A stretch of DNA of 48,056 nt, from positions 1 to 48,056 of the forward strand of contig VEQZ01000003.1 in NCBI GenBank assembly GCA_018882975.1. Direction: 5' to 3'. Below, one piece after another: positions 1-48,056 of the stretch (the first letter of the stretch is position 1; each line of letters opens with the position of its first letter). Both the position numbers and the translations under genes were made by a program. The stretch comes from Rhodocyclaceae bacterium (GTDB lineage: Bacteria; Pseudomonadota; Gammaproteobacteria; Burkholderiales; UBA3065). Below the pieces are notes generated by a model. The model was not told the DNA's origin and searched no databases. It was given only the letters and a program-made list of their open reading frames with translations.

Positions 1-127
1 GGTAGACGATTTTTTCGGCGTAGTGTGGTTGAGCGTCGGTGGGGATGACGGTGTGGTCGGCGATGATGTAGTCGATGTAGTCGGCCCCCATGGTGCCGGG
101 GTAGCCCAGATAGTTGACCTGAATCGG
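1..127. repeat. Exact direct repeat, copy in GT41 module 3 (probably continues beyond the window edge)
   Basis: 1-127 is identical to 4363-4489. The offset of 4362 keeps the frame; first mismatch is C128 vs T4490. Confidence 0.95.
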
Positions 128-3100
128 CGCCGCACGCAGGGCCATGATGCCCGGCCGGCACCCGGTGGTGTAACCGCCGAGGTCGACGAGTATGTCGACG
201 CCGAGTTCGCGCACCCGCTCTGCAGCGGCCTCGTTGCTCAGCCCGCCGATGCGCTCGAAGCGGTCGAAGTCGCCCAGCATCTTGCGGCGGATCGGGCTGC
301 CATCGTCAAGGCCGATGTCAAAAGCGAACAACTCGAAGCGCTCACGGCAATGGGCGGCGAAGATCCCAACCATGAGCCGGGCTACCGCATGGTCATTGAA
401 GTCTGCCGAGAGGTAGCCAAGCCGTATGCGCGCTGACCGCTGGCGCGCGGAGAAATCCGGGTAAGCCCGCACGCCACCGGACTTGTGCCCCTCGAACGAC
501 ATCGCCACCTGCAGTTGCAGGTCCGGGTCGTCGCTCATGTTGAGCATGCGGAACGGCTGAATGCTGCGCTTGGCGGCGCGGATGCTGTTTTCGCAGCGCG
601 CCACCACCTGCGGCAGGTCGCCCCAGGTGCAGCCGCGCATGCGGGCGAAGATGCACTCGCCGAGCAGAAAGCCGCCTTCGGGGTTGAGTGCGAAGCCCCG
701 GTCGAAGCTCTCGGCGGCCTCACCGAGCCGTCCGGTCTCGAGCAGCAGATTGCCGCGCTCCCAATGGGCGGCTGCCGAGTCGGGCTTGATCTCCACGGCG
801 CGTTCGTAGCAGGCCAGCGCCTCTGCCGGCCGCTTGAGTTCGCGCAGCGTGTTGCCCTTGTTGACTTCGGTCTCGAGCAGGCCCGGGCGGATCGTCGATG
901 CACGTTCGTAGCTCGCGAGCGCCTCCTCGAGCCGCTTGAGCCGGCTCAGCGCGTTGCCACGATTGAGCCAAGCCTCGAAGTAGTCGGGTTTAATGGCGAC
1001 CGCTGCGTCGTAACTCGCGAGAGCTTCCTCCCACTGCTCCGCCGCGGCCTGCGCCATCCCGCGGTTGCACAGGGCCAGCGCGTCACCCGGCCGCAAGCCG
1101 AGCGCCTGGTCATAGCTGGCGATCGCCTCGCGTGCGCGGCCCAGTGCGCGCAGCGTGTTGCCCAGATTCAGATGAGCTTCCACGTAGTCCGGATTGAGGC
1201 GGGCGGCCTTGCCGTAGCTCTCCGCGGCTTCCGCTGGTTTTCCCGCCTTGGCCAAGGCGTTGCCGAGGTTGTAATGGGCGCCGGCATCGTCTGGGTTGAT
1301 TTCGAGGGCTCTGCGGATGCTGGCGATGCCGGCTTCGACCTGACCCGTCTGTTTGAGGGTAAGGCCGAGCAGGTGCAGGCCGTCGAAGTGCTCAGGCTCG
1401 AGCGCGAGAATCTCGCTGTAGATCCGCTGTGCAGCTTCGATGGCGCCGCCGCGATGCAGTCGCATGGCCTCGCGCAGGCGCGACTGGATCAGGGTCGCTT
1501 GCCCGGTGGCGGTCGCGGCTGGTGCCACGCCGCTGGTGCTGGCGGCGCTGGCTTTCGGCGGCGCAGTCGGGCGGGGGGGCTCGCTCGGCTCGTGGGGCAT
1601 GGTGCCACCGGGGCGCTTGGGCCCGGTCTGCGGCTCCGGCGGGGAGGCCTCGTCGACGCGGATGTTGGCCGGAGGTTTGCCTTCGAGGTGGGTGGCCAGC
1701 ATGCGCTCGAAGGCGGTCTCGAGGTTGCGGGTGTAGCGGGCAGTGTCGAACAGCGGTGCGGTGAGTCGGTTGCGCTCGAGCCTTTGGCGCAGTTGCGCCA
1801 GTTCTGCAGGGTTTCGGGCGAGGTGGATGGCGAGGGCTTGATACTCGTCCAGCGAGCGGGTGACGAGTTCCGGCAGACCGGCGGCGCGCAGCAGGCTCGC
1901 CGCCACCCGGCCCGGAAAGCTGTTGCCGAGCGCCGTCAATAGCGGCAGGCCGGCCCAGAGCGCATCGCTGGCGGTGGTATGGGCGTTGTACGGCAGAGTG
2001 TCGAGAAAGAGGTCCGCGAGCCGATGCCGCGCCAGATGTTCCTCGAGCTTCATGCGCGGCGCGAACACCACCCTGGCCGGATCCACGCCGCGGCGCGCGG
2101 CTTCGCGCTGCAGGTTGGGCGCCACGAAGCGGTTGTCGGCCAGCAACCAGAGCACGCTGCCTTCCACCTGCGCGAGGATGCGCATCCACACATCGAAGGT
2201 TTCCGGCGTGATCTTGTAATTGTTGTTGAAGCAGCAGAACACAAAACCGTCCGCGGGCAGGCCGCAGGTCTGCCGGTCGAACTGCTTTTCCGAAGGGCGC
2301 CGCGTCGTGTCGGTCGGTTGGTAACTGTCCGGCAGCCAGGCCACGGCTTCGTCATACCAGCGCGTGCTGGTCGGCGGGATCACTGTGTGATCGGCGATGA
2401 TGTAATCGATGCACGGCGTGCCGAGGGTTCCGGGGAAGCCGAGGAAGTTGACCTGCACCGGTGCCGGGCGCAAGGCGAAGACGCCGTGTCGCGGCTGCCC
2501 GAAGTAGCCATTGAGGTTGATCAGGATGTCGATGCCGGCGTCGCGGACGCGCTGCGCGATGGCGGCATCGCTGAGTTGCCGAATGTCGAGGATGCGACCG
2601 CCAAACGCTGCTTCGATGCGCTTTCGGCGCGGGCTGCCATCGTTGAAGCCATTGTCGAAGGCAAAGATCTCGAAGCGCGCGGCGTCGTGGCGCTCCCAGA
2701 CCTCGGTCAGCAGTATCGAGGTGGCCTGTTCGCGAAATTCGCCGCACAGATAGCCGATGCGGATACGGCCATGCTGGCGCGGCGGCAAGGGCGCGGCCGG
2801 CGTGCCCGCCTTGAACACGGTGTTTGCGTAGACCTGGGCGCAGCGCTGCAACAGTTCTTCTGAGTCGCCGATGCCCTGGTAGCCGAACGGTGTGGCCATC
2901 TGTTCGGACCGGGCAAAACCGGCGTCGATGCGCGCGCGCAACGCGTCGAGACCCGACCAGTCGCACATCAGCATCTTGGCGTGCAGCAGCCGACCAGCCA
3001 GGAACGGGTGCCCAGGGTCGAGTTCGGCGACCTTGTTGTAATGCACCACGGCCTCGACCAGGTCGCGCCCCATCTCGCAGATCGCACCGAGGTTGAAGTG

Positions 3101-5809
3101 TGCCTTCACTTCGCCCGGCGCAAACTCTATTGCGCGTTTGAAGGCCTCCCGCGCAGCGTCACGCTGCCCGGTCTCTTGAAACGCCCGGCCGCGGTTGAGG
3201 TGGGCCTCGGCGTAGCCCGGTTCGAGTTCGATCGCTTTCTCATACCACGGCAGCGCCTCCTGCCAGCGTCTCGCCTGGCTGAGGGCATTGCCGAGGTTGT
3301 AGTAGGCGGCGGCGTGCCGCGGATTGAGACCGATCGCCTTGCGGATCAGCGCTGCCGCTGCCTCCGGCGCGCCCTGCGCCATGCGGCAGACGCCGAGCAT
3401 GTGCAGGCAGTCGAACTGGTCGGGGACTTGCTGCAGCACCGTTTCGTAAAGCGCCCGGGCCTGCGCCAGATCGCCTGCGCGGTGCAGCGCAAAGGCGCGG
3501 CCGACCTGCTGAACGATTTCAGCCGGCAGCGCGTCCGCTGCGCTACTGGTGCTCGCGGTCGCGGCGGGGCCCGCCACCGTGGCTTGCGACTGGGCGGTCG
3601 GCTGGGAGGGCTTGCTCGCGTCGGTGGTGGCCGTGCCGCCGCTGGATTCGGGTGTGGGTGTGGTGGGTATTTCTGTTGGTGTGTCGAGGAGGATGTGCTC
3701 TGGGGCTTGGCCCTTGAGGTGGGTGTCGAGCATGCGCTGGAAGGCGGCTTCGAGGTTGCGGGTGAAGCGGGTGGTGTTGAAGAGGGGGGAGGTGATGCGG
3801 TTGCGGGCGAGTGTTTGGCGCAGTTGGGTGAGTTGCGTGGGGTGGGTGGCGAGTTGGATGGCGAGGGCCTGGTAGTCCTCGAGGGAGTGGGTGACGAGTT
3901 GTGGCAGGCCGACGGTTTGCAGGAGGCTGGCGGACATGCGGCCGGCGAAGCTTTTGCCGAGGCAGGTGAGGACGGGTGCGCCGCCCCAGAGGGCGTCGCT
4001 GGTGGTGGTGCCGCCGTTGAAGGGGAGGGTGTCGAGGACGAGGTCGATGAGGGCGTAGCGGGCGAGGTTGTCGGCGTAGGGCAGGCGTGGCGAGAAGACC
4101 AGGCGTTCGGGGTTGACGTGGTGCTGGCTGGCGAACTGGCGGAGGTTGCTGACTTGTGTGGGGTTGTCGTGGATGAGCCAGAGGACGCTGTGCGGGGTTT
4201 GCTGGAGGATGGACATCCAGACTTTGAAGACTTGGGGGGTGAATTTTTCTGGGCGGTTGAAGCAGCCGAAGACGACGTGGTGGTCTGGGAGGCCGAAGAA
4301 CTGTCGTGTTTTGGGTGTGGCGATTTTTTTGCTGGCGTCGTTGGCCTGGAAGCAGTCGGGGAGGTAGACGATTTTTTCGGCGTAGTGTGGTTGAGCGTCG
4401 GTGGGGATGACGGTGTGGTCGGCGATGATGTAGTCGATGTAGTCGGCCCCCATGGTGCCGGGGTAGCCCAGATAGTTGACCTGAATCGGTGCCGCCCGCA
4501 GGGCGAAGATGCCGGTGCGGCAGTTCTGCGTGAAGCCGTTGAGGTCGATCGCGATGTCGATGCCGAGTTGCCTGCAGAACCGGGCCACCTCGAGATCGCT
4601 CTTGCGCGACACATCGGCAAAGTGGTCGAACGCTGCGGCGATGCGTCTCTGCGTCGCGTCGCTGCCCGCGGTCAACGCAAAGCCGTAGACCTCGAAGCGC
4701 TCACGGTCATGCGCTTCCAGCGCCCCGGCGATCAGGAACGACACCGCGTGCTCGCGGAAGTCCGCCGAAAAGTAGGCGATCTTGATACGCGTGCCCGGTG
4801 CACGCGCGCCTGCTGCCGCAGGCAAGGGCGCGGCCGGCGCCCGCCCGCGCAGGTGGCGCTCGGCTGCCTGCCGTTGCAGTGCCGGGTCGTCCACCAGCGC
4901 CAGCAGGGCAAACGGCCGTGGCGCTGCGCCCCCGGTCTGCAAGGCGGCGAGCACCTTGGCGAGTTCGGCATCGAACCCGTCCCAGTCGCACGCCTGCCGC
5001 CTGGCGTAAGGAATCATCAGCCCGACCGCGGACACCTCGGCACCGCAGCGCAGCGCCGACCGATACCGCGCCAAGGCCTCTGCCGGGCGCTTGAGCAGCA
5101 TCAGGGCCTCGCCGGCGTTGGCCAGCACTTCGGCATCGTCCGGCTTGAGCGCCAGGCTCCGCTCGAAACTTTCGACGGCTTCGGCATGGCGCCCTAGGGT
5201 GGCGAGAACCACGCCCCGGTTGACATGCGCTTCGGCCAGCGACGGCCGCGCCCGGATCGCACCCTCGAATGCCGCCAGCGCCTCATCCAGCCGCCGGAAT
5301 CCGCGCAGGGTGTTGCCGCGATTGTGAAAAGCCTCGGCAAAGCCGGGGTCAAGCTGTGTCGCCTTCTCGAAGCAGTCGAGCGCGCGTTGCGGGTCGCCCG
5401 CCTCCTGCAGGGCGAGGCCAAGGCTGTTGTGCACACTGGCGGAGCTTGGGTCGATGTCGGCGGCCCGGGTCAGCAACTCGACGGCGCGTTGCGGCCGGCC
5501 GAGCCGGCGCTGCGCGGCGCCGGCCAGGTGCAGGCAGTCGAAATGGCGCGGATCGGCAGCCAGCACCCGCTCGCACGCCGCCAGCGCCTTGGCGAAGTCG
5601 CCGTTACGAAAACCTTGGACGGCCAAGGCGGCGATGTCCGCTGCCCCTGTGCCCGCCTGTTCCGCTGGCTGCACGCCCTTGGCTGCCGCTGCTGCCGGCA
5701 GCGCCACTGTCGTCTTGGCCGGGCTCGTCTTTGACGGGTTCGACACGGTGGCCGCTGCCGCCGCTGGCTTGGGCTTGCGGGCGGAGGGCTTGGGGTTTCT
5801 CTTGGCCAT
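1..5809 (-). CDS. Giant multi-module TPR / GT41 (O-GlcNAc transferase/SPINDLY-like) glycosyltransferase, 3' end truncated by window edge (>=1936 aa)
   Basis: ATG at 5809 (MAKRNPKPSARK...). Hand translation found no stop down to position 2, and the ORF track lists no minus-strand ORF in this frame, as expected for an ORF without a stop. Three TPR arrays (about 6, 5 and 8 repeats), each followed by GT41 motifs: RIKIAYFSADFREHAV / RIRIGYLCGEFREQAT / RIRLGYLSADFNDHAV; QVN(Y/F)LG(Y/F)PGT; FN..xK; LDTLP(F/Y)N..TT.SDALW. Confidence 0.9.
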   Translation of the reverse strand, partial: MAKRNPKPSARKPKPAAAAATVSNPSKTSPAKTTVALPAAAAAKGVQPAEQAGTGAADIAALAVQGFRNGDFAKALAACERVLAADPRHFDCLHLAGAAQRRLGRPQRAVELLTRAADIDPSSASVHNSLGLALQEAGDPQRALDCFEKATQLDPGFAEAFHNRGNTLRGFRRLDEALAAFEGAIRARPSLAEAHVNRGVVLATLGRHAEAVESFERSLALKPDDAEVLANAGEALMLLKRPAEALARYRSALRCGAEVSAVGLMIPYARRQACDWDGFDAELAKVLAALQTGGAAPRPFALLALVDDPALQRQAAERHLRGRAPAAPLPAAAGARAPGTRIKIAYFSADFREHAVSFLIAGALEAHDRERFEVYGFALTAGSDATQRRIAAAFDHFADVSRKSDLEVARFCRQLGIDIAIDLNGFTQNCRTGIFALRAAPIQVNYLGYPGTMGADYIDYIIADHTVIPTDAQPHYAEKIVYLPDCFQANDASKKIATPKTRQFFGLPDHHVVFGCFNRPEKFTPQVFKVWMSILQQTPHSVLWLIHDNPTQVSNLRQFASQHHVNPERLVFSPRLPYADNLARYALIDLVLDTLPFNGGTTTSDALWGGAPVLTCLGKSFAGRMSASLLQTVGLPQLVTHSLEDYQALAIQLATHPTQLTQLRQTLARNRITSPLFNTTRFTRNLEAAFQRMLDTHLKGQAPEHILLDTPTEIPTTPTPESSGGTATTDASKPSQPTAQSQATVAGPAATASTSSAADALPAEIVQQVGRAFALHRAGDLAQARALYETVLQQVPDQFDCLHMLGVCRMAQGAPEAAAALIRKAIGLNPRHAAAYYNLGNALSQARRWQEALPWYEKAIELEPGYAEAHLNRGRAFQETGQRDAAREAFKRAIEFAPGEVKAHFNLGAICEMGRDLVEAVVHYNKVAELDPGHPFLAGRLLHAKMLMCDWSGLDALRARIDAGFARSEQMATPFGYQGIGDSEELLQRCAQVYANTVFKAGTPAAPLPPRQHGRIRIGYLCGEFREQATSILLTEVWERHDAARFEIFAFDNGFNDGSPRRKRIEAAFGGRILDIRQLSDAAIAQRVRDAGIDILINLNGYFGQPRHGVFALRPAPVQVNFLGFPGTLGTPCIDYIIADHTVIPPTSTRWYDEAVAWLPDSYQPTDTTRRPSEKQFDRQTCGLPADGFVFCCFNNNYKITPETFDVWMRILAQVEGSVLWLLADNRFVAPNLQREAARRGVDPARVVFAPRMKLEEHLARHRLADLFLDTLPYNAHTTASDALWAGLPLLTALGNSFPGRVAASLLRAAGLPELVTRSLDEYQALAIHLARNPAELAQLRQRLERNRLTAPLFDTARYTRNLETAFERMLATHLEGKPPANIRVDEASPPEPQTGPKRPGGTMPHEPSEPPRPTAPPKASAASTSGVAPAATATGQATLIQSRLREAMRLHRGGAIEAAQRIYSEILALEPEHFDGLHLLGLTLKQTGQVEAGIASIRRALEINPDDAGAHYNLGNALAKAGKPAEAAESYGKAARLNPDYVEAHLNLGNTLRALGRAREAIASYDQALGLRPGDALALCNRGMAQAAAEQWEEALASYDAAVAIKPDYFEAWLNRGNALSRLKRLEEALASYERASTIRPGLLETEVNKGNTLRELKRPAEALACYERAVEIKPDSAAAHWERGNLLLETGRLGEAAESFDRGFALNPEGGFLLGECIFARMRGCTWGDLPQVVARCENSIRAAKRSIQPFRMLNMSDDPDLQLQVAMSFEGHKSGGVRAYPDFSARQRSARIRLGYLSADFNDHAVARLMVGIFAAHCRERFELFAFDIGLDDGSPIRRKMLGDFDRFERIGGLSNEAAAERVRELGVDILVDLGGYTTGCRPGIMALRAAPIQVNYLGYPGTMGADYIDYIIADHTVIPTDAQPHYAEKIVY
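3640..4489. repeat. Strongly G/T-skewed, duplicated tract (GRINS-like) encoding the C-terminal half of GT41 module 1
   Basis: Hand count of 3781-3840: G33 C6 T14 A7, versus G23 C16 T13 A8 in the homologous module-2 segment 1741-1800. Its right end (4363-4489) is repeated exactly at 1-127. Left boundary approximate. Confidence 0.75.
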
Positions 5810-5916
5810 GCGGGGTCTGCGGTCTGGGCTTCTGCGTGTCTGCGGGCAATGGATGGCCGACCCCGATACCGGGGCAGACCCCCGAACCGCCGGGTCGGCC
5901 CGCGATCAAGAGGCGA

Positions 5917-5925
5917 ATTGTGCCA
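5917..5925 (-). promoter_or_regulatory. Possible extended -10 promoter for the giant GT41 gene
   Basis: Minus strand reads TG-G-CACAAT about 110 nt upstream of the ATG; no good -35. Confidence 0.3.
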
Positions 5926-6059
5926 CCCGCGACGCCATTGCGAGCCCCTTCTGCCGCGCGCCTCCCGCCCCGGCCGTTCCCTAGGCGCGGGCGCCTCCCG
6001 GAGCGCAGTCGCAGGCACGCCGACGGGCGTGCCGCTAGAAACCGGCAAAGCCACTGCCA

Positions 6060-6097
6060 TTGACACTGCGTCGCGCGGCAAGTCATAATCGGCGGTT
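6060..6097 (+). promoter_or_regulatory. sigma70 promoter of the tRNA-tuf operon with GC-rich discriminator
   Basis: TTGACA (6060-6065), 18 bp spacer, CATAAT (6084-6089), then CGGCGG; directly upstream of tRNA-Tyr. Confidence 0.8.
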
Positions 6098-6103
6098 TGC
6101 ACA

Positions 6104-6188
<85 letters not shown>

Positions 6189-6224
6189 GTTTTCGCAGTT
6201 TCGGTTGTTCGCAAAGCGGGCCAG

Positions 6225-6298
6225 GCGGGAGTAGTTCAATGGCAGAACCTCAGCCTTCCAAGCTGATGACGCGGGTTCGATTCCCGTCTCCCGCTCCA
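6225..6298 (+). tRNA. tRNA-Gly(TCC)
   Basis: GCGGGAG...CTCCCGC-T-CCA, anticodon loop CTTCCAA, GGTTCGATTCC; 74 nt. Confidence 0.97.
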
Positions 6299-6343
6299 AG
6301 AACCTCCCAAATGAAGTCCAGCAACGTGTAGTGACGGCTCACC

Positions 6344-6418
<75 letters not shown>

Positions 6419-6438
6419 CCAATTGACGAGAGGCAGCG

Positions 6439-7629
6439 ATGGCAAAGGAAAAGTTCGAGCGGACCAAGCCGCACGTGAATGTGGGGACGATTGGTCACGT
6501 GGACCATGGCAAGACGACATTGACGGCGGCGATCACGACGATCCTGTCGAAGAAGCATGGTGGTGAGGCCAAGGGTTACGCGGACATTGATTCGGCGCCG
6601 GAGGAGAAGGCGCGCGGGATCACGATCAACACGGCGCACGTGGAGTACGAGACGGAGTCGCGTCACTACGCGCACGTGGACTGCCCGGGTCACGCCGACT
6701 ACGTGAAGAACATGATTACTGGCGCGGCGCAGATGGACGGCGCGATTCTGGTGGTGTCGGCGGCTGACGGTCCGATGCCGCAGACGCGCGAGCACATTCT
6801 GCTGGCGCGTCAGGTGGGTGTGCCTTACATCATCGTGTTCATGAACAAGGCGGACATGGTGGATGACGCCGAGCTGCTTGAGCTGGTCGAGATGGAAGTG
6901 CGCGAGCTGCTGTCCAAGTACGATTTCCCGGGTGATGACATCCCCATTGTCATTGGTTCGGCGCTGAAGGCGTTGGAAGGTGACCAGTCGGACATCGGCG
7001 AAGGCGCGATCATGAAGCTGGCGGCGGCGCTGGACAGCTACATTCCGACGCCGGAGCGTGCCATTGACAAGCCGTTCCTGCTGCCGATCGAAGACGTGTT
7101 CTCGATCTCGGGTCGTGGCACGGTGGTGACGGGTCGTGTTGAGCGCGGCATCGTCAAGGTCGGTGAGGAAATCGAGATCGTTGGTATCAAGCCGACGGTG
7201 AAGACCACCTGCACCGGTGTTGAGATGTTCCGCAAGCTGCTTGACCAGGGTCAGGCGGGTGACAACGTTGGTGTGCTGCTGCGTGGCACCAAGCGTGAGG
7301 ACGTGGAGCGTGGTCAGGTGCTGGCCAAGCCGGGCAGCATCACGCCGCACACCAAGTTCACGGCGGAGATCTATGTGTTGAGCAAGGACGAGGGTGGTCG
7401 TCACACGCCGTTCTTCAATGGCTACCGTCCGCAGTTCTATTTCCGCACCACGGATGTGACGGGTGCGATCGAATTGCCGGAAGGCACCGAGATGGTGATG
7501 CCGGGCGACAACGTGTCGATCACGGCGGCGCTGATTGCGCCGATCGCGATGGAAGAGGGCTTGCGTTTCGCCATTCGCGAAGGCGGCCGCACCGTCGGCG
7601 CCGGCGTCGTGGCAAAGATCATCGAGTAA
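6439..7629 (+). CDS. tuf: Elongation factor Tu (tRNA-linked copy)
   Basis: [39 protein letters not shown]; 396 aa. Confidence 0.99.
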
Positions 7630-7682
7630 GCCCGTTTTCGATCAAAAGGTTTCCCGGCCTTCGGGCCGGGAGTTGTAGCAGC

Positions 7683-7758
7683 AGGCCAGTAGCTCAATTG
7701 GCAGAGCGTCGGTCTCCAAAACCGAAGGTTGGGGGTTCGAGACCCTCCTGGCCTGCCA
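7683..7758 (+). tRNA. tRNA-Trp(CCA)
   Basis: AGGCCAG...CTGGCCT-G-CCA, anticodon loop CTCCAAA; usual position between tuf and secE; 76 nt. Confidence 0.96.
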
Positions 7759-7796
7759 CCCGTTGACAAGGCCCGGCGCTCGCGTCGGGTAGGTGG

Positions 7797-8147
7797 ATGG
7801 CAGACAGACTGAAGTTGCTGGTCGCCGGGCTTTGCCTGCTCGCAGGCATCGTGGCGTTTCACGTGCTGGAGGGCGAGGCCGCTACGGTGGTGCGGGTCCT
7901 CGTCGTGCTCGTGGGCCTCGTTGCGGGCGCGGCCGTCGCGCTCAACTCGACCCAAGGGCGCGAATTCTTGGCCTTCGCTCGCGAGTCGCGCGACGAGACG
8001 CGCAAGGTGGCATGGCCGTCGCGGCGCGAAGCGACGCAGATGACGCTGGTCGTGTTCGGTCTGGTGCTAGTGATGGCATTGTTCCTGTGGCTGATCGATG
8101 CGCTGTTGTTCGAGGCGGTCGAAGCCCTGATCCGGGGAGCGGTATGA
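7797..8147 (+). CDS. secE: Preprotein translocase subunit SecE
   Basis: Three hydrophobic segments, [12 protein letters not shown] motif, synteny. Confidence 0.95.
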
Positions 8148-8677
8148 GCAAGCGCTGGTATGTCGTTCACGCCCATTCCGGCCTCGAGAAGTCGGTGCAG
8201 CGGGCGCTCGTCCAGCGCATCGAGCAGGCGGGCATGACCGACAGCTTCGGCCAGATCCTGGTGCCGGTCGAGGAAGTGGTCGAGATGAAGAACGGCCAGA
8301 AGACCCTCTCCGAGCGGAAATTCTTTCCGGGTTATGTGCTGGTCGAGATGGAGATGAATGACCAGACTTGGCACCTCGTCAAAAGCACGCCCAAGGTCAC
8401 CGGCTTTGTCGGCGGCCGCGCCCACGCCCCGACACCGATCAGCGAGCGCGAGGTCAACAACATCCTGCAGCAGATGCAGGAGGGGGTGGAGAAGCCGCGG
8501 CCCAAGGTGTTGTTCGAGATCGGCGAGGTGGTGCGCGTCAAGGAAGGCCCGTTCACCGATTTCGAGGGTGCGGTCGAGGACGTCAATTACGAGAAGAGCA
8601 AGGTGCGCGTCTCGGTGTCGATCTTCGGCCGGTCTACGCCGGTCGAACTGGATTTCGGTCAGGTCGAGAAGAGTTGA
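8144..8677 (+). CDS. nusG: Transcription factor NusG
   Basis: Start at ATG 8144 (ATGA overlap with secE): [10 protein letters not shown]...[11 protein letters not shown]...GPF..F.G KOW...[10 protein letters not shown]. Confidence 0.98.
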
Positions 8678-8713
8678 CCGCTTTTGGTGGACGGGCCCGT
8701 GCCCGTCCGTTCT

Positions 8714-8747
8714 GGGGAGAGCCGGCCTGACCGGTTCGCTTGCACCC
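8714..8747 (+). promoter_or_regulatory. Putative L1-binding autoregulatory site in the rplK leader
   Basis: GGGGAG-hairpin-CGCT..ACCC arrangement just upstream of the rplK SD (AGGAG), resembling the E. coli rplK leader. Confidence 0.55.
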
Positions 8748-8763
8748 GCACAAGGAGTAGAAG

Positions 8764-9198
8764 ATGGCAAAGAAGATCGTCGGCTTCGTCAAGCTGCAGG
8801 TCCCCGCCGGCAAGGCCAATCCGTCGCCGCCGATTGGCCCGGCGCTCGGCCAGCGCGGCCTTAACATCATGGAGTTCTGCAAGGCGTTCAACGCCGCGAC
8901 CCAGGGCGTCGAGCCGGGTCTGCCGATCCCGGTGGTGATCACCGCCTACGCGGACAAGTCCTTCACCTTCGTGATGAAAACGCCGCCGGCCACGATTCTG
9001 GTCAAGAAGGCGGCCGGCATCCAGAAGGGCAGTCCCAAGCCGCACACCGACAAGGTCGGCAAGCTGACTCGCGCGCAAGCTGAAGAGATCGCAAAGACCA
9101 AGATGCCAGACCTCACCGCCGCGGACCTCGATGCGGCAGTACGGACGATCGCCGGCAGTGCCCGCAGCATGGGCATCGACGTGGAAGGGGTGGTGTAA
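8764..9198 (+). CDS. rplK: 50S ribosomal protein L11
   Basis: [34 protein letters not shown]. Confidence 0.99.
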
Positions 9199-9888
9199 AT
9201 GGCAAAGCTATCCAAGCGCGCGCAGGCCCTGCGTGCCAAGATCGACCGCAACCGCAACTACGCGCTTGATGAGGCCATCGGCCTGATCAGGGAGACCGCA
9301 ACCGCCAAATTCGACGAGAGTGTCGACATTGCCGTGATTCTCGGCGTCGATCCGCGCAAGTCCGACCAGGTGGTCCGCGGTTCGCTGGTGATGCCCGCCG
9401 GCACCGGCAAGACCGCCCGTGTCGCCGTCTTCGCCCAAGGCGCCAAGGCTGAAGAAGCCAAAGCGGCTGGCGCCGATGTGGTCGGCTTCGACGACCTCGC
9501 CGAGTCGATCAAGGGCGGCAATCTGGATTTCGATGTGGTCATCGCTACCCCCGACGCCATGCGCGTCGTCGGCGCGCTCGGCCAGATCCTCGGCCCACGC
9601 GGCCTGATGCCGAACCCCAAGGTGGGGACGGTGTCGATGGATGTCACCACTGCGGTGAAGAACGCCAAGGCCGGTCAGGTGCAGTACCGCACCGACAAGG
9701 CCGGCATCGTCCACGCCACCGTGGGCCGCGCCTCGTTCACGCCCGAGCAGTTGGGCAGCAATATCCGTGCCCTGATCGACGCCCTCAACAAGGCCAAGCC
9801 GGCTGCCGCCAAGGGCGTCTACCTGCGCAAGGTGGCGCTGTCGTCGACCATGGGTGGTGGCGTGCGCGTCGACGCGGCAACGTTGTAA
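9199..9888 (+). CDS. rplA: 50S ribosomal protein L1
   Basis: [23 protein letters not shown]. Confidence 0.99.
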
Positions 9889-9925
9889 AGACTTTGGGCT
9901 GCCGGGGGCGCATTCCCGGCAGGTT

Positions 9926-10110
9926 GTCAAAGACCGTAGGGGCGGCGCAGTCGGCCGCTTAAGCTGGAGAAGTTGACCTCCCTACGCAGATGGCGGTCCC
10001 CAGAACAGGTAACGGGGTGGCGCAAGCCACGTCGGGTGATGTGAACTCCGGTTCGCAGGCCAGCCTGATTGAGGTCGCCGATGGAATGTGCGCACTCCGG
10101 TGCGCACGGG
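9926..10110 (+). promoter_or_regulatory. rplJ (L10) leader RNA
   Basis: AAGACCGTAGG...TTAA...CCTACGCAGATGG pairing typical of proteobacterial L10 leaders; hairpin GTGCGCAC-TCCG-GTGCGCAC before the SD. Confidence 0.6.
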
Positions 10111-10127
10111 TGACAGGAGAGAAGACC

Positions 10128-10655
10128 TTGAGTCTCAATCTGGAAGGCAAGAAAGAGGTCGTTGCCGAGGTTGCTGCGCAAGTCGCATCGGCCAAGGCGA
10201 TCATCCTCGCCGAGTACCGGGGCCTGACCGTGGGCGATATGACCAAGCTGCGTGCCACCGCACGTCAGTCGGGTGTGTATCTGCGCGTGGTCAAAAACAC
10301 CTTGGTCCGGCGTGCCGTCAGCGAGACGCCGTTCGCCGGTCTGGCCGACCAAATGGTCGGTCCGCTTGCGTATGGCATTTCGACTGACCCGGTTGCAGCC
10401 GCCAAGGTGCTGAACGATTTCGCCAAGGGGAACGACAAGTTCGTCCTCAAGGGCGGCGCCATGCCCAATCAGGTCATGTCGTCGAAAGACGTCGCAGCAC
10501 TGGCGAGCCTGCCGAGCCGGGAGGAGTTGCTGGCGAAGTTGCTGGGCACCATGCAGGCGCCTGTGGCCAAGTTCGTTCGCACCCTCAACGAGGTGCCGAC
10601 CGCGTTCGTCCGCGCGACCGCTGCGGTCCGCGACCAGAAGGCGGCCGCTGCCTGA
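10128..10655 (+). CDS. rplJ: 50S ribosomal protein L10
   Basis: TTG start after AGGAG; [24 protein letters not shown]. The ORF-track 5' extension covers the leader. Confidence 0.97.
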
Positions 10656-10739
10656 GGCACTCGGCGAGACATCGTTTCAACGACCGTTCACATCATCAAG
10701 ACCCGGGCGCCATGCGCCCCCTAGCAAAGGAGTACTGAA

Positions 10740-11120
10740 ATGGCTGCAAGCAAGGCCGACATCCTCGACGCGATCGCGAACATGACTGTTCTTGACCTGT
10801 CCGAGCTGATCAAGGAAATGGAAGAGAAGTTCGGCGTGTCCGCTGCCGCGACCGCTGTTGCCGTGGCCGCCCCGGCCGCCGGCGCCGCCGCACCCGCCGC
10901 TGAAGAGAAGACTGAGTTCGACGTGATCCTCGCCGCTGCCGGCGAGAAGAAGGTCGAAGTGATCAAGGTCGTTCGCGCCGTGACCGGTCTCGGCCTGAAG
11001 GAAGCGAAGGATCTGGTCGACGGCGCTCCGAAGCCGGTCAAGGAAGCCATCAGCAAGGCCGATGCAGAATCCCTGAAGAAGCAGTTGGAAGACGCCGGCG
11101 CCAAGGTCGAAGTCAAGTAA
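10740..11120 (+). CDS. rplL: 50S ribosomal protein L7/L12
   Basis: [10 protein letters not shown] hinge, [10 protein letters not shown]...[11 protein letters not shown]...AGAKVEVK. Confidence 0.99.
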
Positions 11121-11134
11121 CCGCGGTTGCCTTT

Positions 11135-11158
11135 GGGTGTCCGGCGTGCCGGACACCC
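11135..11158. other. Strong GC hairpin in the rplL-rpoB intergenic region
   Basis: GGGTGTCCGGC-GT-GCCGGACACCC inverted repeat; no downstream U-tract, so role uncertain. Confidence 0.45.
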
Positions 11159-11356
11159 CCACATACCCGGTCGGTTGCCGATCTTCGGCGACCGTCCTGC
11201 ATCAAGAGGAACGAGTACACACCGCTTGATCCGCATTGCCACTGATCACTGCCGTAGCCGTCACGCGGAGCTGCCCGAGGGGCAGCCCGGTGGCGGCGTT
11301 CGTTCCGTTCTGGCTACCCAGCCACCCCCGAAGTTGGTTTGATCACCGGAGATGTC

Positions 11357-15643
<4,287 letters not shown>

Positions 15644-15658
15644 CCGGAGACCGACGAC

Positions 15659-19905
<4,247 letters not shown>

Positions 19906-19909
<4 letters not shown>

Positions 19910-19935
19910 CACCGGGGGCCTGGTGTCTTTAGACT
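19906..19935 (+). promoter_or_regulatory. Putative sigma70 promoter of the str operon
   Basis: TTGACA (19906-19911, overlapping the rpoC stop), 18 bp spacer, TAGACT (19930-19935). Confidence 0.65.
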
Positions 19936-19987
19936 CCGGCCTCTTTTTTAGTACCCGGGCAGGCGCCTTTGCGACCGAGCCCGAGAT

Positions 19988-20016
19988 CGGGGCGGCCGGT
20001 GCCGTCCCGCTTTTTT
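19988..20016 (+). terminator. Terminator-like hairpin in the rpsL leader
   Basis: CGGGGCGGC-CGGT-GCCGTCCCG followed by C-TTTTTT. Confidence 0.45.
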
Positions 20017-20026
20017 GGAAACGAAC

Positions 20027-20401
20027 ATGCCAACCATCAGCCAGTTGCTGCGCAAAGGCCGCGAGCCGGTGCAGTCCAAGAGCAAGGTGCCGGCGCTTAA
20101 CGCCAGCCCGCAGAAGCGCGGCGTTTGCACCCGCGTCTACACCACCACGCCGAAGAAGCCGAATTCGGCGCTGCGCAAGGTCTGCAAGGTACGCCTGACC
20201 AACGGGTTCGAGGTCATCTCGTACATCGGTGGCGAAGGTCACAACCTGCAGGAGCACTCGGTGGTTCTGATCCGCGGCGGTCGCGTCAAGGATCTTCCGG
20301 GTGTCCGTTACCACACCGTCCGCGGGTCGCTCGACACCGCCGGCGTCAAGGACCGCAAGCAGTCGCGCTCGAAGTACGGCGCCAAGCGGCCCAAGGCCTG
20401 A
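20027..20401 (+). CDS. rpsL: 30S ribosomal protein S12
   Basis: [28 protein letters not shown]. Confidence 0.99.
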
Positions 20402-20413
20402 TAGGGGTTCACC

Positions 20414-20884
20414 ATGCCACGTCGTCGCGAAGTACCCAAACGCGTCATCCTTGCCGACCCGAAGTTCGGCAGTGTTGACCTGACCAAATTCATCAACGTC
20501 CTCATGCTCGACGGCAAGAAGGCGGTGGCCGAGCGCATCGCCTACGGCGCGCTGAACAATATCTCGGGCAAGACCGGCAAGGATCCGCTCGAGGTCTTCA
20601 ACCTCGCGGTGAGCAACGCCAAGCCGATGGTCGAAGTCAAGAGTCGCCGCGTCGGCGGTGCCAACTACCAGGTGCCGGTGGAAGTCCGCCCGTCGCGTCG
20701 TGCGGCGCTGGCCATGCGCTGGCTGCGCGACTCCGCCCGCAAGCGCGGCGAGAAGTCGATGGATGCTCGTTTGGCCGCGGAACTGATCGAGGCCGCCGAG
20801 AACCGCGGTGGCGCCATCAAGAAGCGCGAAGAGGTGCACCGCATGGCCGAAGCCAACAAGGCGTTCTCGCACTTCCGCTTCTGA
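20414..20884 (+). CDS. rpsG: 30S ribosomal protein S7
   Basis: [32 protein letters not shown]. Confidence 0.99.
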
Positions 20885-20942
20885 TCCGCCTCGCCCGATC
20901 CGTTTCGCCCAAAACTGACTCACCGCCTCCAAGGACTGTACC

Positions 20943-23036
20943 GTGGCCCGCACCACCCCCATCGACCGCTACCGCAACATCGGCATCTCGGCTCACATCG
21001 ACGCCGGCAAGACCACCACCACCGAGCGCATCCTGTTCTATACAGGCGTCAACCACAAGATCGGTGAGGTGCACGAAGGTGCGGCCACGATGGACTGGAT
21101 GGAGCAGGAGCAGGAGCGGGGCATCACCATCACTTCGGCGGCCACCACTTGCTTCTGGAAGGGCATGGCCAGCAACTTCCCCGAGCACCGCATCAACATC
21201 ATCGACACCCCGGGACACGTAGACTTCACCATTGAGGTGGAGCGTTCTATGCGCGTTCTCGACGGCGCGTGCATGGTCTACTGCGCGGTGGGCGGCGTGC
21301 AGCCGCAGTCGGAGACGGTGTGGCGCCAAGCCAACAAATACCGTGTGCCGCGTTTGGCCTTCGTCAACAAGATGGACCGTCAGGGCGCCGACTTCTTCAA
21401 GGTGCATGATCAGATGCGTGCGCGCCTCAAGGCCAATCCGATCCCGATTCAGATCCCGGTTGGCGCCGAGGACCATTTCACCGGCGTGATCGACCTGATC
21501 AAGATGCGTTCGATCATTTGGGACGACGCCAGCCAAGGCACCAAGTTCGAGTATGGCGAGATCCCGGCCGAACTCAAGGACAAGGCCGTCGAATGGCGCG
21601 AGAAGATGCTCGAAGCCGCCGCCGAGGCTTCCGAAGAGATGATGGAGAAGTACCTCGGCGAGGGCGACCTGACCGAGGAAGAGCTCAAGAGGGCGCTGCG
21701 CGAGCGCACCGTCAAGGGCGAGATCGTCCCCATGCTTTGCGGCTCGGCGTTCAAGAACAAGGGCGTGCAGGCCATGCTCGACGCCGTCATCGAATTCCTG
21801 CCGGCGCCAGCCGACATCCCGCCGGTGTCTGGTACCGACGAGAAGGACAACCCGGACAGCCGCAAAGCCGAAGATGGCGAGAAATTCTCGGCGCTGGCAT
21901 TCAAGCTGATGACCGACAAGTTCGTCGGCCAACTCACCTTCATCCGCGTCTACTCGGGCGTGGTCAAAACCGGCGATTCGGTCTACAACCCGATCAAGGG
22001 CAAGAAGGAGCGCATCGGCCGTCTGGTGCAGATGCATGCCAACAAGCGCGAGGAGATCGAGGAAGTGCGCGCCGGCGACATCGCCGCCGCTATCGGTCTG
22101 TCGCAGGTCACCACCGGGGAGACGCTGTGCGACCCGGACAAGGTCATTACGCTCGAGCGGATGGAGTTTCCCGAGCCGGTGATTCACGTCGCGGTGGAGC
22201 CCAAGACCAAGGCCGACCAGGAAAAAATGGGCTTGGCGCTGGGTCGTCTGGCGCAGGAAGACCCCTCATTCCGCGTGCGCACTGACGAAGAATCCGGTCA
22301 GACCATCATCTCGGGCATGGGCGAACTGCACCTCGAGATCATCGTCGACCGCATGAAACGCGAGTTCAACGTAGAGGCGAACGTCGGTGCGCCGCAGGTG
22401 GCCTACCGTGAAGCCATCCGCGGCTCGGTCGAGATCGAAGGCAAGTTTGTCAAGCAGTCGGGCGGTCGCGGCCAGTACGGCCACGTCTGGCTCAAGCTCG
22501 AACCGGCCGAGGCTGGCAAGGGCTTCGAGTTCGTCGATGCCATCAAGGGCGGTACGGTGCCGCGCGAGTACATCCCTGCGGTCGAGAAGGGCCTTGTCGA
22601 CTCCCTCGGCAGCGGCGTGCTCGCTGGCTTCCCAGTGGTCGACATCAAGGCGACCCTGTTCGACGGCTCATACCACGACGTCGATTCGAACGAGAACGCC
22701 TTCCGTATGGCCGCCTCGATGGCCTTCAAGGACGGCTGCCGCAAGGCCCAGCCGGTTCTGCTCGAGCCGATCATGGCGGTCGAAGTCGAGACCCCGGAAG
22801 AGAAGATGGGCGACGTGATGGGTGATCTGTCGTCCCGCCGCGGCGTCATTCAGGGCATGGACGACATGGCTGGCGGCGGCAAGGCCGTCCGCTGCGAGGT
22901 GCCGCTGTCGGAGATGTTCGGTTACTCCACCACGCTGCGTTCGCTGACCCAGGGTCGCGCCACCTACAGCATGGAGTTCAAGCACTACTCGGAAGCGCCG
23001 CGCAACGTCGCCGACGCCATCATCAACAAGAAGTAA
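20943..23036 (+). CDS. fusA: Elongation factor G
   Basis: GTG start; [27 protein letters not shown]. Confidence 0.99.
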
Positions 23037-23066
23037 CCACCCAGACATCCAGCAGGAGCGCACATC

Positions 23067-24257
23067 ATGGCAAAGGAAAAGTTCGAGCGGACCAAGCCGC
23101 ACGTGAATGTGGGGACGATTGGTCACGTGGACCATGGCAAGACGACATTGACGGCGGCGATCACGACGATCCTGTCGAAGAAGCATGGTGGTGAGGCCAA
23201 GGGTTACGCGGACATTGATTCGGCGCCGGAGGAGAAGGCGCGCGGGATCACGATCAACACGGCGCACGTGGAGTACGAGACGGAGTCGCGTCACTACGCG
23301 CACGTGGACTGCCCGGGTCACGCCGACTACGTGAAGAACATGATTACTGGCGCGGCGCAGATGGACGGCGCGATTCTGGTGGTGTCGGCGGCTGACGGTC
23401 CGATGCCGCAGACGCGCGAGCACATTCTGCTGGCGCGTCAGGTGGGTGTGCCTTACATCATCGTGTTCATGAACAAGGCGGACATGGTGGATGACGCCGA
23501 GCTGCTTGAGCTGGTCGAGATGGAAGTGCGCGAGCTGCTGTCCAAGTACGATTTCCCGGGTGATGACATCCCCATTGTCATTGGTTCGGCGCTGAAGGCG
23601 TTGGAAGGTGACCAGTCGGACATCGGCGAAGGCGCGATCATGAAGCTGGCGGCGGCGCTGGACAGCTACATTCCGACGCCGGAGCGTGCCATTGACAAGC
23701 CGTTCCTGCTGCCGATCGAAGACGTGTTCTCGATCTCGGGTCGTGGCACGGTGGTGACGGGTCGTGTTGAGCGCGGCATCGTCAAGGTCGGTGAGGAAAT
23801 CGAGATCGTTGGTATCAAGCCGACGGTGAAGACCACCTGCACCGGTGTTGAGATGTTCCGCAAGCTGCTTGACCAGGGTCAGGCGGGTGACAACGTTGGT
23901 GTGCTGCTGCGTGGCACCAAGCGTGAGGACGTGGAGCGTGGTCAGGTGCTGGCCAAGCCGGGCAGCATCACGCCGCACACCAAGTTCACGGCGGAGATCT
24001 ATGTGTTGAGCAAGGACGAGGGTGGTCGTCACACGCCGTTCTTCAATGGCTACCGTCCGCAGTTCTATTTCCGCACCACGGATGTGACGGGTGCGATCGA
24101 ATTGCCGGAAGGCACCGAGATGGTGATGCCGGGCGACAACGTGTCGATCACGGCGGCGCTGATTGCGCCGATCGCGATGGAAGAGGGCTTGCGTTTCGCC
24201 ATTCGCGAAGGCGGCCGCACCGTCGGCGCCGGCGTCGTGGCAAAGATCATCGAGTAA
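23067..24257 (+). CDS. tuf: Elongation factor Tu (str operon copy)
   Basis: Protein identical to 6439-7629. Confidence 0.99.
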
Positions 24258-24261
24258 ACGC

Positions 24262-24289
24262 TTGCCAGCCTCGGAAAGCCCGCTATAAT
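24262..24289 (+). promoter_or_regulatory. sigma70 promoter of the S10 operon
   Basis: TTGCCA (24262-24267), 16 bp spacer, TATAAT (24284-24289). Confidence 0.65.
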
Positions 24290-24307
24290 CGCGGGCTTTT
24301 CGTTTTT
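24275..24307 (+). terminator. Intrinsic terminator after tuf
   Basis: AAAGCCCGC-TATAATC-GCGGGCTTT followed by TCGTTTTT. Confidence 0.7.
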
Positions 24308-24330
24308 CGCTCTTTACAGGAAGCCGTTCC

Positions 24331-24642
24331 ATGCAAGGTCAAAAGATTCGCATTCGCCTCAAGGCTTTCGACTACCGTCTGATCGACCAGTCGGCCCTTG
24401 AGATCGTCGAGACCGCCAAGCGCTCGGGCGCCGTCGTGAAGGGCCCGGTGCCGTTGCCGACCCGCATCGAACGCTTCGATGTGTTGCGCTCACCGCATGT
24501 CAACAAGACCTCTCGCGACCAGTTTGAGATCCGCACTCACCAGCGCCTGATGGACATCGTCAACCCGACCGACAAGACCGTCGATCTGTTGATGAAGCTC
24601 GACCTGCCGGCAGGTGTCGACGTCGAGATCAAGCTGCAGTGA
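24331..24642 (+). CDS. rpsJ: 30S ribosomal protein S10
   Basis: [24 protein letters not shown]. Confidence 0.99.
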
Positions 24643-24756
24643 GCGTGCCCCCGGGAACCGCTCAATCGCGCTTTCAGGCAGTTCTATTTTCGTAGCCCAG
24701 CAGTTCCATAAACCGCCGGTCAATCGCAACCGGCACCCGTTTCAGGGGAAATAAAC

Positions 24757-25401
24757 ATGAGTCTAGGTCTTGTAGGCCGAAAGGTCGGCATGACTCGGGT
24801 ATTTGGCGACGATGGCGCGTCGATACCGGTCACCGTGCTCGATCTTTCCAACAACCGCGTGGTCGGCACCCGTACGCCGGACGCCAACGGCTACAGCGCC
24901 GTGCAGGTAGCCTTCGGCGAGCGCCGTGCCAGCCGCATCACCAAGCCGGTCGCCGGGCAATACGCCAAGGCCGGTGTCGAGGCGGGTCGCGGCATCCACG
25001 AATTCCAGGTGGACGTGGCGGCACTGGGCGACTTCGCCCCGGGCAAGTCGCTGTCGGTCGAGATCTTCGCCGTCGGGCAGAAGGTCGACGTGACCGGCAC
25101 CAGCCAGGGCAAGGGCTTCAGCGGCCCGATCAAGCGTCACAATTTCAGCTCGAACCGTGCCAGTCACGGCAACTCGATCTCGCACAACTCGCCGGGCTCG
25201 ATCGGCATGGCGCAGGACCCGGGCCGCGTGTTTCCGGGCAAGCGCATGGCCGGTCACTATGGTGCTGCCAAGCGCACCACGCTCAACCTCGAAGTGGTCC
25301 GCGTCGATGCCGAGCGCCAGTTGTTGCTGGTCCGCGGCGCGGTACCCGGCTCCAAAGGCTCGGACGTGGTCGTGCGTCCGGCGATTAAGGGAGGCGCCTA
25401 A
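24757..25401 (+). CDS. rplC: 50S ribosomal protein L3
   Basis: [29 protein letters not shown]. Confidence 0.99.
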
Positions 25402-26024
25402 TGGAACTGGCACTCATCAATGAACAAGGCGCGCCCGTGCAGGGGGGCGTCGCCGCGTCCGACGCGCTGTTCGGCCGCGACTACAACGAGTCGCTGGTCC
25501 ACCAACTGGTCGCCGCCTTCCTCGCTAATGCGCGTCAGGGCACGCGTGCCCAGAAGGGCCGCAGCGAGATCGCCAAGTCGACGCGCAAGCCCTGGAAGCA
25601 GAAGGGCACCGGCCGTGCGCGCGCCGGTATGGCCTCGAGTCCGATCTGGCGTGGCGGCGGCAAGATCTTCCCGAACCTGCCGGAAGAGAACTTCACGCAG
25701 AAGGTCAATCGCAAGATGTACCGCGTGGGCATGGCAACGATTCTCTCGCAGCTGGCCCGCGAGGAGCGCCTGTCGGTGGTCGAGAGCTTCGATGTCGAAG
25801 CGCCCAAGACCAAGCTGTTGGCGCAGCGTCTGGATGCCATGGGGCTGAAGGAAGTCCTGATCATCACCGACGAGGTGAGCGAGAACTTGTACCTGTCGTG
25901 CCGCAATCTGCCGCACGTCTACGTGGTGCCGGTCAGCCACGCCGACCCGGTCAGCCTGGTCGGTTCGCGCAAGGTCCTGGTGACCAAGGCGGCGGTGGCC
26001 AAGATGGAGGAGATGTGGGCATGA
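25401..26024 (+). CDS. rplD: 50S ribosomal protein L4
   Basis: [22 protein letters not shown]. Confidence 0.99.
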
Positions 26025-26326
26025 GCACCATCACACAGGAACGTATCTATCAGGTGCTGCTCGCGCCGCACATCTCGGAGAAGAGCACTTTCGTCGCCGA
26101 GCGCAACAACCAGGTCGTCTTCCGCGTCGCTTCGGACGCCACCAAGCCCGAGATCAAGGCGGCTGTCGAGGCCCTGTTCAAGGTCGACGTCGAGTCGGTG
26201 CAGGTGGTCAACGTCAAAGGCAAGCAGAAGCGTTTCGGCCGGTTCACCGGTCGCCGCAGCGATGTCCGCAAGGCCTACGTCGGCATCAAGGCCGGCCAAG
26301 ACCTCGACCTCACGATGGGGGCCTGA
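26021..26326 (+). CDS. rplW: 50S ribosomal protein L23
   Basis: ATGA overlap with rplD; [23 protein letters not shown]. Confidence 0.98.
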
Positions 26327-26328
26327 AC

Positions 26329-27168
26329 ATGGCACTGATCAAAGTCAAACCGACCTCCGCCGGCCGTCGCGCCGTCGTCAAGGTCGTCAACCCGGATCTG
26401 CACAAGGGCAAGCCGGTCGCCGGCCTGATCGAGCGCAAGAACCGCACCGCCGGCCGCAACAACAACGGCCACATCACCACCCGTCACATGGGCGGTGGAC
26501 ACAAGAAGCACTACCGCGTGGTCGACTTCAAGCGCAATGACAAGGACGGCATCCCGGCGCGCGTCGAGCGTCTGGAATACGACCCCAACCGCAGTGCCAA
26601 TCTGGCCTTGCTGTGCTACGCCGACGGTGAGCGTCGTTACATCCTCGCGCCGCGTGGCGTGAGCGCCGGCGCGCAGATCGTCAACGGTTCCGAGGCGCCC
26701 ATCAAGCCGGGAAACTCGCTGCCGCTGCGCAACATCCCGGTGGGCTCGACCATCCACTGCATCGAGATGCTGCCCGGCAAGGGCGCGCAACTGGCGCGCG
26801 CTGCAGGCACCTCGGTCCAGCTGCTGGCGCGTGAGGGCGTTTACGCTCAACTTCGTCTGCGTTCGGGCGAGATCCGCAAGGTCCACGTCGATTGCCGCGC
26901 CACCATCGGCGAGGTCGGCAACGAGGAGCACTCGCTGCGCTCCATCGGCAAGGCCGGCGCGCAGCGCTGGCGCGGAATCCGTCCGACGGTTCGAGGCGCC
27001 GCCATGAACGCCGTTGACCACCCGCACGGTGGTGGCGAGGGCAAGGCCGGTCAGGGCAACCCGCACCCGGTTAGCCCGTGGGGCCAGCCGACCAAGGGCT
27101 ACCGTACCCGTCGCAACAAGCGCACGAACAGCATGATCGTTCGTCGCCGTCACGCCACCAAGGGATAA
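26329..27168 (+). CDS. rplB: 50S ribosomal protein L2
   Basis: [23 protein letters not shown]. Confidence 0.99.
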
Positions 27169-27171
27169 GCA

Positions 27172-27447
27172 ATGGCACGTTCAATCAAGAAGGGCCCGTT
27201 CTGCGACCACCATCTGGTCAAGAAGGCCGAGACCGCGCGTGCGACCAACGACAAGCGGCCGGTCAAGACCTGGTCGCGCCGCTCCACCGTCCTGCCCGAC
27301 TTCGTCGGCCTGACCATCGCCATTCATAACGGCCGTCAGCACGTTCCCGTGCTCATCAACGAGAACATGGTCGGCCACAAGCTCGGCGAGTTCGCCCTGA
27401 CCCGCACCTTCAAGGGTCACTCGGCGGACAAGAAGGCCAAGAAGTAA
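27172..27447 (+). CDS. rpsS: 30S ribosomal protein S19
   Basis: [25 protein letters not shown]. Confidence 0.99.
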
Positions 27448-27457
27448 GGAGACGACG

Positions 27458-27787
27458 ATGCCAACCAAAGCCATCCTGCGTGGCGTCCGCCTCTCGGCCC
27501 AAAAGGGCCGCTTGGTGGCCGATCAGATCCGGGGCCTCCCGGTCGACCGCGCCCTCAACATCCTCGCCTTCAGCCCCAAGCGTGGTGCCGAGATCATCAA
27601 GAAAGTGCTCGAGTCGGCCATCGCCAATGCCGAGCACAACGATGGTGCCGACATCGATACGCTCAGGGTGACAAGCATCTACATCGACCGCGGGACCTTC
27701 ATGCGTCGCTTCACCGCGCGCGCCAAGGGCCGCGGCGACCGCATCATGAAGCCAACGTGTCACATCACGTTGACGGTCGGTAATTAA
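27458..27787 (+). CDS. rplV: 50S ribosomal protein L22
   Basis: [27 protein letters not shown]. Confidence 0.99.
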
Positions 27788-27796
27788 GGAGCGCAC

Positions 27797-28504
27797 ATGG
27801 GACAGAAAATCAGCCCGCGCGGCTTCCGCCTGAGTGTGACTCGTGACTGGGACAGCCGCTGGTACGCCAGTAGCAAGACCTTTCCGACCCTGCTCAACGA
27901 AGACGTCAAGGTCCGCGGCTTTTTGAAGAAGAAACTACGCGGTGCGGCGGTCAGTCGCGTCGTCATCGAGCGGCCGGCAAAGAACGCGCGCATCACCATT
28001 CACAGCGGCCGCCCCGGCGTCGTCATCGGCAAGAAGGGCGAGGACATCGAGGCACTGAAGACGACGCTGCAGAAGATGATGGGCGTACCGGTACACGTCA
28101 ACATTGAGGAAGTGCGCAAACCGGAGACCGACGCCCAACTGGTCGCCGACAACATCGCGCAGCAACTCGAGAAGCGCATCATGTTCCGCCGTGCCATGCG
28201 CCGCGCCATCCAGAACGCCATGCGTCTGGGCGCTCAGGGCATCAAGATCATGAGCGCCGGCCGCCTCAACGGTGCCGAGATCGCGCGCACCGAGTGGTAT
28301 CGCGAGGGCCGTGTGCCCCTGCATACCCTGCGCGCCAATATCGATTACGCCACGTCCGAGGCGCTGACGACCTACGGGATCATCGGCATCAAGGTCTGGA
28401 TCTACAAAGGTGAGGTGCTGGGGCAGGGCGAATCGCCCGCCGCTGCGCCGGAAGCGGAAAAACGAGTGAGAAAGGCGGGCCCTAAGAATGTTGCAGCCGT
28501 CTAG
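27797..28504 (+). CDS. rpsC: 30S ribosomal protein S3
   Basis: [30 protein letters not shown]; overlaps rplP by 17 nt. Confidence 0.99.
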
Positions 28505-28904
28505 AACCAAGTACCGGAAGGTCCAGAAGAGCCGCAACACCGGCGTCGCGACACGCGGCAACAAGGTGAGTTTCGGCGACTTCGGCCTCAAGGCGGTGGC
28601 GCGGGGTCGCATCACCGCACGTCAGATCGAGGCGGCTCGGCGTGCCATGACCCGGCACATCAAGCGCGGCGGCCGGATCTGGATCCGCATCTTCCCGGAC
28701 AAGCCGATTTCCAAGAAGCCGGCCGAAGTCCGCATGGGTGGCGGTAAGGGCAGCCCGGAGTACTGGGTCGCCGAGATCCAGCCGGGCAAGATGCTTTACG
28801 AGATGGACGGCGTCCCCGAGGCGCTGGCGCGCGAGGCGTTCCGCCTAGCTGCCGCCAAGCTGCCCATCGCCACCACCTTCGTTCTCCGTCACATCGGGAG
28901 TTAA
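28488..28904 (+). CDS. rplP: 50S ribosomal protein L16
   Basis: [25 protein letters not shown]. Confidence 0.99.
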
Positions 28905-28907
28905 GCC

Positions 28908-29095
28908 ATGAAGGCGAGCGAACTTCGCAGCAAGTCGGTCGATGAGCTCAACGCCGAACTGCTGGACCTGCTCAAGGCCCAGTTCTCGGCGCGCATGCAG
29001 CAGGCGACCCAGCAGTTGACCAATACCAGCCAGCTCAAACAGGTGCGCCGCGACATTGCGCGGGTGCGCACCCTTCTGCGTGAAAAGGCACAAGC

Positions 29096-29099
<4 letters not shown>
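28908..29099 (+). CDS. rpmC: 50S ribosomal protein L29
   Basis: MKASELR...RRDIARVRT. Confidence 0.98.
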
Positions 29100-29359
<260 letters not shown>

Positions 29360-29389
29360 CGGCTTTACACTGCTTGCACACCGGGGGTG

Positions 29390-29419
29390 TTGCAAAGCAC
29401 ATCGTTTTCCGGCTAGAAT
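29390..29419 (+). promoter_or_regulatory. Putative spc operon promoter
   Basis: TTGCAA (29390-29395), 18 bp spacer, TAGAAT (29414-29419). Confidence 0.6.
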
Positions 29420-29531
29420 CTACGGCTTAGCTTTTCTCGCTCGGGCGCAGGCCCGAGTCCCAGCCCAGGGCTTTGGCCCGCACGGGTTCCAAGACTGGCG
29501 GTCTCCGGGGCGCCAAGTTGGAGATGACATC

Positions 29532-29900
29532 GTGATTCAAATGCAATCCCGGCTCGACGTGGCCGACAACACCGGTGCCCGCTCGGTGATGTGCATCAAG
29601 GTGCTCGGCGGCTCCAAGCGTCGTTACGCCTCGGTGGGCGACATCATCAAGGTCAGCATCAAGGAGGCCGCGCCGCGCGGTCGTGTGAAGAAGGGCGACG
29701 TCTACAACGCCGTGGTCGTGCGCACCGCCAAGGGCGTTCGTCGCCCGGACGGCTCGCTGATCAAGTTCGACGGCAATGCCGCCGTACTGCTCAATAACAA
29801 GCTGGAGCCCATCGGCACCCGCATCTTCGGCCCGGTCACGCGCGAACTGCGCACCGAGCGATTCATGAAGATCGTGTCGCTGGCGCCCGAAGTCATCTGA
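29532..29900 (+). CDS. rplN: 50S ribosomal protein L14
   Basis: GTG start gives [16 protein letters not shown]...GTRIFGPV...SLAPEVI, 122 aa. Confidence 0.98.
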
Positions 29901-29909
29901 GGCCTCGCC

Positions 29910-30227
29910 ATGAGAAAGATTCGTCGTGGAGATGAGGTGATCGTCCGTACCGGGCGTGACCGCGGCCGTCGTGGCCAGGTCGTCGGCGTGCTCGATGAGC
30001 AGCGCGTCGTGGTTCAGGGCGTCAACCTTGTCAAGAAGCACGTCAAGCCCAACCCGATGAAGGGCGAACCGGGCGGCATCGTCGCCAAGGAGGCTCCGAT
30101 TCAGGTTGCCAATATCGCCATCTTCAACCCCGCGACCAGCAAGGCTGACCGCGTGGGCATCCGCGTCCTCGAGGACGGTAGCCGGGTCCGCTTCTACAAG
30201 TCGACCGGCGAGACCATCGCAGGCTAA
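29910..30227 (+). CDS. rplX: 50S ribosomal protein L24
   Basis: [23 protein letters not shown]. Confidence 0.99.
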
Positions 30228-30239
30228 GGGGCAGACGAC

Positions 30240-30779
30240 ATGGCACGTTTTGAAGAGTTCTACCGGAAGGAAGTCGTCAAGTCCCTGATCGGACAGTTCG
30301 GCTACAAGTCGGTGATGGAAGTCCCGCGGATTGAGAAGATCACGCTCAACATGGGTGTGGGCGAGGCGGTGGCCGACAAAAAGGTCATGGAGCACGCCGT
30401 CGGTGACATGCAAAAGATCGCAGGTCAGAAGCCGGTGGTGACTCTGGCGCGTAAATCGATCGCCGGCTTCAAGATCCGCGAGGGCTACCCGGTCGGCTGC
30501 AAAGTGACGCTGCGCAAGCGCCACATGTATGAGTTCCTTGACCGTCTCGTCACCATCGCGCTGCCGCGCGTACGCGATTTCCGCGGTGTGTCGGGCAAGG
30601 GCTTCGACGGGCGCGGCAACTACAACATGGGTGTGAAGGAACAGATCATCTTCCCCGAGATCGAGTACGACAAGGTCGATGCGCTGCGCGGGATGAACAT
30701 CACCATCACCACCACCGCCAAGACCGACGACGAGGCGCGCGCCCTGCTGGCTGCGTTCCGCTTCCCGTTCAAGAATTGA
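30240..30779 (+). CDS. rplE: 50S ribosomal protein L5
   Basis: [25 protein letters not shown]. Confidence 0.99.
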
Positions 30780-30788
30780 GGCACAGCA

Positions 30789-31094
30789 ATGGCTAAGTTG
30801 GCTCTCATCAACCGCGAAATCAAGCGCCGCAACGCCGTCAAGCAATTCGCTGTCAAGCGTGCGGCCCTGCAGGCGATCATCGACGATCAGTCGAAGTCCG
30901 AGGAGGAGCGTTTCGCCGCCCGCCTCAAATTGCAGCGCCTGCCGCGCAACAGCAGTCCATCGCGTCTGCGCAACCGCTGTCAGGTCACCGGTCGCCCACG
31001 TGGCGTTTTCAGCAAATTCGGCCTCGGCCGCAGCAAGCTCCGCGAGATCGCCATGCAAGGCGGCGTCCCGGGGCTCGTCAAGGCCAGCTGGTAA
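30789..31094 (+). CDS. rpsN: 30S ribosomal protein S14 (long, Zn-independent type)
   Basis: [20 protein letters not shown]; 101 aa, single Cys. Confidence 0.99.
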
Positions 31095-31105
31095 GGGAGG
31101 CGACC

Positions 31106-31501
31106 ATGAGCATGAGTGATCCCATCGCCGACATGCTGACCCGTATCCGCAACGGTCAGGCGGCAGAGAAGTCGGCGGTCGAGATGCCGTCGTCGCGTAT
31201 CAAAGTGGCCATCGCCCAAGTCCTCAAGGATGAGGGCTACATCGAGGATTTCTCGGTGCGCAGCGAGGCAGGCAAGGCCACCCTGAGTATCGTCCTTAAG
31301 TACTACGTGGGCCGCCCGGTCATTGACCGCCTGGAGCGTGTCAGCCGGCCGGGCCTGCGCATCTATCGTCCGAGCCGCGACATCCCGAGGGTGATGAACG
31401 GCCTCGGTATCGCTATCGTCTCCACGCCCAAGGGTGTCGTCACCGACCGCAAGGCCCGCAGCCTTGGCGTCGGCGGCGAGGTCCTGTGCCTGGTCGCGTA
31501 A
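31106..31501 (+). CDS. rpsH: 30S ribosomal protein S8
   Basis: [26 protein letters not shown]. Confidence 0.99.
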
Positions 31502-31510
31502 GGGGGAGCC

Positions 31511-32044
31511 ATGTCACGTATCGGTAAGTCCCCGGTAGCTCTGCCTGCGGGAGTCGAAGTGCAAATCGCCTCTGGGTCGATTTCGGTAAAAGGTCCGCTC
31601 GGTCAGCTGGAGCAAGCGCACCCGGCCTACGTTGCGGTCGAGCAGACGGGCACCCAGCTGCAGGTGAGGACGGTGGAGGAAAGCATCCGTGCCAAGGCCA
31701 TGAGCGGCACTTTGCGCGCGCTTTTGGCCAACATGGTTTCGGGTGTCAGCAAGGGTTTCGAGCGCAAGCTTAATCTGGTCGGCGTGGGCTACCGCGCGCA
31801 GGCGCAGGGGGACAAAGTCAACCTGTCGCTCGGCTTCTCGCATCCGGTCGAGCACAAAATGCCAGATGGAATCAAGGTAGAAACGCCGACCCAGACCGAA
31901 ATCGTCCTCAAGGGTATCGACAAGCAGAAGCTCGGTCAGGTAGCCGCGGAAATTCGCGCTTATCGGCCGCCCGAGCCTTACAAGGGCAAGGGCGTGCGGT
32001 ATTCGGACGAGACGGTCGTCATCAAAGAGACCAAGAAGAAGTAA
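31511..32044 (+). CDS. rplF: 50S ribosomal protein L6
   Basis: [23 protein letters not shown]. Confidence 0.99.
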
Positions 32045-32056
32045 GGGGCCGACACT

Positions 32057-32410
32057 ATGGACAAGAAGCAAAGTCGTCTGCGCCGGGCCCGAAGCACCCG
32101 GTTGCGTATCCGCGGTTTGCGTGCCGTGCGTCTGGCGGTTAACCGTTCGAACCAGCACATCTACGCGCAGATCATCGGCGCAGATGGTGCCAGCGTGCTC
32201 GCTAGCGCCTCGACACTGGACAGGGACCTGCGTGGCACCGTGGGCAATGGCGCGACGGTCGGCGCAGCCGAACAGGTGGGCAGGAAGATCGCTGAGAAGG
32301 CCAAGGCGCTGGGTATCGAAGAAGTCGCGTTCGATCGCAGCGGTTTCAAATTCCATGGACGCGTGAAGGCGCTGGCGGAAGCCGCGCGTGAAGGCGGACT
32401 CAAGTTCTGA
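32057..32410 (+). CDS. rplR: 50S ribosomal protein L18
   Basis: [31 protein letters not shown]. Confidence 0.99.
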
Positions 32411-32421
32411 TCGGGGCTGCG

Positions 32422-32937
32422 ATGGCAACCAGAAACCAGCATCAAACCGAAGACAAGGGTGACGGCCTCCGCGAGAAGATGATCGCGGTGAACCGCGTCA
32501 CCAAGGTCGTCAAGGGTGGCCGCATCCTCGGCTTTGCCGCGTTGACCGTGGTCGGCGATGGCGAAGGCGGCATCGGCATGGGCAAGGGTAAGGCGCGTGA
32601 GGTGCCGTCGGCGATGCAGAAATCGCTCGACGAGGCGCGTCGCAACCTCGCCAAGGTGCCGCTGCGCGATGGCACCTTCCACCACGCGGTGATCGGTCGC
32701 CATGGCGCGTCCACGGTCTTGATCCAGCCTGCCTCGGAAGGCACCGGAATCATCGCCGGCGGCCCGATGCGCGCCGTGTTCGAGGTCATGGGCGTGCGCA
32801 ATGTGCTCGCCAAGTGCTTCGGCTCCACCAACCCTTACAACGTCGTGCGCGCCACCATCAACGGCCTGCGCAACGTCTACACCCCGTCCGAGGTTGCCGC
32901 CAAGCGTGGCAAGTCGGTCGAAGACATATTGGGCTGA
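32422..32937 (+). CDS. rpsE: 30S ribosomal protein S5
   Basis: [18 protein letters not shown]. Confidence 0.99.
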
Positions 32938-32939
32938 TC

Positions 32940-33194
32940 ATGGCTACCGAAAAGACCACTGCCGAAAAGCCGGCCCGCAAGGCCGCTGCGCCCAAGGCTG
33001 CGGAGGCCGCCCCGGCCACCGGCAAGCTGCGCGTAACTCTGGTGAAGAGCCCGATCGGCACCAAGCGCAACCATCGCGCGAGTGTAGCGGGCCTGGGCCT
33101 GCGTCGCCTCAACCAGACCGTCGAGGTCGCCGACACCCCGTCCAACCGGGGCATGGTGAACGCGGCCTGCTTCCTGCTCAAGTGCGAGGCCTGA
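32940..33194 (+). CDS. rpmD: 50S ribosomal protein L30 with an Ala/Lys-rich N-terminal extension
   Basis: Core [12 protein letters not shown]...[20 protein letters not shown]; ATG at 32940 right after the rpsE stop. Confidence 0.93.
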
Positions 33195-33195
33195 T

Positions 33196-33639
33196 ATGGA
33201 ACTGAATAACATCAAGCCGGCTGAAGGTTCCAAAAAGGACCGTCGTCGCGTCGGTCGCGGCATCGGTTCGGGTCTGGGCAAGACGGCTGGCCGCGGTCAC
33301 AAGGGCCAAAAGTCGCGCGCCGGCGGCTTCCACAAGGTCGGCTTTGAAGGCGGTCAGATGCCGCTGCAGCGCCGCCTGCCAAAGCGCGGCTTCAAGTCAT
33401 TGGCCGCTGGCCTCACCGCCGAGGTGCGCCTGTCCGATCTGGCCTACGTCGAAGGGTCTGAGATCGACCTGCTGGCACTCAAGCGTGCCGGCGTAGTCGA
33501 CCAACTCTGCACAGCGGCCAAGGTCATCCTTGCCGGCGCGATCGACCGCGCCGTCAAGCTCAGTGGCATTCGCGCCAGCAAGGGCGCGCGTGCCGCCATC
33601 GAAGCCGCCGGCGGCAGCTTCGCCGACGCACAGGCCTAA
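33196..33639 (+). CDS. rplO: 50S ribosomal protein L15
   Basis: [37 protein letters not shown]. Confidence 0.99.
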
Positions 33640-33650
33640 GGAAGACCGTC

Positions 33651-34979
33651 TTGGCCGGAACCACCAACGCTCCCGCAATGGCTGGAAAGCTGGGCGACCT
33701 CAAACATCGCCTGCTATTCCTGCTGGGCGCGTTGGTTGTCTACCGGATGGGCGCACACATTCCGGTGCCGGGCATCGACCCGACCATGCTGGAGCAGCTA
33801 TTTCGCAGTCAGCAGGGCGGCATTCTCGGCATGTTCAACATGTTCTCGGGGGGCGCCCTGTCGCGATTCACCATTTTCGCACTGGGCATCATGCCGTACA
33901 TCTCGGCCTCGATCATCATGCAGCTCGCCTCCGTCATGTCGCCCGAGCTAGAGGCGCTGAAGAAGGAAGGGGAGGCCGGGCGGCGCAAGATCACGCGCTA
34001 CACTCGCTACGGCACGGTGCTGCTGGCAGTGGTTCAGGCGCTCGGCATTTCTGTCGCGCTTGAATCTCAGCAAGGTCTGGTGCTCGACCCGGGTTACGCT
34101 TTCCGCATCACAACGGTGCTTACCCTCACCGCCGGCACCATGTTTCTCATGTGGCTGGGCGAGCAGATCACTGAGCGCGGCATCGGCAACGGCATTTCAA
34201 TGATTATTTTCGCCGGGATCGTCGCCGGTTTGCCGCACGCCGTCGGCAGTACGCTGGAATTAGGGCGTACCGGGTCGTTTTCCATACCGCTCATCATTGC
34301 ACTGTTCATTGCCGTGATTCTCGTCACCTACTTCGTTGTGTTCGTTGAACGCGGACAGCGGCGAATCTTGGTGAACTACGCCAAACGCCAGGTTGGCAAT
34401 AAGGTGTATGGCGGTCAGAGTAGCCACTTGCCGCTCAAGCTCAACATGTCGGGTGTCATCCCGCCGATCTTCGCCTCCAGCCTGATCTTGTTCCCGGCCA
34501 CGCTTTCGGGTTGGTTCGGGCAGTCGGAGAGCATGACTTGGCTGCGGGATATCGCGGGTGCGCTGTCGCCCGGCCAACCGGTCTACGTGACGCTGTATGT
34601 GGCGGCCATCGTGTTCTTCTGTTTTTTCTACACCGCGCTGGTGTTCAATCCGAAAGAGACGGCTGACAACCTCAAGCGCAGTGGTGCTTTCATTCCCGGC
34701 ATCCGTCCGGGCGAACAGACCGCCAAGTACATTGACCGGGTGACGATGCGCCTGACGCTGGCGGGCGCGATCTACATCACTCTGGTGTGTCTGCTGCCGG
34801 AGTTCTTGATCGTCGCGCTGGGTACACCCTTCTATTTCGGCGGAACGTCCCTGCTGATCATTGTCGTGGTGTCGATGGACTTCATGACGCAGGTTCAGGC
34901 GCACATGATGTCGCAGCAATACGAAGGCTTGTTGCGGAAGGCGAATTTCAAGGGCATGTCGCCCATGGGCGGGCGTTGA
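33651..34979 (+). CDS. secY: Preprotein translocase subunit SecY
   Basis: [35 protein letters not shown]; TTG start (alternative ATG at 33678). Confidence 0.98.
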
Positions 34980-34982
34980 GCC

Positions 34983-35201
34983 ATGTCCAAAGAAGACTCG
35001 ATCCAGATGCAGGGGGAGGTGTTGGAGAACCTCCCCAATGCGACCTTCAAGGTCAAGCTGGAAAACGGGCACGTCGTGCTCGGCCATATTTCGGGAAAGA
35101 TGCGCATGCATTACATCCGCATCCTTCCGGGGGACAAGGTCACCGTCGAGTTGACGCCGTATGACCTGTCACGTGCGCGGATCGTGTTCCGCGCCAAATG
35201 A
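34983..35201 (+). CDS. infA: Translation initiation factor IF-1
   Basis: [29 protein letters not shown]. Confidence 0.99.
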
Positions 35202-35220
35202 TTTGAAGAGAGGGTGAACC

Positions 35221-35334
35221 ATGAGAGTTCAGGCATCGGTCAAGAAGATCTGCCGCAAGTGCAAGATCATTCGCCGCAACGGCATCGTCCGCGTGATCTG
35301 CGCTGACGCGCGTCACAAGCAACGCCAGGGTTGA
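35221..35334 (+). CDS. rpmJ: 50S ribosomal protein L36 (Zn-ribbon type)
   Basis: Below the ORF-track cutoff; hand translation [37 protein letters not shown] (37 aa). Confidence 0.98.
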
Positions 35335-35365
35335 GCCCCTGGCGATCGATACGAGGTAGCAAGCT

Positions 35366-35728
35366 ATGGCACGGATCGCAGGGGTCAACATCCCCAACCA
35401 CCAGCACACCGAGATCGGCCTGACCGCCATCTTCGGCATCGGCCGTCCGCGCGCCCGCAAGATCTGCGTGGCCGCCGGCGTCGAGTACTCGAAGAAGATC
35501 AAGGACCTGACCGACGCCGAGATGGAGCGGCTGCGCGAGGAAGTCGGCAAGTTCACGGTCGAAGGTGACCTGCGCCGCGAGGTGTCGATGAGCATCAAGC
35601 GCCTGATGGACTTGGGCTGCTACCGCGGTGTCCGCCACCGCAAGGGTCTGCCGGTCCGCGGCCAGCGTACCCGCACCAATGCGCGTACCCGCAAGGGCCC
35701 GCGCAAGGCCATCCGCGCCACCAAGTGA
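35366..35728 (+). CDS. rpsM: 30S ribosomal protein S13
   Basis: [28 protein letters not shown]. Confidence 0.99.
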
Positions 35729-35742
35729 TCAAGGGCTGAAAC

Positions 35743-36135
35743 ATGGCAACCAAGGCAAGCAACCGCGTTCGCAAGAAGGTTCGCAAGAGCGTCTCCGACG
35801 GCATCGCTCACATCCACGCGTCGTTCAACAACACCATCGTCACCATCACCGACCGTCAAGGAAACGCCTTGTCATGGGCCACTTCGGGTGGCGGCGGCTT
35901 CAAGGGCTCGCGCAAATCGACACCCTTCGCTGCGCAGATCGCTGCCGAAAACGCTGGTCGTGCCGCGCAGGAATATGGTGTCAAGAACCTCGAAGTGCGC
36001 ATCAAGGGCCCCGGCCCTGGCCGCGAGTCGGCAGTTCGCGCGCTCAACAACGTGGGCTTCAAGATCATCAGCATCTCGGACGTGACGCCGATCCCGCACA
36101 ACGGGTGCCGTCCGCCGAAGAAGCGCCGCATCTAA
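35743..36135 (+). CDS. rpsK: 30S ribosomal protein S11
   Basis: [27 protein letters not shown]. Confidence 0.99.
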
Positions 36136-36150
36136 GGACTGGAGCAAGAC

Positions 36151-36777
36151 ATGGCAAGAAACCTCGACGCCAAATGCCGTCAGTGCCGCCGCGAAGGCGA
36201 AAAACTGTTTCTTAAAGGCGACAAGTGCTTTTCCGACAAGTGCGCGATCGAACGTCGCGCCTACCCGCCGGGCCAGCACGGCCAGAAGCAGATCAAGCTG
36301 TCGGACTACGGCGCCCAACTGCGTGAAAAGCAGAAAATTCGCCGCATCTATGGTGTGCTTGAACGGCAGTTCCGCAAGACCTACAAGGAAGCCGACCGTC
36401 GCAAGGGTGTGACCGGCGAGAGCCTGCTGCAGATGCTGGAGAGCCGCCTCGACACCGTGGCCTTCCGCATGGGTTTTGGCGCCTCGCGCAACGAGGCGCG
36501 CCAGGTAGTGCGGCACAACGGCATTCTGGTCAACGGTCGCCGAGTCAACATTCCGGCCTACCAGTTGCGCGCCGGCGATGTGCTCGAGGTGGCTGTCGGC
36601 GCCAAGGAGCAGCTGCGCATCAAGGCGGCGCTGGCGTCGGCCGAGCAGCGCGGTTTCCCGGAGTGGGTCGATGTGGACGCCAAGGCCTTCAAGGGCACTT
36701 ACAAAGCGGCGCCGCAGCGAGTCGAGCTGCCGGCGACCATCCGCGAAAACCTGGTGGTCGAACTGTATTCCAAGTAA
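36151..36777 (+). CDS. rpsD: 30S ribosomal protein S4 (Cys-containing N-terminus)
   Basis: [15 protein letters not shown]...KC, PGQHG, LESRLD. Confidence 0.99.
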
Positions 36778-36827
36778 TTCCGAGCCCGCCGTGACCCGGC
36801 GGGTCGCCAATCGAGGGCAAGCAAGCC

Positions 36828-37805
36828 ATGCAGAGTGAAGGATTTCTGAAGCCGCGCATCAAGGACATCGAGACCATCTCGCCGACGCATGCCCGTATCG
36901 TCATGGAGCCGTTCGAGCGTGGCTATGGCCATACGCTCGGCAACGCCCTGCGCCGCATTCTGCTGTCGTCGATGGCCGGCTACGCCCCCACCGAGGTGCG
37001 CATCAACGGCGTGGTGCACGAGTACTCGACCATCGATGGTGTGCAGGAAGACGTGGTTGACCTGCTGCTCAACCTCAAGGGTGTGGTGTTCAAGCTGAAC
37101 ACCCGCAGCGAAGTCCTGATCGAACTGAAGAAGGACGGTGAGGGTGTGGTCACGGCCGGTGATATCGAGCTTGGTCACGATGTCGAGGTGATCAACCCTG
37201 ACCACGTGATCGCGCACGTCAACCCCGGCGGCAAGCTGGACATGGAGATCAAGATCGAGCGCGGCCGCGGCTATGTGCCCGGCAACCTGCGCACCGACAG
37301 CCTGCAGGCGCGTCAGATCGGCACGTTGGTGCTCGACGCCTCGTTCTCGCCGGTGCGCAAGGTCAGCTACGAAGTTCAGGCGGCACGTGTGGAACAGCGC
37401 ACCGACCTCGACAAGCTGGTGATCGACATCGAGACCAACGGGGTGGTCGAGCCGGAGGATGCCCTGCGTCAGGCGGCCACCCTGCTGATGGACCAGCTCT
37501 CGGAATTCTCGAGCTTCCAGAGTACGGAATCGCCGGGAGAGCCGCTGCGTGCGCCGCAAGTCGACCCGGTTCTACTGCGCCCGGTCGACGACCTCGAGCT
37601 GACGGTCCGCTCGGCCAACTGCCTCAAGGCGGAGAACATCTATTACATCGGCGACCTGATCCAGCGCACCGAGGCGGAGTTGCTGAAGACCCCGAACCTC
37701 GGCCGCAAGTCGCTCACCGAGATCAAGGAAGTGCTGGCCTCGCGCGGCCTCACCCTTGGCATGAAACTCGAGAACTGGCCCCCGGCCGGCCTCGAGCGCA
37801 CCTGA
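36828..37805 (+). CDS. rpoA: RNA polymerase alpha subunit
   Basis: [34 protein letters not shown]. Confidence 0.99.
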
Positions 37806-37815
37806 GGAGATCACC

Positions 37816-38208
37816 ATGCGTCACCGCCATGGACTGAGAAAACTGAATCGCACAAGCAGCCATCGCCTGGCCATGCTGCGCAACCTGACCAACGCACTGC
37901 TGCGCTTCGAGACCATCCGCACCACGCTGCCCAAGGCCAAGGAACTGCGCCGTGTCGCCGAGCCGCTGATCACCCTGGCCAAGACGCCGACGCTGGCCAA
38001 CCGCCGGCTGGCTTTCAACCGCCTGCGCGACCGCGAGATGGTGGTCAAGCTGTTCGACGAGCTAGGCCCCCGCTTCGCTGCGCGTCCGGGGGGCTACCTG
38101 AGCATCCTCAAGTTCGGCTTCCGTCAGGGAGACAACGCGCCGATGGCGCTGGTCAGCTTGATGGACCAGCCGGAGCCGTCGTCTGCGGTCGAGGTCGAAG
38201 CGGCCTAA
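37816..38208 (+). CDS. rplQ: 50S ribosomal protein L17
   Basis: [29 protein letters not shown]. Confidence 0.99.
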
Positions 38209-38230
38209 GCGCACTGGCGAAGACGCGGAG

Positions 38231-38256
38231 AAGGCCGGCCTTGCCGGCCTTTTTTT
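38231..38256 (+). terminator. Intrinsic terminator of the alpha operon
   Basis: AAGGCCGGC-CTT-GCCGGCC followed by T7. Confidence 0.9.
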
Positions 38257-38296
38257 GCGCGACGACAGGCGCTTGCGCCGCCGCTACAATGCAGGC

Positions 38297-38857
38297 ATGT
38301 CCGCCTTCGACCTGACTCACCACTTCCTCATCGCCATGCCCGGCATGGCAGACCCGCACTTTGCCGGCACCCTGACCTACGTCTGCGAGCACAACGACGA
38401 CGGCGCCTTGGGGATCGTGGTCAACCGTCCCACCGACATGACCATGGCTTCGCTGTTCAGGCAGATCAACATCGAGCTTGATGCGTCGGACCTCGCCGAG
38501 CGACCGGTGATGTTTGGCGGGCCGGTGCAGACCGACCGCGGTTTCGTGTTGCACCGCCCGGTCGGCAAGTGGCAGTCGAGCCTCAGCGTGCGCGAGGGCG
38601 TGTCGCTGACCACGTCGCGCGACATTCTCGAGGCCTGCGCCGCCGGGCAGGGTCCGCACGAGATGATCGTGAGTCTGGGCTACGCCGGCTGGACCGCCGG
38701 TCAGCTCGAGCAGGAGATGGTCGCCAACGCTTGGCTGTCGGTGCAGGCCGACCCGCAGATCCTGTTCGACGCACCTTACGGGGAGCGTGTCGACCGCGCG
38801 CTGGCGTTGCTCGGCATCGAACTCGGCAGCCTGTCGGAAGAGGCGGGCCACGCCTGA
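38297..38857 (+). CDS. yqgE: YqgE/AlgH family protein
   Basis: [47 protein letters not shown]...NAWL, GHA C-terminus; ATG 38297. Confidence 0.95.
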
Positions 38858-39333
38858 TGGCGGGCACCGTCCTCGCTTTCGATTTTGGTGAACGCCGCAT
38901 TGGCGTGGCAGTTGGCGAAACCGGGGTTGGGTCGGCACACCCCCTGCAAACCATCGATGCGCGTGACAATGTCACCCGCTTCGCCCGCATCGGTCGACTG
39001 GTCGAGGAGTGGAAGCCCGCTCGCGCCGTGGTCGGCCTGCCGGCTCCCGAGCATCCTGACCACCCGATGAACTCGCGCTGCCGCAAGTTCGCGCGGCAGC
39101 TCGAGGGGCGCTTTGGCATCGCCGCCGAGCTGGTTGACGAAGCGTGGTCGTCGGTGGTGGCGGAGGCGGACCTTGCGGCGGTGGGGCTCGATGCGCCGCG
39201 CCGCAAGGCGGTGCTCGACAGCGTCGCCGCGCAGTTGATCCTGCAGGCTTGGCTCGACCAGCACGGCCGTGCCGCCGGGTCGGGCGTGTGCGATGGCCAG
39301 GGCGGCGCGCCCGACACAGCGGGGGCAGCATGA
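38857..39333 (+). CDS. ruvX: YqgF/RuvX family nuclease
   Basis: [33 protein letters not shown]; TGATG overlap with yqgE. Confidence 0.92.
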
Positions 39334-40289
39334 CCCTCGCCACCGAGCAACTGAGTGCCGACGGGCGTCTGCGCCATCTGCTCACCCTGCAGGGCTTGCC
39401 GCGCGAGGTGCTGCATCGGATCCTCGATGCTGCGGCGGGGTTTGTCAGCGTCGGCGAGCGCGAGAGCAAGAAATTGCCGCTGCTCAGGGGCAAGACGATT
39501 TTCAACCTGTTCTTCGAGTCGTCGACGCGCACCCGCACCACTTTCGAGATCGCCGCCAAGCGGCTCTCCGCCGATGTCATCAGCCTCAACGTGGCGACCA
39601 GCAGCCAGAGCAAGGGCGAGTCGGTGCTGGATACGGTGCAGAACCTTGAGGCGATGGATGCCGACCTGTTTGTGGTGCGGCATGCCGCCAGCGGCGCCGC
39701 GCACTTCATCGCGCGGCATGTGCGGCCGTACATCGCGGTGGTCAATGCCGGCGACGGGCGCCATGCCCACCCGACGCAGGGCCTGCTCGACATGTTCACC
39801 ATCCGCCAGTTCAAGGGCGATTTCGCGCCGCTGGCGGTGGCCATCGTTGGCGACGTGCTGCACAGCCGCGTGGCGCGCTCGGAGATCCACGCCCTGCGTA
39901 CCCTGGGGGTACGTGACATCCGTGTGATCGCGCCACGCACCTTGCTGCCGGCCGGGGTCGAAGCGCTTGGCGTGAAGGTGTTCCACGACATGGGCGCCGG
40001 GATCAGGGGCGTCGACGTGGTGATGATGCTGCGCCTGCAGAACGAGCGTATGAAGGGCTCGCTGCTGCCATCGGCCGGCGAGTATTTCAAGAACTACGGC
40101 CTGACGCCGGAAAAGCTCGCACTCGCCGCGCCCGATGCCATCGTCATGCACCCCGGCCCGATGAACCGCGGTGTCGAGATCGACTCGGCGGTGGCCGATG
40201 GCCCGCAGGCGGTGATCCTGCCGCAGGTGACCTTCGGCATCGCGGTGCGCATGGCGGTGATGAACCTGCTGATCGGGGAGGCGGCATGA
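39330..40289 (+). CDS. pyrB: Aspartate carbamoyltransferase catalytic subunit
   Basis: [28 protein letters not shown]; ATGA overlap with ruvX. Confidence 0.97.
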
Positions 40290-41572
40290 AACTGCTGATC
40301 CGCGGCGGGCGCGTCATCGACCCGGCAAGCGGCTACGACCACATCGCCGACATCTGCGTGGCGGCCGGCCGGGTGGTCGCACTGGGTCAGGTTCCCGCCG
40401 ACTTCACGCCGCAGCGCGTGATCGAGGCGGCCGGGCTGGTGGTGGCGCCGGGGCTGGTCGACCTCGCCGCGCGCCTGCGCGAGCCGGGCCTCGAGCACAA
40501 GGCGACGCTGGAGTCGGAGATGCACGCAGCGGCGGCCGGTGGCGTGACGGCGCTGGCCATCCCGCCCGACACCGATCCGCCGCTCGACGAGCCGGGCCTG
40601 GTCGAGATGCTGAAGTTCCGCGCGCGCAACCTTCCGGGGCCGCGAGTGTATCCGGTCGGTGCGCTGACGCCGGGTTTGCGCGGCGAGGGCATCACCGAGA
40701 TGTCAGAACTCACCGAGGCCGGCTGCGTGGCCTTCAGCCAGGCCGACGCGCCGCTTACCGACACGCAGGTGTTAATGCGCGCCATGCAGTACGCCGCGAC
40801 CTTTGGCTACCCGCTGTGGCTGCGCCCGCAGGACCCGCACCTGGCGCGTAACGGCATCGCCCACGAGGGCGCCATGGCCGGCACGCTGGGCTTGGTGGGT
40901 ATCCCGGTGGTGGCGGAGACGCTGGCCATCGGCGCGATGTTGCAACTGATGCGCGTCACTGGCGCGCGCGTGCACCTGTGTCGGCTGTCGAGCGCGGCCG
41001 GTCTGGCGCTGGTGCGCGCCGGCAAGGCCGAGGGCCTGCCACTGACCTGCGATGTCGCCGCCCACCACCTGCACCTGACCGATGCCGAACTCGCCCGCTT
41101 CGACAGTCAGGCGCACGTTGTGCCGCCGCTGCGCAGTGAGGCCGACCGCGCCGCGCTGGTGGCGGGTCTGGCCGATGGCAGCATCGATGCGGTCTGCTCC
41201 GATCATGCGCCGCACGACGACGAGGCCAAGGAAGTGCCTTTCGGTGAATCCGAGCCGGGCGCCACCGGCGTCGAACTGCTGCTGCCGTTGACTCTGGGCT
41301 GGGCGCGCGAGGCCGGTGTCGAATTGCCTGCCGCCCTGGCGGCGGTGACCTCGCGCCCGGCCGGCGTGCTGGGCCTCGGCCTCGGCCGGCTGGTGGAAGG
41401 CGCACCGGCCGACCTCTGCGTGTTCGACCCCGATGCGCGCTGGTCGGTGACGCGCGAGTCGCTACGCAGCCAGGGGCGCAACTCGCCCTTCCTCGGCCGC
41501 GAGCTGCGCGGCCGGGTGCGCTACACGGTGATCGACGGGCATCTGGATTTCGAGTCGGCACCGGCCGCCTGA
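40286..41572 (+). CDS. pyrC': Dihydroorotase-like protein, probably inactive PyrC' subunit of ATCase
   Basis: DHOase fold motifs (REPG, AAAGGVT, PPLR, SDHAPH), but the metal-binding HxH reads DLAAR. Confidence 0.88.
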
Positions 41573-41669
41573 ACGCGGCAGACGTCTCGCCTGCACCCCC
41601 ACTGCTAATATCTGCGCCCTCGCTGGTGCCCGCGGCCCTTCCGGCCGCCTCTTTTTTCCGGAGTCCCCC

Positions 41670-43283
41670 ATGCTGGTCGCAGCCAACATCACCCAGCAGT
41701 TCGGCGCCAAGCCCCTGTTCGAGAACGTCAGCGTCAAGTTCGGCGACGGCTACCGCTACGGCCTGATCGGCGCCAACGGCGCCGGCAAGTCGACCTTCAT
41801 GAAGATCCTCTGTGGCGTGCTCGAGCCCTCTGGCGGCAATGTGAGCAAGGACCCTCACGAGCGCATGGCCTACCTGCGCCAGGACCAGTTCGCCTTTGAA
41901 GACATGCGTGTGCTCGACGTGGTGATGATGGGCCACGCCGAGATGTGGGCGGTGATGCAGGAAAAGGACGCCATCTACGCGAACCCAGAGGCCACCGAAG
42001 CCGACTACATGAAGGCGGCCGAGCTGGAAGGCCGCTTTGCCGAGTTCGATGGCTACACCGCCGAGTCGCGCGCCGGCGAGTTGCTGCTTGGCGTGGGGAT
42101 CCCGGTGGAGCAGCACCAGGGGCCGATGCGCGAGGTGGCGCCGGGCTGGAAGCTGCGCGTGCTGCTGTGCCAGGCGCTGTTCGCCAACCCCGACATCCTG
42201 CTGCTCGACGAGCCGACCAACAACCTCGACATCAACACCATCCGCTGGCTCGAGGGCGTGCTCAACGCGCGCGAGTCGACCATGGTCATCATCTCGCACG
42301 ACCGGCACTTCCTGAACCAGGTCTGCACCCACATGGCCGATCTCGACTACGGCACGATCCAGGTCTACCCCGGCAACTACGACGATTACATGGAGGCCTC
42401 GACCCTGGCCCGCCAGCGTCAGATGTCGGCCAACGCCAAGGCCAAGGACCGCATCGCCGAGCTTGAGGAATTTGTGCGCCGCTTCCGCGCCCACAAGTCC
42501 AAGGCGCGTCAGGCCACCAGCCGCATGAAGCAGATCGACAAGCTCAAGGTCGAGGACGTCAAGCCTTCGTCGCGCCAGTACCCCTTCATCCGTTTCGATT
42601 ACGACGACAAAGAGAGGCTGCACCGTTTGGCGCTGGAGATCGAGGGGCTGAGTTTTGCGTATGACGGCGGGCCGCCGGTCATCAAGGACTTCGGCATCCA
42701 CATCGAGGCCGGCGAGAAGGTCGCCATCGTCGGCGAGAACGGTGTCGGCAAGACCACGCTGCTGCGCCTGCTGGTGGGCGAGTTGCAGGGCACCGGCAAG
42801 CTCAAGTGGGCGGAGAAGGCGCGGCCGGGCTACTACGCGCAGGACCACTCGGTTGATTTCGACAGCGACACCAATCTGGTGGACTGGATCGGCCGCTGCG
42901 TGCGCTCGGGCGGCTACGAGGGCGCCGACATCGAGACGCTGACGCGCGGCACGCTCGGCCGCTTGCTGTTCTCCGGCGACGAGTTCGCCAAGCCGGTCAA
43001 GGTGCTCTCCGGTGGCGAGCAGGGCCGCATGCTGTTCGGCCGGCTCATGCTCGAGCGGCCCAACGTGCTGCTGATGGACGAGCCGACCAATCACCTGGAC
43101 ATGGAGTCGATTGAGTCGCTCAATACCGCGCTGGAGAAGTTCACCGGCACGCTGGTGTTCGTTTCGCACGACCGTGAGTTCGTCAGTTCACTGGCCACGC
43201 GCGTGCTGGAGGTGCGGCCGGAGGGCATCGTCGACCATCGCGGCTCCTACGACGACTACCTGGCCAAGCAGGGCCTGGAGTAA
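41670..43283 (+). CDS. ybiT: ABC-F family ATPase (YbiT-like)
   Basis: Two ABC domains ([16 protein letters not shown]; [20 protein letters not shown]), no TM segments, N-terminus [23 protein letters not shown] as in YbiT. Confidence 0.9.
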
Positions 43284-43301
43284 GTCCTACCGCATGACCC
43301 G

Positions 43302-45185
43302 CTAAAGCATGACTTGCGTGCCCACCTCCACCACCTGATTCGGCGGCAGGTGGAAGGTTGTCGCTGCGCCTTCCGACTGACGGGTCATCCACGCGAACAG
43401 CCCACGACGCCAGCGCGACATGCCACCCACGCCTTCCACCACCTGCGAGCGCGCCACAAAGAAGGTGGTGGTCATCGGGTCGAGGTCGAGGCTGTCCGCC
43501 GCCGGCAGCCGCAGCGCCGCGGGGATGTCGGGCTCCTGCCGGAAGCCGTAGCGGACCGAGGCGAGGTACATGCCGTTGCCGGCATCCTGGATGCTCAGGC
43601 GATTGTCATCAGTCACATAGGGGACTTCCTCGGTGTACACATGCAGGAACACGTTGCGCTCGTGCAGCACCTTGAAATGCTTGAGGTTATGGAAGAGCGC
43701 CGTAGGCACCAGGTCGAGGTTTGCGCAGAGGTAGACGGCGTTGCCGGGCACGCGCGGCACGTCAGGCGCCGGGCCTTCAAGAAAGGCTGAGATGGGGATG
43801 TCGTAGGCCGCTTGGCGCTCGCGCACCAGCGCGCTGCCGCGCTTCCAGGTGGTGAGCAGGATGAACAGGCTGATGCCCATGGCGGTGGGCAGCCAGCCGC
43901 CGCTGGCGAACTTGCTCAGGTTGCCGGCGAGGAACAGCGTTTCAAGCGCCAGAAAGGTCGCGAGCAGGGCAAGGAGGACAGCCCGCTGGCGTGTCGTGCG
44001 CCGTGTCACCACGAAGGCGCAAAGCGCTGAGTCGATGATCATGGCCGCGCAGACGGCGATGCCGTAGGCATTGGCCAGCCGGCTGGACGAGCCGAACTCC
44101 ATGACCAGCAGCAGCACCGAGGCCCACATCATCCAGTTCATGGCCGGGATGTAGATCTGGCCTTTCTCCACATCTGAAGTGTGCAGCACACGGAAGCGCG
44201 GCAGAAAGCCCAGCCGCGAGGCCTGCATGGTGATCGAGAAGGCGCCGGAGATGACCGCCTGCGAGGCGATGACGGTGGCGGCGGTGGCGAGCCCGATCAG
44301 CACCGGCAGAAACCATTCCGGCGCCAGCAGGTAGAAGGGGTTGACCACAGCGGCGGGGTCGCGCAGTACCAGCGCACCCTGACCGAAGTAATTGAGCACC
44401 AGCGCCGGGCAGACCAGCCCGTACCAGGCCACGCGCACTGGCACCTTGCCGAAGTGGCCCATGTCGGCGTAGAGCGCCTCGCCGCCGGTGAGCACGAGGA
44501 ACACCGCGCTCAGCATGAGGAATGCGCGGCCGGGCTCCTCCAGCGCGAAATGCAGTGCGTGGCGCGGGTCGAGCGCGCCGAAGATCTCCGGCGTCTGCAC
44601 GATGCTGGTGAGTCCCAGCACCCCGAGGGTGAGGAACCACAGCACCGTGATCGGCCCGAAGTAGCGGCCGACGAACCCGGTGCCCTGGCGCTGGATGAAG
44701 AACAGCAGGGTGAGGATGACCATGGTGATCGGCACCACCCAGTGCGCCAGATCGGGCGCTGCCACGCTGATGCCCTCGACCGCCGAGAGCACCGAGATGG
44801 CCGGCGTAATGATGGCGTCGCCATAGAATAGGGCGGCGGCGAATACGCCGAGCAGCACCACGCCGGTGGTGATACCCCCGGCGCTACGTGCCAAGCGCTG
44901 CGCAAGTGCGGTCAGGGCGAGCACGCCGCCTTCGCCGTCGTTGTCGAACTCGAGCACCACCAACACGTACTTGATCGAGATGATCAGCGTCATCGCCCAG
45001 AACAGCGCCGAGAGCACGGCGAACACATGGCCATGCGTGGGGCTCAGCGCGTGGTGGCCGGCCATCGCCTCCTTGAAGGCGTAGAGCGGGCTGGTGCCGA
45101 TGTCGCCGTAGACCACGCCCAGAGCGGCGAGGGCGAGCGGGAAGAGGGCCTTCTTTTGACTCGACACGGGTACCGGGCGCGACAT
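43302..45185 (-). CDS. kup: KUP/HAK/KT potassium transporter
   Basis: LGVVYGDIGTSPLYA, GEGG, EALYADMGHFG, GQIYIP. ATG 45185 preferred; the ORF-track TTG at 45224 lies in a TTGACA (-35-like) box. Confidence 0.96.
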   Translation of the reverse strand: MSRPVPVSSQKKALFPLALAALGVVYGDIGTSPLYAFKEAMAGHHALSPTHGHVFAVLSALFWAMTLIISIKYVLVVLEFDNDGEGGVLALTALAQRLARSAGGITTGVVLLGVFAAALFYGDAIITPAISVLSAVEGISVAAPDLAHWVVPITMVILTLLFFIQRQGTGFVGRYFGPITVLWFLTLGVLGLTSIVQTPEIFGALDPRHALHFALEEPGRAFLMLSAVFLVLTGGEALYADMGHFGKVPVRVAWYGLVCPALVLNYFGQGALVLRDPAAVVNPFYLLAPEWFLPVLIGLATAATVIASQAVISGAFSITMQASRLGFLPRFRVLHTSDVEKGQIYIPAMNWMMWASVLLLVMEFGSSSRLANAYGIAVCAAMIIDSALCAFVVTRRTTRQRAVLLALLATFLALETLFLAGNLSKFASGGWLPTAMGISLFILLTTWKRGSALVRERQAAYDIPISAFLEGPAPDVPRVPGNAVYLCANLDLVPTALFHNLKHFKVLHERNVFLHVYTEEVPYVTDDNRLSIQDAGNGMYLASVRYGFRQEPDIPAALRLPAADSLDLDPMTTTFFVARSQVVEGVGGMSRWRRGLFAWMTRQSEGAATTFHLPPNQVVEVGTQVML

Positions 45186-45332
45186 TGGAACCGCATCCTG
45201 CGCTGCAGCATATGGCCCTGTCAAACGTGCTGGACAGATTCCGGGAGTGGTTCCGCGGCTGCGCTTGCTAGACTCGCGCGGCGGGCCTTTGCGGCCGCGT
45301 CTGCCGCCTCCCGCCCCTCACCCGAGCCACCC

Positions 45333-46610
45333 ATGCCCACCCCCGAACACCGACTGTCACGATTGCGCTGGACCGGTTACGGCTTGATGGTCGCCTGCTT
45401 CATGCTGGCCTTCTTCCACCGCAACGCGCCGGCGGCCATGGCGGACGCACTGGCTGCCGAGTGGCACGCCGGCCCGGCGTTGCTGGGCGCCATTTCGGCG
45501 AGCTATTTCTGGGTCTACACGGCCATGCAGGTGCCCACCGGCATCCTCGTCGACCAGTTCGGTCCGCGGCGCGTTATCGCGCCTGGCATGGCGCTGACCG
45601 GTGTCGGCACGCTTGCCTTTGCGCTGGCGCCCGATGCCGCTTGGGGCGCCGCGGCACGCGTTCTGATAGGCCTCGGCGTGGCCTTTCCGTTCATCTCGCT
45701 GATGAAGTTCGCTGCCGTGTGGTTCCCCGAGCGGCAGTTCGCCACGGTGAGCGGGCTCACCGTGTTCATCGGCAATCTGGGTGCGGCGCTGGCGGCCACG
45801 CCGCTGGTCTGGGTGATGGACCACACCGCGTGGCAGCCGCTGTTCGTCGGGCTCGGTCTGGCCACGCTTGGGCTTGCCGCGCTGACCGGGTGGCTGGTGT
45901 TCGACCGGCCGGAACACGCCGGCCTGCCACCAGTGCACCCACCCACGCCGGCGGAGCAGGGCGCCGGGTCGCATTGGCGCGAGGGGCTGCTGCAGGTCCT
46001 GCGCAACCGCCGCACGTGGCCCGGCTTCGTGCTCAATTTCGGGCTGGCCGGGGGCGCCTTCGGTTTTGCCGGGCTGTGGGGCGTGCCCTTCCTCGAAGGC
46101 AGTTACGGCCTGAGCAAAGCCGAGGCCGCGGCGCAGACCGGCTTGCTGGTGATGGCCTGCGCGGTGGGCGGTCTGGTCATCGGCCGGATGTCGGATGCGC
46201 TGGGCCGGCGGCGCCCGGTGATGCTGGCGTGGACGGTGGCGCATACCCTGCTCTGGCTGCCGTGGCTGCTGCACTGGCAGCTGACCCTGTGGCAGCACTC
46301 GCTGCTTTCGGCCGGGCTGGGTTTCACCTCGGCGGCATTCGCGCTGACCTGGGCGGTGGCCAAGGAGGTCAATGCGCCACGGCTGGCGGGCATCGCCGCC
46401 GGCGTAGTCAACACCGGCGCGTTTCTCGGTGGCGCGATGATTCAGCAGGCGATCGGCGTCTGGGTGGAGTGGCGCTCAGCCACAGTGCCGGCGAGCGCGG
46501 CCCTACATGAGGGCGTCTGGCTGATCCCGCTGACCTGCGTGTTCGGCGTGGTGGCGGCGTGGTGCGTGACCGAGACCTACGCGCGCAACATCAGTCACGT
46601 GCGCGCTTGA
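45333..46610 (+). CDS. MFS transporter
   Basis: About 12 hydrophobic segments, motif A copies G.LVDQFGPRR and GRMSDALGRRRP; start ATG 45333 inferred. Confidence 0.9.
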   Translation: MPTPEHRLSRLRWTGYGLMVACFMLAFFHRNAPAAMADALAAEWHAGPALLGAISASYFWVYTAMQVPTGILVDQFGPRRVIAPGMALTGVGTLAFALAPDAAWGAAARVLIGLGVAFPFISLMKFAAVWFPERQFATVSGLTVFIGNLGAALAATPLVWVMDHTAWQPLFVGLGLATLGLAALTGWLVFDRPEHAGLPPVHPPTPAEQGAGSHWREGLLQVLRNRRTWPGFVLNFGLAGGAFGFAGLWGVPFLEGSYGLSKAEAAAQTGLLVMACAVGGLVIGRMSDALGRRRPVMLAWTVAHTLLWLPWLLHWQLTLWQHSLLSAGLGFTSAAFALTWAVAKEVNAPRLAGIAAGVVNTGAFLGGAMIQQAIGVWVEWRSATVPASAALHEGVWLIPLTCVFGVVAAWCVTETYARNISHVRA

Positions 46611-46929
46611 GCCAGACCCAGGCGAGGACCAGGAAGGCGACGCAGAGCAGGGCCTCGGCCAGCGCGTAGGCGGCGGACGGCTGCGGGTCGGCCCAGGCGC
46701 GCGTCAGGCCCTCGGTGAGGTAGGGCAGGGTGAGCAGGGAAGCCCACTGGATGCTCTTGAGGCGGCCGTGCAGCAGGCCGAGCAGCGGCAGCAGCAGCGG
46801 CAGGCCCTTGAGCACGAGGGCCGATCCGCCCTCGCGCAGTGGCGCGCCGACGCCCTCCCACCAGACGGTGAGCAGGATCAGCGCGATCCAGGTGGCGCAG
46901 GCGAGGGTCTGGGTGCGGGAGCGGGTCAT
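46591..46929 (-). CDS. DUF2069-like small membrane protein
   Basis: MTRSRTQ..., LKGLPLLLPL.GLL.G, QWASLL.LPY..EG; lies downstream of wrbA as is common; overlaps the MFS 3' end by 20 bp. Confidence 0.75.
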   Translation of the reverse strand: MTRSRTQTLACATWIALILLTVWWEGVGAPLREGGSALVLKGLPLLLPLLGLLHGRLKSIQWASLLTLPYLTEGLTRAWADPQPSAAYALAEALLCVAFLVLAWVWLKRARD

Positions 46930-46960
46930 GCAGGGTGTGAGCGGGTTGGCGTGAACGGGG

Positions 46961-48056
<1,096 letters not shown>

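What the first reader, a model, noticed from the sequence alone, without database searches (positions are those of the whole stretch)
1..5809. Assembly-line-like glycosyltransferase: at least three TPR+GT41 (OGT-like) modules fused in one polypeptide, invisible in the ORF track
Seen: one uninterrupted minus-strand frame with module 1 (about 6 TPRs ~5640-5030, GT41 ~5000-3700), a P/T/S/A linker, module 2 (about 5 TPRs ~3520-3010, GT41 ~2980-1670), a second linker, and module 3 (about 8 TPRs ~1490-675, GT41 ~650 to beyond the edge). The modules are divergent paralogues, so this is not a collapsed repeat. Known: characterised GT41 enzymes (animal OGT, plant SEC/SPY, Xanthomonas OGT) carry one TPR array and one catalytic unit. 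Inference: a protein of about 2150 aa or more with tandem complete units could add different sugars sequentially or serve different protein substrates through distinct TPR arrays, i.e. a modular protein-glycosylation machine.
Basis: partly seen in the sequence, partly recalled or inferred. Interest (0 to 1): 0.85.

Follow-up and report, generated by a model that had tools for sequence, protein, structure and literature searches.

The report
Three-unit OGT-like protein glycosyltransferase gene
One long bacterial gene strings together at least three repeat-plus-enzyme units related to the human sugar-adding enzyme OGT; such multi-unit genes turn out to be widespread in sequence databases but none has been studied, and here two different subtypes of the enzyme unit are joined in one protein.

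Summary
Window 2..5809 (minus strand) is one uninterrupted frame of 1936 codons. It holds two complete TPR+GT41 units and the TPR array plus N-lobe of a third, cut by the contig edge.

Caveat: the contig's first 127 bases exactly repeat 4363-4489 in unit 1. A second contig pair overlaps by exactly 127, so the assembly broke at a k=127 repeat. The end of unit 3 and the true unit number are unknown.

The architecture is not rare. Of 120 listed homologues of 1064-3388 aa, 69 have two, 23 three, 17 four and 1 five units. Of 37 longer ones, 28 have four to seven. One four-unit protein comes from a 3.13-Mb Chlorobium contig. Four literature searches found no study of multi-unit GT41. This scan noted two-unit GT41 proteins before on other DNA.

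New here: unit 2 belongs to a conserved "EQ-type" GT41 subfamily. Glu/Gln replace the Asp/His that human OGT needs for Ser/Thr glycosylation, while the donor site is canonical. Units 1 and 3 are ordinary "DH-type".

Substrate unknown. No feature of a sequential assembly line was found. Verdict: new variant of a known kind, moderate interest.

The parts
2..5809 (-). Single open reading frame of 1936 codons, ATG at 5809, 3'-open at the contig edge; multi-unit TPR-GT41 protein (P0001)
   Evidence: third-position GC 0.83 overall
5630..5809 (-). N-terminal Lys/Pro/Ala-rich low-complexity tail (residues 1-60). No Shine-Dalgarno-like motif is evident upstream, so the exact start is uncertain
5030..5629 (-). 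TPR array of unit 1 (residues 61-260, about 6 repeats)
   Evidence: aligns to consensus TPR proteins and to the hOGT TPRs
3695..5026 (-). GT41 catalytic domain of unit 1, DH-type. It has S348/D350/H354 and K522, with N581 and G600 at the hOGT H901 and H920 columns
   Evidence: (XcOGT E 1.8e-76)
3524..3694 (-). Pro/Thr/Ser/Ala-rich linker 1 (residues 706-762), in frame, no stop
3005..3523 (-). TPR array of unit 2 (residues 763-935, 5 repeats)
1664..3001 (-). GT41 catalytic domain of unit 2, EQ-type. C1022/E1024/Q1028 replace the near-invariant S/D/H, and N1098 and F1103 also differ. The C-lobe is canonical (K1199, H1258, H1277, T1278, T1279, D1282)
   Evidence: (XcOGT E 9.4e-87)
1490..1663 (-). 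Pro/Ala/Ser/Thr-rich linker 2 (residues 1383-1440)
668..1489 (-). TPR array of unit 3 (residues 1441-1714, about 8 repeats)
2..667 (-). N-lobe of the GT41 catalytic domain of unit 3, DH-type (S1801/D1803/H1807). It is cut by the contig edge and the C-lobe is not assembled
1..127 (.). Terminal 127 nt, 100% identical to 4363-4489. This is the assembly-graph branch point (k=127) where the contig stops
4363..4489 (.). Copy of the 127-nt exact repeat inside unit 1 (encodes APIQVNYLGYPGTMGADYIDYIIADHTVIPTDAQPHYAEKIVY)

Best explanation
This is a genuine single gene for a cytoplasmic, multi-unit, OGT-like (CAZy GT41) protein glycosyltransferase. Each unit is a self-contained XcOGT-like enzyme: a TPR array that selects a protein substrate, joined directly to a two-lobed GT-B catalytic domain that binds a nucleotide sugar. 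The units are strung together by flexible Pro/Thr/Ser/Ala linkers.

The protein joins two GT41 subtypes. Units 1 and 3 are ordinary 'DH-type'. Unit 2 is a conserved 'EQ-type', with Glu and Gln at the hOGT D554 and H558 positions.

Most likely the units work in parallel on one or several target proteins. Each would place a sugar on its own set of sites, possibly with different acceptor or donor preference, and fusion would give co-expression and avidity on repetitive targets.

Shown: the reading frame, the domain composition, the active-site residue patterns and the spread of the architecture.

Inferred: catalytic activity, cytoplasmic location (I saw no signal-peptide-like or hydrophobic stretch at the N-terminus on reading it, but ran no predictor), parallel action and the target.

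The gene is incomplete. Unit 3 runs into an exact repeat of unit 1 at the contig edge, so the real protein has at least three units and may have more.
For: Frame and domains:
- Uninterrupted frame with Pfam GT41 E 4.6e-203 in 5 stretches, plus TPR families.
- Three catalytic-unit hits with my own HMM.
- Each unit matches solved GT41 structures. Unit 1 and unit 2 match XcOGT at 1.8e-76 and 9.4e-87 in one continuous stretch, with no intervening domain. Unit 3's N-lobe matches hOGT at 9.4e-32.
- The catalytic Lys (hOGT K842, named as catalytic in PMC4683255, passages) is present as K522 and K1199.
- Coding signal is constant through the linkers.
- No exact repeat of 20 nt or more lies at the unit junctions.

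Architecture is real elsewhere:
- Of the 120 homologues listed, 69 have 2 units, 23 have 3, 17 have 4 and 1 has 5. Five have 1 unit and 5 have unequal lobe counts (cut or partial units).
- Of 37 homologues of 3389-5000 aa, 28 have 4-7 units.
- One 4-unit protein (P0007) is from a 3.13-Mb Chlorobium phaeobacteroides contig.

EQ-type is a maintained subfamily, not decay:
- 31 of 839 units examined are EQ-type. 27 are in single-unit proteins; the best, P0339, is 66% identical to unit 2.
- They share a covarying signature (E, Q, T, N, F), and the donor-site columns are canonical in 29-30 of the 31.
- Four proteins carry a DH-type unit followed by an EQ-type unit: this one, P0099, P0107 and P0300.
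- P0099 unit 2 is sister to unit 2 with support 0.989-0.994.

Precedent: a bacterial TPR-GT41 with a proven protein target exists. Synechococcus Ogt glycosylates a pilin (abstract in the listing).
Against: - No biochemical evidence exists for any multi-unit GT41.
- TtOGT, a solved bacterial GT41, showed no in vitro activity on the peptides tested (PMC4683255 passages).
- In hOGT, changes at D554 and H558 reduce or abolish Ser/Thr glycosylation (PMC4840301 passages). Unit 2 may therefore not be a Ser/Thr O-glycosyltransferase at all.
- Unit 1 has Asn at the hOGT H901 column, which only 1 of 294 other units shares. H901A abolishes hOGT activity.
- Unit 3 is half a unit, and its continuation enters a repeat of unit 1. 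The junction could reflect a strain variant or a recombinant.
- No genomic neighbour points to a substrate. The gene sits at a contig edge beside tRNA genes and tuf.
- No Shine-Dalgarno-like sequence precedes the ATG.
Confidence: 0.75

Rival explanations
1. Sequential assembly line. The units act in a fixed order on the same substrate. Each adds a different sugar, or hands the product on, so that a defined multi-sugar pattern is built.
For: The units differ at acceptor-side residues (unit 2 is EQ-type) and at donor-side residues (unit 1 has N581 and G600). The order DH-type then EQ-type recurs in 4 proteins. In relative G028, three separate genes whose GT41 domains resemble unit 1 lie among GT9, GT2 and PLOD-type glycosyltransferase genes, so glycan elaboration may accompany GT41 action.
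Against: Pfam finds no carrier, tethering or docking domain, only TPR-type and GT41 families. Each unit has its own TPR array, which is the substrate-selecting part in OGT. The GT41 enzymes whose activity I saw described modify protein side chains; I saw none that extends a glycan. Among 292 units of multi-unit proteins, 123 have their closest relative in the same protein. That points to simple tandem duplication rather than ordered specialised modules.
Confidence: 0.1
2. One or more units are non-catalytic. Unit 2, and perhaps unit 1, would serve as a substrate-holding or nucleotide-sugar-sensing scaffold for the active unit(s).
For: Unit 2 lacks the D554 and H558 equivalents whose mutation cripples Ser/Thr glycosylation in hOGT. 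Unit 1 lacks the H901 equivalent.
Against: 27 of the 31 EQ-type units stand alone in single-unit proteins, so the type must have a function of its own. Its replacement residues are invariant, and its donor-site columns are kept in 29-30 of 31. Those conservation features are typical of a working enzyme.
Confidence: 0.12
3. Assembly artefact. The three units are separate or fewer genes, wrongly joined or collapsed by the metagenome assembler.
For: The genome is a 106-contig bin. The contig ends in a 127-nt exact repeat of itself at the assembler's k. Paralogous repeats invite chimeras.
Against: The joins between units lie in unique sequence, since no exact repeat of 20 nt or more occurs other than the terminal one. 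The frame and third-position GC are continuous. The units are only 40-50% identical. The same architecture occurs on contigs of up to 3.13 Mb.
Confidence: 0.04

Closest known systems
Xanthomonas campestris XcOGT (XCC0866; PDB 2JLB, 2VSN, 2VSY)
   Same: It is the best solved match of units 1 and 2 (E 1.8e-76 and 9.4e-87). The alignment is one continuous stretch from the TPR-like region through both catalytic lobes, without the metazoan intervening domain. The catalytic Lys is conserved, and the PYNAHTTASDALW stretch is identical in unit 2.
   Different: XcOGT is a single unit of 568 aa; here at least three are fused. Unit 2 has Gln where XcOGT has His218 (position counted from the alignment). 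The biological substrate of XcOGT is, to my recollection, also unknown.
Human OGT (PDB 3PE3 and others) and plant SPINDLY (7Y4I, 8DTF)
   Same: GT41 fold and a TPR array that precedes the catalytic domain. K842, T921/T922 and D925 equivalents are present in units 1 and 2. The S552/D554/H558 motif is present in units 1 and 3.
   Different: They have one catalytic unit per chain, and hOGT has an intervening domain. Unit 2 replaces D554 and H558 by E and Q. Unit 1 replaces H901 and H920 by N and G.
Multi-unit TPR-GT41 proteins in databases, e.g. Chlorobium phaeobacteroides 'O-linked N-acetylglucosamine transferase family protein' (P0007, 3035 aa, 4 units), Pelodictyon MAG (P0243, 4489 aa, 6 units), Thiorhodococcus fuscus (P0263, 3584 aa, 5 units)
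   Same: The same beads-on-a-string architecture of repeated TPR+GT41 units, aligning over 96-98% of the query (P0007, P0243) and 95% (P0263).
   Different: Identity is only 29-41%, and no close orthologue was found: the best is 39-45%. GT41 was found in 1 of 6 genomes of the same genus. None of these proteins is characterised as far as my searches show.
Two-unit DH-EQ proteins P0099, P0107, P0300 (1384-1465 aa)
   Same: A DH-type unit followed by an EQ-type unit, as in units 1-2 here. P0099 unit 2 is the sister of unit 2 (support 0.989-0.994).
   Different: They stop after two units. This protein carries at least one further DH-type unit.
Synechococcus elongatus Ogt (pilin glycosylation) and HMW1C-type GT41 enzymes acting on adhesins
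   Same: Bacterial GT41 enzymes with demonstrated protein substrates destined for the cell surface (abstracts in the listings).
   Different: They are single-unit enzymes. HMW1C-type enzymes lack TPRs (recalled). No pilin or adhesin gene lies beside the window gene.

Membership tests
CAZy GT41 / Pfam PF13844 (OGT-like glycosyltransferases) | Significant match to the family profile above the curated cut-off | tested here: met
   PF13844 E 4.6e-203, 675.8 bits against a cut-off of 25, in 5 stretches. Five separate matches over the cut-off lie in the window ORF.
CAZy GT41 / Pfam PF13844 (OGT-like glycosyltransferases) | Two-lobed catalytic domain (N-Cat and C-Cat) homologous to solved GT41 structures | tested here: met
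   Units 1 and 2 align over both lobes to XcOGT, hOGT, TtOGT and SPINDLY. For unit 3 only the N-lobe is on the contig. This was tested by sequence only; no structure was predicted.
CAZy GT41 / Pfam PF13844 (OGT-like glycosyltransferases) | Catalytic lysine (hOGT K842) and phosphate/ribose-binding T921, T922, D925 | tested here: met
   Unit 1 has K522, T601, T602 and D605. Unit 2 has K1199, T1278, T1279 and D1282. Unit 3 cannot be tested because its C-lobe is missing.
CAZy GT41 / Pfam PF13844 (OGT-like glycosyltransferases) | N-Cat motif S552-x-D554-x3-H558 needed for Ser/Thr glycosylation in hOGT | tested here: inconclusive
   Met in unit 1 (S348, D350, H354) and unit 3 (S1801, D1803, H1807). 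Not met in unit 2 (C1022, E1024, Q1028). The role of these residues is taken from PMC4840301 passages.
CAZy GT41 / Pfam PF13844 (OGT-like glycosyltransferases) | TPR array directly N-terminal to the catalytic domain | tested here: met
   All three units have one. TPR families match at E down to 1.8e-104; the arrays lie at residues 61-260, 763-935 and 1441-1714.
CAZy GT41 / Pfam PF13844 (OGT-like glycosyltransferases) | Transfer of a sugar from a nucleotide sugar to a protein side chain | not testable with these tools
   Needs enzyme assays and glycoproteomics.
Modular assembly-line enzymes (NRPS/PKS-like logic) | Carrier or tethering domain that passes the growing product from module to module | tested here: not met
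   Pfam finds only TPR-type repeats and GT41 in 1936 residues. The linkers are 55-60-residue low-complexity stretches.
Modular assembly-line enzymes (NRPS/PKS-like logic) | Collinearity: the order of modules dictates the order of chemical steps | not testable with these tools
   The only hint is that the order DH-type then EQ-type recurs in 4 proteins.
EQ-type GT41 subfamily (defined here) | Glu at the D554 column, Gln at H558, Thr at T560, Asn and Phe at two further N-lobe columns, with a canonical C-lobe | tested here: met
   Unit 2 has E1024, Q1028, T1030, N1098 and F1103. The subfamily comprises 31 of 839 units examined, and E, Q and T are invariant in all 31. The sample came from searches seeded with this protein, so it is not unbiased.

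The most novel reading that the evidence does not exclude
The fusion is a dedicated machine for decorating giant repetitive surface proteins. Several TPR arrays would grip successive repeats while DH-type and EQ-type active sites lay down two chemically different modifications in one pass, such as different sugars or different acceptor residues.

The same genome encodes a giant ALTTAQ-repeat protein. It is at least 2879 aa on C12 and at least 704 aa on C59, and these are probably one gene. Such genes sit directly beside a GT41 gene in three genomes from three genera. The EQ-type site would then be a new GT41 chemistry.
Probability: 0.12. Interest if true: 0.7.

Novelty: new variant of a known kind. 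Interest (0 to 1): 0.4.

Why it matters
Every GT41 enzyme I found solved or characterised has one catalytic unit. The searches here show that bacteria commonly fuse two to seven such units in one chain. A distinct, conserved EQ-type active site exists both alone and fused behind a DH-type unit.

If the units have different donor or acceptor specificities, these proteins would be ready-made multi-specific protein glycosylation enzymes. They would also offer a route to the unknown substrates of bacterial OGT relatives.

For this window the value is as a clean example with well-diverged units (40-50% identity), which suits unit-by-unit expression. It is not a unique object.

Tried and rejected
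1. Finding the missing end of unit 3.
- tblastn of all three units against the whole bin found no further C-lobe apart from a separate gene on C59.
- No contig end overlaps the ORF.
- A search restricted to proteins under 1064 aa with the unit-3 region gave nothing above 44% identity, so no fragment of the same gene is in that database.

2. Sequencing runs.
- Only one run held 5% of the sampled words.
- Laying it gave short contigs of relatives, mostly 151-313 nt.
- It gave no information on the contig edge, the habitat or the strain.

3. Synteny.
- In congeners G006 and G004 the DNA before tRNA-Tyr matches no G000 contig by nucleotide search.
- In G006 it encodes Rieske, cytochrome b, cytochrome c1 and a GST.
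- None of the 10 ORFs I translated from the two loci, including a 434-aa plus-strand ORF of G004, found a match in the G000 bin.
- The minus-strand G004 ORFs sent to Pfam matched nothing; the plus-strand ones were not sent.
- The neighbouring contig therefore could not be identified this way.

4. Flagellin as neighbour.
- Flagellin and FliD lie on contig C100 (9.2 kb).
- The five longest ORFs of that contig include no GT41, and the genome-wide GT41 search found none there.

5. ALTTAQ-repeat protein as substrate of the window enzyme.
- The GT41 units that sit beside ALTTAQ genes in G000 (C59), G028 and G031 form their own clade (support 0.946), apart from units 1-3.
- The link to the window gene is therefore only 'same genome'.

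6. 'Dead module' reading of unit 2. Weakened by the discovery of the conserved stand-alone EQ-type subfamily.

7. A genome-contig scan with the ALTTAQ protein returned one locus only.

8. Literature.
- No paper on multi-unit GT41.
- None containing 'ALTTAQ'.
- Supplements were not consulted.

9. Not run: structure prediction, complex prediction, metagenome-contig scan.

Full report
**Observation**

The window starts at base 1 of a 48-kb contig of a 106-contig, 1.95-Mb genome bin (91% complete). With open-ended frames allowed, the minus strand carries one ORF, 2..5809. It has 1936 codons, an ATG at 5809 and no stop before the contig edge.

Pfam scores Glyco_transf_41 at E 4.6e-203 in five stretches, plus a long list of TPR families. 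I built an HMM of the catalytic domain from units 1 and 2 and a paralogue on contig C59. It finds three units at residues 262-719, 937-1400 and 1719-1936. The last covers only HMM positions 5-222 of 461, so it is the N-lobe.

Third-position GC is 0.78-0.88 in every segment, including the two Pro/Thr/Ser/Ala linkers. Neighbouring tuf is 0.80 and rpoB 0.89. The units are 40-50% identical over trimmed catalytic columns. This is not a collapsed repeat.

**The contig edge**

The first 127 nt of the window are 100% identical to 4363-4489 inside unit 1. Identity drops to roughly 70% from position 128 on. This is the only exact repeat of 20 nt or more in the ORF.

Elsewhere in the bin, contigs C23 and C42 overlap by exactly 127 nt. 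The assembler therefore very likely used k=127, and the contig stops at a graph branch.

Three things follow:
- Unit 3 shares at least 127 nt with unit 1, and what comes after is unknown.
- The unit number is 'two complete plus one half, possibly more'.
- The joins unit 1-unit 2 and unit 2-unit 3 lie in unique sequence and are as reliable as the rest of the assembly.

No other contig holds the missing C-lobe. The shortest contig in the bin is 2677 nt, so a short piece could have been dropped. Public reads did not help: one run held 5% of the sampled words, and only as short contigs of relatives.

**What each unit is**

Units 1 and 2 match Xanthomonas XcOGT best, at E 1.8e-76 and 9.4e-87. The match is one continuous stretch from the TPR-like region through both lobes, without the metazoan intervening domain. 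They then match human OGT, TtOGT and SPINDLY. The unit-3 N-lobe matches hOGT at 9.4e-32.

I aligned 298 catalytic units from this protein, C59 and the 120 homologues.
- Units 1 and 3 carry the near-invariant N-lobe motif: S348/D350/H354 and S1801/D1803/H1807. By the printed alignments, this motif is hOGT S552/D554/H558 and XcOGT H218.
- Unit 2 has C1022, E1024 and Q1028 there, plus N1098 and F1103 at two further near-invariant columns. Its C-lobe is fully canonical.
- Unit 1 deviates in the C-lobe. It has N581 at the H901 column (248 of 294 others have His, 1 has Asn) and G600 at the H920 column (217 have His, 68 have Gly).

In hOGT, D554A and H558A reduce Ser/Thr glycosylation, and the D554H/H558D swap abolishes it. 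K842M, K898A and H901A also abolish it (PMC4840301, passages). K842 is named the catalytic lysine in PMC4683255 (passages). K842M, Q839A, K898A and D925A mutants are reported in PMC2556091 (passages).

**Unit 2 is not a decayed copy**

A profile-free search of 1.84 billion cluster representatives with the unit-2 catalytic domain gave 19,074 proteins at E<=1e-30.
- 31 of 839 units have Glu and Gln at these two columns.
- 27 of the 31 are the sole unit of proteins of 637-937 aa. The best, P0339, is 66% identical to unit 2.
- 4 are the second unit behind a DH-type unit: this protein, P0099, P0107 and P0300.
- Within the 31, E, Q and the following Thr are invariant. Asn and Phe at the two other columns occur in 26 and 29. 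The donor-site columns are canonical in 29-30, and 24 at the Q839 column.
- P0099 unit 2 is sister to unit 2 with support 0.989-0.994.

This is the pattern of a maintained subfamily with a remodelled acceptor side, which I call EQ-type. The sample is biased towards relatives of this protein.

**How common the architecture is**

Among the 120 best homologues of 1064-3388 aa:
- 69 have two units, 23 three, 17 four, 1 five and 5 one.
- 5 have unequal lobe counts (cut or partial units).

Among 37 homologues of 3389-5000 aa:
- 6 have four units, 18 five, 3 six and 1 seven.
- 7 have one and 2 have none.

Source names include Chlorobium phaeobacteroides (3035 aa, on a 3.13-Mb contig), Pelodictyon, Methylococcales, Magnetococcales, Desulfobacterales, Cyanobacteria, Hyphomicrobiales and Thiorhodococcus fuscus.

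Of 292 units in multi-unit proteins, 123 have their nearest relative in the same protein. The median of the highest within-protein identity is 65%. Tandem internal duplication is therefore the usual origin, and this protein's units are more diverged than most.

The criterion 'characterised' is not: four full-text searches found no paper on multi-unit GT41. Earlier notes of this scan recorded two-unit GT41 proteins beside pilin or flagellin genes on other DNA.

**Distribution and context**

No close orthologue exists in the protein database; the best identity is 39-45%.

PF13844 was found in 1 of 6 genomes of the same genus. G006 has one 881-aa frame. It was not found in G001-G005, which are 94, 82, 98, 79 and 82% complete.

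Upstream of the gene lie a strong promoter-like site, tRNA-Tyr/Gly/Thr, tuf, tRNA-Trp and, judged by ORF sizes alone, the rpoB-rpoC region.

In two congeners the DNA before tRNA-Tyr matches no G000 contig by nucleotide search. In G006 it encodes Rieske, cytochrome b, cytochrome c1 and a GST. None of the ORFs I translated from either locus has a match in this bin. The GT41 gene therefore lies at a synteny break. Its codon composition is host-like.

In relative G028, three separate ~830-846-aa ORFs carrying GT41 domains like unit 1 lie among GT9, GT2 and PLOD-type glycosyltransferase genes, with an IS between them.

**Substrate leads**

The genome has flagellin and FliD on C100. None of the five ORFs scanned on that contig is a GT41, and the genome-wide GT41 search found none there.

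On C59 a TPR-GT41-GT4 fusion (1121 aa) directly follows, on the same strand, an ALTTAQ-repeat protein (PF20080, 13 repeats) whose frame is open to the contig end. C12 begins inside another ALTTAQ frame of at least 2879 aa on the same strand, so both are probably one giant gene.

ALTTAQ repeats were found in 3 of 31 related genomes. In 3 of the 4 ALTTAQ loci I examined a GT41 gene is the immediate neighbour: G000, G028 and a Limnohabitans MAG. In G004 it is not.

Those three GT41 units form a clade (support 0.946) separate from units 1-3. The ALTTAQ partner is therefore the C59 enzyme. The window enzyme may share the target, but nothing shows it.

**Mechanism and verdict**

The best reading is a real, cytoplasmic, multi-unit OGT-like protein glycosyltransferase. 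Its units act in parallel, each guided by its own TPR array, and it combines DH-type and EQ-type active sites.

A sequential assembly line is not excluded, but it lacks any defining feature such as a carrier domain.

An assembly artefact is unlikely for the unit joins but real for the 3' end.

I rate it a new variant of a known kind, interest 0.4. No structure or complex prediction was run.

Noticed in passing
G000 contig C59:51844-57126 and contig C12:1-8637 (outside the window); loci L028, L031, L032: A giant ALTTAQ-repeat (PF20080) protein has dozens of A-L-T-T-x-Q motifs and a C-terminal Asp/Gly-rich part. It is at least 2879 aa on C12 and at least 704 aa on C59, probably one gene split by the assembly. 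It lies directly upstream of a TPR-GT41-GT4 fusion gene. ALTTAQ genes also directly adjoin a GT41 gene in G028 and in a Limnohabitans MAG, and the three adjacent GT41 units form one clade (support 0.946). This is a likely enzyme-substrate pair. No paper contains the word ALTTAQ.
   Followed up: partly
window 1-127 and 4363-4489; contigs C23/C42: Contig ends overlap other sequence by exactly 127 nt in two places of the bin, which reveals the assembler's k. Contig breaks at paralogous GT41 sequence may hide further units.
   Followed up: yes
L024 (G006:C1:52797-64000), L025 (G004:C38:211000-222460) versus G000: In two congeners the ~3.9 kb just before tRNA-Tyr matches no G000 contig. In G006 it encodes Rieske, cytochrome b, cytochrome c1 and a GST. 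tblastn of the 10 ORFs I translated from the two loci found nothing in the G000 bin, so these genes are either in unassembled DNA next to the GT41 gene or lost.
   Followed up: partly
L035 (G028:C1:214000-233999): Three separate ~830-846-aa ORFs carry TPR-GT41 domains. Two gave identical profile scores, and an rve-type integrase gene lies between them. The cluster is embedded among GT9, GT2 and PLOD-type glycosyltransferase genes. It looks like an unfused counterpart of the multi-unit architecture.
   Followed up: partly
window 6060-6089 (+), 6104-6418, 7683-7758: A near-consensus sigma-70-like promoter (11 of 12) lies just before tRNA-Tyr, tRNA-Gly, tRNA-Thr, tuf and tRNA-Trp, divergent from the GT41 gene. 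No Shine-Dalgarno-like motif precedes the GT41 ATG.
   Followed up: no
L029 (G000 contig C100:5338-6174): A MafB19-like/cytidine deaminase-family protein (278 aa) is encoded between the flagellin gene and a ComEC-like competence gene.
   Followed up: no

What the first reader, a model, noticed from the sequence alone, without database searches (positions are those of the whole stretch)
3640..4489. GRINS-like skewed, duplicated tract recoding and homogenising the GT41 C-terminal catalytic lobe
Seen: ~850 bp with extreme + strand G>C and T>A skew (3781-3840: G33/C6/T14/A7, versus G23/C16/T13/A8 in the homologous module-2 segment). The skewed tract begins close to where modules 1 and 3 become 100% identical (4363-4489 = 1-127), while upstream of that point they are clearly divergent. 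The protein shifts in the direction of the skew: module 1 HPTQLTQLRQTLARNRITSPLFNTTRFTRNL vs module 2 NPAELAQLRQRLERNRLTAPLFDTARYTRNL (A>T, E>Q, D>N, all loss of coding-strand G). Known: GRINS (genetic repeats of intense nucleotide skews) are roughly kb-sized duplicated skewed tracts described mainly in modular PKS genes and attributed to gene conversion. Inference: the same mechanism is exchanging the nucleotide-sugar-binding lobe between glycosyltransferase modules while leaving TPRs and N-lobes distinct.
Basis: partly seen in the sequence, partly recalled or inferred. Interest (0 to 1): 0.82.

Follow-up and report, generated by a model that had tools for sequence, protein, structure and literature searches.

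The report
Skewed recoded stretch in glycosyltransferase gene
About 870 bases of a three-module sugar-transferase gene use almost only C- or A-ending codons, matching the known but unexplained "GRINS" skew; the second copy that GRINS requires is visible for only 127 bases, because the assembled piece of DNA ends there.

Summary
Window 3579-4446 (868 nt) has + strand GC skew 0.47 and TA skew 0.29. This is the most extreme 400-nt skew in the 1.95-Mb genome: 0.506 against a genome SD of 0.068.

The gene lies on the minus strand and encodes a multi-module TPR-GT41 (OGT-like) protein. The skew sits at silent sites: codon position 3 is C 74 %, A 15 %, G 11 %, T 0.3 % (1 of 288). The protein is shifted too: Pro+Thr+His+Gln make up 28.7 %, against 18.2 ± 1.8 % in 120 homologues.

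Modules 1 and 3 are 100 % identical over 4363-4489 = 1-127. Just upstream, their N-lobes share only about 45 % of residues. But window position 1 is a contig end, and 127 is the largest exact contig-end overlap in this assembly. The 127 nt is therefore a lower bound set by the assembler.

No other contig, related genome, metagenome contig, protein record or usable sequencing run holds the missing part.

The GRINS criteria for length and skew are met. The criterion of more than 500 bp at more than 80 % identity is not shown. None of 156 related GT41 loci carries such a skew.

Verdict: probably a new GRINS member outside polyketide genes, of a kind this scan has noted on other DNA many times. 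Modest interest.

The parts
2..5809 (-). Partial gene for a multi-module TPR + GT41 (O-GlcNAc-transferase-like) protein, 1936 aa as read. It has three modules; the third is cut off by the contig end at window position 1.
   Evidence: ORF list and translation. Pfam PF13844 Glyco_transf_41 at E 4.6e-203 in 5 stretches, plus TPR families. PDB: human OGT 6tka at 5.5e-72 and Xanthomonas OGT 2jlb at 6.9e-69.
3579..4446 (-). The skewed, recoded tract of 868 nt, covering aa 456-743 of module 1. It spans the last 39 residues of the N-terminal catalytic lobe, the whole C-terminal catalytic lobe, and about 32 residues of tail and linker.
   Evidence: Maximum-scoring segment. Composition G407 C146 T203 A112 on the + strand. 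Codon position 3 is C .740, A .149, G .108, T .003. Sliding position-3 skew is -0.53 to -0.95 with sharp ends. Lobe limits come from the alignment to human OGT.
3677..4312 (-). C-terminal catalytic lobe (C-Cat) of module 1, aa 500-711. It lies entirely inside the skewed tract.
   Evidence: phmmer alignment to human OGT chain 6tka: query 180-391 matches chain 511-720.
4363..4489 (-). Module-1 copy of the 127-nt stretch that is identical in module 3 (aa 441-482, end of N-Cat). Its left 84 nt lie in the skewed tract and its right 43 nt lie outside it.
   Evidence: exact match of 127. Alignment A1 shows the first mismatch on the adjacent base.
1..127 (-). Module-3 copy of the identical 127 nt, at the very end of contig C79. 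Its continuation, the expected module-3 C-lobe, is not in the assembly.
   Evidence: The window is G000:C79:1-48056. No other contig carries this sequence. 127 is the largest exact contig-end overlap in the assembly.
1548..2415 (-). Module-2 counterpart of the tract. It is not recoded: position 3 is G .358, C .486, T .083, A .073. The best DNA similarity, 1652-2014 vs 3683-4045, is 74.7 %.
128..1547 (-). Module-3 TPR region and N-terminal catalytic lobe. This is unique sequence, with ordinary codon composition.
   Evidence: The module-3 N-lobe is 45 % identical in protein to that of module 1 and 43 % to that of module 2.

Best explanation
The tract is a GRINS-type element inside a three-module TPR-GT41 glycosyltransferase gene.

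About 870 nt, encoding the end of the N-lobe, the whole nucleotide-sugar-binding C-lobe and the start of the linker of module 1, have been recoded. On the coding strand, silent positions are almost only C or A, and replaceable residues have drifted towards Pro, Thr, His and Gln. The same sequence has been copied into module 3 by recombination or gene conversion between modules. The upstream junction lies in the conserved GYPGT.G..YIDYIIAD region of the N-lobe.

Shown:
- the extreme skew, concentrated at silent sites;
- its sharp limits;
- the shift in amino-acid composition;
- at least 127 identical nt in module 3, next to anciently diverged sequence.

Inferred:
- the module-3 copy runs on through the whole tract;
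- the exchange was conversion rather than another recombination outcome;
- the skew helps recombination. The tract's single strands have less than half the predicted self-folding energy of the rest of the gene, which could help strand invasion. This last point is my speculation.

How the skew arises is unknown, here as in the GRINS paper.
For: - The 400-nt GC skew of 0.506 is the genome maximum, about 7 SD out.
- Position 3 of the 288 tract codons is C 213, A 43, G 31, T 1, against 616/113/475/114 in the rest of the gene. Chi-square is 114, p 1e-24, and P(at most 1 T3) is 1.4e-10.
- Codon choices are reversed relative to module 2: Val GTC 14/GTG 0 vs 2/11; Pro CCG 2 of 24 vs 20 of 30; Lys AAA 7/AAG 2 vs 2/4.
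- At residues identical in modules 1 and 2, module-2 G3 corresponds to C3 32 times, A3 7 times and G3 10 times. T3 corresponds to C3 at 12 of 12 sites, and C3 is kept at 75 of 77.
- With the GRINS paper's own window settings, mean |GC| is 0.475 and mean |TA| is 0.239; the threshold is 0.15.
- Pro+Thr+His+Gln are 0.287 vs 0.182 ± 0.018 in 120 homologues, the direction the paper reports for negatively skewed tracts.
- The domain still looks functional. It keeps 87 of 98 columns that are at least 90 % conserved, and it matches human OGT over both lobes.
- Modules 1 and 3 are identical for 127 nt, and 84 of those are already skewed. The mismatch starts on the next base, while the N-lobes are only 43-45 % identical in protein.
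- The contig stops exactly one maximal overlap (127 nt) into the shared sequence. This is what a collapsed repeat gives in a de Bruijn-graph assembly (my knowledge of such assemblers).
- Contigs of a roughly 97 %-identical strain in run X1 cover three parts of the tract (4 differences in 151 nt, 3 in 151, 5 in 162) and also parts of the flanks. The tract is therefore not peculiar to this one assembly, although X1 may be the source sample or a related one.
- Predicted RNA folding energy per 300 nt is -55.5 in the tract (4 windows) vs -130.7 ± 15.9 elsewhere in the gene (29 windows; weakest -107.7).
Against: - The duplication that defines GRINS is not seen. Only one 150-nt window pair reaches 80 % identity, 1-150 vs 4351-4500. 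The whole-genome self-comparison finds no skewed repeat over 300 nt.
- The same contig carries two 1191-nt tuf copies at 100 % identity. The assembler therefore got through one repeat longer than this tract, so the contig break is weak evidence for a long repeat.
- No contig with the expected other junction (tract start joined to the sequence downstream of the gene) is in the genome bin.
- The GC/TA skew correlation inside the tract (r 0.45) is no higher than outside it (r 0.40). The paper reports 0.70 vs 0.09.
- Gly+Val+Cys+Trp are not clearly depleted: 0.124 vs 0.135 ± 0.017.
- None of 156 related GT41 loci (1.73 Mb) has a 400-nt |GC skew| above 0.358. Their long inter-module repeats are unskewed. 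Module homogenisation in this family therefore does not need skew.
- Most silent differences are G-to-C transversions. The transition-based tautomer model in the paper's Discussion does not predict this.
Confidence: 0.55

Rival explanations
1. The skew tract exists once, in module 1, and only a short patch of it (127 to a few hundred nt) was copied into module 3. On this view the tract is the kind of one-copy region of intense skew that the GRINS authors also mention, not a GRINS repeat.
For: Only 127 nt of identity are visible. The paper's Discussion states that skewed regions present in one copy exist. The assembler passed a 1191-nt perfect repeat elsewhere in this contig, so a break does not require a long repeat. 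No second junction contig is present.
Against: A short shared patch would normally be bridged by read pairs, so the contig would not end there (my knowledge of assemblers, not tested). The shared stretch already holds 84 nt of fully skewed sequence and runs up to the contig end without a mismatch.
Confidence: 0.27
2. The junction between the module-3 N-lobe and the module-1 tract exists only in part of the population, or only in the assembly graph. It could come from a tandem duplication or unequal crossover between modules in some cells, or from a false join at the conserved motif. The reference genome would then have no shared tract in module 3. The skew in module 1 would still be real.
For: The identity length equals the largest contig-end overlap, and the stretch sits at a contig end. 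Several contig ends in this genome overlap others over 300-500 nt at 91-99 % identity, a sign of mixed strains. The junction lies in the most conserved DNA of the module.
Against: A chain of overlapping 128-mers across positions 127|128 must have been present in the reads for the contig to be built (my knowledge of de Bruijn assemblers, not tested). Module 3 needs a C-lobe to be a working GT41 unit, and its frame stays open through the shared stretch.
Confidence: 0.13
3. The tract is foreign DNA, recombined in from another organism's GT41 gene.
For: The tract's protein is slightly closer to outside homologues (57.8 % best) than to module 2 (54.5 %). Tract G+C is 63.7 % against 67.6 % for the genome.
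Against: Module 2 is likewise closer to outside homologues (64.4 %) than to module 1, so this only shows that the modules are old. No near-identical DNA or protein turned up in 41 related genomes, in the 80 best of 398 matching metagenome stretches, in the 76 loci kept from 182 matching genome stretches, or in two protein searches with best hits of 58-59 %. No locus among 156 has a comparable skew. A codon usage with 0.3 % T3 and 11 % G3 is not any genome's normal usage (my knowledge).
Confidence: 0.03

Closest known systems
[quoted passage not shown]
   Same: The tract is sub-kilobase in size and lies inside the coding sequence of a modular multi-domain gene. It has intense GC and TA skew of the same sign, strongest at third codon positions, and enrichment of Pro, Thr, His and Gln on the C/A-rich coding strand. 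An abrupt block of identity to a paralogous module points to gene conversion.
   Different: The host gene is a TPR-GT41 glycosyltransferase, not a PKS. 'glycosyl' occurs 0 times in the paper's main text; its supplements, which list other gene families, could not be opened. The genome is small (1.95 Mb assembled, 91 % complete), and nothing else in its assembled part meets the skew and repeat criteria together. The required repeat of more than 500 bp is not shown, only 127 nt. The skew has one sign throughout, whereas the paper describes frequent sign changes.
Ordinary (unskewed) inter-module homogenisation in multi-module TPR-GT41 genes
   Same: 15 of 121 long proteins examined (120 homologues plus the window's own) have 120-residue windows at least 90 % identical between their own modules, and 3 of them reach 100 %. 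DNA repeats of 1.1-2.0 kb at 85-92 % identity occur in loci L046, L033, L137, L184 and L150. Exchange or recent duplication of module parts is therefore common in this family.
   Different: Those repeats have GC skew between -0.05 and +0.03. None shows recoding of silent sites.
tufA/tufB-type gene conversion between duplicated housekeeping genes
   Same: The same contig holds two tuf genes identical over 1191 nt. Recombination that keeps paralogous sequence identical thus appears to operate in this genome.
   Different: The tuf repeat covers the whole gene, has ordinary composition (GC skew 0.17, TA skew -0.04) and involves separate genes, not modules of one gene.

Membership tests
GRINS (definition in PMC8256042, sections 5 and 12) | Region longer than 500 bp | tested here: met
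   868 nt, 3579-4446.
GRINS (definition in PMC8256042, sections 5 and 12) | Mean absolute GC skew and mean absolute TA skew both above 0.15 (150-nt windows, step 30) | tested here: met
   0.475 and 0.239 over 24 windows. The 162 non-tract windows of the first 6 kb give 0.085 and 0.157.
GRINS (definition in PMC8256042, sections 5 and 12) | More than 80 % DNA identity to another region of the same cluster or genome over more than 500 bp | tested here: inconclusive
   Only 127 nt (100 %) are present before the contig ends. The module-2 counterpart is 74.7 % identical over 363 nt. The genome self-comparison finds no other copy. The rest of module 3 is not in any source I could reach.
GRINS (descriptive features, section 5) | Skew most marked at third codon positions | tested here: met
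   Coding-strand GC skew is -0.15 at position 1, -0.38 at position 2 and -0.75 at position 3. TA skew at position 3 is -0.96.
GRINS (descriptive features, section 5) | GC and TA skews correlated within the element and not outside it | tested here: inconclusive
   r is 0.45 inside (24 windows) and 0.40 outside (162 windows). The paper reports 0.70 vs 0.09.
GRINS (descriptive features, section 5) | Amino-acid shift: Pro/Thr/His/Gln enriched and Gly/Val/Cys/Trp depleted in negatively skewed coding sequence | tested here: met
   The enrichment is clear: 0.287 vs 0.182 ± 0.018 in 120 homologues. The depletion is not significant: 0.124 vs 0.135 ± 0.017.
GT41 glycosyltransferase (OGT/SPINDLY family) with TPR domain | Match to the family profile over both catalytic lobes, preceded by TPR repeats | tested here: met
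   PF13844 at E 4.6e-203 and 675.8 bits (cut-off 25), with TPR_1 at 1.8e-104. Human OGT and Xanthomonas OGT are the best solved matches.
GT41 glycosyltransferase (OGT/SPINDLY family) with TPR domain | Glycosyl-transfer activity of the recoded module | not testable with these tools
   Only conservation could be checked: 87 of 98 highly conserved columns are kept, against 92 of 98 in module 2.

The most novel reading that the evidence does not exclude
A GRINS element is active in a small freshwater bacterial genome with no polyketide genes involved. It copies the sugar-nucleotide-binding lobe between non-adjacent modules (1 and 3, skipping module 2) of a modular glycosyltransferase. The silent-site changes are dominated by G-to-C transversions, and the tract's strands are almost free of self-structure. 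If so, this would be a compact natural system, with one element pair and one gene, for finding what makes and spreads GRINS. It would also argue against the transition-only tautomer model.
Probability: 0.4. Interest if true: 0.45.

Novelty: new member of a known kind. Interest (0 to 1): 0.33.

Why it matters
GRINS were described in 2021 mainly in Streptomyces polyketide synthase genes. Their origin and any role in recombination are still unexplained. All 5 papers in the searched library that use the phrase deal with PKS or NRPS genes.

A clear case in a modular glycosyltransferase of a small genome shows that the recoding process is not tied to antibiotic assembly lines. It also offers a simpler setting to study it.

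The practical lesson is about assemblies. The key evidence, the second copy, falls exactly where short-read assembly breaks, so such elements are systematically truncated in metagenome-assembled genomes.

The gain is modest. The paper already states that GRINS occur in many phyla and gene families, and this scan had already noted GRINS-like tracts 72 times in at least 58 genomes.

Tried and rejected
- Looking for the missing module-3 C-lobe. None of the following found it:
  - blastn of window 1-5900 against all 106 contigs and an exact scan of contig ends;
  - a DNA search of 41 genomes (40 relatives plus this one) and a protein search of 21 (20 relatives plus this one) (best non-self 44 %, and 1 of 6 same-genus genomes with any match at E<=1e-30);
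  - two searches of the 5.8-billion-protein collection, for long proteins and for fragments (best 58-59 %);
  - metagenome contigs (best 57 %) and genome contigs (best 57 %);
  - earlier notes of this scan, by sequence and by place (nothing).
- Sequencing runs. One run (X1) was offered, holding 0.05 of the sampled words and kept as contigs, not reads. Laying it gave 151-162-nt pieces at about 97 % identity and depth about 3. That is too short and too shallow to show copy number or a junction, so it says nothing about the duplication.
- G-quadruplex idea. No (G3+N1-7)x4 motif lies in the tract; the only one in the first 6 kb is at 5771-5795.
- Skew as a family trait. Rejected: 0 of 156 related loci reach a 400-nt |GC skew| above 0.358.
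- The second most skewed place in the genome (C44:10601-11100) is a C-rich stretch that starts upstream of an ABC-F-like reading frame and overlaps its beginning. It is not recoded coding sequence of this kind.
- The first self-comparison script for internal protein repeats returned nothing, because blastp reported only the full self-match. It was redone with 120-residue windows.
- One search failed on a frame error and was corrected.
Full report
WHAT IS THERE

The finding lies in a long reading frame on the minus strand (window 5809 down to 2, 1936 residues) that runs off the left end of the window. Pfam reads it as TPR repeats plus Glyco_transf_41 (PF13844, E 4.6e-203, five stretches). The best solved matches are human O-GlcNAc transferase (6tka, 5.5e-72) and the Xanthomonas OGT (2jlb, 6.9e-69).

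The protein has three TPR + GT41 modules joined by Pro/Thr/Ser-rich linkers, and the third is cut off at window position 1. By the alignment to human OGT, module 1 has its N-terminal catalytic lobe at aa 339-494 and its C-terminal lobe at aa 500-711, which is window 4312-3677.

The gene sits divergently beside tRNA-Tyr/Gly/Thr, tuf, tRNA-Trp, rplK, rpoB, rpoC and fusA, so it is on the core chromosome. The genome is a 1.95-Mb, 106-contig, 67.6 % G+C assembly, and the window is the first 48,056 bases of contig C79.

THE SKEW IS REAL AND EXTREME

The best-scoring G+T-rich segment on the + strand is 3579-4446. It holds G407, C146, T203, A112, giving GC skew 0.472 and TA skew 0.289.

Across 38,303 windows of 400 nt in the whole genome, GC skew has an SD of 0.068. 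The maximum, 0.506, is in this tract. Only one other place exceeds 0.33: a C-rich stretch that starts upstream of an ABC-F-like reading frame and overlaps its beginning.

THE SKEW IS A RECODING OF SILENT SITES

On the coding strand, the 288 tract codons have at position 3: C 213, A 43, G 31, T 1. The rest of the gene has 616/113/475/114 (chi-square 114, p 1e-24; the probability of at most one T3 is 1.4e-10). A sliding view shows T3 = 0 from about aa 473 to 740 and sharp ends on both sides.

Codon choices are reversed relative to module 2:
- Val GTC 14/GTG 0, vs 2/11;
- Pro CCG 2 of 24, vs 20 of 30;
- Ala GCG 1 of 25, vs 13 of 35;
- Lys AAA 7/AAG 2, vs 2/4.

At residues identical in modules 1 and 2:
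- a module-2 G3 corresponds in module 1 to C3 32 times, A3 7 times and G3 10 times;
- T3 corresponds to C3 at 12 of 12 sites;
- C3 is kept at 75 of 77 sites.

The protein has moved the same way. Pro+Thr+His+Gln are 28.7 % in module 1, 21.1 % in module 2, and 18.2 ± 1.8 % (max 22.5 %) in 120 homologue segments. Gly+Val+Cys+Trp are not clearly lower (12.4 % vs 13.5 ± 1.7 %). At positions 1-2 of differing codons, G is lost 68 times and gained 32 times.

The domain still looks like a working one: 87 of 98 columns that are at least 90 % conserved are kept, against 92 of 98 in module 2.

THE IDENTITY WITH MODULE 3, AND WHAT IT DOES AND DOES NOT SHOW

Positions 1-127 equal 4363-4489 exactly. The very next base differs, the following ~30 nt have 4 mismatches, and further on the two modules are about as different as unrelated family members. 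The three modules are old: N-lobes are 43-45 % identical in protein and the C-lobes of modules 1 and 2 are 54.5 % identical. Each module is as close to outside homologues as to its sisters. A jump from that level to 100 % DNA identity is the mark of a recent recombination or conversion event.

Three caveats limit what follows from it.
- Position 1 is a contig end.
- 127 is the largest exact contig-end overlap in this assembly, and it is also the exact end-to-end overlap of C23 and C42. Three independent overlaps of exactly 99 also occur. These are typical k-mer sizes of a de Bruijn assembler (my knowledge). The contig thus begins one k-mer before the point where modules 1 and 3 diverge, and the 127 nt is a minimum, not a measured length.
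- The shared stretch (aa 441-482) lies wholly in the N-lobe. Its first 43 nt in the coding direction are not skewed; the remaining 84 nt are.

The statement that the C-lobe is homogenised between modules 1 and 3 is therefore an extrapolation.

ATTEMPTS TO SEE THE REST OF MODULE 3

All attempts failed.
- No other contig of the genome holds the sequence or the expected second junction.
- No near-identical DNA was found in 41 genomes searched, 40 relatives plus this one.
- The best non-self protein match among 21 genomes (20 relatives plus this one) is 44 %, and only 1 of 6 same-genus genomes has any match at E<=1e-30.
- Two searches of the large protein collection gave at most 58-59 % identity.
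- Metagenome and genome contig scans gave at most 57 %.
- One public run (X1, a freshwater metagenome kept as contigs) holds 151-162-nt pieces about 97 % identical to three parts of the tract and to parts of the flanks, at depth about 3. This shows that a close strain carries the tract. It cannot show copy number or junctions, and it may not be independent of the source sample.

The same contig contains two tuf genes identical over 1191 nt, so this assembler did pass one longer repeat. The contig break at the GT41 repeat therefore fits a collapsed long repeat but does not prove one.

COMPARISON WITH GRINS

In PMC8256042 (outline, sections 5, 6, 10, 11 and 12, and term-search passages read), GRINS are defined by three criteria:
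- a region longer than 500 bp;
- more than 80 % DNA identity to another region;
- mean absolute GC and TA skews above 0.15.

Descriptively, the skew is strongest at third codon positions, and Pro/Thr/His/Gln are enriched in negatively skewed coding sequence.

With the paper's own window settings, the tract gives mean |GC| 0.475 and |TA| 0.239. Length, skew, codon-position pattern and amino-acid shift all fit. The repeat criterion is not shown: only one 150-nt window pair reaches 80 %, and the module-2 counterpart is 74.7 % identical over 363 nt. The GC/TA correlation inside the tract (r 0.45) is no higher than outside (0.40). The paper's Discussion notes that intensely skewed regions present in one copy also exist, which is the main rival reading here.

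IS THIS A FAMILY HABIT?

Multi-module TPR-GT41 proteins are common in metagenomes, up to 3385 residues. Of the 121 long proteins examined (120 homologues plus the window's own), 15 have 120-residue windows at least 90 % identical between their own modules, and three reach 100 %. Long DNA repeats between modules occur in several loci, for example L137 (1966 nt, 92.5 %) and L046 (1873 nt, 88.6 %). Their GC skew is between -0.05 and +0.03, and no 400-nt window in 156 loci (1.73 Mb) exceeds 0.358. Exchange between modules is therefore ordinary in this family; the recoding is not.

MECHANISM

- Shown: a sharply bounded recoded tract and an abrupt block of identity to a distant module.
- Inferred: gene conversion or another homologous exchange carried the tract into module 3, entering through the most conserved DNA of the N-lobe.
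- Unknown, as in the literature: what creates the skew.

Two descriptive points may help.
- The dominant silent difference is G to C, a transversion, whereas the paper's tentative tautomer model predicts transitions. Because modules 1 and 2 are old paralogues, this reflects equilibrium composition rather than counted mutations.
- The tract's RNA, and by the same logic its single DNA strands, has less than half the predicted folding energy of the rest of the gene: -55.5 vs -130.7 ± 15.9 kcal/mol per 300 nt. This is a direct consequence of removing complementary bases. That it eases strand invasion is my speculation.

No G-quadruplex motif lies in the tract.

NOVELTY AND VERDICT

The five papers in the library that use the GRINS phrase all concern PKS or NRPS genes, and 'glycosyl' does not occur in the main text of the GRINS paper. 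Its supplements, which list other gene families, were closed. The paper does state that GRINS occur across phyla and gene families, and this scan has already noted GRINS-like tracts 72 times in at least 58 genomes.

I rate this a probable new member of a known kind. The decisive test is reads or long reads across window position 1, and it remains open.

Noticed in passing
window 6439-7629 and 23067-24257: Two tuf (EF-Tu) genes on the same contig are 100 % identical over 1191 nt, with ordinary composition (GC skew 0.17). This is either classical tuf gene conversion or collapse of near-identical copies by the assembler.
   Followed up: partly
G000 contig C44:10601-11100: The only other place in the genome with a 400-nt |GC skew| above 0.33 (-0.357). 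It is a C-rich stretch that starts upstream of an ABC-F-type ATPase reading frame (10944-12668) and overlaps its beginning.
   Followed up: partly
window 1501-1900: The end of module 2's C-lobe and its Pro-rich linker show a milder skew of the same sign: + strand GC skew 0.18-0.26 and AT skew down to -0.56 (TA skew up to 0.56). Part comes from codon positions 1-2, and position-3 skew reaches -0.45 at aa 1321-1380. It could be an eroded older tract, or simply the Pro-rich composition.
   Followed up: partly
proteins P0014, P0017, P0023; loci L137:4531-8827, L046:1765-6129: Other multi-module TPR-GT41 genes carry stretches identical or near-identical between their own modules, but without nucleotide skew.
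   Followed up: yes
G000 contig ends, e.g. C106:1-477 vs C67:2858-3334, C16:1-446 vs C83:44515-44960: Several contig ends overlap other contigs over 300-500 nt at 91-99 % identity. This suggests mixed strains in the assembled population, which may explain some contig breaks.
   Followed up: no
window 2-5809 and neighbours 6104-7758: The large GT41 gene sits divergently next to the tRNA-tuf-rpoBC core cluster. With this query it was not found at E<=1e-30 in 5 of 6 same-genus genomes, and the sixth has only a 37 % relative. It therefore looks like an accessory gene in a core neighbourhood.
   Followed up: partly
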